IMG/VR virus record: IMGVR_UViG_3300002301_000006
Coordinates: 1-37,411 of that record
DNA length: 37,411 bases
Direction: 5' to 3' (one strand)
Source of the DNA: a virus
Below the pieces are notes generated by a model. It made no database searches and was not told where the DNA came from. It was given only the letters and a program-made list of their open reading frames with translations. A program made the translations under genes and the position numbers. Numbering within the stretch: the stretch's first letter is position 1; the number at the start of each line of letters is the position of its first letter. Positions 1-37,411 of the stretch are shown here, one piece after another.

Positions 1-79
1 AATATGTGCCGCCTGGTGAAGATCGAGGAGCAAACGTACTCGAGGGCGCAACAGTGGGAGCCTTAGTTCCCGCCGCCTT
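1..79. repeat. Terminal direct repeat copy 1, identical to 37333-37411. It is a contig-closure overlap of a circular or circularly permuted genome.
   Basis: Bases 1-79 (aatatgtgccgcctggtgaag...cccgccgcctt) recur exactly as the last 79 bases. An ORF reads through the junction. Confidence 0.95.
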
Positions 80-824
80 TACTTTACCTAAGATTGCCAA
101 AACATTAATAAAGAAAGTTGACCCAAAAGGATGGGTTTCTGGCATCCAAAAGACGCATGATGTTGCGCAAGCTCAAGCATCCGACATATTTAATTTTGTT
201 AAAGATGAAGCTAAGCAGCGCGGTGTTAGTAAAGTCGATATCGAACCAGGAGTAATTGATGAGGCGGCATCGACTCTAGCGAAGACACGCTCTAATAAAA
301 AATTAATTGAAGATGCAAAAAGTGGTGATTATGATGCGCTGCATAGCTTGCAAGCTGATTTAGGTAAAACAGCAAGACAAAACATCAGCTCTGATTCTTA
401 TGCCGACAGAAATTTAGGTTTCGAAATGCTTGATACACGAGACAAAATTAATGAATCTATCCGCGACCGCTTTAAAGAATATGGTCATGAAGATTTAGCA
501 AAACTATTGGATGCTGCAAGTGATAAGTGGAAAAAGCTAAAACAAACTTATTATGAGCATCCAACTATAGCGAAAATGGTATCGCCTAAATCTCGAAAGG
601 TTCCTAAAAATATTGAAGCGGCTTTATCTGAGGAGTCGGTTCCTATGCAGAAATTATTGGATGCTCACCCTGAGATTGCAGAGGGTTTAAAGTTAACATC
701 AGAAAAGAAAAAAATCATGAAGGTATTGAAATTGGGGTTATCCGCGACTGGATTGGGTGGTACGGGATATTTATTAGGTAAGTCCAATTCAGGGAATAAT
801 TATCAGGGGAATAGTAATGACTAA
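1..824 (+). CDS. C-terminal part of a wrap-around virion internal (ejection-like) protein, continuing the frame opened at 36678
   Basis: Track ORF 6..824 is in the frame that stays open from ATG 36678 to the window end. Joined across the overlap the ORF is 1479 nt (492 aa). It is the last gene before the tailspike, the position of the P22 ejection proteins. Confidence 0.7.
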   Translation, partial: YVPPGEDRGANVLEGATVGALVPAAFTLPKIAKTLIKKVDPKGWVSGIQKTHDVAQAQASDIFNFVKDEAKQRGVSKVDIEPGVIDEAASTLAKTRSNKKLIEDAKSGDYDALHSLQADLGKTARQNISSDSYADRNLGFEMLDTRDKINESIRDRFKEYGHEDLAKLLDAASDKWKKLKQTYYEHPTIAKMVSPKSRKVPKNIEAALSEESVPMQKLLDAHPEIAEGLKLTSEKKKIMKVLKLGLSATGLGGTGYLLGKSNSGNNYQGNSND

Positions 825-2997
825 CTTTGTACGCGCAGCAAACCCAATTTGGTATATGGTGGATACCGCAGGTGTTCCATTAAATGATACTCATTATATA
901 TTTTTTCTGACAAATGACCTGCCTTATATTCCGTTGGCTGTTTATCACGACCCTGATGGATTAATACCGTGGTCGAATCCGATTCAATTTCAGCCATCTG
1001 GCACGCTGCCAAACAATATATATTTCAATGAAGATAATACTTATCGTATTGAAGTCAGAAAAGGACCGTCTCAAACTGACCCGCTAATTTGGCTAATTGA
1101 AGATTTTAGTATCAGCGGAGCATCAGGGGAAGCTGACGCATTGCTGACGGCTCAGAATATCGTAATCAATCCGCAATTTGCAGACGTGGATTTCACACCT
1201 ACTGGCTACACTTTTACGCAAGGCACGCCAGGCACTTATACTTTGGATGTTGCTCCTGGCTGGCAATTGGTATTGACGGGTGCTGGTACCACGATTTTGA
1301 CGCAAACTGCGTTGCCTGGTAATAGTGATTTGCCTGGCAATCCTAATTATTATTTGACCATTAACAATAGCGGCTGGACAACGGCCACATTGATTCAGAC
1401 GTTTGTAAATAATGGTGCTATATTTGGTGATGGTGCGATTGCAATTACGTTCTCTGCATTTGCCACAAGCTCTGGCCAGCCGTTAACAGTTTCTTATGTG
1501 CCATCAACAGGTACATCAACGGTGATATTCAGTGGCTCAATCGGTACTGGTACTTTAGAACCTTATTATGGCGCAACCAATTTACCAGCATCCACTAATA
1601 GTGACGAAGGTTTAGCGGCTAGCGTTAGTTTTGATTTTACTTTGCCGCCTACTGGCATATTATCTTTTGCCAATATTCAGATTGTTGGTCAAGATACGCC
1701 ATTATCTGATACTTTTGTTATCCCCAACGGAACAGTACAAGGCAGCGTACCTTCTTATGTTGAGCAGACATACGCGCAGCAAGTTAATGAAGAATTTAAT
1801 ATTTACAAAACCTCAATGTTACAACAAGCAAAATCAAATATTTTAGTCGGCTGGACGTTCGCTTTAAATCCTTGGCAATTTATTACGGCCGCGCCAACAT
1901 TGGTCACGAATAAATGTCAATACATTGCCGACCAAACGATTCTATATCAAGAAACAGCTAGCGCATTGTCATCTGGTCAAGGTGGAGGCGGCGTTAACTT
2001 TGGATTGCAGCTACAAGCTCAAACGGGTACCGCTGCAAATCGATTTGCGATTATTCAGTATATTGATACTGCAACCATTGCGCCGTATTGGGGGCAAAAC
2101 TTATCATGTTTAGTGCGTGCAGCTATTTTTTCAAGTTTTTCGACAGTAACTAATATAAAAATGAGATTAATCTATCGTTCTAATTTGCCGCCAGCCTTGG
2201 GTAATAGTGAACCTATCACGGGGTGGGATTCAAATGGCGATGTAATATTTGCCGCTGGTTGGACAGCAGTAAAGCCGTTAAATGATATTAGTTATCAACT
2301 AGGGGCGACTAGCAATAATAATTTACCCGAATACGCATTTAATCAATTTAAGTTACCGACTTCGCCCACTACAAATGCGTATGTTGGCGTAGTTATTTAC
2401 ATCACCACACCTATTAACACGACATCTGGCTTTACTGATATTGTTGCGTTTGATCGTGTTTCATTGACACCTAATGATTATGCTATTGATGCTTCGCCTG
2501 AAACCTATGATGAAACACTAAGAAAATGTCAGTTTTATTATGAGAAATCTTATCCTGCTGGCTCAATTCCTGGAACTGCGGTGACAACAACAGGAGTTGT
2601 GTCAATATCGGGCGGTTCTTCAAGTGCCAATTTAGGTGGTTTTTTTAGATTTTCATTCGGTCAAAATTTTACAGAAACGAAACGTGTTGCACCTAATCTT
2701 TCTTATGCTTCCACTTCTAGTATTACTATTTATTCTTATGATAGCGCAACAGCAGGATTATATAATGCGCAAATTATTAGGAATAATACTAATCCTGCTC
2801 CTGTCACAGGTACAAATCCTGCTGACTTTGCAATTAGTCAATTTAATTTGATTAATGTGTCATCTGATAGATTTACTATGCAGCCTTCGAATACTAGTAC
2901 ATCAATTATTACTTTATCAGCAGGTCAAAATGGTGATGAAGCATTACTATCTTATCATTATACCGTAGACGTTAGACTAGGAGTATCAGCATCATGA
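817..2997 (+). CDS. Tailspike or tail fibre protein (726 aa)
   Basis: The ATG overlaps the upstream stop. The protein is Ser/Thr/Asn/Gly-rich and follows the ejection-like genes as gene 9 does in P22. The N-terminal ~100 aa resembles podovirus spike heads, from memory only. Confidence 0.6.
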   Translation: MTNFVRAANPIWYMVDTAGVPLNDTHYIFFLTNDLPYIPLAVYHDPDGLIPWSNPIQFQPSGTLPNNIYFNEDNTYRIEVRKGPSQTDPLIWLIEDFSISGASGEADALLTAQNIVINPQFADVDFTPTGYTFTQGTPGTYTLDVAPGWQLVLTGAGTTILTQTALPGNSDLPGNPNYYLTINNSGWTTATLIQTFVNNGAIFGDGAIAITFSAFATSSGQPLTVSYVPSTGTSTVIFSGSIGTGTLEPYYGATNLPASTNSDEGLAASVSFDFTLPPTGILSFANIQIVGQDTPLSDTFVIPNGTVQGSVPSYVEQTYAQQVNEEFNIYKTSMLQQAKSNILVGWTFALNPWQFITAAPTLVTNKCQYIADQTILYQETASALSSGQGGGGVNFGLQLQAQTGTAANRFAIIQYIDTATIAPYWGQNLSCLVRAAIFSSFSTVTNIKMRLIYRSNLPPALGNSEPITGWDSNGDVIFAAGWTAVKPLNDISYQLGATSNNNLPEYAFNQFKLPTSPTTNAYVGVVIYITTPINTTSGFTDIVAFDRVSLTPNDYAIDASPETYDETLRKCQFYYEKSYPAGSIPGTAVTTTGVVSISGGSSSANLGGFFRFSFGQNFTETKRVAPNLSYASTSSITIYSYDSATAGLYNAQIIRNNTNPAPVTGTNPADFAISQFNLINVSSDRFTMQPSNTSTSIITLSAGQNGDEALLSYHYTVDVRLGVSAS

Positions 2998-3356
2998 CAA
3001 CCGCAGCCCCAGTGACACCTTACAACAGTAATTACAGTGGCACGATGCCATTTAGTAATCAAGGCGTTAAGATGACCTTAGCAGCATCGACTGCTTTGTC
3101 GTGGACAGTGCCAGGAGCAGCCACTCAGCAATATCGCGCGACTTTCCGCTGCTCATCGACAGCAGAAGTTTGGGTGCGATTAAATGGCACCGCTGCACTG
3201 CCAACTAGCAATACGGCAACGGATGTTGTTGGCCAAGAGTTCATACCATTGCATGAACCAAAATATGTTAATGGTGGTGATGTTCTAAGCTTTATTAGCG
3301 CAACAACGCCCCAAGTTGGCGTAGCGCTTTTATTAGTGCAAAACAATCCTAACTAG
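2994..3356 (+). CDS. Hypothetical small virion-module protein (120 aa)
   Basis: ATGA overlap with the upstream gene. It lies between the spike and fibre genes. Confidence 0.6.
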   Translation: MTTAAPVTPYNSNYSGTMPFSNQGVKMTLAASTALSWTVPGAATQQYRATFRCSSTAEVWVRLNGTAALPTSNTATDVVGQEFIPLHEPKYVNGGDVLSFISATTPQVGVALLLVQNNPN

Positions 3357-3367
3357 GAGTTATTGAG

Positions 3368-4930
3368 ATGGTGAACACGGTAAAATTTTCACAATTTGCA
3401 TCTGCGAATCTAAATACAGCAACCAATCGCGTTGCTGGTATCAGTTCACTATCTGGCGGTATCAATACAACTTCACCTGCTACAGTTACATGGACAACAG
3501 CAACTAGACCAGCATCGCCTTATAATGGATTGCTTGGGTACAATTCAACGACTGATTTTTATGAATACTGGAATTCAGCAATGAATCAGTGGATACAACT
3601 CACGACAGGTGGTGGCACTGTCACGCCAGCGCAGGTGCAGGATAATGTATTTGTTTCTGGTACGGACACGGGTACTGCTAATGCGCATGTCGTTGCATTG
3701 AGTCCGCCTATTATTTTAGGTGCTAGTGTTTTTTATGTTATTTTCACGCCAGCGCATACCAATACATCATTAACGCCAACATTGAATGTCAATGGTACTG
3801 GCCCTCTATTGATAGTTTTGTATGGCACCAATAATCTTGCAGTAGGAGATTTAGATACATCCGAGGTTGCCATTTGTTATTATGATCCAGCGCAAAACCA
3901 GTATGTTTTAACGAATCCAGTTGTTTCCAGTATTACTCTTTTTGGTATTCAAACAAGTATTTATACCTCATCAGATGATAGTGGTGTTGTTAATGCTTAT
4001 GTGGGTAATTATTCAAGTTTAAATACTTCGCCAGTAAATGATCAAATTTTATTTATCAATAATTTATCGGCTACCAATACGGGCGCTTCAACTTTTACTG
4101 CTGGGTCATTTCCGATAATACCAATTGTTTCTAATGCCACGTTAAGCGCTTTGATTGGCGGTGAGATGATTTTAGGTGGTAGCTATATATTAGCTTATAA
4201 CAGCACATTGTCAGCATGGGTTTTATTGAATCCAGATGTAGGCGGCGGCAGCGTGACTGGCGCTCAAGTCCAGAAACAAACTTTTGTTTATTATACTGAT
4301 AGTGGTGTGGCGAACGCTTATGCGTTTACGCCGTCGCCCGCCCCTGCAACTTTGACTGACGGTTTGGAGTTTGAATTTACAGCAGCGCACACTAACACAG
4401 GCGCATCGACAGTCAATATCGGATTAGGCGCTAATAATATTTACTATAACGGCAACACAGCCATTGCTTTGGCGGCAAATGCAATTGTGGCGAATGGCAG
4501 ATACAAAATATCATATAGCACTACATTGACGGGCTGGATTTTATTAAATCCCTCAGCGTCAATTTTAAGTGCGCATGTAGCAGTCGGCGGGGGTGGTGTG
4601 GCGCTGACAAGTGTAACAGCGGTGGATATTGTTTCTATACCGTTACCAGTGGGCTTGTGGGAATGCGAGAGCAATACTTATATTGCGGCTGGTGGTGCCA
4701 CCATTAGTCAATATTTCACCTGGGCAAGCACTACATCGGCAACGGTGCCGAATCTATCTCAAGTTGCTGTGATTTATCCGGCTAATTTAGCAAATATACC
4801 TCAAGCGGGCTTGGTCGCGCCAAAACAATATGTAACGGGGCCTGCTACGATTTATTTATCAGTTTTTGTTGGCTTTACTGGCAGTTGTGCTGGCTATGGC
4901 AATTTGTATGCCAAATTGATTACCTCTTAA
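3368..4930 (+). CDS. Tail fibre protein (520 aa) with three ~100-aa repeat units and a distinct C-terminal tip
   Basis: GGAG lies upstream of the ATG. The N-terminus has KFSQF...WTTATRPASPYNGLLGYNSTT..EYWN. Repeat units at about 3617-4560 each begin xTxAQVQ and end LxNP. Confidence 0.8.
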   Translation: MVNTVKFSQFASANLNTATNRVAGISSLSGGINTTSPATVTWTTATRPASPYNGLLGYNSTTDFYEYWNSAMNQWIQLTTGGGTVTPAQVQDNVFVSGTDTGTANAHVVALSPPIILGASVFYVIFTPAHTNTSLTPTLNVNGTGPLLIVLYGTNNLAVGDLDTSEVAICYYDPAQNQYVLTNPVVSSITLFGIQTSIYTSSDDSGVVNAYVGNYSSLNTSPVNDQILFINNLSATNTGASTFTAGSFPIIPIVSNATLSALIGGEMILGGSYILAYNSTLSAWVLLNPDVGGGSVTGAQVQKQTFVYYTDSGVANAYAFTPSPAPATLTDGLEFEFTAAHTNTGASTVNIGLGANNIYYNGNTAIALAANAIVANGRYKISYSTTLTGWILLNPSASILSAHVAVGGGGVALTSVTAVDIVSIPLPVGLWECESNTYIAAGGATISQYFTWASTTSATVPNLSQVAVIYPANLANIPQAGLVAPKQYVTGPATIYLSVFVGFTGSCAGYGNLYAKLITS

Positions 4931-4942
4931 TAAGGAAAATAT

Positions 4943-6895
4943 ATGTCAGTCACATCGATTTCAAGAGACTCAAGCAATAATGTTTCAATTGCTCGCATGA
5001 CTTCAAACGACACCATAGCGACCATTACCAGTGCTGGCTATATTACTAATCAGCAAAATACGATTAACGGCTTAAATATGGGGCCGTGGCAGTGGTTTAT
5101 CACCGACTTTATTGCTTGCCGCGCATCTGACGGTAATGTGATTCTGACATTTACGGATGCAACATTTTCGACCGTTCAACAATATGGCGGTAGTGGCGGC
5201 ATGTTTTTGCCCTTAGCTGGTGGCACCATGTCGGGCGATATTGACATGGGTAATAATCAAATAACTGACATGGCAGACCCATCACTTGCTCAAGATGCAG
5301 CAACAAAGGCTTATGTAGACGCGCATGGTGGGGCAACGCCAACGCAAGTGCAAAATAATGATTTCAATTCTGGCACTGATACAGGCGTTGCTGATGCTTA
5401 CGTGGTCGCATTAAGTCCAGTCATTACATTGGGTTCGAGTGTTTTTTATGTAATTTTCACGCCCGCAAATGCGAATGCCACATTGGTTCCGACTTTAGAT
5501 GTCAATGGAACCGGAGCTTTATTGATTGTTTTATCGGGCGGTGACAATGTTGCTGTTGACGACTTAGACCCTGCCTTTTCTGCAATACTTGCGTATGATC
5601 CACCATCAAATCAATATGTCTTGATGAATCCGGCCGTTTCAAATGGTAATCTTTTTGATATACAAACGAGCGCCTATGTATCTGCTGATGATCAAGGGTC
5701 AGTAAATGCCTATTCGGGTAGCTACTTAAATCTAAATTCAGTTGTGGCCAATAATCAGATTTTGACTATCAATAATCTATCTGCATCTAATACGGGTGCA
5801 TCTACCTTTGCAACTAATCAATTCAGTGCGTTACCAATCCTTTCTAATTTTACATTAGCCGGATTAACGGGCGGTGAAATGATAGCGGGCGGTAGCTATA
5901 CATTGGTATATAACTCTAGTTTATTATCATGGATATTATTAAATCCTTTTGTAAGTGGTGGCGGGGGAAGTGTTACTGCTACACAAGTACAACAAGGGCA
6001 ATTTAATTTAGGCGTCGATTCTGGGATAGCGGATGCGTATAATGTTGCTTTGACTCCAAGTGCAGTCTCCTTAACCGGAGGAATGCTTCTAGCATTTAAA
6101 CCGCTTCATTCAAATTTAACGACAAATCCAACCGTAACGGTGGATGGCCATAACGCTGCAATATTTTTACCTAACAGTAACAATGTTGCCCCTGGTGACT
6201 TAAACCAATCTTATATGAGTTTTTTGCAATACGATGGTAATAACGGTTATTTTGTTTTAATGAATCCAATCTCATCCTGGGTAAATGCCGGAAATGTACA
6301 ATATAATATATATAGTTCTGCTCAAGATAGCGGTGCTGTTAATGCGCTTATATTTAATAATCCTTATGTTGTTCAATCCACGACGCAACCAGGGCAAGTA
6401 ATATGGATTACATGGGCGGCAAATACTAATACTGGGGCGACCACGATTAGTAATGGTATTTGGACAGAAAATGTTGTGTTACCTGGAAATGTTGCTTTGT
6501 CCGGTGGTGAAATCATCCAATATCAACCTTACTTCTTTGTGTTTAACAATGTGTATGGCGCGTTTGTTTTAATGAATTCATCTGTCTCTCCTGGCATTGT
6601 ATACTCTCCACAACTTCAAAAACAAATATATACTTATGCAGTAGATTCAGGCGCAGCAGATGCTTATATTGCGGCTTTTACACCGCCTTATGCAGCTTTA
6701 ACTGACGGCATGAGAGTAAGCGTTAGAATATCCAACACTAACTTAACCACCACTCCAACTTTAACGGTTGATGGATTAGCGACCACGGTCATTGTTGGTA
6801 AAAGTGGGGTAGCAGTAGCGCCTGGTGACTTGCTCATCAATGTAGCTTATGATTTTCAATACAACAGTGCATTAAGCGCTTATCAGCTCATATAA
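4943..6895 (+). CDS. Tail fibre protein (650 aa) with five ~100-aa repeat units
   Basis: The motif LPLAGGTMSGDIDMGNNQITDMADPSLAQDAATKAYVD is typical of phage fibres. Repeat units run from about 5333 to 6892, and the first two are collinear with those of the 520-aa fibre. Confidence 0.8.
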   Translation: MSVTSISRDSSNNVSIARMTSNDTIATITSAGYITNQQNTINGLNMGPWQWFITDFIACRASDGNVILTFTDATFSTVQQYGGSGGMFLPLAGGTMSGDIDMGNNQITDMADPSLAQDAATKAYVDAHGGATPTQVQNNDFNSGTDTGVADAYVVALSPVITLGSSVFYVIFTPANANATLVPTLDVNGTGALLIVLSGGDNVAVDDLDPAFSAILAYDPPSNQYVLMNPAVSNGNLFDIQTSAYVSADDQGSVNAYSGSYLNLNSVVANNQILTINNLSASNTGASTFATNQFSALPILSNFTLAGLTGGEMIAGGSYTLVYNSSLLSWILLNPFVSGGGGSVTATQVQQGQFNLGVDSGIADAYNVALTPSAVSLTGGMLLAFKPLHSNLTTNPTVTVDGHNAAIFLPNSNNVAPGDLNQSYMSFLQYDGNNGYFVLMNPISSWVNAGNVQYNIYSSAQDSGAVNALIFNNPYVVQSTTQPGQVIWITWAANTNTGATTISNGIWTENVVLPGNVALSGGEIIQYQPYFFVFNNVYGAFVLMNSSVSPGIVYSPQLQKQIYTYAVDSGAADAYIAAFTPPYAALTDGMRVSVRISNTNLTTTPTLTVDGLATTVIVGKSGVAVAPGDLLINVAYDFQYNSALSAYQLI

Positions 6896-6900
6896 AAAAC

Positions 6901-6928
6901 AAGCCAGGATAAAACCTGGCTTTATTTT
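6901..6928 (+). terminator. Rho-independent terminator ending the late operon
   Basis: AAGCCAGG (6901-6908), loop ATAAAA, CCTGGCTT (6915-6922), then TATTTT. An A-run upstream means it may act in both directions. Confidence 0.75.
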
Positions 6929-7098
6929 CAATCATCTTTTCGATAACGCATCACTTCTGTTAAAACGGCACTCGTTGAATAACCTTGATTTTCTTCAATT
7001 TCAGTTAAGCGACATACAATGCCATTGTAAGCTAGCATTTGAAGTATAGATGTCGTCAGAAATAAAAATATTATCAGCATGTAATCAATCGTTTTCAT
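6928..7098 (-). CDS. Small membrane protein (56 aa), not in the ORF track
   Basis: ATG at 7098, MKTIDYMLIIFLFLTTSILQMLAY... with a hydrophobic N-terminus. It is the last ORF of the minus-strand unit. Confidence 0.4.
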   Translation of the reverse strand: MKTIDYMLIIFLFLTTSILQMLAYNGIVCRLTEIEENQGYSTSAVLTEVMRYRKDD

Positions 7099-7108
7099 AT
7101 AGTCCTAA

Positions 7109-7561
7109 TTAAAATGGTATGTCGCTATCAACAAAGTCACTCTTTTCTTCGGTTTTTGGCTTGGCTTTCATCGCATCTAGCGTTGGTGCGCCTTTGATGA
7201 AATCTTTTACCACGCTTTTTGGCGGATAAGGGCTGCCAACGGGTGCGTCTTCTGTGATTATTTTGCATTTACCGGACATATTCATACACATCCCAGCATC
7301 AAGATTTCCTTTTTGATAAGCCTCTTGCAATCCGACTGCATCGCAAAAGTGCTTTAACAAAAATAAGTAATTTGGTGATAGATAGCAGAACACACTACGC
7401 TCAGCGCCATTTTGATCAATTACTTTTAGCGTTAACTTAATCGATTCTTTGCCTGTTTTTCCAATCCAATTTTCAGCATCATAGACATAAAACGGATATT
7501 CGCCATCTGGCAATAGGTTCAGCACTTGCTCCTCGGTTTGCGGATTAAAATTCAAGCTCAT
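7109..7561 (-). CDS. Single-stranded DNA-binding protein, DUF669-like
   Basis: The C-terminal acidic tip DSDIPF matches the canonical bacterial SSB tail DDDIPF. The gene sits immediately downstream of, and overlaps, the Sak4-like gene. Confidence 0.65.
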   Translation of the reverse strand: MSLNFNPQTEEQVLNLLPDGEYPFYVYDAENWIGKTGKESIKLTLKVIDQNGAERSVFCYLSPNYLFLLKHFCDAVGLQEAYQKGNLDAGMCMNMSGKCKIITEDAPVGSPYPPKSVVKDFIKGAPTLDAMKAKPKTEEKSDFVDSDIPF

Positions 7562-8430
7562 TTACTTTCTCCTGATACTTTTGATTTAAGATGATTAATG
7601 GTTTTCTGCATGATTTCAGCATTCATTTGCTCAATAGTCGTTCCGCGAGCGTTGATGATATATTTTTGCTGTACTTCATCAGGCACGTTTAAAAGCGTCA
7701 CCAAGCGTTTGAATTCTTCGATTTGTTCAGGCGTTGCTAATTCTTCGAGTTTAACCTCACGTTCAAACAGATTGCGTCCTAGACGGTCACAGAGGGTTTC
7801 GTATCCATTATCAAAATCGATCAATTCGAAGGTCTTTAATTCTGGATAGCGTGACTTTTCAATGAATGCTTTAACTTTTTCACCAAGTCGCCTCAAGTGA
7901 ATAACAGTGCCTAAAGAATATTCCATCTTTTCGTTAACATCTGATGATTTTCCGACTTCAACATTCTTTTCATATTTTGTTTTTTCATGAGCTGTGATAA
8001 TGACATTTAAGTCTGCACGCGTCAGTAACATTCCAAGCTCAAAGGTCAATCGCTTAACTTTAGCTAAATTAGCGCCAAATTCTGTGCCTTCTTTGCCACC
8101 TTTAGCCAAACGCTCGGCTTCCATGTTGGCCATCAAGTGAATGGGAAAAGTAATTGAATCAATAATGATGGTTTTATAGCTATGCTTGGTTGACATTAAA
8201 TCTTTTACTTCTTTGATTATTTCGCTGATATCATTCAATCGAATAATATCACTTTTATTCTTTTTTAACATATTGGTAAAATGATCAAAGCTTTCCAATC
8301 CTTCGGTGTCAATGTAATAAGCATTGGGGAAAGAGCAGCAAAAATGCGTTTTACCAACACCACGATTCGAATAGACTAACGCTTGAAATCGTGATGCTTT
8401 GGTGATGGGCGGTTTAGCGCGTAACGGCAT
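7558..8430 (-). CDS. Sak4-like RecA-fold ATPase (AAA_24 family), a recombination/annealing protein
   Basis: Walker A in VYSNRGVGKTHF near the N-terminus, hydrophobic strand then D (IIIDSIT). Size and pairing with an SSB gene are typical of Sak4. Confidence 0.7.
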   Translation of the reverse strand: MPLRAKPPITKASRFQALVYSNRGVGKTHFCCSFPNAYYIDTEGLESFDHFTNMLKKNKSDIIRLNDISEIIKEVKDLMSTKHSYKTIIIDSITFPIHLMANMEAERLAKGGKEGTEFGANLAKVKRLTFELGMLLTRADLNVIITAHEKTKYEKNVEVGKSSDVNEKMEYSLGTVIHLRRLGEKVKAFIEKSRYPELKTFELIDFDNGYETLCDRLGRNLFEREVKLEELATPEQIEEFKRLVTLLNVPDEVQQKYIINARGTTIEQMNAEIMQKTINHLKSKVSGESK

Positions 8431-8443
8431 AATTTTTCCTTGT

Positions 8444-8764
8444 TTAAGATTGTGAATTTAAGAGTGATTCTATCGTTTCCTGATAGAAATCAGTAACAAT
8501 ATTTTTGATATTTTGAATTAAAATACCAATTGTTTCTGGTGATTCGTTTATTAAGACTTCTGCGATTAGATCAGCAAGCATGACATTATGATTCATCAAA
8601 ATACTGGAAAAAATATCCATGCAATTTTCTTTTTCCGCCATGTCATGCCGTAATAGATAGCCTGTAAATTCTTGCCGTTCAACGTCTGACATTTTGAACG
8701 TAGAATTTTTTAATTCGTTAAGGTATTTACGCCAGTCCATATCTTTTGTTTTCATAACCGTCAT
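8444..8764 (-). CDS. Hypothetical protein (106 aa)
   Basis: TAGGAG RBS and a strong promoter lie directly upstream. Confidence 0.65.
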   Translation of the reverse strand: MTVMKTKDMDWRKYLNELKNSTFKMSDVERQEFTGYLLRHDMAEKENCMDIFSSILMNHNVMLADLIAEVLINESPETIGILIQNIKNIVTDFYQETIESLLNSQS

Positions 8765-8787
8765 GATGATCTCCTAATGTGAGCGCT

Positions 8788-8838
8788 ATTGTATACTCCT
8801 GGTTATCATTTGTCAACTACAGGATAACATGCTATATT
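8788..8838. promoter_or_regulatory. Back-to-back sigma70-like promoters with overlapping -35 hexamers
   Basis: Minus strand: TTGACA (8816-8811), 17 nt, TACAAT (8793-8788). Plus strand: TTGTCA (8810-8815), 17 nt, TATATT (8833-8838). The box ACTACAGGATAAC (8816-8828) lies in the plus-strand spacer. Confidence 0.55.
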
Positions 8839-8859
8839 GCTGAAAAATGAGGAACAATT

Positions 8860-9084
8860 ATGGCAGCATCGGACATCATTCAACAAATACTAGACAAATC
8901 TAAGATGAGTCGTCATGACTTAGGACGCGCGCTCGGATTGCAAGGGCGCTGCATTATTACCATGTATCTCAAGGGTAAACGGTTTCCTGGCTGGCACACC
9001 TGGCAGAAAATAATTGAAGTCTGCAAGCAGAATGATATCGACATTACATTTGATATGATGCGCGAGAATGACAAAGCTAGTTGA
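8860..9084 (+). CDS. Small HTH DNA-binding regulator (74 aa, Cro/CI-like placement)
   Basis: The SRHDLGRALGLQGRCIITMYLKG segment fits a helix-turn-helix. It is a lone plus-strand gene divergent from the minus-strand unit. Confidence 0.55.
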   Translation: MAASDIIQQILDKSKMSRHDLGRALGLQGRCIITMYLKGKRFPGWHTWQKIIEVCKQNDIDITFDMMRENDKAS

Positions 9085-9093
9085 TCACTTATT

Positions 9094-9119
9094 GGCGGCC
9101 CCAAGGAATTAAGGCCGCC
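9094..9119. terminator. Hairpin between convergent genes, a possible bidirectional terminator
   Basis: GGCGGCC (9094-9100) pairs with GGCCGCC (9113-9119). There is no clear U-tract on either strand. Confidence 0.4.
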
Positions 9120-9147
9120 TTACGTGTGACAGAAATCTCTGCCCGGA

Positions 9148-9354
9148 TTACTTCTTTTTCTTTTTGCCTTTCATTTTTTCTTTTTCTTCGTGGTCTTTTT
9201 TCATTTGTTTAACTCCCTTTTTCAATGTTTGAATTTCTTTTTGCAAAACGATTAAAACTTGTTTCAGCTCTTTTTTTGTAACATAACTAACATTTTTTGG
9301 CATTACTTTTCTCTCTTTTTCGTTGAAATTGTTACCACCTCTGGTGGCCGTCAC
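9148..9354 (-). CDS. Lysine-rich small protein; the likely start is ATG 9303 (51 aa)
   Basis: MPKNVSYVTKKELKQ...KGKKKKK. The track start at 9354 would run into the G+C-rich hairpin region. Confidence 0.5.
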   Translation of the reverse strand: MTATRGGNNFNEKERKVMPKNVSYVTKKELKQVLIVLQKEIQTLKKGVKQMKKDHEEKEKMKGKKKKK

Positions 9355-9605
9355 GCCTAGTTTCCGGTCGCAAGTTTTCCGGCGTTCTACTAACCCTATT
9401 TAGGTACCGTTTCCACCCCCGCAACACTGGATTAACGGGAGCAGCGTCTGCATCTTTTTCAAGATGCAGTCCAGTGCTAGAACTGGCGGGTGAACAATGC
9501 GCGTACTTTTTATTGCCGAGTGGCCTGGGCTAATCCCATTCGCGCGTACTACTTTCATCACCCGTAAATCGGTGGCAATCGGCCGGAATTGCACCGGCTG
9601 CAACT
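9341..9605 (-). ncRNA. Candidate structured non-coding RNA of unassigned family (strand inferred from local transcription)
   Basis: No convincing CDS. Hand count gives 127/240 G+C in 9361-9600 against 16/60 in 9181-9240. There are many helices, including a perfect 9-bp stem with a GAAA tetraloop (9469-9461 with 9456-9448). Confidence 0.3.
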
Positions 9606-9666
9606 AAACTATTAGAATGGTCAATCCTATCTGCTAGTTCTTTTACCTAATCTAATGACCGAGATA

Positions 9667-9700
9667 TAGGGTGTCACTGTCCACGCCGCGATTGCCATAA
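9667..9700 (-). repeat. Box copy 2 of a ~33-nt direct repeat flanking ORF 9709..9909
   Basis: The minus-strand reading is TTATGGCAATCGCGGCGTGGACAGTGACACCCTA. It matches 24 of the first 32 positions of the copy at 9928-9962. Confidence 0.7.
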
Positions 9701-9708
9701 CTCATTGT

Positions 9709-9909
9709 TTATGCTTTCTTTAACTCTACATTCGCACGTAATAATATTTTATTTCTATCATCAGCATGATCGACAGCCCACGTCACGTGTAAAACTTCAT
9801 ACGTAATATTTTTTATATTTATAAACTCTCCTTGTCGCGGAGCTATATCATCTTTCAATGAAGCGATAAATTTATCAGAAGATTCAATATAAAATTCTAT
9901 CTTAGCCAT
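9709..9909 (-). CDS. Hypothetical protein (66 aa) flanked by the direct-repeat boxes
   Basis: GAGGGA lies upstream of the ATG. It is the only clean ORF between the tRNA and the G+C-rich block. Confidence 0.55.
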   Translation of the reverse strand: MAKIEFYIESSDKFIASLKDDIAPRQGEFINIKNITYEVLHVTWAVDHADDRNKILLRANVELKKA

Positions 9910-9927
9910 TTATAATCCCTCAATTTA

Positions 9928-9962
9928 CGCGTGCGTCGCTGTCCGCACCGCTACTACCATAA
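9928..9962 (-). repeat. Box copy 1 of the ~33-nt direct repeat
   Basis: The minus-strand reading is TTATGGTAGTAGCGGTGCGGACAGCGACGCACGCG, containing the stem GTGCG/CGCAC around the loop GACAGCGA. Confidence 0.7.
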
Positions 9963-10084
9963 TCTTTTAGAGATCGGCCAGTGTGTATGTGCTGGCATTT
10001 CCAACTTTCAGGGAAGGAGTCTTAACATTTAGACGACGATCTCCTCCGAGTGCAGCAATATCATTGCTACTGCTCGACACTCTT

Positions 10085-10156
10085 TCAGAGGCGCAAGAAT
10101 CGAACTTGCGATCTCTTGGTTCCAAGCCAAGCGCGATACCACTTCGCTAGCCTCTG
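10085..10156 (-). tRNA. tRNA-Pro, anticodon UGG, 72 nt, no encoded CCA
   Basis: Hand-folded cloverleaf: CAGAGGC TA GCGA AGTGGTA TCGC G CTTGG CTTGGAA CCAAG AGATC GCAAG TTCGATT CTTGC GCCTCTG A. C1-G72 and A73 fit bacterial tRNA-Pro. Confidence 0.9.
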
Positions 10157-10157
10157 T

Positions 10158-10268
10158 TTAAAAACATATCAGAAATATTTTTAATAAATATAGTATCGCC
10201 ATTCCACTTGCAAAAACTGCAACAAAACACACTAGAAATATCGCTAATAAGTTCGCCAATAATTCCAT
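10158..10268 (-). CDS. Possible 36-aa single-pass membrane peptide
   Basis: ATG 10268 with AGGTGA upstream, MELLANLLAIFLVCFVAVFASGMAILYLL.... The longer track ORF overlaps the lipoprotein gene. Confidence 0.35.
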   Translation of the reverse strand: MELLANLLAIFLVCFVAVFASGMAILYLLKIFLICF

Positions 10269-10317
10269 GAGTAAATCACCTATATTCAGACTTTGTATCC
10301 ACAAAAAAAAATACTCA

Positions 10318-10662
10318 TCAATTAACAATCTCAATTTTATCAACAAATACATTATCTGACTCGCACCGCCAAGGCGCTGTTATGCTTTCCACATGATAAT
10401 AGATATGTACTTGTTTATTGTCATTCATGGCTTTTTGCGCTATTTCAAAAATATCATCTCTTTCAATTGTAAAATGAAAAGATTTTCCTATGGAGCCTGA
10501 GCCGTCATTCATGCCGCCACGAATTAATTCACCTTCGTGAGTTTTCCACCAAAAACCCTCATTGGCTATTTTGACTAGCGTACCTATTTTTTCGCCTTTT
10601 GCTTTCTCCCAGCAACCACCCATTAAAAATGAGATACAAATTAAAGCTATTGTTTTTTTCAT
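10318..10662 (-). CDS. Lipoprotein (114 aa)
   Basis: Signal peptide with a lipobox, MKKTIALICISFLMGGC. Confidence 0.7.
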   Translation of the reverse strand: MKKTIALICISFLMGGCWEKAKGEKIGTLVKIANEGFWWKTHEGELIRGGMNDGSGSIGKSFHFTIERDDIFEIAQKAMNDNKQVHIYYHVESITAPWRCESDNVFVDKIEIVN

Positions 10663-10736
10663 TTATTTTGCCTTTACATTTTTCATGTTGCAAATAATAA
10701 TGATAACAATAATAAATGTAAAGAGGTAAAATAACA

Positions 10737-10904
10737 ATGACTAAAAATATTTGCTGTGTCTTCGACTGTGATCGACCCGTCAGGGTTAAATCGCATCAGT
10801 TGTGTTCTCCTCACTATTTGCGATATTACCGGACCGGAAAAGTGGGGAGTGCGCCGATTAGAGTTTTAAATAAATTAATGCCATATAAAAAGGAAAAAAA
10901 ATGA
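10737..10904 (+). CDS. 55-aa Cys/His protein resembling only the N-terminal zinc module of HNH/Endo VII-type endonucleases, possibly a remnant
   Basis: Not in the track. MTKNICCVFDCDRPVRVKSHQLCSPHYLRYYRTGKVG... parallels CKIEGCIKKRYSRNSTCGMHKTRYERYG in the 29818..30408 protein. AAGAGG RBS; its TGA overlaps the next ATG. Confidence 0.45.
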   Translation: MTKNICCVFDCDRPVRVKSHQLCSPHYLRYYRTGKVGSAPIRVLNKLMPYKKEKK

Positions 10905-11104
10905 AACTATTGGAAATCATCCAAGATTCGACAAGCTTAGATAATTTTATCAGGATTAAGCGCTCTCAGTGGAATTTTTTTTTAGTGAAGCCTGCTTTTA
11001 TTATTGACCCTCTGATTAAATTAGATATTCATTCCATTGAAATGGGTAAATACACTCTAACATTTAATGATTTGATTGCTAACGATTGGGAAATAATGGA
11101 ATGA
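10901..11104 (+). CDS. Hypothetical protein (67 aa)
   Basis: ATGA coupling to the upstream ORF. Confidence 0.55.
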   Translation: MKLLEIIQDSTSLDNFIRIKRSQWNFFLVKPAFIIDPLIKLDIHSIEMGKYTLTFNDLIANDWEIME

Positions 11105-11105
11105 A

Positions 11106-11154
11106 AAGTGTAGAGTAGTGAGTGGAGGTAACTTCTATGCCTAAAACCACTCAC
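11106..11154 (+). repeat. Box-plus-hairpin element, left copy
   Basis: AAGTGTAGAGTAGTG is followed by the stem GTGAGTGG (11118-11125) / CCACTCAC (11147-11154). The loop holds the GGAGG RBS and ATG 11137. Confidence 0.5.
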
Positions 11155-11334
11155 AAACGCGAACGCAAAGATGCAGAACGGATTGAACCTAGCCCACGCA
11201 GTCAGCGGTTCTTTCAGGACGCACAGAAAGACCAAGGCGTGACGCAAAGCGTCAAGGTAGAGGTTAATATGCGCGAAACTGAAAGCTGCAGCTCGGGATG
11301 TTTTCGGGGCTTGAAAGGGATGTTTAAAAAATAA
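11137..11334 (+). CDS. Small basic protein (65 aa) in a locally G+C-rich segment
   Basis: GGAGG lies 8 nt upstream of ATG 11137. MPKTTHKRERKDAERIEPSPRSQRF.... Confidence 0.5.
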   Translation: MPKTTHKRERKDAERIEPSPRSQRFFQDAQKDQGVTQSVKVEVNMRETESCSSGCFRGLKGMFKK

Positions 11335-11368
11335 AATAGAATGTCTTGTTATTGAATAATAAGGATTT

Positions 11369-11412
11369 AAGTGTAGGATAGTGGGGTAGTTCGAGCTACC
11401 CACACTCACTCG
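11369..11412 (+). repeat. Box-plus-hairpin element, right copy
   Basis: AAGTGTAGGATAGTG is followed by the stem GTGGGGTAG / CTACCCAC with loop TTCGAG, then ACTCACTCG. It lies 24 nt upstream of ATG 11436. Confidence 0.5.
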
Positions 11413-11435
11413 TAATAGTTAACTGGACATTAACC

Positions 11436-11624
11436 ATGGCAAATCATAACAGACGAAACAAAACATCTCAACCTAGTATCAATAATTCGCGCAAATTAAA
11501 AAAGGTAGTAGAAATGACACAATGCGAATTGTGGAATGAACTATTATCTCACGCACGCCCCCGCAACAGAGATAGACTTAAAACCCACCTGAAATCGTGG
11601 ATAAAAACCTTTATAGGAAATTAA
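11436..11624 (+). CDS. Hypothetical basic protein (62 aa)
   Basis: ORF directly downstream of the right box-hairpin element. Confidence 0.5.
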   Translation: MANHNRRNKTSQPSINNSRKLKKVVEMTQCELWNELLSHARPRNRDRLKTHLKSWIKTFIGN

Positions 11625-11652
11625 ATCAATAGTTTTACACGGAGTATTATTT

Positions 11653-12882
11653 ATGACACAAATTGCTAAATCAGATAGCGTCAAAGTCGTTCAACATTAT
11701 TTAGATTATCCAGAAGTAATCCAGCAAAAAACTAATATAAAGGTATTGGATACTTTTATAAATTTACAGTGGTTACTAAAGCATTTCGAAGCAAAAGTAC
11801 GTTATAACTTGATGACAAGACGCAGGGAGATAACGCTCCCCGCTTATCCTATTTTTACAGATGACTCTGAAAATGACTCTCTTTCTACTATTCATTATAT
11901 TGCGACTAATAATGGAATGCCAGTCAATAATCTAGATATGCACCTCGATAAAATAGCCGCTATTTATCCTTACCACCCTATTGTTGACTGCATTAAAGTT
12001 AAAATTTGGGATGGCATACCTCGTTTAGATAAATTTATTGCGACAATCAAAACAAAGGATATGATTTTATCTCATAAAATTATTAAAACATGGATGATTG
12101 CAGCGATAGCTGCGGCATTTAGCCAAACTGGTTTCATCAATCAAGGTGTATTAGTTTTGCAGGGAAAACAAAACATCGGCAAAACAAGATGGGTGAAATC
12201 GCTTGAGCCTGGAAATTTTAACGCTGTCAAAGAAGGCGCGATTCTTGATCCTGCCAACAAAGATAATGTCATTCTTCTTGCTAGGCATTGGATTATTGAG
12301 CTAGGCGAGTTAGATGCTACTTTTAGAAAGGCAGATATCGCGCGCCTTAAAAGCTTCATCACCATGCAAGCTGATGACGTTCGATTTCCTTACGCTAAAA
12401 AAGAAACACACCTAGTCAGACGCTCCGCTTATATCGCAACCGTGAACGAGCAAAATTTTTTAGCAGATGAAACAGGCAATCGGCGCTGGTGGGTGATTCC
12501 CGTCGAAGCGATTGAAATTGATCAAAAGTTTGACATGCAGCAGGTATGGGCGGAAGCCCAAGTCGAATGGGCGCTCGGCGGATTGACTTATCTATCGTCT
12601 GAAATTCAAGCGTCGGTGAATGAGTCTAATCAAGATTACGAGAAGGTTGACCCCTTGAAAGAGAAATTGTTGACCTATTACGACTGGGAGCATCCTGCTC
12701 GAAAATCACTCACCGCTAGCGCCATTCTGGAGGAAATCGGCTATCGACAACCTACCCGAGCAGACGCAAGCAGGGTGGGGAATATCCTAAAAGAAATTAA
12801 TGGAAAAGACGGTCGAAAAAGTAACGGCTGCAAAGTTCATGAAGTACCCACTTGCATCAATTTATACAACAAAACAGGGTAA
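11653..12882 (+). CDS. VirE-family (virulence-associated protein E-like) P-loop primase/helicase-type replication protein
   Basis: Walker A LQGKQNIGKTRW, Walker B WIIELGELD, and the family-typical block YIATVNEQNFLADETGNRRWWVIPV. The stop codon lies inside the first iteron palindrome. Confidence 0.8.
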   Translation: MTQIAKSDSVKVVQHYLDYPEVIQQKTNIKVLDTFINLQWLLKHFEAKVRYNLMTRRREITLPAYPIFTDDSENDSLSTIHYIATNNGMPVNNLDMHLDKIAAIYPYHPIVDCIKVKIWDGIPRLDKFIATIKTKDMILSHKIIKTWMIAAIAAAFSQTGFINQGVLVLQGKQNIGKTRWVKSLEPGNFNAVKEGAILDPANKDNVILLARHWIIELGELDATFRKADIARLKSFITMQADDVRFPYAKKETHLVRRSAYIATVNEQNFLADETGNRRWWVIPVEAIEIDQKFDMQQVWAEAQVEWALGGLTYLSSEIQASVNESNQDYEKVDPLKEKLLTYYDWEHPARKSLTASAILEEIGYRQPTRADASRVGNILKEINGKDGRKSNGCKVHEVPTCINLYNKTG

Positions 12883-13198
12883 CCTAGGTTACCCTGTAGG
12901 GTAACCTATTTTTAAGTGGGTTACCCTGTCTTTTATCAATGGCCACGGGGGTTTTCAGGCATACAGGGTAACCAGGGTAACCTAATCATTATATAAATAT
13001 AAATAAATTTACTTTTACCAAACGTATGGGAAATGGTTACCCTGGTTACCCTGGTTACCCTGTTTTTGGATAAAATAGAACATTTCACAATCAATATAAT
13101 TAAAAATGAAAAAATAATGTATATGACAGGGTAACCTGGTTACCCTGTAGAATAGTACAATAGTAGATCAAAATAGGATTTTAGCTGGATGTTACCCT
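12875..13198. repeat. Iteron array (putative replication origin) of 11 copies of GGTTACCCTG/CAGGGTAACC plus one partial copy
   Basis: CAGGGTAACC at 12875, 12897 (TAGGGTAACC), 12964, 12973 and 13127. GGTTACCCTG at 12887, 12919, 13035, 13044, 13053 and 13138. Partial GTTACCCT at 13191. AT-rich tracts lie between the clusters. Confidence 0.75.
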
Positions 13199-13221
13199 CC
13201 TTGACGGAAAATGAGGATTTT

Positions 13222-13512
13222 ATGAAAAAAACTTACCCTTCTTTGAACATTCCAAAGCGCCACACTTTGCGTCACTACATGACCGTGGTTGGTCAACTTT
13301 ATGGCGAGCCAAAAGAAACCCTGGACGAATATATTACAGAACAGGTAGAAGCCTCCGAGGATAACCTTGACGGGGCGATTGATTGTTTCAAGTCTCTCAT
13401 TACCCCCGAGCATGAAACGAAGCTCAGACGCGAAAAACAGGCTAAAGAATTGGAAGACTGGCCGCCTTTTGGGAAGCAAAAGCGGAAGTTAGACGGAAAA
13501 GATGGTATTTAG
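13222..13512 (+). CDS. Hypothetical protein (96 aa from ATG 13222; the track ORF starts at 13189 inside the last iteron)
   Basis: GAGGA lies upstream of ATG 13222. Confidence 0.55.
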   Translation: MKKTYPSLNIPKRHTLRHYMTVVGQLYGEPKETLDEYITEQVEASEDNLDGAIDCFKSLITPEHETKLRREKQAKELEDWPPFGKQKRKLDGKDGI

Positions 13513-13581
13513 GAGCCGGCGTGTTTATAATTTATACATATAGTAACCGGTTAGTGATCATTAAGTAATCAGAGAGGATGA

Positions 13582-13908
13582 ATGACGAAGTTTCCGCGTA
13601 GAATCGATGAAAACCAAACAGAAATTGTACAGTATCTTAGAAAGCTCGGGGCGAAGGTATTAATTTTAAGCGCGGTCGGAAATGGCTGCCCGGATTTGCT
13701 TGTATCGATTCGCAGGCAGCACCTTCGAAAACATGCTTGGATGGGGCTAATTGAGATTAAAAGCGATGCTCAGCCGCCCAGCAAGCAGCGATTAACGCCG
13801 CATGAGCAGAAATTTTTTGATGATTGGGAAGGTTGTCCGGTCTTTATCGTGAAATGTTTGGCTGACATTGATAAGCTTTTCGATAGAGTGCTTAATTTAG
13901 AAGCATGA
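13582..13908 (+). CDS. VRR-NUC / PD-(D/E)xK-type nuclease (108 aa)
   Basis: GCPDLL ... GLIEIK matches the D...E-x-K catalytic pattern of VRR-NUC domains. The size is typical. Confidence 0.65.
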   Translation: MTKFPRRIDENQTEIVQYLRKLGAKVLILSAVGNGCPDLLVSIRRQHLRKHAWMGLIEIKSDAQPPSKQRLTPHEQKFFDDWEGCPVFIVKCLADIDKLFDRVLNLEA

Positions 13909-13938
13909 TTGTTCTATGTGAAACCTTGGAGAAAGCCA

Positions 13939-14364
13939 ATGATGCCAGACGTGCGCGCCAAGATGATCGACAGGGTTGAAAAAAACGAGGGATTCAGGGC
14001 TTTTCCTTATATCGACTCTAGAGGCAATTTAAGCGTCGCCTTTGGACGAAATCTAAAAGGGGTGGCGATGAGTATAGCGGAGGGGCAATATCTCCTCAGC
14101 AACGATATTCAGCGGGCAGAAACCGAAGCCTATAAACAATTCCCTGATTATAATGCTCTGAATGACCCTAGAAAGTCCGTCATTGTTGAAATGGTGTACA
14201 ATATGGGCTTGGAAAAGGTTTTAAACTTTAAAGAAATGATTGCCGCTATCGCAGCTAATGATTTTGCAGAAGCTGCGAAACAAATGCTCAATTCAGCATG
14301 GGCGGTCGAAGTCGGTAAGCGAGCTGATGAGCTAGCTATGATCATGCAATCAGGCGTTATCTGA
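13939..14364 (+). CDS. Endolysin, T4-type lysozyme (GH24-like)
   Basis: NEGFRAFPYIDSRGNLSVAFGRNL matches the E..(x)..D..G..T/S.G.G lysozyme core. GGAG lies upstream of ATG 13939, while the track ORF uses TTG at 13909. Confidence 0.8.
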   Translation: MMPDVRAKMIDRVEKNEGFRAFPYIDSRGNLSVAFGRNLKGVAMSIAEGQYLLSNDIQRAETEAYKQFPDYNALNDPRKSVIVEMVYNMGLEKVLNFKEMIAAIAANDFAEAAKQMLNSAWAVEVGKRADELAMIMQSGVI

Positions 14365-14562
14365 TTTTAGCGAGTCATAGCCATCGATCAAATGTCCGTG
14401 CTGAAATGCTGGGTTCTTAATCCATGCAGAGATGTATCGCTCCTCTACGCCTGCTACAGTGCAGTCAATCCACGGCCAGGTTTCTTGTTTGTGATAATCG
14501 TAATCCCATAGTTTCGGCATTTTATTTTGCTTTGGGAGGGGTAAGTAGGCTTTGCGAACCAT
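14350..14562 (-). CDS. Hypothetical early protein (70 aa)
   Basis: Last gene of the minus-strand array 18172 to 14350. It overlaps the convergent lysozyme gene by 15 nt and has a TAATG junction upstream. Confidence 0.6.
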   Translation of the reverse strand: MVRKAYLPLPKQNKMPKLWDYDYHKQETWPWIDCTVAGVEERYISAWIKNPAFQHGHLIDGYDSLKSDNA

Positions 14563-14747
14563 TATTTTGTTTCTCCTAATTGATGTAAAAGCTCCGTGGC
14601 ATCACACGCTAAACACGAGTCGCAGCAGAGACAGCAGCTATTGTTTGCCGCGCGTTTGACGATTTTGATTAGTTCTCGATATTTTTTTCGTAGATTAAGA
14701 AAATCCACTATAAAAGAATCTTCTAAATTTTCCTCTACTTTAGACAT
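14562..14747 (-). CDS. Cysteine-rich small protein (61 aa)
   Basis: ATG 14747 with GGAG upstream (the track extends to 14804). Contains the cluster CCLCCDSCLAC. Confidence 0.55.
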   Translation of the reverse strand: MSKVEENLEDSFIVDFLNLRKKYRELIKIVKRAANNSCCLCCDSCLACDATELLHQLGETK

Positions 14748-14817
14748 TTTCCCGCTCCCCACAAAATGAATGCGAATACTGCAATTGATATTAAGATGCT
14801 GCATGTGATTGTTAGCA

Positions 14818-15066
14818 TTAGATGTATTCCTCTATGATTTGTACAATTTCCATTTCAACATCCATATATCGAGCAATTCGGCCTTTTTTAAATGGTTCAG
14901 GAATAAAGCCTACCTCTGTGACCGTATAGGGGATATTCATTAATGACTCAGCTTCTTTAAGTAATTCTTTATGTTCAGCTCCCGTTAATCGATACACGGG
15001 AATTTCATAGCCAGCATTAGCATAAGCGTGAATGTGATTTTGAATTTTTTCGGTGATTGTTAGCAT
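14818..15066 (-). CDS. Hypothetical early protein (82 aa)
   Basis: Member of the same-strand, closely packed early array. Confidence 0.6.
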   Translation of the reverse strand: MLTITEKIQNHIHAYANAGYEIPVYRLTGAEHKELLKEAESLMNIPYTVTEVGFIPEPFKKGRIARYMDVEMEIVQIIEEYI

Positions 15067-15254
15067 ATCACATCCTCTATAGATTTTTTTATTGTGTCAT
15101 AAAGTTCCGTAGCTTCTTCATCAGTGTCGCAGTGATGAATAATATTTCTGTCGCAATTTCCTTCGATGATAATGTGGCTGCCTGTTAATTTTATTGAGAA
15201 AACATTTTCTAAATTTATTAGTGCGTTGCTAAAATCTAATATTATTTTTTTCAT
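15060..15254 (-). CDS. Hypothetical early protein (64 aa from ATG 15254)
   Basis: TAATG stop/start junction with the upstream gene. The track ORF 15060..15317 extends through that gene. Confidence 0.55.
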   Translation of the reverse strand: MKKIILDFSNALINLENVFSIKLTGSHIIIEGNCDRNIIHHCDTDEEATELYDTIKKSIEDVIC

Positions 15255-15469
15255 TAATCCATGCCTCGATGATCTTTTCCTTTTCTGGTAATGCCAGTGC
15301 CATTGCACTGTTCGCATGATAGCTCAATACCATTATATGTCCTTCTTCCATATCCATAACATAACTTGCATTCATTAACTTTCCGCTCGATGCGCTCAAT
15401 AGCTTTTAACATTTTTTCTAACATCAGCATCATAAATTTACTGAAGTTTTCGGCTAATTCTTTGCTCAT
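15254..15469 (-). CDS. Small protein with a DnaJ-type zinc-finger signature (71 aa)
   Basis: Two CxxCxGxG repeats: CKLCYGYG and CEQCNGTG. Confidence 0.6.
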   Translation of the reverse strand: MSKELAENFSKFMMLMLEKMLKAIERIERKVNECKLCYGYGRRTYNGIELSCEQCNGTGITRKGKDHRGMD

Positions 15470-15473
15470 TAGT

Positions 15474-15746
15474 TCATTCCTCGAGATTACTGTCTTCTTT
15501 TTTTAAATCTGGTACTGCTGCCCAATGGGTGATATTCCGAACTGGAATAGTGACAAATACTGGGCTATCTGCGCAGGGCAAGCTGCAAATGAAAGCTTTT
15601 TTATCAGTAGTAAGATGCCCCATTGCGACGCCCCAATTTTTAATATTAATTAAAATATGTATAATGGAAGGTGGCTCAATAGCTATTTCAAACCATGTCC
15701 ATTTGTTATATTTTCCTTCTTTAAATATTTCATAGGCTAAACTCAT
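15474..15746 (-). CDS. Hypothetical early protein (90 aa)
   Basis: Early array member with a shared junction at 15746. Confidence 0.6.
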   Translation of the reverse strand: MSLAYEIFKEGKYNKWTWFEIAIEPPSIIHILINIKNWGVAMGHLTTDKKAFICSLPCADSPVFVTIPVRNITHWAAVPDLKKEDSNLEE

Positions 15747-15976
15747 TAATCCATCCCCTTATGATTAGAATTGTGCTTTTTTAACTTGTCACGTGATTTG
15801 TCGATTGCTTCGCATTTTCTGTCATAATCTTGATTGACTTGAAACATCGTTTCACGCGCTAAACGATAAATGCGCAAAGCTTCGAGCTTCCGTTTCATCA
15901 GTTTAAGCTTTTCTTCGTCACACTCGGAATCGCTTAGTTTTGTGTAGTCGGGTAGATTGTGTCTGACATGGCTCAT
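15746..15976 (-). CDS. Hypothetical early protein (76 aa)
   Basis: Early array member with shared junctions at both ends. Confidence 0.6.
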   Translation of the reverse strand: MSHVRHNLPDYTKLSDSECDEEKLKLMKRKLEALRIYRLARETMFQVNQDYDRKCEAIDKSRDKLKKHNSNHKGMD

Positions 15977-16290
15977 TAATATTCCCTCAGATTATTAGAG
16001 ATATGCAATATTTGCGTGCAAGCATTTAAAATACGCGGCGAAAGAATCGGATGTCTTATTTCTTCGTACTTTTTTAACAGCCATTTACTAATATCTAAGC
16101 ATAATTCATAAGTTAAAATATCTTTTTTATCCCCGATAAGATCATTAATGTATCGATGATTAGTCGCTAAACAAACTAAATCTATTTCTATATACTGAAT
16201 AGGTGTTGGTTCTGCTGGGGGATATTTTGCCAGATGCGCTGACAGAATAGATAAAATAGGGAATCTTACTAAATTAGGGGTTTTAGTCAT
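15976..16290 (-). CDS. Hypothetical early protein (104 aa)
   Basis: Early array member with a 4-nt overlap upstream. Confidence 0.6.
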   Translation of the reverse strand: MTKTPNLVRFPILSILSAHLAKYPPAEPTPIQYIEIDLVCLATNHRYINDLIGDKKDILTYELCLDISKWLLKKYEEIRHPILSPRILNACTQILHISNNLREY

Positions 16291-16667
16291 TCTTCTACCT
16301 CGATTTCGATGAAATCATGTTCGGATTCTGTGTAGCTTTGCTTTATTAAACTTTCTTTCTCGAAGTATGCGTGTGAAGCTACATGATGTGGATATCCTAG
16401 ATTGCTACGTTCTTTGAAAATGGCTATCCAAAGCTTTTTTGTTTTAGGAAGCATGACTAATTTATGTGTAATAGAAAAATGATATCGTTCGCCATGGATG
16501 TTATATTTCGCTAAATCCTCATGTAGATTAAAACAACATACAATTTCGTTTATTTCTTTGAAATGATACCAGTCGATAGGTTCCGCTCTATCAAATTCTC
16601 TCATGAATTTATCACCCGCTAATGCGCGGGCAAGATCAAACGGTTTGGTTTTACTTGTGTAGTTCAT
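16287..16667 (-). CDS. Hypothetical early protein (126 aa)
   Basis: Early array member. Confidence 0.6.
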   Translation of the reverse strand: MNYTSKTKPFDLARALAGDKFMREFDRAEPIDWYHFKEINEIVCCFNLHEDLAKYNIHGERYHFSITHKLVMLPKTKKLWIAIFKERSNLGYPHHVASHAYFEKESLIKQSYTESEHDFIEIEVEE

Positions 16668-16854
16668 TGTTTACCACCTCAAGTGATTTGATTTTTGTTT
16701 CTAATACGATTGCTAAAGCTTCTTGCAATCCTTTTACTTGACCGTCTAAAAATCCCATTTTATAGCCATCTTGATAGCGTTTATCATGATTTTCTTTTGA
16801 GGGCGTATTTTCGTATTCGATGTTATCGGGTACAGGGGTCATTTCTTGATTCAT
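16651..16854 (-). CDS. Hypothetical early protein (67 aa)
   Basis: Early array member with a 4-nt overlap upstream. Confidence 0.55.
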   Translation of the reverse strand: MNQEMTPVPDNIEYENTPSKENHDKRYQDGYKMGFLDGQVKGLQEALAIVLETKIKSLEVVNNELHK

Positions 16855-17153
16855 TGTAAATTTTCCTTCATTTGGTTTTTAATAAAGTCTAACAAGCCGC
16901 GAAAGTTTTGTAATTCAATATCAAGCTGTTGGCTGAATTTATTTCTCAATTTTGGGTCGGCCTCTCTGTCTGCTGTGACGACGATCAAGTTAAGCGCCGT
17001 CGCGTGTAATTTATCAACGCATAATTTCATATTGATGATCGATTCGACAGGTGCGCCTAGTGATTTTAGTGCTAAATAACAGCTTATGACTGACATTTCG
17101 AGTGCGCCGAAAAATTCTTGTGCTGTGCTTTCTTCGGTGATTTTGATTTCCAT
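16851..17153 (-). CDS. Hypothetical early protein (100 aa)
   Basis: Early array member. Confidence 0.6.
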   Translation of the reverse strand: MEIKITEESTAQEFFGALEMSVISCYLALKSLGAPVESIINMKLCVDKLHATALNLIVVTADREADPKLRNKFSQQLDIELQNFRGLLDFIKNQMKENLQ

Positions 17154-17167
17154 TCTTCTACTCCTGG

Positions 17168-17401
17168 TTATGATGATTTAATATCTCTATAACGCTGCAA
17201 ATCGTCTATCGATTCCCAGTCATTTTTCTCGTCTTCGCCCGTTACCTCGAAAGTTTCTGGCGTGCGATTTTCTAGATTGTGCAGTGCGCAATCGCGTAGT
17301 TGCTTGACGACCGTTATATCATCTAAGTCGTCCATTAGGTTTGTCATTTGCAGCTCGTCCATCTCGCGCAGAGTCTTTAATAATTCTGTGTATTTAGTCA
17401 T
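17168..17401 (-). CDS. Acidic small protein (77 aa)
   Basis: Asp/Glu-rich, for example MDDLDDITV and TGEDEKNDWESIDDL. Function unknown. Confidence 0.6.
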   Translation of the reverse strand: MTKYTELLKTLREMDELQMTNLMDDLDDITVVKQLRDCALHNLENRTPETFEVTGEDEKNDWESIDDLQRYRDIKSS

Positions 17402-17498
17402 TGCAGTTTCCTTTATCCAGTTTGATTCTGATGATTAGCAAGCCGAAAAATAATAAGATCAGCCATGTGTCGGTGAAGCATTCTTTGATGAAATCCAT
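17394..17498 (-). CDS. Possible 34-aa membrane peptide, not in the track
   Basis: MDFIKECFTDTWLILLFFGLLIIRIKLDKGNCND. Overlaps the next start by 8 nt. Confidence 0.3.
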   Translation of the reverse strand: MDFIKECFTDTWLILLFFGLLIIRIKLDKGNCND

Positions 17499-17512
17499 TT
17501 TTAGTCTCCTTT

Positions 17513-17668
17513 TTATGGTATAACTTCAAATTCTTCATAATCAACATCATAAAAATCGGTGTCTTCGAATTCTTCTGGTTTTGGTTTTCGGCCATAAACA
17601 CGTAAAATGTCCTTATGAATATCAAGGTTTTTATCCACAGCGATTCCAAATACAACATAAACCTTCAT
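17513..17668 (-). CDS. Hypothetical protein (51 aa), not in the track
   Basis: GGGAGG RBS and a TAAATG junction with the upstream gene. MKVYVVFGIAVDKNLDIHKDILRVYGRKPKPEEF.... It replaces the out-of-frame track ORF 17413..17658. Confidence 0.5.
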   Translation of the reverse strand: MKVYVVFGIAVDKNLDIHKDILRVYGRKPKPEEFEDTDFYDVDYEEFEVIP

Positions 17669-17851
17669 TTAACAACCTCCCATTATTTCGAGCATTTTAT
17701 CCCAGCAGTTCAAGTGCATTATGACAATATCAAATGACACTGGCTTTGTTTCGCTTATCTCTCCCCTGCACCACTGACATGACGCTTTTCTGGGCATAGA
17801 TTGCCAGTGGGGGTCGGGTTTTTCTTCATCTCTGTATGCGTTGATTCCCAT
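17669..17851 (-). CDS. Hypothetical early protein (60 aa), possibly Cys/His metal-binding
   Basis: Contains CQWCRG...HLNCW. Confidence 0.55.
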   Translation of the reverse strand: MGINAYRDEEKPDPHWQSMPRKASCQWCRGEISETKPVSFDIVIMHLNCWDKMLEIMGGC

Positions 17852-17860
17852 AAAATATCC

Positions 17861-18172
17861 CTATTTCAATAAGAATACGCGATGCTCAGAAATGGTCTGG
17901 TACTCTTTGTAAATCGCTGGTTGTTCCGCTTCTAAGCGCTTTTGATCGAGTGAAACGCGACACTGTGAATAGTACGTTGCTAGTAAGCGGCTTTCGTAGA
18001 TAAACTCATCGTGATGCAGAAAAAAACCAGACTTTAGTTCTTTGGCTAAAGATTCTTTTTCTTTTGTTAGCGCTTTAACTTGTCTGTCTACATCACGATA
18101 GATTTCGAGTTGTTTGTAGGTTTCGTATAAGTTGCTGCCATCTTTGTTTGTTAAGAGTTGTAATTTAGTCAT
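17861..18172 (-). CDS. Hypothetical early protein (103 aa), first gene of the early array
   Basis: AAGGAA RBS, directly downstream of the minus-strand promoter at 18214-18242. Confidence 0.65.
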   Translation of the reverse strand: MTKLQLLTNKDGSNLYETYKQLEIYRDVDRQVKALTKEKESLAKELKSGFFLHHDEFIYESRLLATYYSQCRVSLDQKRLEAEQPAIYKEYQTISEHRVFLLK

Positions 18173-18213
18173 TTGTCGCGTTCCTTGAGTTCGTTAATGT
18201 TTACTACAGGTTA

Positions 18214-18263
18214 ACAATAGCATGGCAACACGCAGTTGACAACATTTATTTTCAGTATATTAT
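18214..18263. promoter_or_regulatory. Back-to-back sigma70-like promoters (early leftward, late rightward) with overlapping -35 hexamers
   Basis: Plus strand: TTGACA (18236-18241), 16 nt, TATTAT (18258-18263). Minus strand: TTGTCA (18242-18237), 17 nt, TATTGT (18219-18214). The box ACTACAGGTTAAC at 18203-18215 abuts it. Confidence 0.5.
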
Positions 18264-18291
18264 TCGGGTATTAACTGTGAGATAATTGAGC

Positions 18292-18447
18292 ATGACAAAA
18301 ATTGTGTGGTATAAGCGTAAGAGACTTTATTTTTTGTTGTTTGTTGCGGCGGTTTTGGTTTGGAAAGTGTCTTATGATTTATCTTGTGCTGATAAGAAAG
18401 AACGATTCGTTAATGATTTAGAAGACGCGGTAATAACGGTGGCTTAA
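18292..18447 (+). CDS. Small membrane-anchored protein (51 aa), not in the track
   Basis: MTKIVWYKRKRLYFLLFVAAVLVWKVSYD.... Its stop abuts the terS ATG (TAAATG). Confidence 0.45.
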   Translation: MTKIVWYKRKRLYFLLFVAAVLVWKVSYDLSCADKKERFVNDLEDAVITVA

Positions 18448-18894
18448 ATGAGCGAAGTTAAAAAAAGTGGTAGGCCAACAATTTATACAGAAGAACTAGG
18501 ATTTAAAATTTGCCGAGCGGTCGCTACTCACTCCCTTGGTTTAAATAGACTTACTGCTATGTTTGATTGGATGCCAACGAAAGAGACAATAAATGAGTGG
18601 AGATGGTCGAAAGAGGTATTTTCTGCCCAATATACTAAAGCAAAAATTGCTCAAGCTGAATTAATGACCGAAGATTGCTTGGATATTGCTGACGATGTTA
18701 CCCATGATAAAACAATCAATAAAAATGGTGATGAGGTTTGCAATAATGAAGCTGTGAACCGTTCGCGCTTGCGTGTAGACACGCGAAAATGGCTGGCAGC
18801 AAAGCTGTTACCGAAAATCTATGGTGAGAGATTACAAAAAGAACCAGATAGCGATACTAAAGATTTATTATCAAAATTAATCGATAGACTATAG
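18448..18894 (+). CDS. terS: Terminase small subunit
   Basis: GRPTIYTEELGFKICRAV... at the N-terminus and RSRLRVDTRKWLAAKLLPKIYGE near the C-terminus match the common small-terminase pattern. It is the first late gene. Confidence 0.75.
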   Translation: MSEVKKSGRPTIYTEELGFKICRAVATHSLGLNRLTAMFDWMPTKETINEWRWSKEVFSAQYTKAKIAQAELMTEDCLDIADDVTHDKTINKNGDEVCNNEAVNRSRLRVDTRKWLAAKLLPKIYGERLQKEPDSDTKDLLSKLIDRL

Positions 18895-18903
18895 GGTGAG
18901 CGC

Positions 18904-19053
18904 ATGAATATTTTAGCTGAACTGCAGACGATTATCGCAACACTCGAAAGCGTCATCAAGCTAGTCGAAACGATTGACCCCAACGCTGCCAAGAATCCCC
19001 TTGTGATTAAATTGCAATCTGTTTTAACGGAATTGCAGGCTTTTAACCTCTAA
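18904..19053 (+). CDS. Hypothetical 49-aa protein, not in the track
   Basis: MNILAELQTIIATLESVIKLVETIDPNAAKNPLVIKLQSVLTELQAFNL, predicted helical. Confidence 0.4.
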   Translation: MNILAELQTIIATLESVIKLVETIDPNAAKNPLVIKLQSVLTELQAFNL

Positions 19054-19100
19054 AGTTATCCCCAGTTTCTGTGGATAAGTCAAAATTGCTCATCTTGCAT

Positions 19101-19128
19101 TTGTCAATACACACGCGCACAATATAAA
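19101..19128 (+). promoter_or_regulatory. Candidate sigma70-like promoter for the 19157 unit
   Basis: TTGTCA (19101-19106), 16 nt, TATAAA (19123-19128). AGGAG lies 7 nt before ATG 19157. Confidence 0.45.
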
Positions 19129-19156
19129 CAAATCTTACCCGACCAGGAGCGCAACA

Positions 19157-19816
19157 ATGACAGGTATAACTACTATCTCCCGCGATTATGGGATTGTTCC
19201 ATCGATTGTGCGTATTTTAACGACTGATACACTGGCTACCGCATCTGCGCCTGGTTATATTACTGCTCAGGCTGCTAACATTAGTCTAGCGAATAATGGT
19301 GCTTTTACTTGGCAGACTAGCGATTTCGTAGCAGTTTCTGCATCAGACGGCGGAGCAATCTTTAGTGTTAGCTCTGACTTTACATCTTTAACTTATTTAC
19401 AAGATGCTGCTGCACTATCGGCTTCTATAGCGGTTAGCTCAGCACAATTTTTAGGCATGTATGCAGCGCCGGTTTTATTGTTAGCAGCTCCTGGTGCCAA
19501 CCGATTGATCATGGTTAATAAAGTCGCGTTTGCGATGACTTATGGCAGCGCTCAATATGCCTCCGGTGGCGCGATTGCGGCACAATACGAGGCGACTGTT
19601 CATGGCGCAGGCACACTAGCCACAGCAACATTGGCGGCGGCTACTATTAATGGTTTAACAGCTAGCACAGTCGAAACTATTCAAGGCGCAACAGCGATTG
19701 CTTATGCGAATGCTGTTAATCAGCCATTATATTTATCGAATCAAACTGGCGCGTTTACAACAGGCGATAGCAATTTTGTCGTTACTGTCAATTACAGCAT
19801 TATCAAAACAGCATAA
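19157..19816 (+). CDS. Virion-associated protein (219 aa) sharing the N-terminal ~80-aa domain of the 650-aa tail fibre
   Basis: By-eye alignment with the 4943..6895 N-terminus shares ISRD, I(A/V)R, T-DT(I/L)AT, GYIT-Q, (T/S)DF(I/V)A and ASDG. The rest is Ala/Gly/Thr-rich. Confidence 0.55.
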   Translation: MTGITTISRDYGIVPSIVRILTTDTLATASAPGYITAQAANISLANNGAFTWQTSDFVAVSASDGGAIFSVSSDFTSLTYLQDAAALSASIAVSSAQFLGMYAAPVLLLAAPGANRLIMVNKVAFAMTYGSAQYASGGAIAAQYEATVHGAGTLATATLAAATINGLTASTVETIQGATAIAYANAVNQPLYLSNQTGAFTTGDSNFVVTVNYSIIKTA

Positions 19817-19829
19817 TAGGAGAGATAGC

Positions 19830-20078
19830 ATGTTTGAAGACGGCGAAAGCGGTGCAGTTGAAAACGTAAAAGATGAACAATATTCAGCAATGCCTAAGTC
19901 TTGGCAGTCGCGCAACAACAAAGAGATGAACAAAGGCATGGGCTATAACGCAATGGCTGATATGGCGAATACACCGCATCCTGCTACTAGCATGGAAGGT
20001 GAAAAGCGCAATACTCAGATCATTGGCAATGGTTCAGGCGACAATGAGTACAACTATAACGGCAAACGCGGTAAGTAA
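19830..20078 (+). CDS. Hypothetical protein (82 aa from ATG 19830)
   Basis: AGGAGAG RBS. The longer track ORF 19698..20078 overlaps the preceding gene. Confidence 0.55.
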   Translation: MFEDGESGAVENVKDEQYSAMPKSWQSRNNKEMNKGMGYNAMADMANTPHPATSMEGEKRNTQIIGNGSGDNEYNYNGKRGK

Positions 20079-20100
20079 CGCATTGCTCTCTCCGGCGACT

Positions 20101-20124
20101 CCACGCTGTATGCAAGCAGCGTGG
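20101..20124 (+). terminator. Terminator-like hairpin closing the 19157-20078 unit
   Basis: Perfect 8-bp stem CCACGCTG / CAGCGTGG with an 8-nt loop. The T-rich tail is weak (ATATCGTTATTTAT). Confidence 0.45.
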
Positions 20125-20152
20125 ATATCGTTATTTATAATTAGGGTGGATT

Positions 20153-20320
20153 ATGACAGAAGCGCAAATACATGCACGTATACAAGAAATCGATAACGCA
20201 CTACAAAACCTGCAAACTCAGCAACATATTCTACTTGGCCAGAAGTCAGAATGTTCACGCTTCCTGCACGCTTTACGAGCGCCTGCAGAAAACCTTAACG
20301 AGCAAAAAGCCTTAGCATAA
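20153..20320 (+). CDS. Hypothetical 55-aa protein, not in the track
   Basis: AGGGTGGA RBS and a TAATG junction with terL. MTEAQIHARIQEIDNALQNLQTQQ.... Confidence 0.45.
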   Translation: MTEAQIHARIQEIDNALQNLQTQQHILLGQKSECSRFLHALRAPAENLNEQKALA

Positions 20321-22647
20321 TGGTCACAGAAGACCAGCTTGATACGATTCGAGACTTTCGCAAATTCGCGCCTAAGTTTCTAAGCATTCGCACGAAGTCG
20401 GGCGAGAAACGCATGTTTCAGTTCAACCGCGCGCAGATGTATCTGCATGAGCGATTGCAGGCACAGAAAGAAGCAACGGGTAAAGTCCGGGCGTTAGTGC
20501 TGAAAGGTCGGCAACAAGGATGTTGTTGGTCAGAAAATATGCAAGTGTTAACTGCCGATTATCGCTGGTTGAGGATAGGCGATGTAAAGATTGGTGATCG
20601 ATTAGTTGCCTGTGATGAAAATCCTCAAAAGAAATCATTAACTAGTCGAAAACCATCACGTAAATTCCGTACAGCTATTGTTGAAGATAAGCGTGAATTT
20701 TTCAAAGAAGCTTATGAAGTCTGTTTGGATAATGGTGCGCGCTTGGAGGTGACAGGTGATCATCGAATGTTATCCAAAAAGCGTGGCGGTGATGATCAGC
20801 AATGGCGTCATATTGAAGACTTTCAGATTGGCGATGTGATGAGGGTTGTTGCTCGTCCACCTCAGTATCAATGTCAGACTTATGAAGATGGTTGGATGGC
20901 TGGGATTATTGATGGTGAAGGTAGTCACCGAGGAGCAACGGGCGCTAAAAGACTTAGCATCCATCAGGTTCAGGGTAAAATATTAGATAGAGTTAAGTCA
21001 TACTTAAATCAACTTGATATTCCTTATTGTGAAGTCATTGATCGTCGCACGAAATGTGGGCAATTAAATAAATTGGGTGATAAACCTGTTCATAGAATTG
21101 ATATACATCGTTTGCCTTATTTAATGGAAATATTTGCTAGGTGCAGGCCAACTAGATTTACTGATAAAGAATGGCATGTTGGCCATGAATTACCTGGAAA
21201 GGCGACTCAAGATGGAATTCGTCCATGGGCGCAAGTTATCTCGATTAAGCCTATTGGTAAAATGAAGGTAATCGACCTGCAAACCAGCGAAAAGACTTTT
21301 ATTTGCGAAGGCTTGGTATCGCATAATTCAACGTATATACAGGCCAGATACTTCCATCAAGTCATTACATCGCGTGGTAAGCAAGCTTTCATCTTGACGC
21401 ATGACAAGGAAGCAACTAAAAACTTATTCGGTATGACGCAACGCTTTTACGACAATCTTGACTCAGGATTAGCGCCGAAAGCTGATACTTCAAATGCGAA
21501 AGAACTATATTTCAAAGATTTCGATAGCGGGTATGCTGTGGGTACAGCGGGCAATAAATCAGTAGGTCGTGGTCAGACAATCCAGCTCCTCCATGCTTCG
21601 GAAGTGGCCTACTGGTCTTTTGCGGAGGAGCATTCGAAGGGTATTCTGCAAGCCATTTCAAACGAAAAAAATACTGAAATCATCATGGAAAGTACCGCGA
21701 ATGGTATCGGTAATTATTTTCATCAACGCTGGCTAAGCGCGATGTCAGGCAGCAACGAATATCAGGCGATATTCTTGCCGTGGTATTGGCAGGATGAATA
21801 TGTTTATAACGCTGATAACTTTATTCGCACAGACGAAGAAGATCACTTGTTTGCGATGTACGGTGCAAATGGTCTGACTAACGAGCATTTAGCATGGCGA
21901 CGCATCAAAATAGCCGAGTTTTCGAAGGATTATGACGCGGGGCGCGAGCATTTCAACGTCGAATACCCCATGAATTCAATAGAAGCGTTCAAAAATCCGA
22001 TACATAACGTGTTTATCAATTCAAAATACGTTGATAAAGCTCGCAAAAATGACGTTGACCCCGTTGGCTCACTGATTATCGGGGTAGATGTAGCTATCAG
22101 CGACCGTGATCGCACTGCAATCATTAGACGCAAGGGCAGACATTCATACAATCTGGAGCGATTCCAAAATTACAACACCATGGAAATATGCGGCAGGCTA
22201 AAGCGCATTATCATCGAAGAAAAACCTTTCAAAATGTATATTGATTGCATTGGCATCGGTGCGGGTGTGGTTGATCGCTTAAATGAAATGGGCTTTGATT
22301 GTGTTGAGGGAGTGAACGTGGCTAGGTCAGCGAATGACAAAGAGCGTTTCAAGAATTTGCGTGCTGAGCTATGGTCGGATATGCGCGACTATCTGTACAA
22401 TGAATTACCAGTGCAAATACCGGACGAAGATACGCTGCATGGTGAGCTATGCTCATTAGGCTTTAAAGAAAACTCAAGCGGGCAACTCCAAATTGAGTCA
22501 AAAGATGATCTGAGGGCGCGAGGACTCCCAAGCCCTGACGGTGCCGACGCATTAAGTCTGACATTCTTCGGCGGCATGTATGGCAGTCAAAGCCATCATG
22601 TTGAAGTTGATAGGCTCGCACCATTTGAGCGGCAAATGTTCCGATAG
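20320..22647 (+). CDS. terL: Terminase large subunit precursor (775 aa) containing an intein
   Basis: Walker A is split as LKGRQQGC / STY. Also present are the Walker B-like IQLLHASEVAYW and a C-terminal nuclease-type region. It lies directly upstream of the portal gene. Confidence 0.9.
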   Translation: MVTEDQLDTIRDFRKFAPKFLSIRTKSGEKRMFQFNRAQMYLHERLQAQKEATGKVRALVLKGRQQGCCWSENMQVLTADYRWLRIGDVKIGDRLVACDENPQKKSLTSRKPSRKFRTAIVEDKREFFKEAYEVCLDNGARLEVTGDHRMLSKKRGGDDQQWRHIEDFQIGDVMRVVARPPQYQCQTYEDGWMAGIIDGEGSHRGATGAKRLSIHQVQGKILDRVKSYLNQLDIPYCEVIDRRTKCGQLNKLGDKPVHRIDIHRLPYLMEIFARCRPTRFTDKEWHVGHELPGKATQDGIRPWAQVISIKPIGKMKVIDLQTSEKTFICEGLVSHNSTYIQARYFHQVITSRGKQAFILTHDKEATKNLFGMTQRFYDNLDSGLAPKADTSNAKELYFKDFDSGYAVGTAGNKSVGRGQTIQLLHASEVAYWSFAEEHSKGILQAISNEKNTEIIMESTANGIGNYFHQRWLSAMSGSNEYQAIFLPWYWQDEYVYNADNFIRTDEEDHLFAMYGANGLTNEHLAWRRIKIAEFSKDYDAGREHFNVEYPMNSIEAFKNPIHNVFINSKYVDKARKNDVDPVGSLIIGVDVAISDRDRTAIIRRKGRHSYNLERFQNYNTMEICGRLKRIIIEEKPFKMYIDCIGIGAGVVDRLNEMGFDCVEGVNVARSANDKERFKNLRAELWSDMRDYLYNELPVQIPDEDTLHGELCSLGFKENSSGQLQIESKDDLRARGLPSPDGADALSLTFFGGMYGSQSHHVEVDRLAPFERQMFR
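20524..21327 (+). mobile_element. Intein (268 codons) with a LAGLIDADG-like homing-endonuclease motif
   Basis: Cys1 (CWSENMQVLT), block B TGDH, WMAGIIDGEGS, block F/G KVIDLQTSEKTFICEGLVSHN, then Ser+1. The N-boundary could be 20521 instead because of two adjacent Cys codons. Confidence 0.85.
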
Positions 22648-22713
22648 ATGCACATTGCATATTTTAGTAGTACCATTAACCAATAATTGCACTATCTCTA
22701 AGGATTGTGTCGG

Positions 22714-24876
22714 ATGGCCAGAAAAGACCCAGAATTATGTCGAAAAATTCGAGACAGAGTCGATAAATGGAATAAATACTGGACAATCAATCGTAGCTTA
22801 TACTATGAGTGGGTTGATTTCGTCATGGGTGACCAATGGCGCGAGGATGAATCAAAATTGTTTGAGCGTTACAATAAAATACCGCTGATGTTTAATAAAT
22901 TAGGGGTGCTGTATAACCATGTTATTGGCGATCAAATAAAGAACACGCCAAATTTACAAGTCTCGCCTGATGAAGATGTACCCGTTGAAACAGCAACGGT
23001 GCGAGCTTCTCTGGTCAAAAATATAAGTTTAAATTCAGATGCTAAAACTAAATATCAAACAGCTTTTGGGCAAGCAGCAGTCGGAGGATATGGGGCTGCA
23101 CGCGTTGGCACCGAATATTTACACGGCGAATCATTGGATCAAGAGATTCGCATTTATGATTTTATTGACCCTAACGATTGCTATTGGGATTTATCGGCTA
23201 AGCATCGCTGCAAAGTCGATGGAATGTTTGCGGGTTTTAAAACTAGAACATCGCGCGAAAAGTTTAGAGGGCAATACGGCGAAGAAATAGAGCGACAGAT
23301 TGGCAGCAGTTCTATTACAGAAGATAGCACAATGGCGTTTGCTGATGATGATTCAATCACGCAGCTTGACGACTTCATGAAAGAACCCAAAAAGTCAAAA
23401 ATCAGAAAGTTATCTGATAAATCTATTGTTAATGACGATCAATGGAAATCATTGCGCAGAGAAAAAGTGAATGGTAAGCGTTTCATTTTCAATTTTGAAG
23501 ACCAGCCCGTGACTGTGATGGGTGAGCGTGAAGTAATAACTTATAAAATTAAACATCGTCAAATTGCGGGCGATTTTGTATTAGAAGAATCAGATTTTCC
23601 ATGTGTGACTGGCGAAATATTGCCAGTGCTATTTCTTGATCAATGCAGTTACTACACGAAACAAGGTCAGCAGATTACGCGTTCATTTTTCAAAGACGTT
23701 AAAGACCCGCAAAAATATCTTAACTATCTTAAAACACAATCAGCTTATATGCTGAAAGTATCGCGTTATGATCAATTCATGGCTCCTCGCAAGTGCGTTA
23801 GCGCGCCTGACACTCAGCAAATGTGGCGTGACCCATCAGTGGTGCGTGGCGCATTGGTTTACGATGAAACGCCAAGCGGTGCTAAGCCAGAAGCGCTAAA
23901 ACCACCAGAACTATCGCAATCATTATTACTGGAATACCAAACTACTTTGGCTGACTTACAAAGCGGTACAGGTATTTACAATGCGCAAATGGGCGCTGAG
24001 AGCAACGAAATATCTGGCGAAGCAATCAGAAGGCGCAATAAAGGTGGCAATAGTAATACGCAAATAGGTCGCACCCAAGTTGATATCATGGTTGCAACCA
24101 TTGGCGAATTGATCAATGACATGATACCCGTTGTTTATGATACGCAACGCTCATTAGTATTGCCAATGCCCGATTCAGCCGAGCAACGCGTGGAAATCAA
24201 CAAGCCTGGCGACCCTTATGGGTTGCAGACTGAAAATGATATGACGACAGGGCGATATAAGATTCGCATCAAGCCAGGGCCGAGCTATGAAGGTCAGAAA
24301 GAAGAAGCGCTCGAGTCCATGCAATCAGTGTTGCAGGCTGATCGTACAGGTCAAGTGTTCCCAATGATCGCTGACTTGTATGTTGAGAATCTGCCGCTTG
24401 AAAACAATCTGGAATTGCGTAATCGTTTACGCACGATGGTCGCACCTGAAATCATCGAGGCAGGCAAAACGGGCAAGCCACTACCGCCTAAGCAGCCACA
24501 ACCAAGTGAAACTGAAATCAAAATGCAAATGAAACAAGCTGAATTGCAATCGAAAGAAAAGCAAGCTCAGATGGATTTTCAGGCGAAGATGGCCAAGCTT
24601 GAGATTGATAAAGCGGATATTCAGCGCAAAGCTATTGAAACGCATCAAGACATGACGACGCAATGGGAAAAGCTGGCATCTGAGGAAAAGAAGGCGGCTG
24701 TTGAGCTTGAAAAGCAAATGATGATATTTCAAGCCGAGCAAGACAAACTTGATCACGAGAAAATGATATCTACGCATAAGCTGATCTTAGATCACCATAG
24801 TTCAATGGTCGGCCATGCGGTTAATCATCATAAAAACACAGAATCAGCAAAAAATATTGGAGTAAAAAATGGGTGA
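22714..24876 (+). CDS. Portal protein (720 aa), P22-like, with a long C-terminal coiled-coil extension
   Basis: ATG 22714 after AAGGA. Position after terL and size close to P22 gp1. N-terminal FVMGDQWRED motif and a Gln/Lys/Glu-rich heptad-like C-terminus. Confidence 0.85.
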   Translation: MARKDPELCRKIRDRVDKWNKYWTINRSLYYEWVDFVMGDQWREDESKLFERYNKIPLMFNKLGVLYNHVIGDQIKNTPNLQVSPDEDVPVETATVRASLVKNISLNSDAKTKYQTAFGQAAVGGYGAARVGTEYLHGESLDQEIRIYDFIDPNDCYWDLSAKHRCKVDGMFAGFKTRTSREKFRGQYGEEIERQIGSSSITEDSTMAFADDDSITQLDDFMKEPKKSKIRKLSDKSIVNDDQWKSLRREKVNGKRFIFNFEDQPVTVMGEREVITYKIKHRQIAGDFVLEESDFPCVTGEILPVLFLDQCSYYTKQGQQITRSFFKDVKDPQKYLNYLKTQSAYMLKVSRYDQFMAPRKCVSAPDTQQMWRDPSVVRGALVYDETPSGAKPEALKPPELSQSLLLEYQTTLADLQSGTGIYNAQMGAESNEISGEAIRRRNKGGNSNTQIGRTQVDIMVATIGELINDMIPVVYDTQRSLVLPMPDSAEQRVEINKPGDPYGLQTENDMTTGRYKIRIKPGPSYEGQKEEALESMQSVLQADRTGQVFPMIADLYVENLPLENNLELRNRLRTMVAPEIIEAGKTGKPLPPKQPQPSETEIKMQMKQAELQSKEKQAQMDFQAKMAKLEIDKADIQRKAIETHQDMTTQWEKLASEEKKAAVELEKQMMIFQAEQDKLDHEKMISTHKLILDHHSSMVGHAVNHHKNTESAKNIGVKNG

Positions 24877-25723
24877 AACACATAGCGTTGATGATATTTT
24901 AGTAAAAGCGATGGCAGAGCAGGCAAACGGTGTCAAGCCGATGCCAGTAGAACCAGCGAAGGAACCAGTAAAGGAACCAGAACCCGCACCGGAGGCAGCG
25001 CCGGAGCCAGAGGCAGAACCATTGCCAGAAGCAGCGGAGGTAGCGCCAGAACCTGAGCCAGAAGCAGCGAAAGACAGTCCGATTGACGAGTACGGTAATC
25101 CGGTTGCGCCAGAAAGAGTTTACACAGAGTCAGAAGTCCAACGCATGATGAAAGACCGATTGTCGCGTGGTCGTCGTGATGCACCTGCTCCTCAGCCAGA
25201 AACACCAAAGGCCGTCGATGCTGCCGCAGAAGGGGGAGAGGAGTGGGAACAGCAACTTGAGGCGCTTATTGACAAGACTATCGATAAGAAACAAAAAACG
25301 GCAGCGCAGCGTCAGTGGCAGGAACAGGAAGCCGCACGACAAGCCGATTATGAGGTGAAATTTTCGACAGGGATGTCTAAATATAAAGACTTTGATCAAG
25401 CGATTGGCAAGGTCAGACAATCCTTAACGCCGGAGATCATGCTCGCAACCCGTGGCTTGGAAAACCCAGCGGCTTTTGTGTATGGCGCGGCAAAATTGCA
25501 CCCGCAGGAATTGGACAGGATAGCTAGAATACCTGACCCGTACATGCAAGCGGCCGAGGTCGGCAGGCTGCATGAAAAGATGGTTAAGCAAAGCAAGATG
25601 ATCAGTCAGGCTGATAAGCCACTCTCGGCACCAAAATCAGACGTGCCAGCCAAAACTAGCAATCAGCCTTCAATCGATTCGAGGATTATTGCGTATGGAC
25701 AACAGAAAGCCGGAAAACGATAA
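24869..25723 (+). CDS. Scaffolding protein (284 aa)
   Basis: The start overlaps the portal stop. It lies downstream of the portal gene in the scaffold position of the P22 order (the coat gene follows only after the 4.9-kb insertion), is highly charged, and has a Pro/Glu/Ala-rich N-terminal tract. Confidence 0.6.
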   Translation: MGETHSVDDILVKAMAEQANGVKPMPVEPAKEPVKEPEPAPEAAPEPEAEPLPEAAEVAPEPEPEAAKDSPIDEYGNPVAPERVYTESEVQRMMKDRLSRGRRDAPAPQPETPKAVDAAAEGGEEWEQQLEALIDKTIDKKQKTAAQRQWQEQEAARQADYEVKFSTGMSKYKDFDQAIGKVRQSLTPEIMLATRGLENPAAFVYGAAKLHPQELDRIARIPDPYMQAAEVGRLHEKMVKQSKMISQADKPLSAPKSDVPAKTSNQPSIDSRIIAYGQQKAGKR

Positions 25724-25851
25724 GCAATGCTTGGACATGGGGTGCGAATATCATCCCAGCGGCTATCAGCGTCCGCATATTCATGTAATGACAAATAATG
25801 GTAGCTACGTTAGATTTATTATTGAGAAACCTAAAGAGAGGAGTGATCACA

Positions 25852-26007
25852 ATGCCGATACCTGGGGATAATGGTAATCCGGTCAAAGAAAAGGCCGAAC
25901 AAGAAAAGCGCATCCAAGATGTTGCGCAAACTGGCGCGTGCGTTCAAAAAGAAGTGACGCTTAATAAGCCAGCAGAGAAAGAGCAATCTATTTTTGGGAG
26001 AATATAA
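25852..26007 (+). CDS. Hypothetical 51-aa protein
   Basis: ATG 25852 after GAGAGGAG, internal start of track ORF 25798..26007. Confidence 0.45.
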   Translation: MPIPGDNGNPVKEKAEQEKRIQDVAQTGACVQKEVTLNKPAEKEQSIFGRI

Positions 26008-26213
26008 TGTCAGACGTTTTTAGAAAAGAGTATCGACCAATAACAGAGTCTCAAAAAAGCTGGATAATTTCCTTCAAAGATCAAGCGGAAACTTTACATA
26101 TTACTTTTGAATCTTGCTTGGATGCGTTAACGGAATCTGATAAAAGAATGATGGCTTTAGCTAAAACAAATTTAGAGCAAGCTGTTATGTGGGCAGTTAA
26201 GGCGATAACATAA
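26007..26213 (+). CDS. Hypothetical protein (68 aa)
   Basis: TAATG junctions on both sides. The C-terminal LEQAVMWAVKAIT motif recurs in small phage proteins, from memory; function unknown. Confidence 0.6.
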   Translation: MSDVFRKEYRPITESQKSWIISFKDQAETLHITFESCLDALTESDKRMMALAKTNLEQAVMWAVKAIT

Positions 26214-26371
26214 TGTCAAAAATGACCTCACAAGAAATAGATAACTTTTTAAGTTTAAAGTTAGCTGAATGTGAGCTAGCGATTGTTAAGCATATTAACG
26301 AAACCAATGAATTATTGGAAAAATCAGGCGCATTATTTGCAGGAGAAATCGATGAAAAAGAACGGCTATGA
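26213..26371 (+). CDS. Hypothetical 52-aa protein, not in the track
   Basis: TAATG junction. MSKMTSQEIDNFLSLKLAECELAIV.... Confidence 0.4.
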   Translation: MSKMTSQEIDNFLSLKLAECELAIVKHINETNELLEKSGALFAGEIDEKERL

Positions 26372-26522
26372 TTACGATGAATGCTGCTACGAAGAAATGA
26401 GCAAGAAAGTCGGCGGTCAATCGCAACCTCAACCATACCACGAGGAGCCAATGCGCAATGAGTTTGAGAATAAGCGCTGGAATTCGAATGGGTATGATCA
26501 ATCGGGAATGAAGGGCAAATAG
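26352..26522 (+). CDS. Hypothetical 56-aa protein
   Basis: AGGAG lies 6 nt before ATG 26352, internal start of track ORF 26283..26522. Confidence 0.45.
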   Translation: MKKNGYDYDECCYEEMSKKVGGQSQPQPYHEEPMRNEFENKRWNSNGYDQSGMKGK

Positions 26523-26523
26523 G

Positions 26524-26682
26524 ATGGATAACGAATACGATCAATCCAAAGTAGCATACGAAACAGCGCCCAAAGAAAAGAACACCAAGCGCCGTATGCC
26601 TGGAAGCGAGTCTCAATTCGGTGATGAAGATAAAACGATGCCGCAAGATTCGAAGATGTCACGACATAAGGAGCATCGCTAA
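26524..26682 (+). CDS. Hypothetical 52-aa basic protein, not in the track
   Basis: Ends ...KEHR, with the junction GGAGCATCGCTAATG. Confidence 0.4.
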   Translation: MDNEYDQSKVAYETAPKEKNTKRRMPGSESQFGDEDKTMPQDSKMSRHKEHR

Positions 26683-26867
26683 TGTCTATCAAATCAAAAA
26701 CGCCTGGGATTGCTTCTGATATGCCGCTCTACTCTAAGCAGCGTGCGCCGATTTACAAAGGCAAGTCAAAAGGATTAAGTCCTAAGCGGGAAGATAAAGT
26801 TGATAATCTGTCGAAGTATGTTGAGGAAAATTTGGGTAAGGTTGATAAAAGAGGAGAATATCGCTAA
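26682..26867 (+). CDS. Hypothetical basic protein (61 aa)
   Basis: Ends ...GEYR, with the junction GGAGAATATCGCTAATG. Confidence 0.5.
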   Translation: MSIKSKTPGIASDMPLYSKQRAPIYKGKSKGLSPKREDKVDNLSKYVEENLGKVDKRGEYR

Positions 26868-27046
26868 TGCCATTAGTATCTGGAAAAGAAGCTAAGACCG
26901 AAAAAGGTTTCGGTGAAAATGTTAAGCGTGAAATGGAAGCTGGTAAACCGCAGAAGCAAGCCTTGGCCATTGCTTATAGTGAAGCTGGCGAACACCGCAA
27001 GACACATAGACATCCAGCGCAGGCTAGGCACCGCGAGCATCGATAA
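26867..27046 (+). CDS. Hypothetical 59-aa basic protein, not in the track
   Basis: MPLVSGKEAKTEKGFGENVKREMEAGKPQKQALAIAYSEAG...REHR. Its stop abuts the stop of the convergent gene (TAATTA). Confidence 0.45.
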   Translation: MPLVSGKEAKTEKGFGENVKREMEAGKPQKQALAIAYSEAGEHRKTHRHPAQARHREHR

Positions 27047-27373
27047 TTAAATATGTTTAGTTAACTTCGCTTTGAAGATAATGGAATCTTTAATTTCTTT
27101 TTCTAAAATCTTTCTAAACGATTCATCATTTAAAATACCTTCCAGGGTTTTATTTATAAATTCTTTTTTCTTTTCTTGGAACTTTTCTTTAATTAATTTT
27201 TCCATGTCTTTTTGAGCTAAAAATACAAAATGATTTCTTATTTCATCATCAATAGCCTTTTCCATCATATTTAAAATGACATTCATTGGCACTTTGTCAG
27301 GCGGATTTTTCTCTAATGCTTCAATTCTTTTCTCAAAACAAGCCACAAGTGTTGTTATATCTATTCTTGACAT
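27047..27373 (-). CDS. Hypothetical coiled-coil-like protein (108 aa), last gene of the reverse cassette
   Basis: Lys/Glu-rich and shares a junction at 27373. Confidence 0.6.
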   Translation of the reverse strand: MSRIDITTLVACFEKRIEALEKNPPDKVPMNVILNMMEKAIDDEIRNHFVFLAQKDMEKLIKEKFQEKKKEFINKTLEGILNDESFRKILEKEIKDSIIFKAKLTKHI

Positions 27374-27624
27374 TATTCACCCTTATCTAATTTAAAATGC
27401 TCATAAAACGGCTTATCAGACACGCTAGGCTTGTCTTTATCTTCAAGGATAATCCGCTGTATCTGCTCGTTATCATCGACTGTTACCTTGGTCATGATCA
27501 AATCTTTCTTGATTAACTTGCCATACATCTTGTTAAATTCAGTTTGTTGTTGTGGAGTCAGCGTTTTCCAGAACAGGCGAGCTTGCGCGCGGGTCATCTT
27601 TGGTGATGATATGTGTTGATTCAT
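27373..27624 (-). CDS. Hypothetical protein (83 aa)
   Basis: Cassette member with overlapping junctions. Confidence 0.6.
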   Translation of the reverse strand: MNQHISSPKMTRAQARLFWKTLTPQQQTEFNKMYGKLIKKDLIMTKVTVDDNEQIQRIILEDKDKPSVSDKPFYEHFKLDKGE

Positions 27625-27821
27625 TCGTTTGTCTCCACATATTTAATGGTAACAATAAATAGACCTCTTTCTTTTGGTGTAGGATTAAGTAATTCCGCGA
27701 GCGGATTGATAAGCGGATTTGTAAATCCTCGTACATCTTCAAGAATATTCGCAACTATATTAGCGCTGTCTTTATAAGCGCGATGTAATACGATGAAATC
27801 ATTTTTAATTAGCTCATTCAT
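27621..27821 (-). CDS. Hypothetical protein (66 aa from ATG 27821)
   Basis: ATGA overlap with the upstream 51-aa ORF. The track start at 27827 is a GTG. Confidence 0.55.
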   Translation of the reverse strand: MNELIKNDFIVLHRAYKDSANIVANILEDVRGFTNPLINPLAELLNPTPKERGLFIVTIKYVETNE

Positions 27822-27973
27822 TTGCACAAATCCTTATACATCCATTCAAATTCTTTCAACCTCTCATAGCACACACTATGCAGCAAAGCAGGCTCCTCAA
27901 CGCCAGGCTTAAGCTTGACCTCGTTGATTGCCCATATCTGTTTGCTGCATTCTTTGCAGAGATATTCGGTCAT
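27818..27973 (-). CDS. Hypothetical 51-aa Cys-containing protein, not in the track
   Basis: MTEYLCKECSKQIWAINEV...VCYERLKEFEW.... ATGA overlaps at both ends. Confidence 0.45.
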   Translation of the reverse strand: MTEYLCKECSKQIWAINEVKLKPGVEEPALLHSVCYERLKEFEWMYKDLCK

Positions 27974-28350
27974 TTTGGAACCTCGATCAGCTTGTTTTCT
28001 AACAAGCCAATTAAAAGTTTAGCTCGACAATTAGCTTCGGATTTATCCCAATACCAATGATGGGAATTAACTTCATTGCTGTCGCTATAAAAACACCAAT
28101 ATCCACCCTTTGACGATGTATGAGAGGTAAAATATAGTTCGTTGATATTTATTGGCAATAGTTCTCCCAGCTCTGCGACTGTGAAGGCTGCCCATTTAAA
28201 AGCATACATACCGTCTAATTCATCATGGGGAACGATAGAAATGTTGGTATTTTCACTCATAGTATAAACAAAATAGCTGTCCTGCTTGACCCCAAACTCT
28301 TTCAATTGCTTTGCTAACTCAAATGAACAAACTTGATCCTCTAATTTCAT
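27970..28350 (-). CDS. Conserved-looking phage protein of unknown function (126 aa)
   Basis: The motifs FTVAELGELLP and C-terminal EANCRAKLLIGLLENKLI recur in phage and prophage proteins, from memory. No function is assigned. Confidence 0.6.
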   Translation of the reverse strand: MKLEDQVCSFELAKQLKEFGVKQDSYFVYTMSENTNISIVPHDELDGMYAFKWAAFTVAELGELLPININELYFTSHTSSKGGYWCFYSDSNEVNSHHWYWDKSEANCRAKLLIGLLENKLIEVPK

Positions 28351-28706
28351 GCACGCTTACTCCATTTCAGCCATTCGACATAGCATTTGTAGCAATAGCA
28401 ATTAATAATAGGGGCTAATACATCCCTGAAATAATTAGGTTGCCCAATATGGAAAGCCCGATCACTTCGCATACCAAAAAGATAGTTAAATTGAATACTA
28501 GCGATATAAAAGTCATTTTTCCTAAGCGCCGCACACAGCGACAATAACACTTCCAGCTCACTAAAATTGCGCACAGAGCAAATAATATCAATAGGGCTTT
28601 TTGGGTCATTGAAATACTCCATGTCTAATTCAACATTTTGTTGGCCGTCAGGGTATTTGATTATTTTGAAATGATGCTCTTGGTTGTGCTTGTAGATTAG
28701 TTTCAT
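28347..28706 (-). CDS. PRPP-synthetase N-terminal-domain-like protein (119 aa), lacking the C-terminal PRTase domain
   Basis: YPDGQQNVEL...IDIICSVRNFSELEVLLSLCAALRKNDFYIASIQFNYLFGMRSDRAF aligns by eye to E. coli Prs FSDGEVSVQI...[44 protein letters not shown]. Confidence 0.5.
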   Translation of the reverse strand: MKLIYKHNQEHHFKIIKYPDGQQNVELDMEYFNDPKSPIDIICSVRNFSELEVLLSLCAALRKNDFYIASIQFNYLFGMRSDRAFHIGQPNYFRDVLAPIINCYCYKCYVEWLKWSKRA

Positions 28707-28915
28707 TTACGCCTCTTGTATGTTTTGTGTTTTGTATAGAATAAAGTAAAAATAAACGATGAAGCTTTAAAGCTTAAAAATACTATCAAAGATAAGATAA
28801 TAATAATTAAAGCTAGTGGGATTGAATCAGTAGAAATAAGCGCAGGCAATACGATGCCTGACATTACGAATACCGTTATCAGAAAAATAAATAAAGAAAA
28901 AATTTTCCTATTCAT
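28703..28915 (-). CDS. Small integral membrane protein (70 aa, two hydrophobic spans)
   Basis: IFSLFIFLITVFVMSGIVLPALI and IPLALIIIILSLIVFLSF. Overlaps the end of the SPFH gene by 8 nt. Confidence 0.65.
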   Translation of the reverse strand: MNRKIFSLFIFLITVFVMSGIVLPALISTDSIPLALIIIILSLIVFLSFKASSFIFTLFYTKHKTYKRRK

Positions 28916-29750
28916 TATGGCTCGCCTTTATATTGACAAAGGGCAGCGCTTGCGTTCCTGTCATAGTTGGCAGTTTTCCATCCCATCGTAAAATAGCCTG
29001 ATAATTAACAAATTCTGGCGTTAAACTTTCAGCTAGTATTTTATTTGCTTTAGCTTGTGATTCCGCATTGATTAGGATTTGTTTGCCGCGTGCTTCAGCC
29101 TCTACAATTGTTTTTTGCGCTTCTGCTCGGCTGGTTGCCACTTCATTTTCCACTTTCATCGCATTTTGGGATGCCTGAATTTTTGCGTTAATGGAATTTA
29201 TTACATTCGTAGGTAGCGCGAAAGAGCCGACCAAGTATATTTTATCCACTTCTATTCCCGTCTTTATCGCTTCCCGCTTCACGATTTCATTCACTTTTGC
29301 GATAAACTTTTCTTTATCTACACCATATATTTGCTCAACCGTCATTGTCGATGAGACTTCATTCATGGCATCCCGTACCATGTTATGCAAAAAAGTGTTT
29401 GTTATTTCTTCAATGCCTAAGCGATATTTAGTAAAGACCTTAACAACATTATCAGGTTGAATATTATAAGTAATACCTGCATCAGTACGAATAGATAAAC
29501 CCTCGCTTGTTTGCATGGTAATAGCTTGTTCATCTTTCCACGAATAGTTCTGCAAAAAGGTCGGAAATAAATAAAGTTCACTATTCCAGCCAAGATAATA
29601 ACGTCCAACGCCCACGGATTGCTCGCTGACACCTTTATCACTCCCATATAGATTAACGATAACGCCTCTGTAGCCCGCTGGTACTTTACTACAGCTAACA
29701 AGCGCGATTGTTGATAATATAACCGTTGTTTTTATCATCTTCTTGATCAT
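28908..29750 (-). CDS. SPFH/Band-7 (prohibitin-family) lipoprotein
   Basis: ATG 29750 after AGGGA (the track extends to 29795). Lipobox in LSTIALVSC. SPFH-type core VPAGYRGVIV... and an Ala/Glu/Gln-rich helical tail. Confidence 0.75.
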   Translation of the reverse strand: MIKKMIKTTVILSTIALVSCSKVPAGYRGVIVNLYGSDKGVSEQSVGVGRYYLGWNSELYLFPTFLQNYSWKDEQAITMQTSEGLSIRTDAGITYNIQPDNVVKVFTKYRLGIEEITNTFLHNMVRDAMNEVSSTMTVEQIYGVDKEKFIAKVNEIVKREAIKTGIEVDKIYLVGSFALPTNVINSINAKIQASQNAMKVENEVATSRAEAQKTIVEAEARGKQILINAESQAKANKILAESLTPEFVNYQAILRWDGKLPTMTGTQALPFVNIKASHNE

Positions 29751-29817
29751 TTTATTTCCCTTTATATCTAATATTTGTTTACCGTATGTTAACAATTGAT
29801 TGTGTTGACCTCAAGTA

Positions 29818-30408
29818 TTATTTCGGGGATTGGTGAAGTTTTAGATAGGCGATCGCGGTTTCTAGGGTTTCGATAGAGTCATCGAAATGACCAAGACCAG
29901 TGTTGCAATGATGGCATAATAGTCCTCTTATTTTAATTATTCCGTTTTCTTCACTTAAATGACAGTGATCAAGCGCTAATCTTTTGGTTTCTTTGTTTCG
30001 CTTTGAGTTTGTGCTTTTTGACGTTTCCGGTTTTTTGCAAATAGCGCATTTTCCATCTTGTTTTTCAAATAATTCATTATATTTTTTTGCAAATATTACC
30101 GTCCTATGACGAGATGGATTTCTTTCTTGGTATCTATAATTACTGGATTTTCGGCATTCTTTACATTGAGGCCAATGTTTACCGTTTGATGTATTGAAAT
30201 AAATTTTTTCTTCGGTTAAGTGTCCGTGAATTTTGCAATCTTTTACAATTCCCTCTGGAAGATACCGCCTTACCTTTATTGGTAAATCATATGCGCCATA
30301 TCTTTCGTATCTCGTTTTGTGCATTCCGCAAGTGCTATTGCGGGAATATCTTTTCTTAATGCAGCCTTCTATTTTGCATATTTCACCATATATTTTGGAT
30401 TTACTCAT
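29818..30408 (-). CDS. Endonuclease VII-type HNH endonuclease (196 aa), free-standing
   Basis: LALDHCHLSEENGIIKIRGLLCHHCNTGLGHFDDSIETLETAIAYL matches the Endo VII/HNH core. The N-terminus has a Cys/His zinc module. Confidence 0.8.
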   Translation of the reverse strand: MSKSKIYGEICKIEGCIKKRYSRNSTCGMHKTRYERYGAYDLPIKVRRYLPEGIVKDCKIHGHLTEEKIYFNTSNGKHWPQCKECRKSSNYRYQERNPSRHRTVIFAKKYNELFEKQDGKCAICKKPETSKSTNSKRNKETKRLALDHCHLSEENGIIKIRGLLCHHCNTGLGHFDDSIETLETAIAYLKLHQSPK

Positions 30409-30418
30409 TTATCCCCTA

Positions 30419-30447
30419 TTGATAACTCAATTATTTGAGAGCATAAT
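30419..30447 (+). promoter_or_regulatory. Candidate sigma70-like promoter for the coat operon
   Basis: TTGATA (30419-30424), 17 nt, CATAAT (30442-30447). The spacer contains the small palindrome CTCA-ATTATT-TGAG. Confidence 0.35.
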
Positions 30448-30463
30448 TTACTCAAGTGCGAAT

Positions 30464-30491
30464 GTAATAATGACAGCCCCACTTCTGTCAA
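30464..30491 (-). promoter_or_regulatory. Candidate promoter for the reverse cassette
   Basis: Minus strand: TTGACA (30491-30486), 16 nt, TATTAC (30469-30464). With 30419-30447 it would form a face-to-face pair, so at most one call may be right. Confidence 0.3.
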
Positions 30492-30581
30492 ATAGGTGCG
30501 AAATTCGCTGCCCACTTCAGCAATGTAAAAAAATGACCGTCCATATCGGACTTTTGTTTCATCATTGCGGAGTATACCATC

Positions 30582-31835
30582 ATGAGCTTTTCGGGCAATA
30601 GCTTTAACACTACACAATATATCTTGGACGAAACATTCGTTCGCTTCATAAACTACCTAAACTTCGCCAAAGTTGCCAATCGCAATTTAGAAGGTGATTT
30701 TAAAGGCTTAAAATACGCAACTGGCCAAACTATTAACTATCGTTTAGAAGAAAGATATCTAGGCGGCTACGGTGCAACGGCTACCTCTGAGGCTCGCGTC
30801 CAAGTTGTCAGGCCATTAACCATTGATACTCAGTTTCACACTATGGTCGAATTCTCTGGTTTTGAGCTGACTTTCGACCGCGCACGCGATCAACCATATC
30901 TTGATATGATGTTGAATCCACGCGCTAAGCGCTTGGCTAATATGGTCGAGCAGTTTATTGCGTCAACCAACTTCCAGACTTCCGTATATCAAGCATACGG
31001 TACTCCTGGTGTTGCCATTGATCAAAATACCGTGTTCCAAACTGACGCTTACATGACTCAATTGGCGATCCCTGAAGATGGCAACCGCTATTGGGCGAAC
31101 CCGCCAGCCGTATCTGCTACCTTGACCAATGCACTGTTCAATGTGTTTAACGCTACTGTTAACCGTGGCGCATTGCTCGATGGCTTTGTCGGTCACTTGT
31201 CTGGCTTTGATTTCTTCAAAACCAACTTTTTACAAAGACAAATTGCTGGCGTGACAGGCGCAACAGGTGGTACTCCTCCGACTGGTTATAGCGCTGCTGG
31301 CGTTGTGACCAATGGCCCCATTACTGGTGGTAATACCATTGTAGTTTCAGGCTGGACAGCATCAACGGGCGCATTAAATGTTGGTGACACCATTACTATT
31401 GACGCCGCTTCGGGTGTGTTTATGGTCAACCCATTGACTTATGAACCTTTGGCGCAAACCGCGCAATTCGTGGTGACAGCTCCGGTTGTTGCCGATAGTG
31501 GTGGCAATGCAACCATCAGTGTTAACCCAACCATTGTTATTAGTGGCGCTCGTCAAAATATCTCTGCTGCAATTCCAAATGGTGCGCAGCTATATAGAGC
31601 AAATAGCCATAATGTTTCGATGGCCTTTCATAACCAGGCAATCGTTTTTGCCGCTCCTCCAATCAAAGAATTGAAGGGTGGTGTTGAAGCTGTTACTTCA
31701 TATAGTGACTTGTACAAAATGGCTATGACTTACTCGTTAGGTGCTGATATCCGCAACTATGTGCAATTAGATCGTATTGACATAATCGCAGGTGTTGCAA
31801 TCAATCCAGAGTTTGCCGTGATCGTTATGTCTTAA
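30582..31835 (+). CDS. Major capsid (coat) protein, P22-like
   Basis: 417 aa. By-eye similarity to P22 gp5 in RAKRLANMVEQFIAS, GDTITIDAASG...AQFVVT and the C-terminal IIAGVAINPEFAVIV. Followed by a strong terminator. Confidence 0.8.
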   Translation: MSFSGNSFNTTQYILDETFVRFINYLNFAKVANRNLEGDFKGLKYATGQTINYRLEERYLGGYGATATSEARVQVVRPLTIDTQFHTMVEFSGFELTFDRARDQPYLDMMLNPRAKRLANMVEQFIASTNFQTSVYQAYGTPGVAIDQNTVFQTDAYMTQLAIPEDGNRYWANPPAVSATLTNALFNVFNATVNRGALLDGFVGHLSGFDFFKTNFLQRQIAGVTGATGGTPPTGYSAAGVVTNGPITGGNTIVVSGWTASTGALNVGDTITIDAASGVFMVNPLTYEPLAQTAQFVVTAPVVADSGGNATISVNPTIVISGARQNISAAIPNGAQLYRANSHNVSMAFHNQAIVFAAPPIKELKGGVEAVTSYSDLYKMAMTYSLGADIRNYVQLDRIDIIAGVAINPEFAVIVMS

Positions 31836-31844
31836 TGTCGCATT

Positions 31845-31878
31845 GGCCGTCCGTCTCACCCACTGACGGCCTTTTTTT
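31845..31878 (+). terminator. Rho-independent terminator or attenuator after the coat gene
   Basis: GGCCGTC (31845-31851) pairs with GACGGCC (31865-31871), followed by TTTTTTT (31872-31878). Confidence 0.8.
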
Positions 31879-31887
31879 GAGGTAAGC

Positions 31888-32139
31888 ATGAATCAATTGA
31901 AAAGTTCAGCGGGCTTGCAAAGCAAGGTCGTGAATATCAAGAAAGAAGACCAATTTGAGTATTTAGGACGCTGGGTGAATAAAAGCACTTTCCGGGCGTT
32001 TGTTTATGATAGAGAAGGCAACGAAACACTAGCCAGTTCGTATGAAAATTACGAAAAGTTAATCTCAAGCGGCATTTGGTTCGCGGTTAAACCTGAGGTT
32101 TCCATCAAGAGGAAACAGAAAGATGGCGCAAACAGTTAA
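31888..32139 (+). CDS. Hypothetical protein (83 aa)
   Basis: GAGG lies upstream of the ATG. It overlaps the next gene by 17 nt. Confidence 0.6.
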   Translation: MNQLKSSAGLQSKVVNIKKEDQFEYLGRWVNKSTFRAFVYDREGNETLASSYENYEKLISSGIWFAVKPEVSIKRKQKDGANS

Positions 32140-32842
32140 CGAGTTTTTGCAAGATTCGTATCAGCTCATCAGCGCGAACAGTCCGACTGTGCCGTTATAT
32201 GGGAATGATGCTAGCAAGGGTTTGCAGATATTAAATGAGCTAATTGCATTTTATGGCTCAAGTTCTTTGCTGCTGCCTATTGCCAGAAAAATAAATTTTA
32301 CGCTTCCGATTGGTCAACTGTTTGTGACATTTGCAGATGCGGCGCATATTCCTGCGCCCAACGTAGCGCAAGGCAGATTAACTAATTTAGAGCGAGCATG
32401 GCTATCATTGGACGGCGTAGATTATCCGCTAATCAATGAAGATCGCGGGGTCTTTTTTGGTAGTTATAAATATTTCCCTCAACTTGGCTTGCCTCGTTTT
32501 GTGATTATCACTAATGATTTAGACGTGACAACCATGCAATTTTATCCAGGGCCATCGCAGCAATATGAGGTATGGGTGTATGGCAAGTTTGCACTACCTA
32601 CCTTGACGCTAACATCATTAATGTCTTTATTGCCCGCTTATTCACAACGATTCTTTAAATTCGCTGTGGCGAGGGATTTGGCATATTACAAGGGTCGATC
32701 ATCGGCTTGGACTGAAAAGCTAGAGGCGATGTATCAAGAAATGGTTGACCAGATTGAATCTGTCTCAACGATAGATTTAGCAATAGACACGGCTGATGAA
32801 AGCTATCTAAACGGTTCATGGCGATTGAGGGCAGGAATCTGA
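32123..32842 (+). CDS. Head-to-tail adaptor candidate (position of P22 gp4), 239 aa
   Basis: Assigned from gene order only. It lies between the coat gene and the gp10-like gene. Confidence 0.4.
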   Translation: MAQTVNEFLQDSYQLISANSPTVPLYGNDASKGLQILNELIAFYGSSSLLLPIARKINFTLPIGQLFVTFADAAHIPAPNVAQGRLTNLERAWLSLDGVDYPLINEDRGVFFGSYKYFPQLGLPRFVIITNDLDVTTMQFYPGPSQQYEVWVYGKFALPTLTLTSLMSLLPAYSQRFFKFAVARDLAYYKGRSSAWTEKLEAMYQEMVDQIESVSTIDLAIDTADESYLNGSWRLRAGI

Positions 32843-32900
32843 GCCGGTATTGTAGCGTTATAGCTGCGGTTCTACCCAATAGAATTTGGAAAATTAAATA

Positions 32901-34742
32901 ATGTTTTCAGGAAAAGAAGATTTTAAAATAGAAACCCTCCCCATTGTAGGTGGTTACAATGTGCAGCGTTTCACGCAATTTTCGCCTGAGGATTCTGCCA
33001 ATTGGACGGTTTATAAAGCCAAGAATGCCAAGAAAGAGTATGCCATGTATCCGACTTTAGGTCGGGCGCATATAAAACACAATGGCATTAATCAATTTAT
33101 TTATGGTTCACAGCCTAGATCGGTGTTTAAGAGTATTAAATTTCACTATGCGATTGATGGCAATTCTATTTATCGAGTGGATGATCAATATAATAAAATT
33201 CAGATTTCAGGTTCTCAGGTCACGACTATCGCAGGCACGATGTATTTTGCTTATCTGGTGGTGAATGCTTTAGTTTTTGCTTGTTTTGTTGACGGCCAGA
33301 ATATTTATGTCTATCAAGAAGACACGGGCGTGCCAGGCAATACAGGAGCATTTTTCACAGTTACCGACCCAAATGCACCTGGTAGATTTACAGTGAATGG
33401 AATGCAAACTAAGCCTGGCTATATTGCGGCGTTTGGCAATCGCATTGTTGTGTCAGTTGCAAATAGCTCGCAGTTCGTTTTGTCAGTCATTAATTTATTG
33501 AGCAATGGCGTATTTAATCCTGCCACTTGCTTTACAGGGGCGACTGGCCAGATATTCGCGCAAGAAGACGGCATTATTCGTCAAATGGGTGTCTTGAATA
33601 ATACGCTTTATATTTTTACTGATTTCATTACGGGCGTTTGGTCGAATATTGCCGCTGTCTTTCCTGTGACGGGCGTTTCATTTCCCTGGAAAAAGAACTC
33701 AACTTATAATTGGAATTTTGGAATTGCCAACCCGAAATCATTAGATATTGATTTTGGCTTAATGGTTTTCTTGGCGCAAAACAGCGATGGTTTATTGCAA
33801 TTCATGAAAAGTAATGGCGGGCAACCTGAAAAAATAAGTGATGAGGCAATCGATGTATTATTGCAGCGTTATGTAAATAGATTAGGTAATGATAATCCAT
33901 TTTTAGTTGAAAACTCAAATGGGTTTTTATTCCAATACGAGAATAAAATACTTTACCGCATGTCGGGTGGCGATTATGTTGATTATCAGATTTTAGATCA
34001 AGAACAAGATGCAAATTCTATTGAATTTGATTTTGATACTGAAACCTGGCATCGAGTTATTGAATTAAATGGCAATAGAAACCGCGTACAGTTGCATGTT
34101 TATTTTAACAATATGCACTTAGTAACTGTAACAGGCGATAACACTATATATAATATGTCAGGTGATTATTACTATAACGAAATAAGAAATCCCAATCAGC
34201 CAGACGGCCAAGCGGCTGATGCTTATTTAGCTTATCCATTCCGCTATGAGCGAAATACGCCGATCATTTATGAGAAAGATTATTCAGAATTTGAAACCGA
34301 ATATGCGCAAATTGATTTTGTATTTGGTCAAAGTATTTTGAATTATTCGGTATCGCCATTTTTGAATGCGGTGTTTATTGTTAGTGAGCAATCAACGCCG
34401 AGCGCTCCTATCTATATTATTGATGAGCAATTAGATGCTAGCGGTCAACCTGTTTTCATGCTCACAGAAAATAGCAATACACCTATGATCACGGATTTGA
34501 TTTATAACTATTTGCTAAATCCTAGCATTATGCTGTATTGGTCAGATGATGGCGGCGTGTCATTTAATTCAGCCGATAACTTACAGTTTTCGCAAATGGG
34601 GGTTTATCAGTGGCGTATGCGCTGGTATCAGCTCGGATGTTCGCGCAATAGGGTTTATCGATTGGTGTGCGTCAGTTTTGTTCCGATTGTGATTTTGGGC
34701 GCTGTAATGAATGTTAGGAGGGTGAGCGGTGGCGCAAATTAA
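32901..34742 (+). CDS. Tail hub / packaged-DNA stabilisation protein, P22 gp10-like (613 aa)
   Basis: Gene order supports it. The C-terminus YQWRMRWYQLGCSRNRVYRLVCVSFVPIVILGAVMNV resembles the P22 gp10 C-terminus VLWKRVGRIRRLIGFKLRVITKSPVTLSG, from memory. Confidence 0.5.
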   Translation: MFSGKEDFKIETLPIVGGYNVQRFTQFSPEDSANWTVYKAKNAKKEYAMYPTLGRAHIKHNGINQFIYGSQPRSVFKSIKFHYAIDGNSIYRVDDQYNKIQISGSQVTTIAGTMYFAYLVVNALVFACFVDGQNIYVYQEDTGVPGNTGAFFTVTDPNAPGRFTVNGMQTKPGYIAAFGNRIVVSVANSSQFVLSVINLLSNGVFNPATCFTGATGQIFAQEDGIIRQMGVLNNTLYIFTDFITGVWSNIAAVFPVTGVSFPWKKNSTYNWNFGIANPKSLDIDFGLMVFLAQNSDGLLQFMKSNGGQPEKISDEAIDVLLQRYVNRLGNDNPFLVENSNGFLFQYENKILYRMSGGDYVDYQILDQEQDANSIEFDFDTETWHRVIELNGNRNRVQLHVYFNNMHLVTVTGDNTIYNMSGDYYYNEIRNPNQPDGQAADAYLAYPFRYERNTPIIYEKDYSEFETEYAQIDFVFGQSILNYSVSPFLNAVFIVSEQSTPSAPIYIIDEQLDASGQPVFMLTENSNTPMITDLIYNYLLNPSIMLYWSDDGGVSFNSADNLQFSQMGVYQWRMRWYQLGCSRNRVYRLVCVSFVPIVILGAVMNVRRVSGGAN

Positions 34743-35103
34743 TTTTGAACCTCTTGACCCACCTATCATTGAGCAAACGCAATTTGGCGATGACATGAAT
34801 CGCTGGATAACAAATATCGTTGACATTATCAACGCGAATTTTACAACCGTTAGCAATGCGTTAGTGAGTTTGATAGCAGTTGGTCAAATAGATGTTGGCG
34901 GTTCGGGTGCAGGCCCTATTACGGTGACCGTAGCAGGATTAAATAGTAGTAATTTTGTTAATGTTACGCTAATTAGTTCGAGTAATTCGGTTAGTGTCGC
35001 ATTAGTGACGGCGATAACAAATGGCTTTAATATAACATTTAGTGCTGACCCTGGTGCATCCGCAGTGATTGCTTACCAGGCGTTTACATCGCAGCCACAG
35101 TAG
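34729..35103 (+). CDS. Hypothetical virion protein (124 aa) in the tail plug/needle position
   Basis: GTG start 8 nt after AGGAGG. No sequence resemblance to P22 gp26 was recognised. Confidence 0.5.
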   Translation: MAQINFEPLDPPIIEQTQFGDDMNRWITNIVDIINANFTTVSNALVSLIAVGQIDVGGSGAGPITVTVAGLNSSNFVNVTLISSSNSVSVALVTAITNGFNITFSADPGASAVIAYQAFTSQPQ

Positions 35104-35113
35104 GAGTTTAGCA

Positions 35114-35788
35114 ATGGGTATTTTTGACAGCATTGAAAATGGTATTGAAAAATTTACTCCTGGCGGCGGGATGATGCACAGCTTTTTGCATCCAGAGGAA
35201 GGTTATCAAGAAGCACAAAAAGCCACTGAAAAAGGATGGAATGAAGCTAAAGGATTCGGCACGCCTTATTGGCAGCATGGCTTAGATACTTATGAAGGCT
35301 TGAAGAAAGCATTTGAATCACTACTAAATCCTGAAAAGTTAGAGAATGATTGGGCGAGTGGTTATGAGAAATCACCTTATGCACGTCAAGAGTTAGCAGA
35401 AAATCAAGAGAATGGTTTGAACGCTGCAAGTAGCATGGGATTGATGGGAAGTAGCGGCGCTTTGGGTAATATTCAAAAAGGTGCTGGTAATATTGTTGCG
35501 GCTGATAGACAGAATTATTTAAGAGATATAATGGAAAAATACATGCAGGGTATTGGTTTGGGCGGTAATATTTATGGAACTGGCGCGAGTATGGGTGCGC
35601 ACCTAGGCGATTTAGCAACGCGTGCAGGCGAAAATCAAGCGGGTTTACGTTTTGGCGCTAAGAATGCGCCTGGTGAATTATTAGGACATTTACTAGGGGG
35701 CGCTACTTCGGCCGCATCTAATATGGCGGCTCCTGGAAGTGGCAGCTTAATGGGGAATACTAATCAATTTAACGTGGGAGGGGGTTAA
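35114..35788 (+). CDS. Ejection/internal virion protein candidate (224 aa)
   Basis: TAGGAG lies 7 nt before ATG 35114. The protein is Gly/Ala-rich and the call rests on position. Confidence 0.5.
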   Translation: MGIFDSIENGIEKFTPGGGMMHSFLHPEEGYQEAQKATEKGWNEAKGFGTPYWQHGLDTYEGLKKAFESLLNPEKLENDWASGYEKSPYARQELAENQENGLNAASSMGLMGSSGALGNIQKGAGNIVAADRQNYLRDIMEKYMQGIGLGGNIYGTGASMGAHLGDLATRAGENQAGLRFGAKNAPGELLGHLLGGATSAASNMAAPGSGSLMGNTNQFNVGGG

Positions 35789-35790
35789 TC

Positions 35791-36678
35791 ATGCCTGTCA
35801 CTGGCCCGATCCCATTACCAGGCGCGCCTGGCGAATCTTTTTTAAAAGGTGCATCCGGTGTTCAATCACTTTTTGATTCAATGGCGCAAAATAGATTGCA
35901 TCAAGCTCAAGCACGCAAGTCAGATGTATTGAGTCAGTTACTAGAAGGTTTGCAATCTCAAGGGGGCGGTATTCCTGGCGGTCAATCGGATATCAATAAA
36001 GCTATTTTAGCATCAAGTATGCTAGGCATTAAACCAGTTGAAGCGAATGGAAAAATATATACCGGATTTGGAACTTTCGATATTAATGAAAGCGCACAGC
36101 AAAAAAGAGAGGGCGAAACTAATCAAGCGTTGAAGCAAAAAGTAGCTGAAACGAATTTAAAAACGGCTGGCGATTATGAAAAACACGCATTATCTTTAAA
36201 GAATTTAGATGATATTTATGGAGAGATGGATAAACTTTTAAAGAAAAATCCTAGCTTAACTGGGAAATTGAAGGGCGGCCTAGCAAAACTAGACCTTTCC
36301 AGTGATCCAGATTTAGCGGCTTTTCAAGAATTAACTACTAAAGCCCAAGGTGAACTTGCAAAATTAGCGGCTGGTTCTAAAACAGGTATAGGTTCTATCA
36401 ATTGGGTAGCCACTGGTAAACCAGGAATTAGCAAACCTGGAAATTATAATATCGGAATGATTAATCAAAGCCGAAAAGATATCCGAAAAGAACATGAGTT
36501 AATGAGGAAATTATATAAAAAGACTTCTGGTAATGAGTTAGATATCAATTTATCGCCTACTGGCGAAGATGAAAAAAATGATTTAGATAAAATGGCGCAA
36601 GATGCTATTGCGCAAGGTGCGCCACGCGAAGCTGTAATGCAGGAATTAGCTAGAATAAAAGCGGAAGGGGTAAAATAA
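35791..36678 (+). CDS. Ejection/internal virion protein candidate (295 aa)
   Basis: Contiguous with its neighbours. TAATG junction with the next gene. Confidence 0.5.
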   Translation: MPVTGPIPLPGAPGESFLKGASGVQSLFDSMAQNRLHQAQARKSDVLSQLLEGLQSQGGGIPGGQSDINKAILASSMLGIKPVEANGKIYTGFGTFDINESAQQKREGETNQALKQKVAETNLKTAGDYEKHALSLKNLDDIYGEMDKLLKKNPSLTGKLKGGLAKLDLSSDPDLAAFQELTTKAQGELAKLAAGSKTGIGSINWVATGKPGISKPGNYNIGMINQSRKDIRKEHELMRKLYKKTSGNELDINLSPTGEDEKNDLDKMAQDAIAQGAPREAVMQELARIKAEGVK

Positions 36679-37411
36679 TGTCCTCTAATCGAAATCCATT
36701 CGCTCATTTAATACCGCAAACCAATAGTGGTATTGTTGGACTAGAAGATGACGATTCGGATATCGACTATTGGAAAAATAGAGGAAAATCCCAAGCTGAT
36801 CGCAATAGAAAGATTTATGCTAATGCTGGCAATCCAAATCCTATTCAGTCAGAAACGCCACAAAATGCACCGATGCAAAATCAAAATCCTTTCAGTCATT
36901 TGATACCAAAAAATGCGGGAATGACTAATCAGGCAGCCACAAATCAAGCGCCTGAAAATATGCCAACTTGGTTAAAGGCTTTATTAAAATTGCCTGTTGA
37001 ATTAGGTAGACCAGACCGCGAAGCCATACCGGAAAGATTAGCGGCGACAGGTCGCGGATTTCACAATGTTGGCAAAGGATTAAAGCAACTTTATTTAGAG
37101 GCTTTTGGGGGTCAAAATGAGGCGGCTGACTATACCAGGCAGCAAGAAGCGGAAACGAAATCCTGGGAAAAAACACCTGCTGGTAAAAATCCATTTAATC
37201 AGATTTATACAAGTGGCGCTGAAGCGACTCCTGGCTTATTGCCGATTGGTGGGGTCGCTGGTATGGCTGGCAAGGGGTTGTTAAAGCAGATGCTTGCTGG
37301 TGCAGCCGGAACAGGCGCTCTTGCTGGCACGCAATATGTGCCGCCTGGTGAAGATCGAGGAGCAAACGTACTCGAGGGCGCAACAGTGGGAGCCTTAGTT
37401 CCCGCCGCCTT
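36678..37411 (+). CDS. N-terminal part of the wrap-around internal virion protein, continuing at base 80
   Basis: ATG 36678, frame open to the end of the window. Contains the duplicated motif NPFAHLIP / NPFSHLIP. Confidence 0.7.
   Translation, partial: MSSNRNPFAHLIPQTNSGIVGLEDDDSDIDYWKNRGKSQADRNRKIYANAGNPNPIQSETPQNAPMQNQNPFSHLIPKNAGMTNQAATNQAPENMPTWLKALLKLPVELGRPDREAIPERLAATGRGFHNVGKGLKQLYLEAFGGQNEAADYTRQQEAETKSWEKTPAGKNPFNQIYTSGAEATPGLLPIGGVAGMAGKGLLKQMLAGAAGTGALAGTQYVPPGEDRGANVLEGATVGALVPAA
37333..37411. repeat. Terminal direct repeat copy 2, identical to 1-79
   Basis: Exact 79-nt identity with the window start. Confidence 0.95.

What the first reader, a model, noticed from the sequence alone, without database searches (positions are those of the whole stretch)
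9341..9705. G+C-rich, ORF-poor, helix-dense block near the tRNA: candidate structured RNA of no family I recognise
Seen: the ~350-nt gap between minus-strand ORFs 9148..9303/9354 and 9709..9909 has no convincing CDS. By hand count it is 53% G+C (127/240 in 9361-9600) against 27% in the neighbouring line 9181-9240. Read on the minus strand, the local direction of transcription, it has many helices.
- A perfect 9-bp stem with a GAAA tetraloop (9469-9461 with 9456-9448).
- GCCGG/CCGGC (9598-9594 with 9586-9582).
- CGGGTGA/TCACCCG (9564-9558 with 9493-9487).
- ATTGCC/GGCAAT (9579-9574 with 9517-9512), which crosses the previous helix, so these are a pseudoknot or alternatives.
- CACTGGA/TCCAGTG (9476-9470 with 9431-9425), enclosing the GAAA hairpin.
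- ACGCC/GGCGT (9385-9381 with 9357-9353).
- CCACC/GGTGG (9347-9343 with 9339-9335).
Inference: it may be a phage non-coding RNA or a long structured leader of the lysine-rich ORF. Large structured RNAs next to phage tRNA genes have precedent (GOLLD, ROOL), but this sequence does not look like any family I can name.
Basis: partly seen in the sequence, partly recalled or inferred. Interest (0 to 1): 0.7.

Follow-up and report, generated by a model that had tools for sequence, protein, structure and literature searches.

The report
Uncatalogued phage tRNA-like RNA family
About a third of the flagged G+C-rich block is a roughly 125-nt gene for a tRNA-shaped small RNA from a widespread phage family that has an almost invariant 'elbow', a hypervariable core and no Rfam entry; the rest of the block has no relatives and stays unexplained.

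Summary
G+C is 127/240 and 16/60 as stated, and all seven listed helices pair.

Comparative evidence covers only window 9573-9697 on the minus strand. That stretch is one member of a conserved RNA family:
- P1: a 7-11 bp terminal stem of free, covarying sequence.
- A CG linker.
- P2: a near-invariant hairpin, GCGUG-GACAGUGA-CACGC.
- A hypervariable core of 29-190 nt.
- P3: a 5-bp hairpin with loop UGCAAUU, which abuts the 3' strand of P1.

Across 91 distinct sequences 98% of cells pair, and all 9 P1 pairs and 4 of 5 P3 pairs show double changes. A model built without the window finds the window copy at 63.7 bits.

Rfam 15, ARAGORN, INPHARED and a literature search give no match. The layout is tRNA-like, and the closest analogues are the T4 RNAs RNAC and RNAD, whose function is unknown. 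No homology to them is detectable.

Window 9330-9572 has no homologue.

Most likely this is a tRNA-mimic small RNA cut out by tRNA-processing enzymes, with a lineage-specific payload. Its function is inferred, not shown.

The parts
9573..9697 (-). Complete member of the tRNA-like RNA family, 125 nt from the outer U9697-A9573 pair. The 3' tail reads A-CC-G.
   Evidence: R1 gives 99.5 bits on the minus strand and 9.7 on the plus strand. R2, built without the window, gives 63.7 bits, E 7e-14. nhmmer finds homologues in 20 loci. The stretch alone folds with z = -2.9.
9689..9696 (-). P1 5' strand, GGCAAUCG (acceptor-like stem). It pairs with 9574-9581.
   Evidence: All 9 P1 pairs show changes on both sides, with 4-6 pair types each, in 91 distinct sequences found without any P1 constraint.
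9669..9688 (-). CG linker (9687-9688) plus the P2 D-like hairpin GCGUG-GACAGUGA-CACCC. The window copy has one C.C mismatch.
   Evidence: This is the most conserved part of the family. The exact 20-mer CGGCGUGGACAGUGACACGC occurs in 92 IMG/VR contigs and at least 120 metagenome stretches. P2 covaries in the P1-selected set, with 3 of 5 pairs changed on both sides.
9599..9668 (-). Variable core, or 'payload', of 70 nt. It has a hairpin with loop CGGUCAUU and a second hairpin whose loop holds UUGACCA, so a 5-bp loop-loop pairing GGUCA/UGACC is possible.
   Evidence: Only L013 shares this payload type. The two loops are identical there while the stems differ. The loop-loop pairing is an inference.
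9582..9598 (-). P3 T-like hairpin GCCGG-UGCAAUU-CCGGC, stacked directly on the P1 3' strand.
Evidence: 4 of 5 pairs change on both sides. The loop is UGCAAUU in 71 of 87 elements although it was not in the search pattern.
9574..9581 (-). P1 3' strand, CGAUUGCC.
   Evidence: As for the P1 5' strand.
9330..9572 (-). Unassigned.
   Evidence: No homologue in about 380 fetched loci or by an IMG/VR pattern scan. R1 scores at most 3.2 bits. All 3 SNPs among 5 strain variants fall here, and two break listed helices.
9931..9962 (-). Orphan 5' half of a second family copy: UUAU-GGUAGUAG-CG-GUGCG-GACAGCGA-CGCAC. It sits directly upstream of the SD and ATG of ORF 9709-9909 and has no 3' partner strand.
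   Evidence: R1 23.3 bits and R2 22.2 bits. No CUACUACC lies downstream on the minus strand.
9969..10044 (-). 76-nt degenerate tRNA-like fold: 8-bp end stem GGAGAUCG/CGAUCUCU, a UC linker, a 4-bp hairpin, and a 5-bp hairpin with a 10-nt loop that abuts the 3' strand.
   Evidence: Found by a descriptor scan and folds with z = -2.7. ARAGORN, Rfam, R1 and R2 do not call it. The descriptor alone gives about 3 chance hits per shuffle of the region, so this is weak.
10085..10156 (-). tRNA-Pro(UGG), same strand, at the head of the cluster.
   Evidence: ARAGORN, and Rfam at 69.4 bits.
10187..10214 (-). Sigma-70-like promoter match, TTTGCA-16-TATATT, about 30 nt upstream of tRNA-Pro. It could start a transcript covering the whole cluster.
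   Evidence: A consensus scan only, 9 of 12 positions.
9709..9909 (-). 66-aa ORF between the orphan half and the complete copy.
   Evidence: Called as a gene in 78 collection blocks. Weak match to phrog_4427, unknown function.
9148..9303 (-). Lysine-rich 51-aa ORF downstream of the block.
   Evidence: Called as a gene in related contigs. No family match.

Best explanation
Window 9573-9697 on the minus strand is a gene for a small phage RNA built as a tRNA mimic.

Its frame has these parts:
- P1: an acceptor-like terminal stem, where only the pairing is conserved, not the sequence.
- A 2-nt CG linker.
- P2: a D-arm-like hairpin, GCGUG-GACAGUGA-CACGC.
- P3: a T-arm-like hairpin of 5 bp with a 7-nt loop UGCAAUU. 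It keeps the U54, C56, R57 and A58 equivalents and stacks directly on the terminal stem.

A structured core specific to each lineage sits where a tRNA has its anticodon and variable arms.

Proposed mechanism, with steps marked:
1. The RNA is transcribed within the early operon that starts at tRNA-Pro. Co-orientation is shown; the transcript is inferred.
2. The conserved P2 and P3 loops form a tRNA-like elbow (inferred).
3. The elbow lets RNase P and the tRNA 3'-end enzymes cut the RNA out at its AU-rich flanks and lets it accumulate as a stable RNA, as T4 RNAC and RNAD do (inferred).
4. The frame therefore serves as a processing and stability scaffold, and the variable core is the effector, probably a protein- or RNA-binding domain acting in trans (inferred; target unknown).

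For: A family exists.
- nhmmer found the two conserved ends in related phages.
- A P1-based pattern scan of IMG/VR gave 21 distinct members.

The structure is supported.
- In 91 distinct sequences 98.1% of cells pair. 15 of 19 pairs change on both sides, and 0 of 500 shuffles reach any of the five measures. Slid registers pair only 23-56%.
- P2 covaries in the set chosen by P1.
- G.U cells (about 26) far outnumber all other mismatches (about 5) in P1 and P3.
- R1 scores 99.5 bits on the minus strand against 9.7 on the plus strand.
- 85% of upstream and 71% of downstream neighbouring ORFs share the element's strand. Together these point to an RNA on this strand.
- R2, built without the window, gives 63.7 bits.

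The layout is tRNA-like.
- P1 is 7-11 bp, the linker is 2 nt, and P3 abuts P1.
- CCA lies at offset 0-1 after P1 in 14 of 87 elements, against about 3% expected.
- The flanks are AU-rich (G+C 0.33 against 0.575), and G is avoided at -1 and +1.
- Some copies sit in tRNA-array spacing next to real tRNAs: L003 Phe/His, L060 Tyr, L084 Gln, L200 Met, L211 Leu, L214.
- Tandem copies occur.

The payload is under selection.
- In the L022 sub-family the core sequence is almost invariant while a GAAA hairpin covaries.
- The window and L013 share loops on stems that differ.
- Payload MFE z-scores average -0.56 over 84 elements.

It is not protein-coding.
Against: - No expression, processing or end-mapping data exist. 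RNase P cleavage, CCA addition and stability are all inferred from shape.
- Neither the Rfam tRNA model nor ARAGORN recognises even part of the element.
- U8 is replaced by C and position 55 by G, so the 'elbow' is a model.
- CCA is encoded in only 16% of members.
- 88% of members have no tRNA nearby.
- 87 payloads fall into 77 similarity clusters. That could equally mean the core is mostly unconstrained filler.
- No conserved partner protein lies within +/-5 kb. The best is AAA_24, in 25 of 147 loci.
- The alignment A2 was fitted to the model, which inflates the pairing percentages.
Confidence: 0.6

Rival explanations
1. The element is a cis-acting punctuation mark. It is a tRNA-shaped RNase P / RNase E site inside a polycistronic phage transcript, and its only job is to separate the upstream and downstream mRNAs, as in the mitochondrial 'tRNA punctuation' model. 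The excised RNA has no function of its own.
For: - The element sits in short gaps between co-oriented ORFs, with median gaps of 71 and 86 nt. In L013 it lies 5 nt after a stop codon.
- The conserved parts are exactly those RNase P reads: the acceptor/T stack and the elbow.
- The core is hypervariable, 77 clusters from 87 payloads.
- It often lies between the replication and packaging modules.
Against: - A minimal acceptor plus T-arm would be enough for cleavage, yet cores of 29-190 nt are kept.
- Cores are G+C-rich and more stable than shuffles.
- Within sub-families the cores show sequence conservation and compensatory changes.
- Tandem copies with nothing between them, such as L084, L010 and L232, make little sense as punctuation.
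Confidence: 0.2
2. One reading: the whole stretch of about 365 nt (9341-9705) is one large structured RNA, or a structured leader of the lysine-rich ORF.
For: - The block's MFE z-score is -2.2.
- G+C is high throughout.
- No ORF with homologues lies in it.
- The region is contiguous with the 51-aa ORF on the same strand.
Against: - Homologues end sharply at the P1 3' strand. In L013 the next ORF starts about 20 nt later, and in L003 a tRNA starts 7 nt later.
- 9330-9572 has no homologue anywhere.
- All 3 strain SNPs fall in it, and two break listed helices.
- No terminator-like site was found.
Confidence: 0.05
3. The conserved element acts as DNA. It could be a recombination or attachment site, a packaging or replication signal, or a hotspot for module exchange between phages.
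For: - A 20-nt core is identical across phages of 41-72% G+C.
- It lies near replication and packaging genes.
- Orphan 5' halves next to inserted ORFs look like recombination scars: the window, L009 and L183.
Against: - Three helices covary, which a duplex DNA site does not need.
- G.U pairs are tolerated but A.C pairs are not.
- Model scores are strongly strand-asymmetric.
- The element is co-oriented with transcription.
- The P1 sequence is free.

A secondary role of the conserved core as a recombination hotspot is not excluded.
Confidence: 0.05
4. The element is a working adaptor in translation or ribosome rescue: an unusual decoding tRNA, an allo-tRNA or Sec-like tRNA, or a mini tmRNA that is aminoacylated.
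For: - An acceptor-like stem, with N73-CCA encoded in 16% of members.
- 8+5 bp geometry in some copies.
- One member, L161, has a 5-bp stem with a 7-nt loop in the anticodon position.
Against: - An anticodon-arm-like hairpin follows P2 in only 2 of 82 members, against 1.45 expected by chance.
- The P1 sequence and the discriminator are not conserved (A 35, U 27, C 21, G 4), so there are no acceptor identity elements and no G3.U70.
- ARAGORN calls neither a tRNA nor a tmRNA at any copy.
- No conserved reading frame lies in the core.
Confidence: 0.04
5. The region is a decayed or unannotated protein-coding gene, namely ORF 9400-9603.
For: A 67-aa ORF with a TTG start exists on the minus strand.
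Against: - No homologue among 5.8 billion protein clusters.
- No Pfam match.
- Not called as a gene on any of five related contigs.
- It overlaps the conserved P1 and P3 of the RNA.
Confidence: 0.02

Closest known systems
Phage T4 RNAC and RNAD (species 1 and species 2 RNAs; AF158101 70908-71171)
   Same: - Phage-encoded stable RNAs of about 120-140 nt, on the same strand as tRNA genes and directly next to them.
- RNAC ends with a T-arm (CCGGG-UUCGAAU-CCCGG) that abuts a terminal stem formed with its 5' end.
- Function unknown after 50 years (PMC3014915, PMC9697503).
   Different: - No detectable homology. R1 with filters off aligns only the T-arm of RNAC, at 7.7 bits, and R2 gives nothing at E<=1.
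- T4 uses a canonical UUCGAAU loop and lacks the GACAGUGA hairpin.
- The new family usually occurs in phages that have no tRNA genes at all.
tRNA (RF00005)
   Same: - A terminal 7-9 bp stem, a 2-nt linker and a D-like hairpin with an 8-nt loop.
- A 5-bp T-like stem with a 7-nt loop stacked on the acceptor.
- An unpaired N73, sometimes followed by CCA.
- Array spacing next to real tRNAs.
   Different: - No anticodon arm; a core of 29-190 nt takes its place.
- C8 replaces U8 and G55 replaces U55, and the D-like stem is 5 bp.
- Neither Rfam nor ARAGORN detects it.
tmRNA tRNA-like domain
   Same: The 5' and 3' ends pair into an acceptor stem next to a T-arm, and a large structured insert with pseudoknot-like features lies between them.
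   Different: No G3.U70, no tag reading frame, much shorter, no ARAGORN call, and a true D-like hairpin is present.
Bacterial Y RNA YrlA (Chen et al. 2014, PMC4201824)
   Same: A non-coding RNA with D- and T-arm mimics, also found in phages. M. smegmatis YrlA is cut by RNase P and receives CCA.
   Different: - In YrlA the ends form the Ro60-binding helix, the order of parts is T, then a closed 'acceptor' hairpin, then D, and the gene lies next to rsr.
- Here the ends form the acceptor stem, the order is D, payload, T, and no TROVE/Ro60 gene is among the neighbours.
Engineered 'tRNA scaffold' RNAs and eukaryotic tRNA-like small RNAs such as mascRNA (recalled from my own knowledge, not tested here)
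   Same: A tRNA frame gives RNase P/Z processing and stability to an unrelated inserted RNA domain. That is the working principle proposed here.
   Different: Those are artificial or eukaryotic. No natural phage family of this design has been described, as far as the searches here could tell.
GOLLD / ROOL
   Same: Phage-associated structured RNAs, often near tRNA genes.
   Different: They are 500-800 nt and are in Rfam. There is no hit on the window, and the conserved unit here is about 125 nt.

Membership tests
New family (terminal stem + CG + GACAGUGA hairpin + variable core + UGCAAUU hairpin) | P1 terminal stem of 7-11 bp that encloses the whole element | tested here: met
   9689-9696 pairs with 9574-9581 (8 bp, plus U9697-A9573). 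P1 covaries across the family.
New family (terminal stem + CG + GACAGUGA hairpin + variable core + UGCAAUU hairpin) | CG linker followed by a 5-bp hairpin with loop GACAGUGA | tested here: met
   9669-9688 reads CG-GCGUG-GACAGUGA-CACCC, with one C.C mismatch in the stem that L059 shares.
New family (terminal stem + CG + GACAGUGA hairpin + variable core + UGCAAUU hairpin) | 5-bp hairpin with loop UGCAAUU directly abutting the P1 3' strand | tested here: met
   9582-9598 reads GCCGG-UGCAAUU-CCGGC, followed at once by CGAUUGCC.
New family (terminal stem + CG + GACAGUGA hairpin + variable core + UGCAAUU hairpin) | Significant score to a covariance model that was not trained on the window | tested here: met
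   R2 gives 63.7 bits, E 7e-14, at 9575-9695 on the minus strand.
tRNA (RF00005) | Detected by the Rfam tRNA model or by ARAGORN | tested here: not met
   No call at 9573-9697 or at any other copy.
tRNA (RF00005) | Anticodon arm of 5 bp with a 7-nt loop after the D arm | tested here: not met
   Present in 2 of 82 members, against 1.45 expected from shuffled cores.
tRNA (RF00005) | Processed by RNase P and ends in CCA | not testable with these tools
   CCA is encoded in 14 of 87 members. The window copy reads A-CC-G.
tmRNA | tRNA-like domain with G3.U70 plus an internal tag ORF, as ARAGORN detects | tested here: not met
   P1 position 3 is C-G in the window and varies freely elsewhere. ARAGORN makes no tmRNA call on any copy.
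T4 RNAC/RNAD | Sequence and structure homology to T4 rnaC or rnaD | tested here: not met
   R1 with filters off gives 7.7 bits on the T-arm only, and R2 gives no hit.
T4 RNAC/RNAD | Encoded in a phage tRNA cluster on the same strand, about 120-140 nt long, with a T-arm next to an end stem | tested here: met
   The window cluster runs tRNA-Pro, tRNA-like pieces, then the element. This is a resemblance in kind, not membership.
YrlA / bacterial Y RNA | Ends form the Ro60-binding helix, the order is T, closed stem, D, and the gene is next to rsr (TROVE) | tested here: not met
   The order and the role of the ends are opposite. No Ro60-like neighbour cluster was found in 147 loci.
GOLLD / ROOL | Match to the Rfam models | tested here: not met
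   No match at gathering threshold or at E<=10.

The most novel reading that the evidence does not exclude
This is a previously undescribed and widespread class of modular phage RNAs. An almost invariant, non-canonical tRNA elbow (GACAGUGA with UGCAAUU) docks the RNA onto a universal bacterial tRNA-binding machine. Candidates are RNase P, the ribosome, a tRNA-modifying or repair enzyme, or a tRNA-targeting defence nuclease. A hypervariable payload is the lineage-specific effector, for example a decoy or sponge used in the phage-host arms race. On this reading the old T4 RNAC/RNAD puzzle is one instance of a general strategy.
Probability: 0.25. Interest if true: 0.85.

Novelty: new variant of a known kind. 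Interest (0 to 1): 0.68.

Why it matters
Phage-encoded tRNA-like stable RNAs have been known since the 1970s from T4 RNAC and RNAD, but they have no known function and no broad family.

This finding defines a family with hundreds of members. It comes from soil, freshwater, marine, groundwater and bioreactor viromes, and from phage contigs of 6-225 kb and 41-72% G+C. It has a sharply defined architecture that can be tested.

The contrast within the RNA is unusual. A 20-nt hairpin and a 7-nt loop are conserved to the letter, while the terminal stem is free in sequence and the core is essentially unique to each phage lineage. That points to a conserved host-side reader of the 'elbow'.

If the scaffold-plus-payload idea holds, the family would be:
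- a natural counterpart of engineered tRNA scaffolds;
- a catalogue of phage RNA effectors;
- a route to the function of this whole class of RNAs.

It is also an easy addition to Rfam, and it would remove a recurrent 'intergenic gap' from phage annotation.

Tried and rejected
- **Rfam.** Gathering and E-value scans on the window and on 12 member loci found nothing but tRNAs.
- **INPHARED.** blastn and megablast with the block, with 25 kb of the window and with a family member found no relative. tblastn with the AAA_24 protein found only distant Streptococcus phages.
- **GTDB genomes.** The scan used GTGCAATTCNNNCCGATTGCC and gave 51 stretches, none a true member. In hindsight that pattern contained the window-specific P1 strand, so it says nothing about whether the family occurs in bacterial genomes.
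- **ORF 9709-9909.** No relatives by the search for related loci.
- **Protein-coding reading of 9400-9603.** Rejected.
- **Homologues of 9330-9572.** I tried nhmmer against all loci, an IMG/VR scan with the GAAA hairpin (9 chance hits, one inside a capsid gene), self-similarity within the window, and direct repeats. Nothing turned up.
- **Further decayed copies in 9330-9572.** The idea rested on 'GUAGUA' words. No repeat supports it, and R1 scores at most 3.2 bits there.
- **Loose structural descriptor (P1+P2+P3).** It gives too many chance hits, about 13 per shuffle, to be useful on its own.
- **Payload sub-family scan.** The pattern CGGTCATTAG...GATTGACC found only L013 and the window.
- **Apparent small ORFs inside long elements.** These are incidental.
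- **A conserved partner protein.** None found in 97 and then 147 neighbourhoods.
- **A larger model from A2.** I built R2 from 16 short members instead.
- **Literature.** Searches for the motif sequences and for phage tRNA-like covarying motifs found nothing. The supplements of the 10,006-csRNA paper are not held, so the motif may exist there unnamed.
Full report
**1. The observation**

G+C is 127/240 in 9361-9600 and 16/60 in 9181-9240, against 40.6% for the window. All seven listed helices are perfectly paired at the stated coordinates (profile).

The gap holds only a 67-aa TTG-start ORF (9400-9603, minus strand). It has no Pfam match and no homologue in the 5.8-billion-cluster protein search. 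It is not called as a gene on five near-identical contigs.

As a whole the block is only marginally more structured than chance. The MFE z-score is -2.2 on the minus strand and -1.7 on the plus strand. There are five perfect 7-bp stems against 1.7 +/- 1.7 in shuffles, and 34 of 500 shuffles reach five. Rfam 15 finds nothing there at gathering or at E<=10; the only real hit in the window is tRNA-Pro(UGG) at 10085-10156 on the minus strand.

**2. Finding relatives**

The window is a phage genome piece. It carries an AAA_24 ATPase, a DUF669/SSB-like protein and a VapE-like primase. It has no close cultured relative. Exact-protein look-up places it in roughly 37-kb contigs from a series of ENA 'GROS21-1' metagenomes.

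I fetched nine IMG/VR loci through the AAA_24 protein. nhmmer with the block then showed that only its 5' third (minus strand) is conserved, as two motifs about 100 nt apart. The motifs are AUGGCAAUCGCGGCGUGGACAGUGACA and AGCCGGUGCAAUUCCGGCCGAUUGCCA, and their outer parts pair with each other (sequences).

A gapped pattern on the two outer strands gave 21 distinct true members in IMG/VR, among chance matches. In L013 the element fills the gap between two co-oriented ORFs almost exactly. In L003 a tRNA-Phe gene begins 7 nt after it.

**3. Anatomy of the family**

From the alignment A1 the frame reads as follows:
- P1: a terminal stem.
- A CG linker.
- P2: the hairpin GCGUG-GACAGUGA-CACGC.
- A variable core.
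- One conserved A.
- P3: the hairpin GCCGG-UGCAAUU-CCGGC.
- The P1 3' strand, which abuts P3.

P2 and P3 were not in the search pattern, and they covary: 3 of 5 and 4 of 5 pairs change on both sides.

To remove the ascertainment on P1, I scanned the metagenome collection with the linker+P2 20-mer alone. About 0.1-0.5 chance matches are expected for a 20-mer, by my own estimate.

In these sequences P1 takes any sequence but stays paired, for example CGACUCAG/CUGAGUCG, GACUGCGG/CCGCAGUC and GGAACUCG/CGAGUUCC.

On the model-based alignment A2 (97 hits, 91 distinct):
- 98.1% of cells pair.
- All 9 P1 pairs and 4 of 5 P3 pairs change on both sides, with up to six pair types per position.
- No shuffle out of 500 reaches any of the five measures.
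- Registers slid by 1-3 columns pair only 23-56%.

A2 is fitted to the model, which inflates the pairing percentages. The diversity of P1 is nevertheless visible in the raw sequences.

Among 87 distinct complete elements:
- P1 is 7-11 bp.
- The P3 loop is UGCAAUU in 71, although it was not selected for.
- Lengths run from 80 to 244 nt.

Several facts indicate an RNA read on this strand:
- G.U cells (about 26) greatly outnumber all other mismatches (about 5) in P1 and P3.
- The window copy scores 99.5 bits on the minus strand and 9.7 on the plus strand.
- Neighbouring ORFs share its orientation, 85% upstream and 71% downstream.

A second model, R2, was built from 16 short members with diverse P1 and without the window. 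It finds window 9575-9695 (minus strand) at 63.7 bits, E 7e-14.

**4. Why 'tRNA-like'**

What the sequences show:
- A terminal stem of 7-9 bp, a 2-nt linker and a hairpin with an 8-nt loop.
- A 5-bp hairpin with a 7-nt loop that keeps the equivalents of U54, C56, R57 and A58 and stacks directly on the terminal stem.
- An unpaired base after the stem, followed by CCA in 14 of 87 elements, against about 3% expected.
- AU-rich flanks (G+C 0.33 against 0.575 inside), with G avoided at -1 and +1.
- Placement in tRNA-array spacing beside real tRNAs in several loci: L003, L060, L084, L200, L211 and L214.
- Tandem copies, with three in L232 and two in L010, L084, L214 and L226.

What is not tRNA-like:
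- There is no anticodon arm: 2 of 82 members against 1.45 expected.
- C stands at position 8 and G at position 55.
- The acceptor sequence and the discriminator are not conserved.
- Neither ARAGORN nor the Rfam tRNA model gives a call.

In the P1-selected set, the 15 copies with the canonical GACAG(U/A)GA loop all have UGCAAYU. Only 4 of 11 copies with other P2 loops do, and several of those instead combine a GG-containing P2 loop with a canonical UUCGAAU-type loop. This is my tally. It fits a D-loop/T-loop contact, but the numbers are small, and four metagenome members with U55 keep the GACAGUGA loop.

**5. The core ('payload')**

The core is 29-190 nt long. 87 payloads fall into 77 BLAST clusters.

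It is not mere filler in the cases that can be tested:
- In the L022/L027/L014/L218 sub-family about 50 nt of the core are nearly invariant, while a GAAA-capped hairpin and a closing pair change by compensation.
- The window and L013 share two loops, CGGUCAUU and UUGACCA, which could pair with each other. The stems that carry those loops differ.
- Payload MFE z-scores average -0.56 over 84 elements.

No protein family accompanies the element consistently. In 147 neighbourhoods AAA_24 appears 25 times, an SSB-like protein 13, portal 11 and terminase 8. Any reader of the conserved elbow is therefore probably a host component.

**6. The rest of the block and its surroundings**

Window 9330-9572 has no homologue anywhere I could look. 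R1 scores at most 3.2 bits there.

Five strain variants differ at 3 of 881 aligned positions across 9290-10170. By my estimate the chance that all three fall in this 28% of the alignment is about 0.02.

I regard this part as unassigned. It may be a lineage-specific spacer or leader, or the remains of decayed RNA genes.

Upstream on the same strand lie, in order:
- a promoter-like site at 10187-10214;
- tRNA-Pro;
- a weak 76-nt tRNA-like fold at 9969-10044;
- an orphan 5' half of a second family copy at 9931-9962, which runs straight into the SD and ATG of the 66-aa ORF;
- the complete copy.

**7. Comparison with known RNAs**

- **T4 RNAC/RNAD.** These are the closest in kind: stable RNAs of about 120-140 nt in the tRNA cluster, RNAC with a T-arm next to an end stem, and function unknown. 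Neither model detects them.
- **YrlA.** Its topology is the opposite, and it lies next to rsr.
- **tmRNA.** It needs G3.U70 and a tag ORF, and both are absent here.
- **GOLLD/ROOL.** They are far larger, and they are in Rfam.

Literature searches, including searches for the motif sequences, found nothing. A 2023 catalogue of 10,006 unnamed viral candidate RNAs may contain this motif, but I could not check that.

**8. Verdict**

The structured-RNA call is right for about a third of the block and unsupported for the rest. The supported part is a member of a widespread, uncatalogued phage RNA family with a tRNA-mimic frame and a hypervariable core.

- That it is a conserved structured RNA is close to certain.
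- That it is processed like a tRNA is a reasonable inference.
- That the core is an effector acting in trans is a hypothesis.

A caveat on distribution: the single GTDB scan used a window-specific P1 strand, so I make no claim that the family is absent from bacterial genomes.

Noticed in passing
window 9931-9962 (-); L009 2045-2070 (+); L183 (minus strand, core about 1066 from the reverse-complement start): Orphan 5' halves of the element (P1 5' strand, linker and P2, with no P3 or P1 3' strand) run straight into a small ORF, and a complete copy follows downstream. In the window the orphan's P1 and P2 sequences differ from those of the complete copy, so this is not a recent duplication. It could be a recombination scar at the conserved core, or a decayed tandem copy.
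   Followed up: partly
window 9969-10044 (-): A 76-nt fold with an 8-bp end stem, a 2-nt linker, a 4-bp hairpin and a 5-bp hairpin (10-nt loop) that abuts the 3' strand. It sits between tRNA-Pro and the orphan half and folds with z = -2.7. No tRNA finder or model calls it. It may be a degenerate tRNA-like gene, or it may be chance.
   Followed up: partly
window 9290-10170, compared with L277-L281: Five near-identical strain variants from different GROS21-1 samples differ at only 3 positions, and all three lie inside 9330-9572. None touches the tRNA, the tRNA-like element, the orphan half or the 66-aa ORF.
   Followed up: yes
window 11100-11410: A second G+C-rich patch (0.43-0.49) is overlapped by mechanical ORFs on both strands (11122-11334 plus strand, 11029-11409 minus strand). 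Near 11380-11405 on the plus strand there is a T-arm-like hairpin, GUGGGGUAG-UUCGA-GCUACCCAC, just upstream of the VapE-like gene region. R1 and R2 do not hit it.
   Followed up: no
L232 741-1323 (-), L010 4360-4651 (-), L084 5602-5832 (+), L214, L226, L186, L254, L208, L170, L359: Many phages carry two or three copies of the element in tandem, or within about 1 kb of each other, with different P1 sequences and payloads. They resemble small arrays.
   Followed up: partly
L182 2616-2895 (-) and L192 9374-9653 (-): ARAGORN calls a 280-nt tmRNA (tag ANENTPSLAEILFGCPVAEAADVCVPAFA*) about 1.2 kb from the element on the same strand. It may be a phage-encoded tmRNA.
   Followed up: no
L001 5187-5275, L006 7405-7515, L027 14187-14290: These are 89-111-nt tRNA-like RNAs ending in ACCA or ACCC, with canonical UUCGAAU-type T loops and long inserts. 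ARAGORN, run only on L027 among these three loci, did not call its copy. R1 hits them weakly (20-24 bits); R2, run on L001 and L006 but not L027, misses those two. They may be a related, more tRNA-like class in relatives of this phage.
   Followed up: partly
window 9094-9119: A G+C-rich hairpin, GGCGGCC-(12 nt)-GGCCGCC, lies between the convergent ORFs 8860-9084 (plus strand) and 9148-9303 (minus strand). It could be a bidirectional terminator, but no U-run follows on either strand and the terminator scan does not call it.
   Followed up: no
window 10737-10904 (+): A 55-aa ORF with a Cys/His-rich motif (CVFDCDRPVRVKSHQLCSPHY) matches only the first third of phrog_4160 (178 positions). It looks like a truncated HNH-type or zinc-finger protein next to the tRNA cluster.
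   Followed up: no
L161 (84-nt trimmed element): One short member has a near-perfect cloverleaf: a 5-bp stem with the 7-nt loop CUGUACA in the anticodon position, plus a variable arm. This hints that the family descends from a type-II-like tRNA.
   Followed up: no
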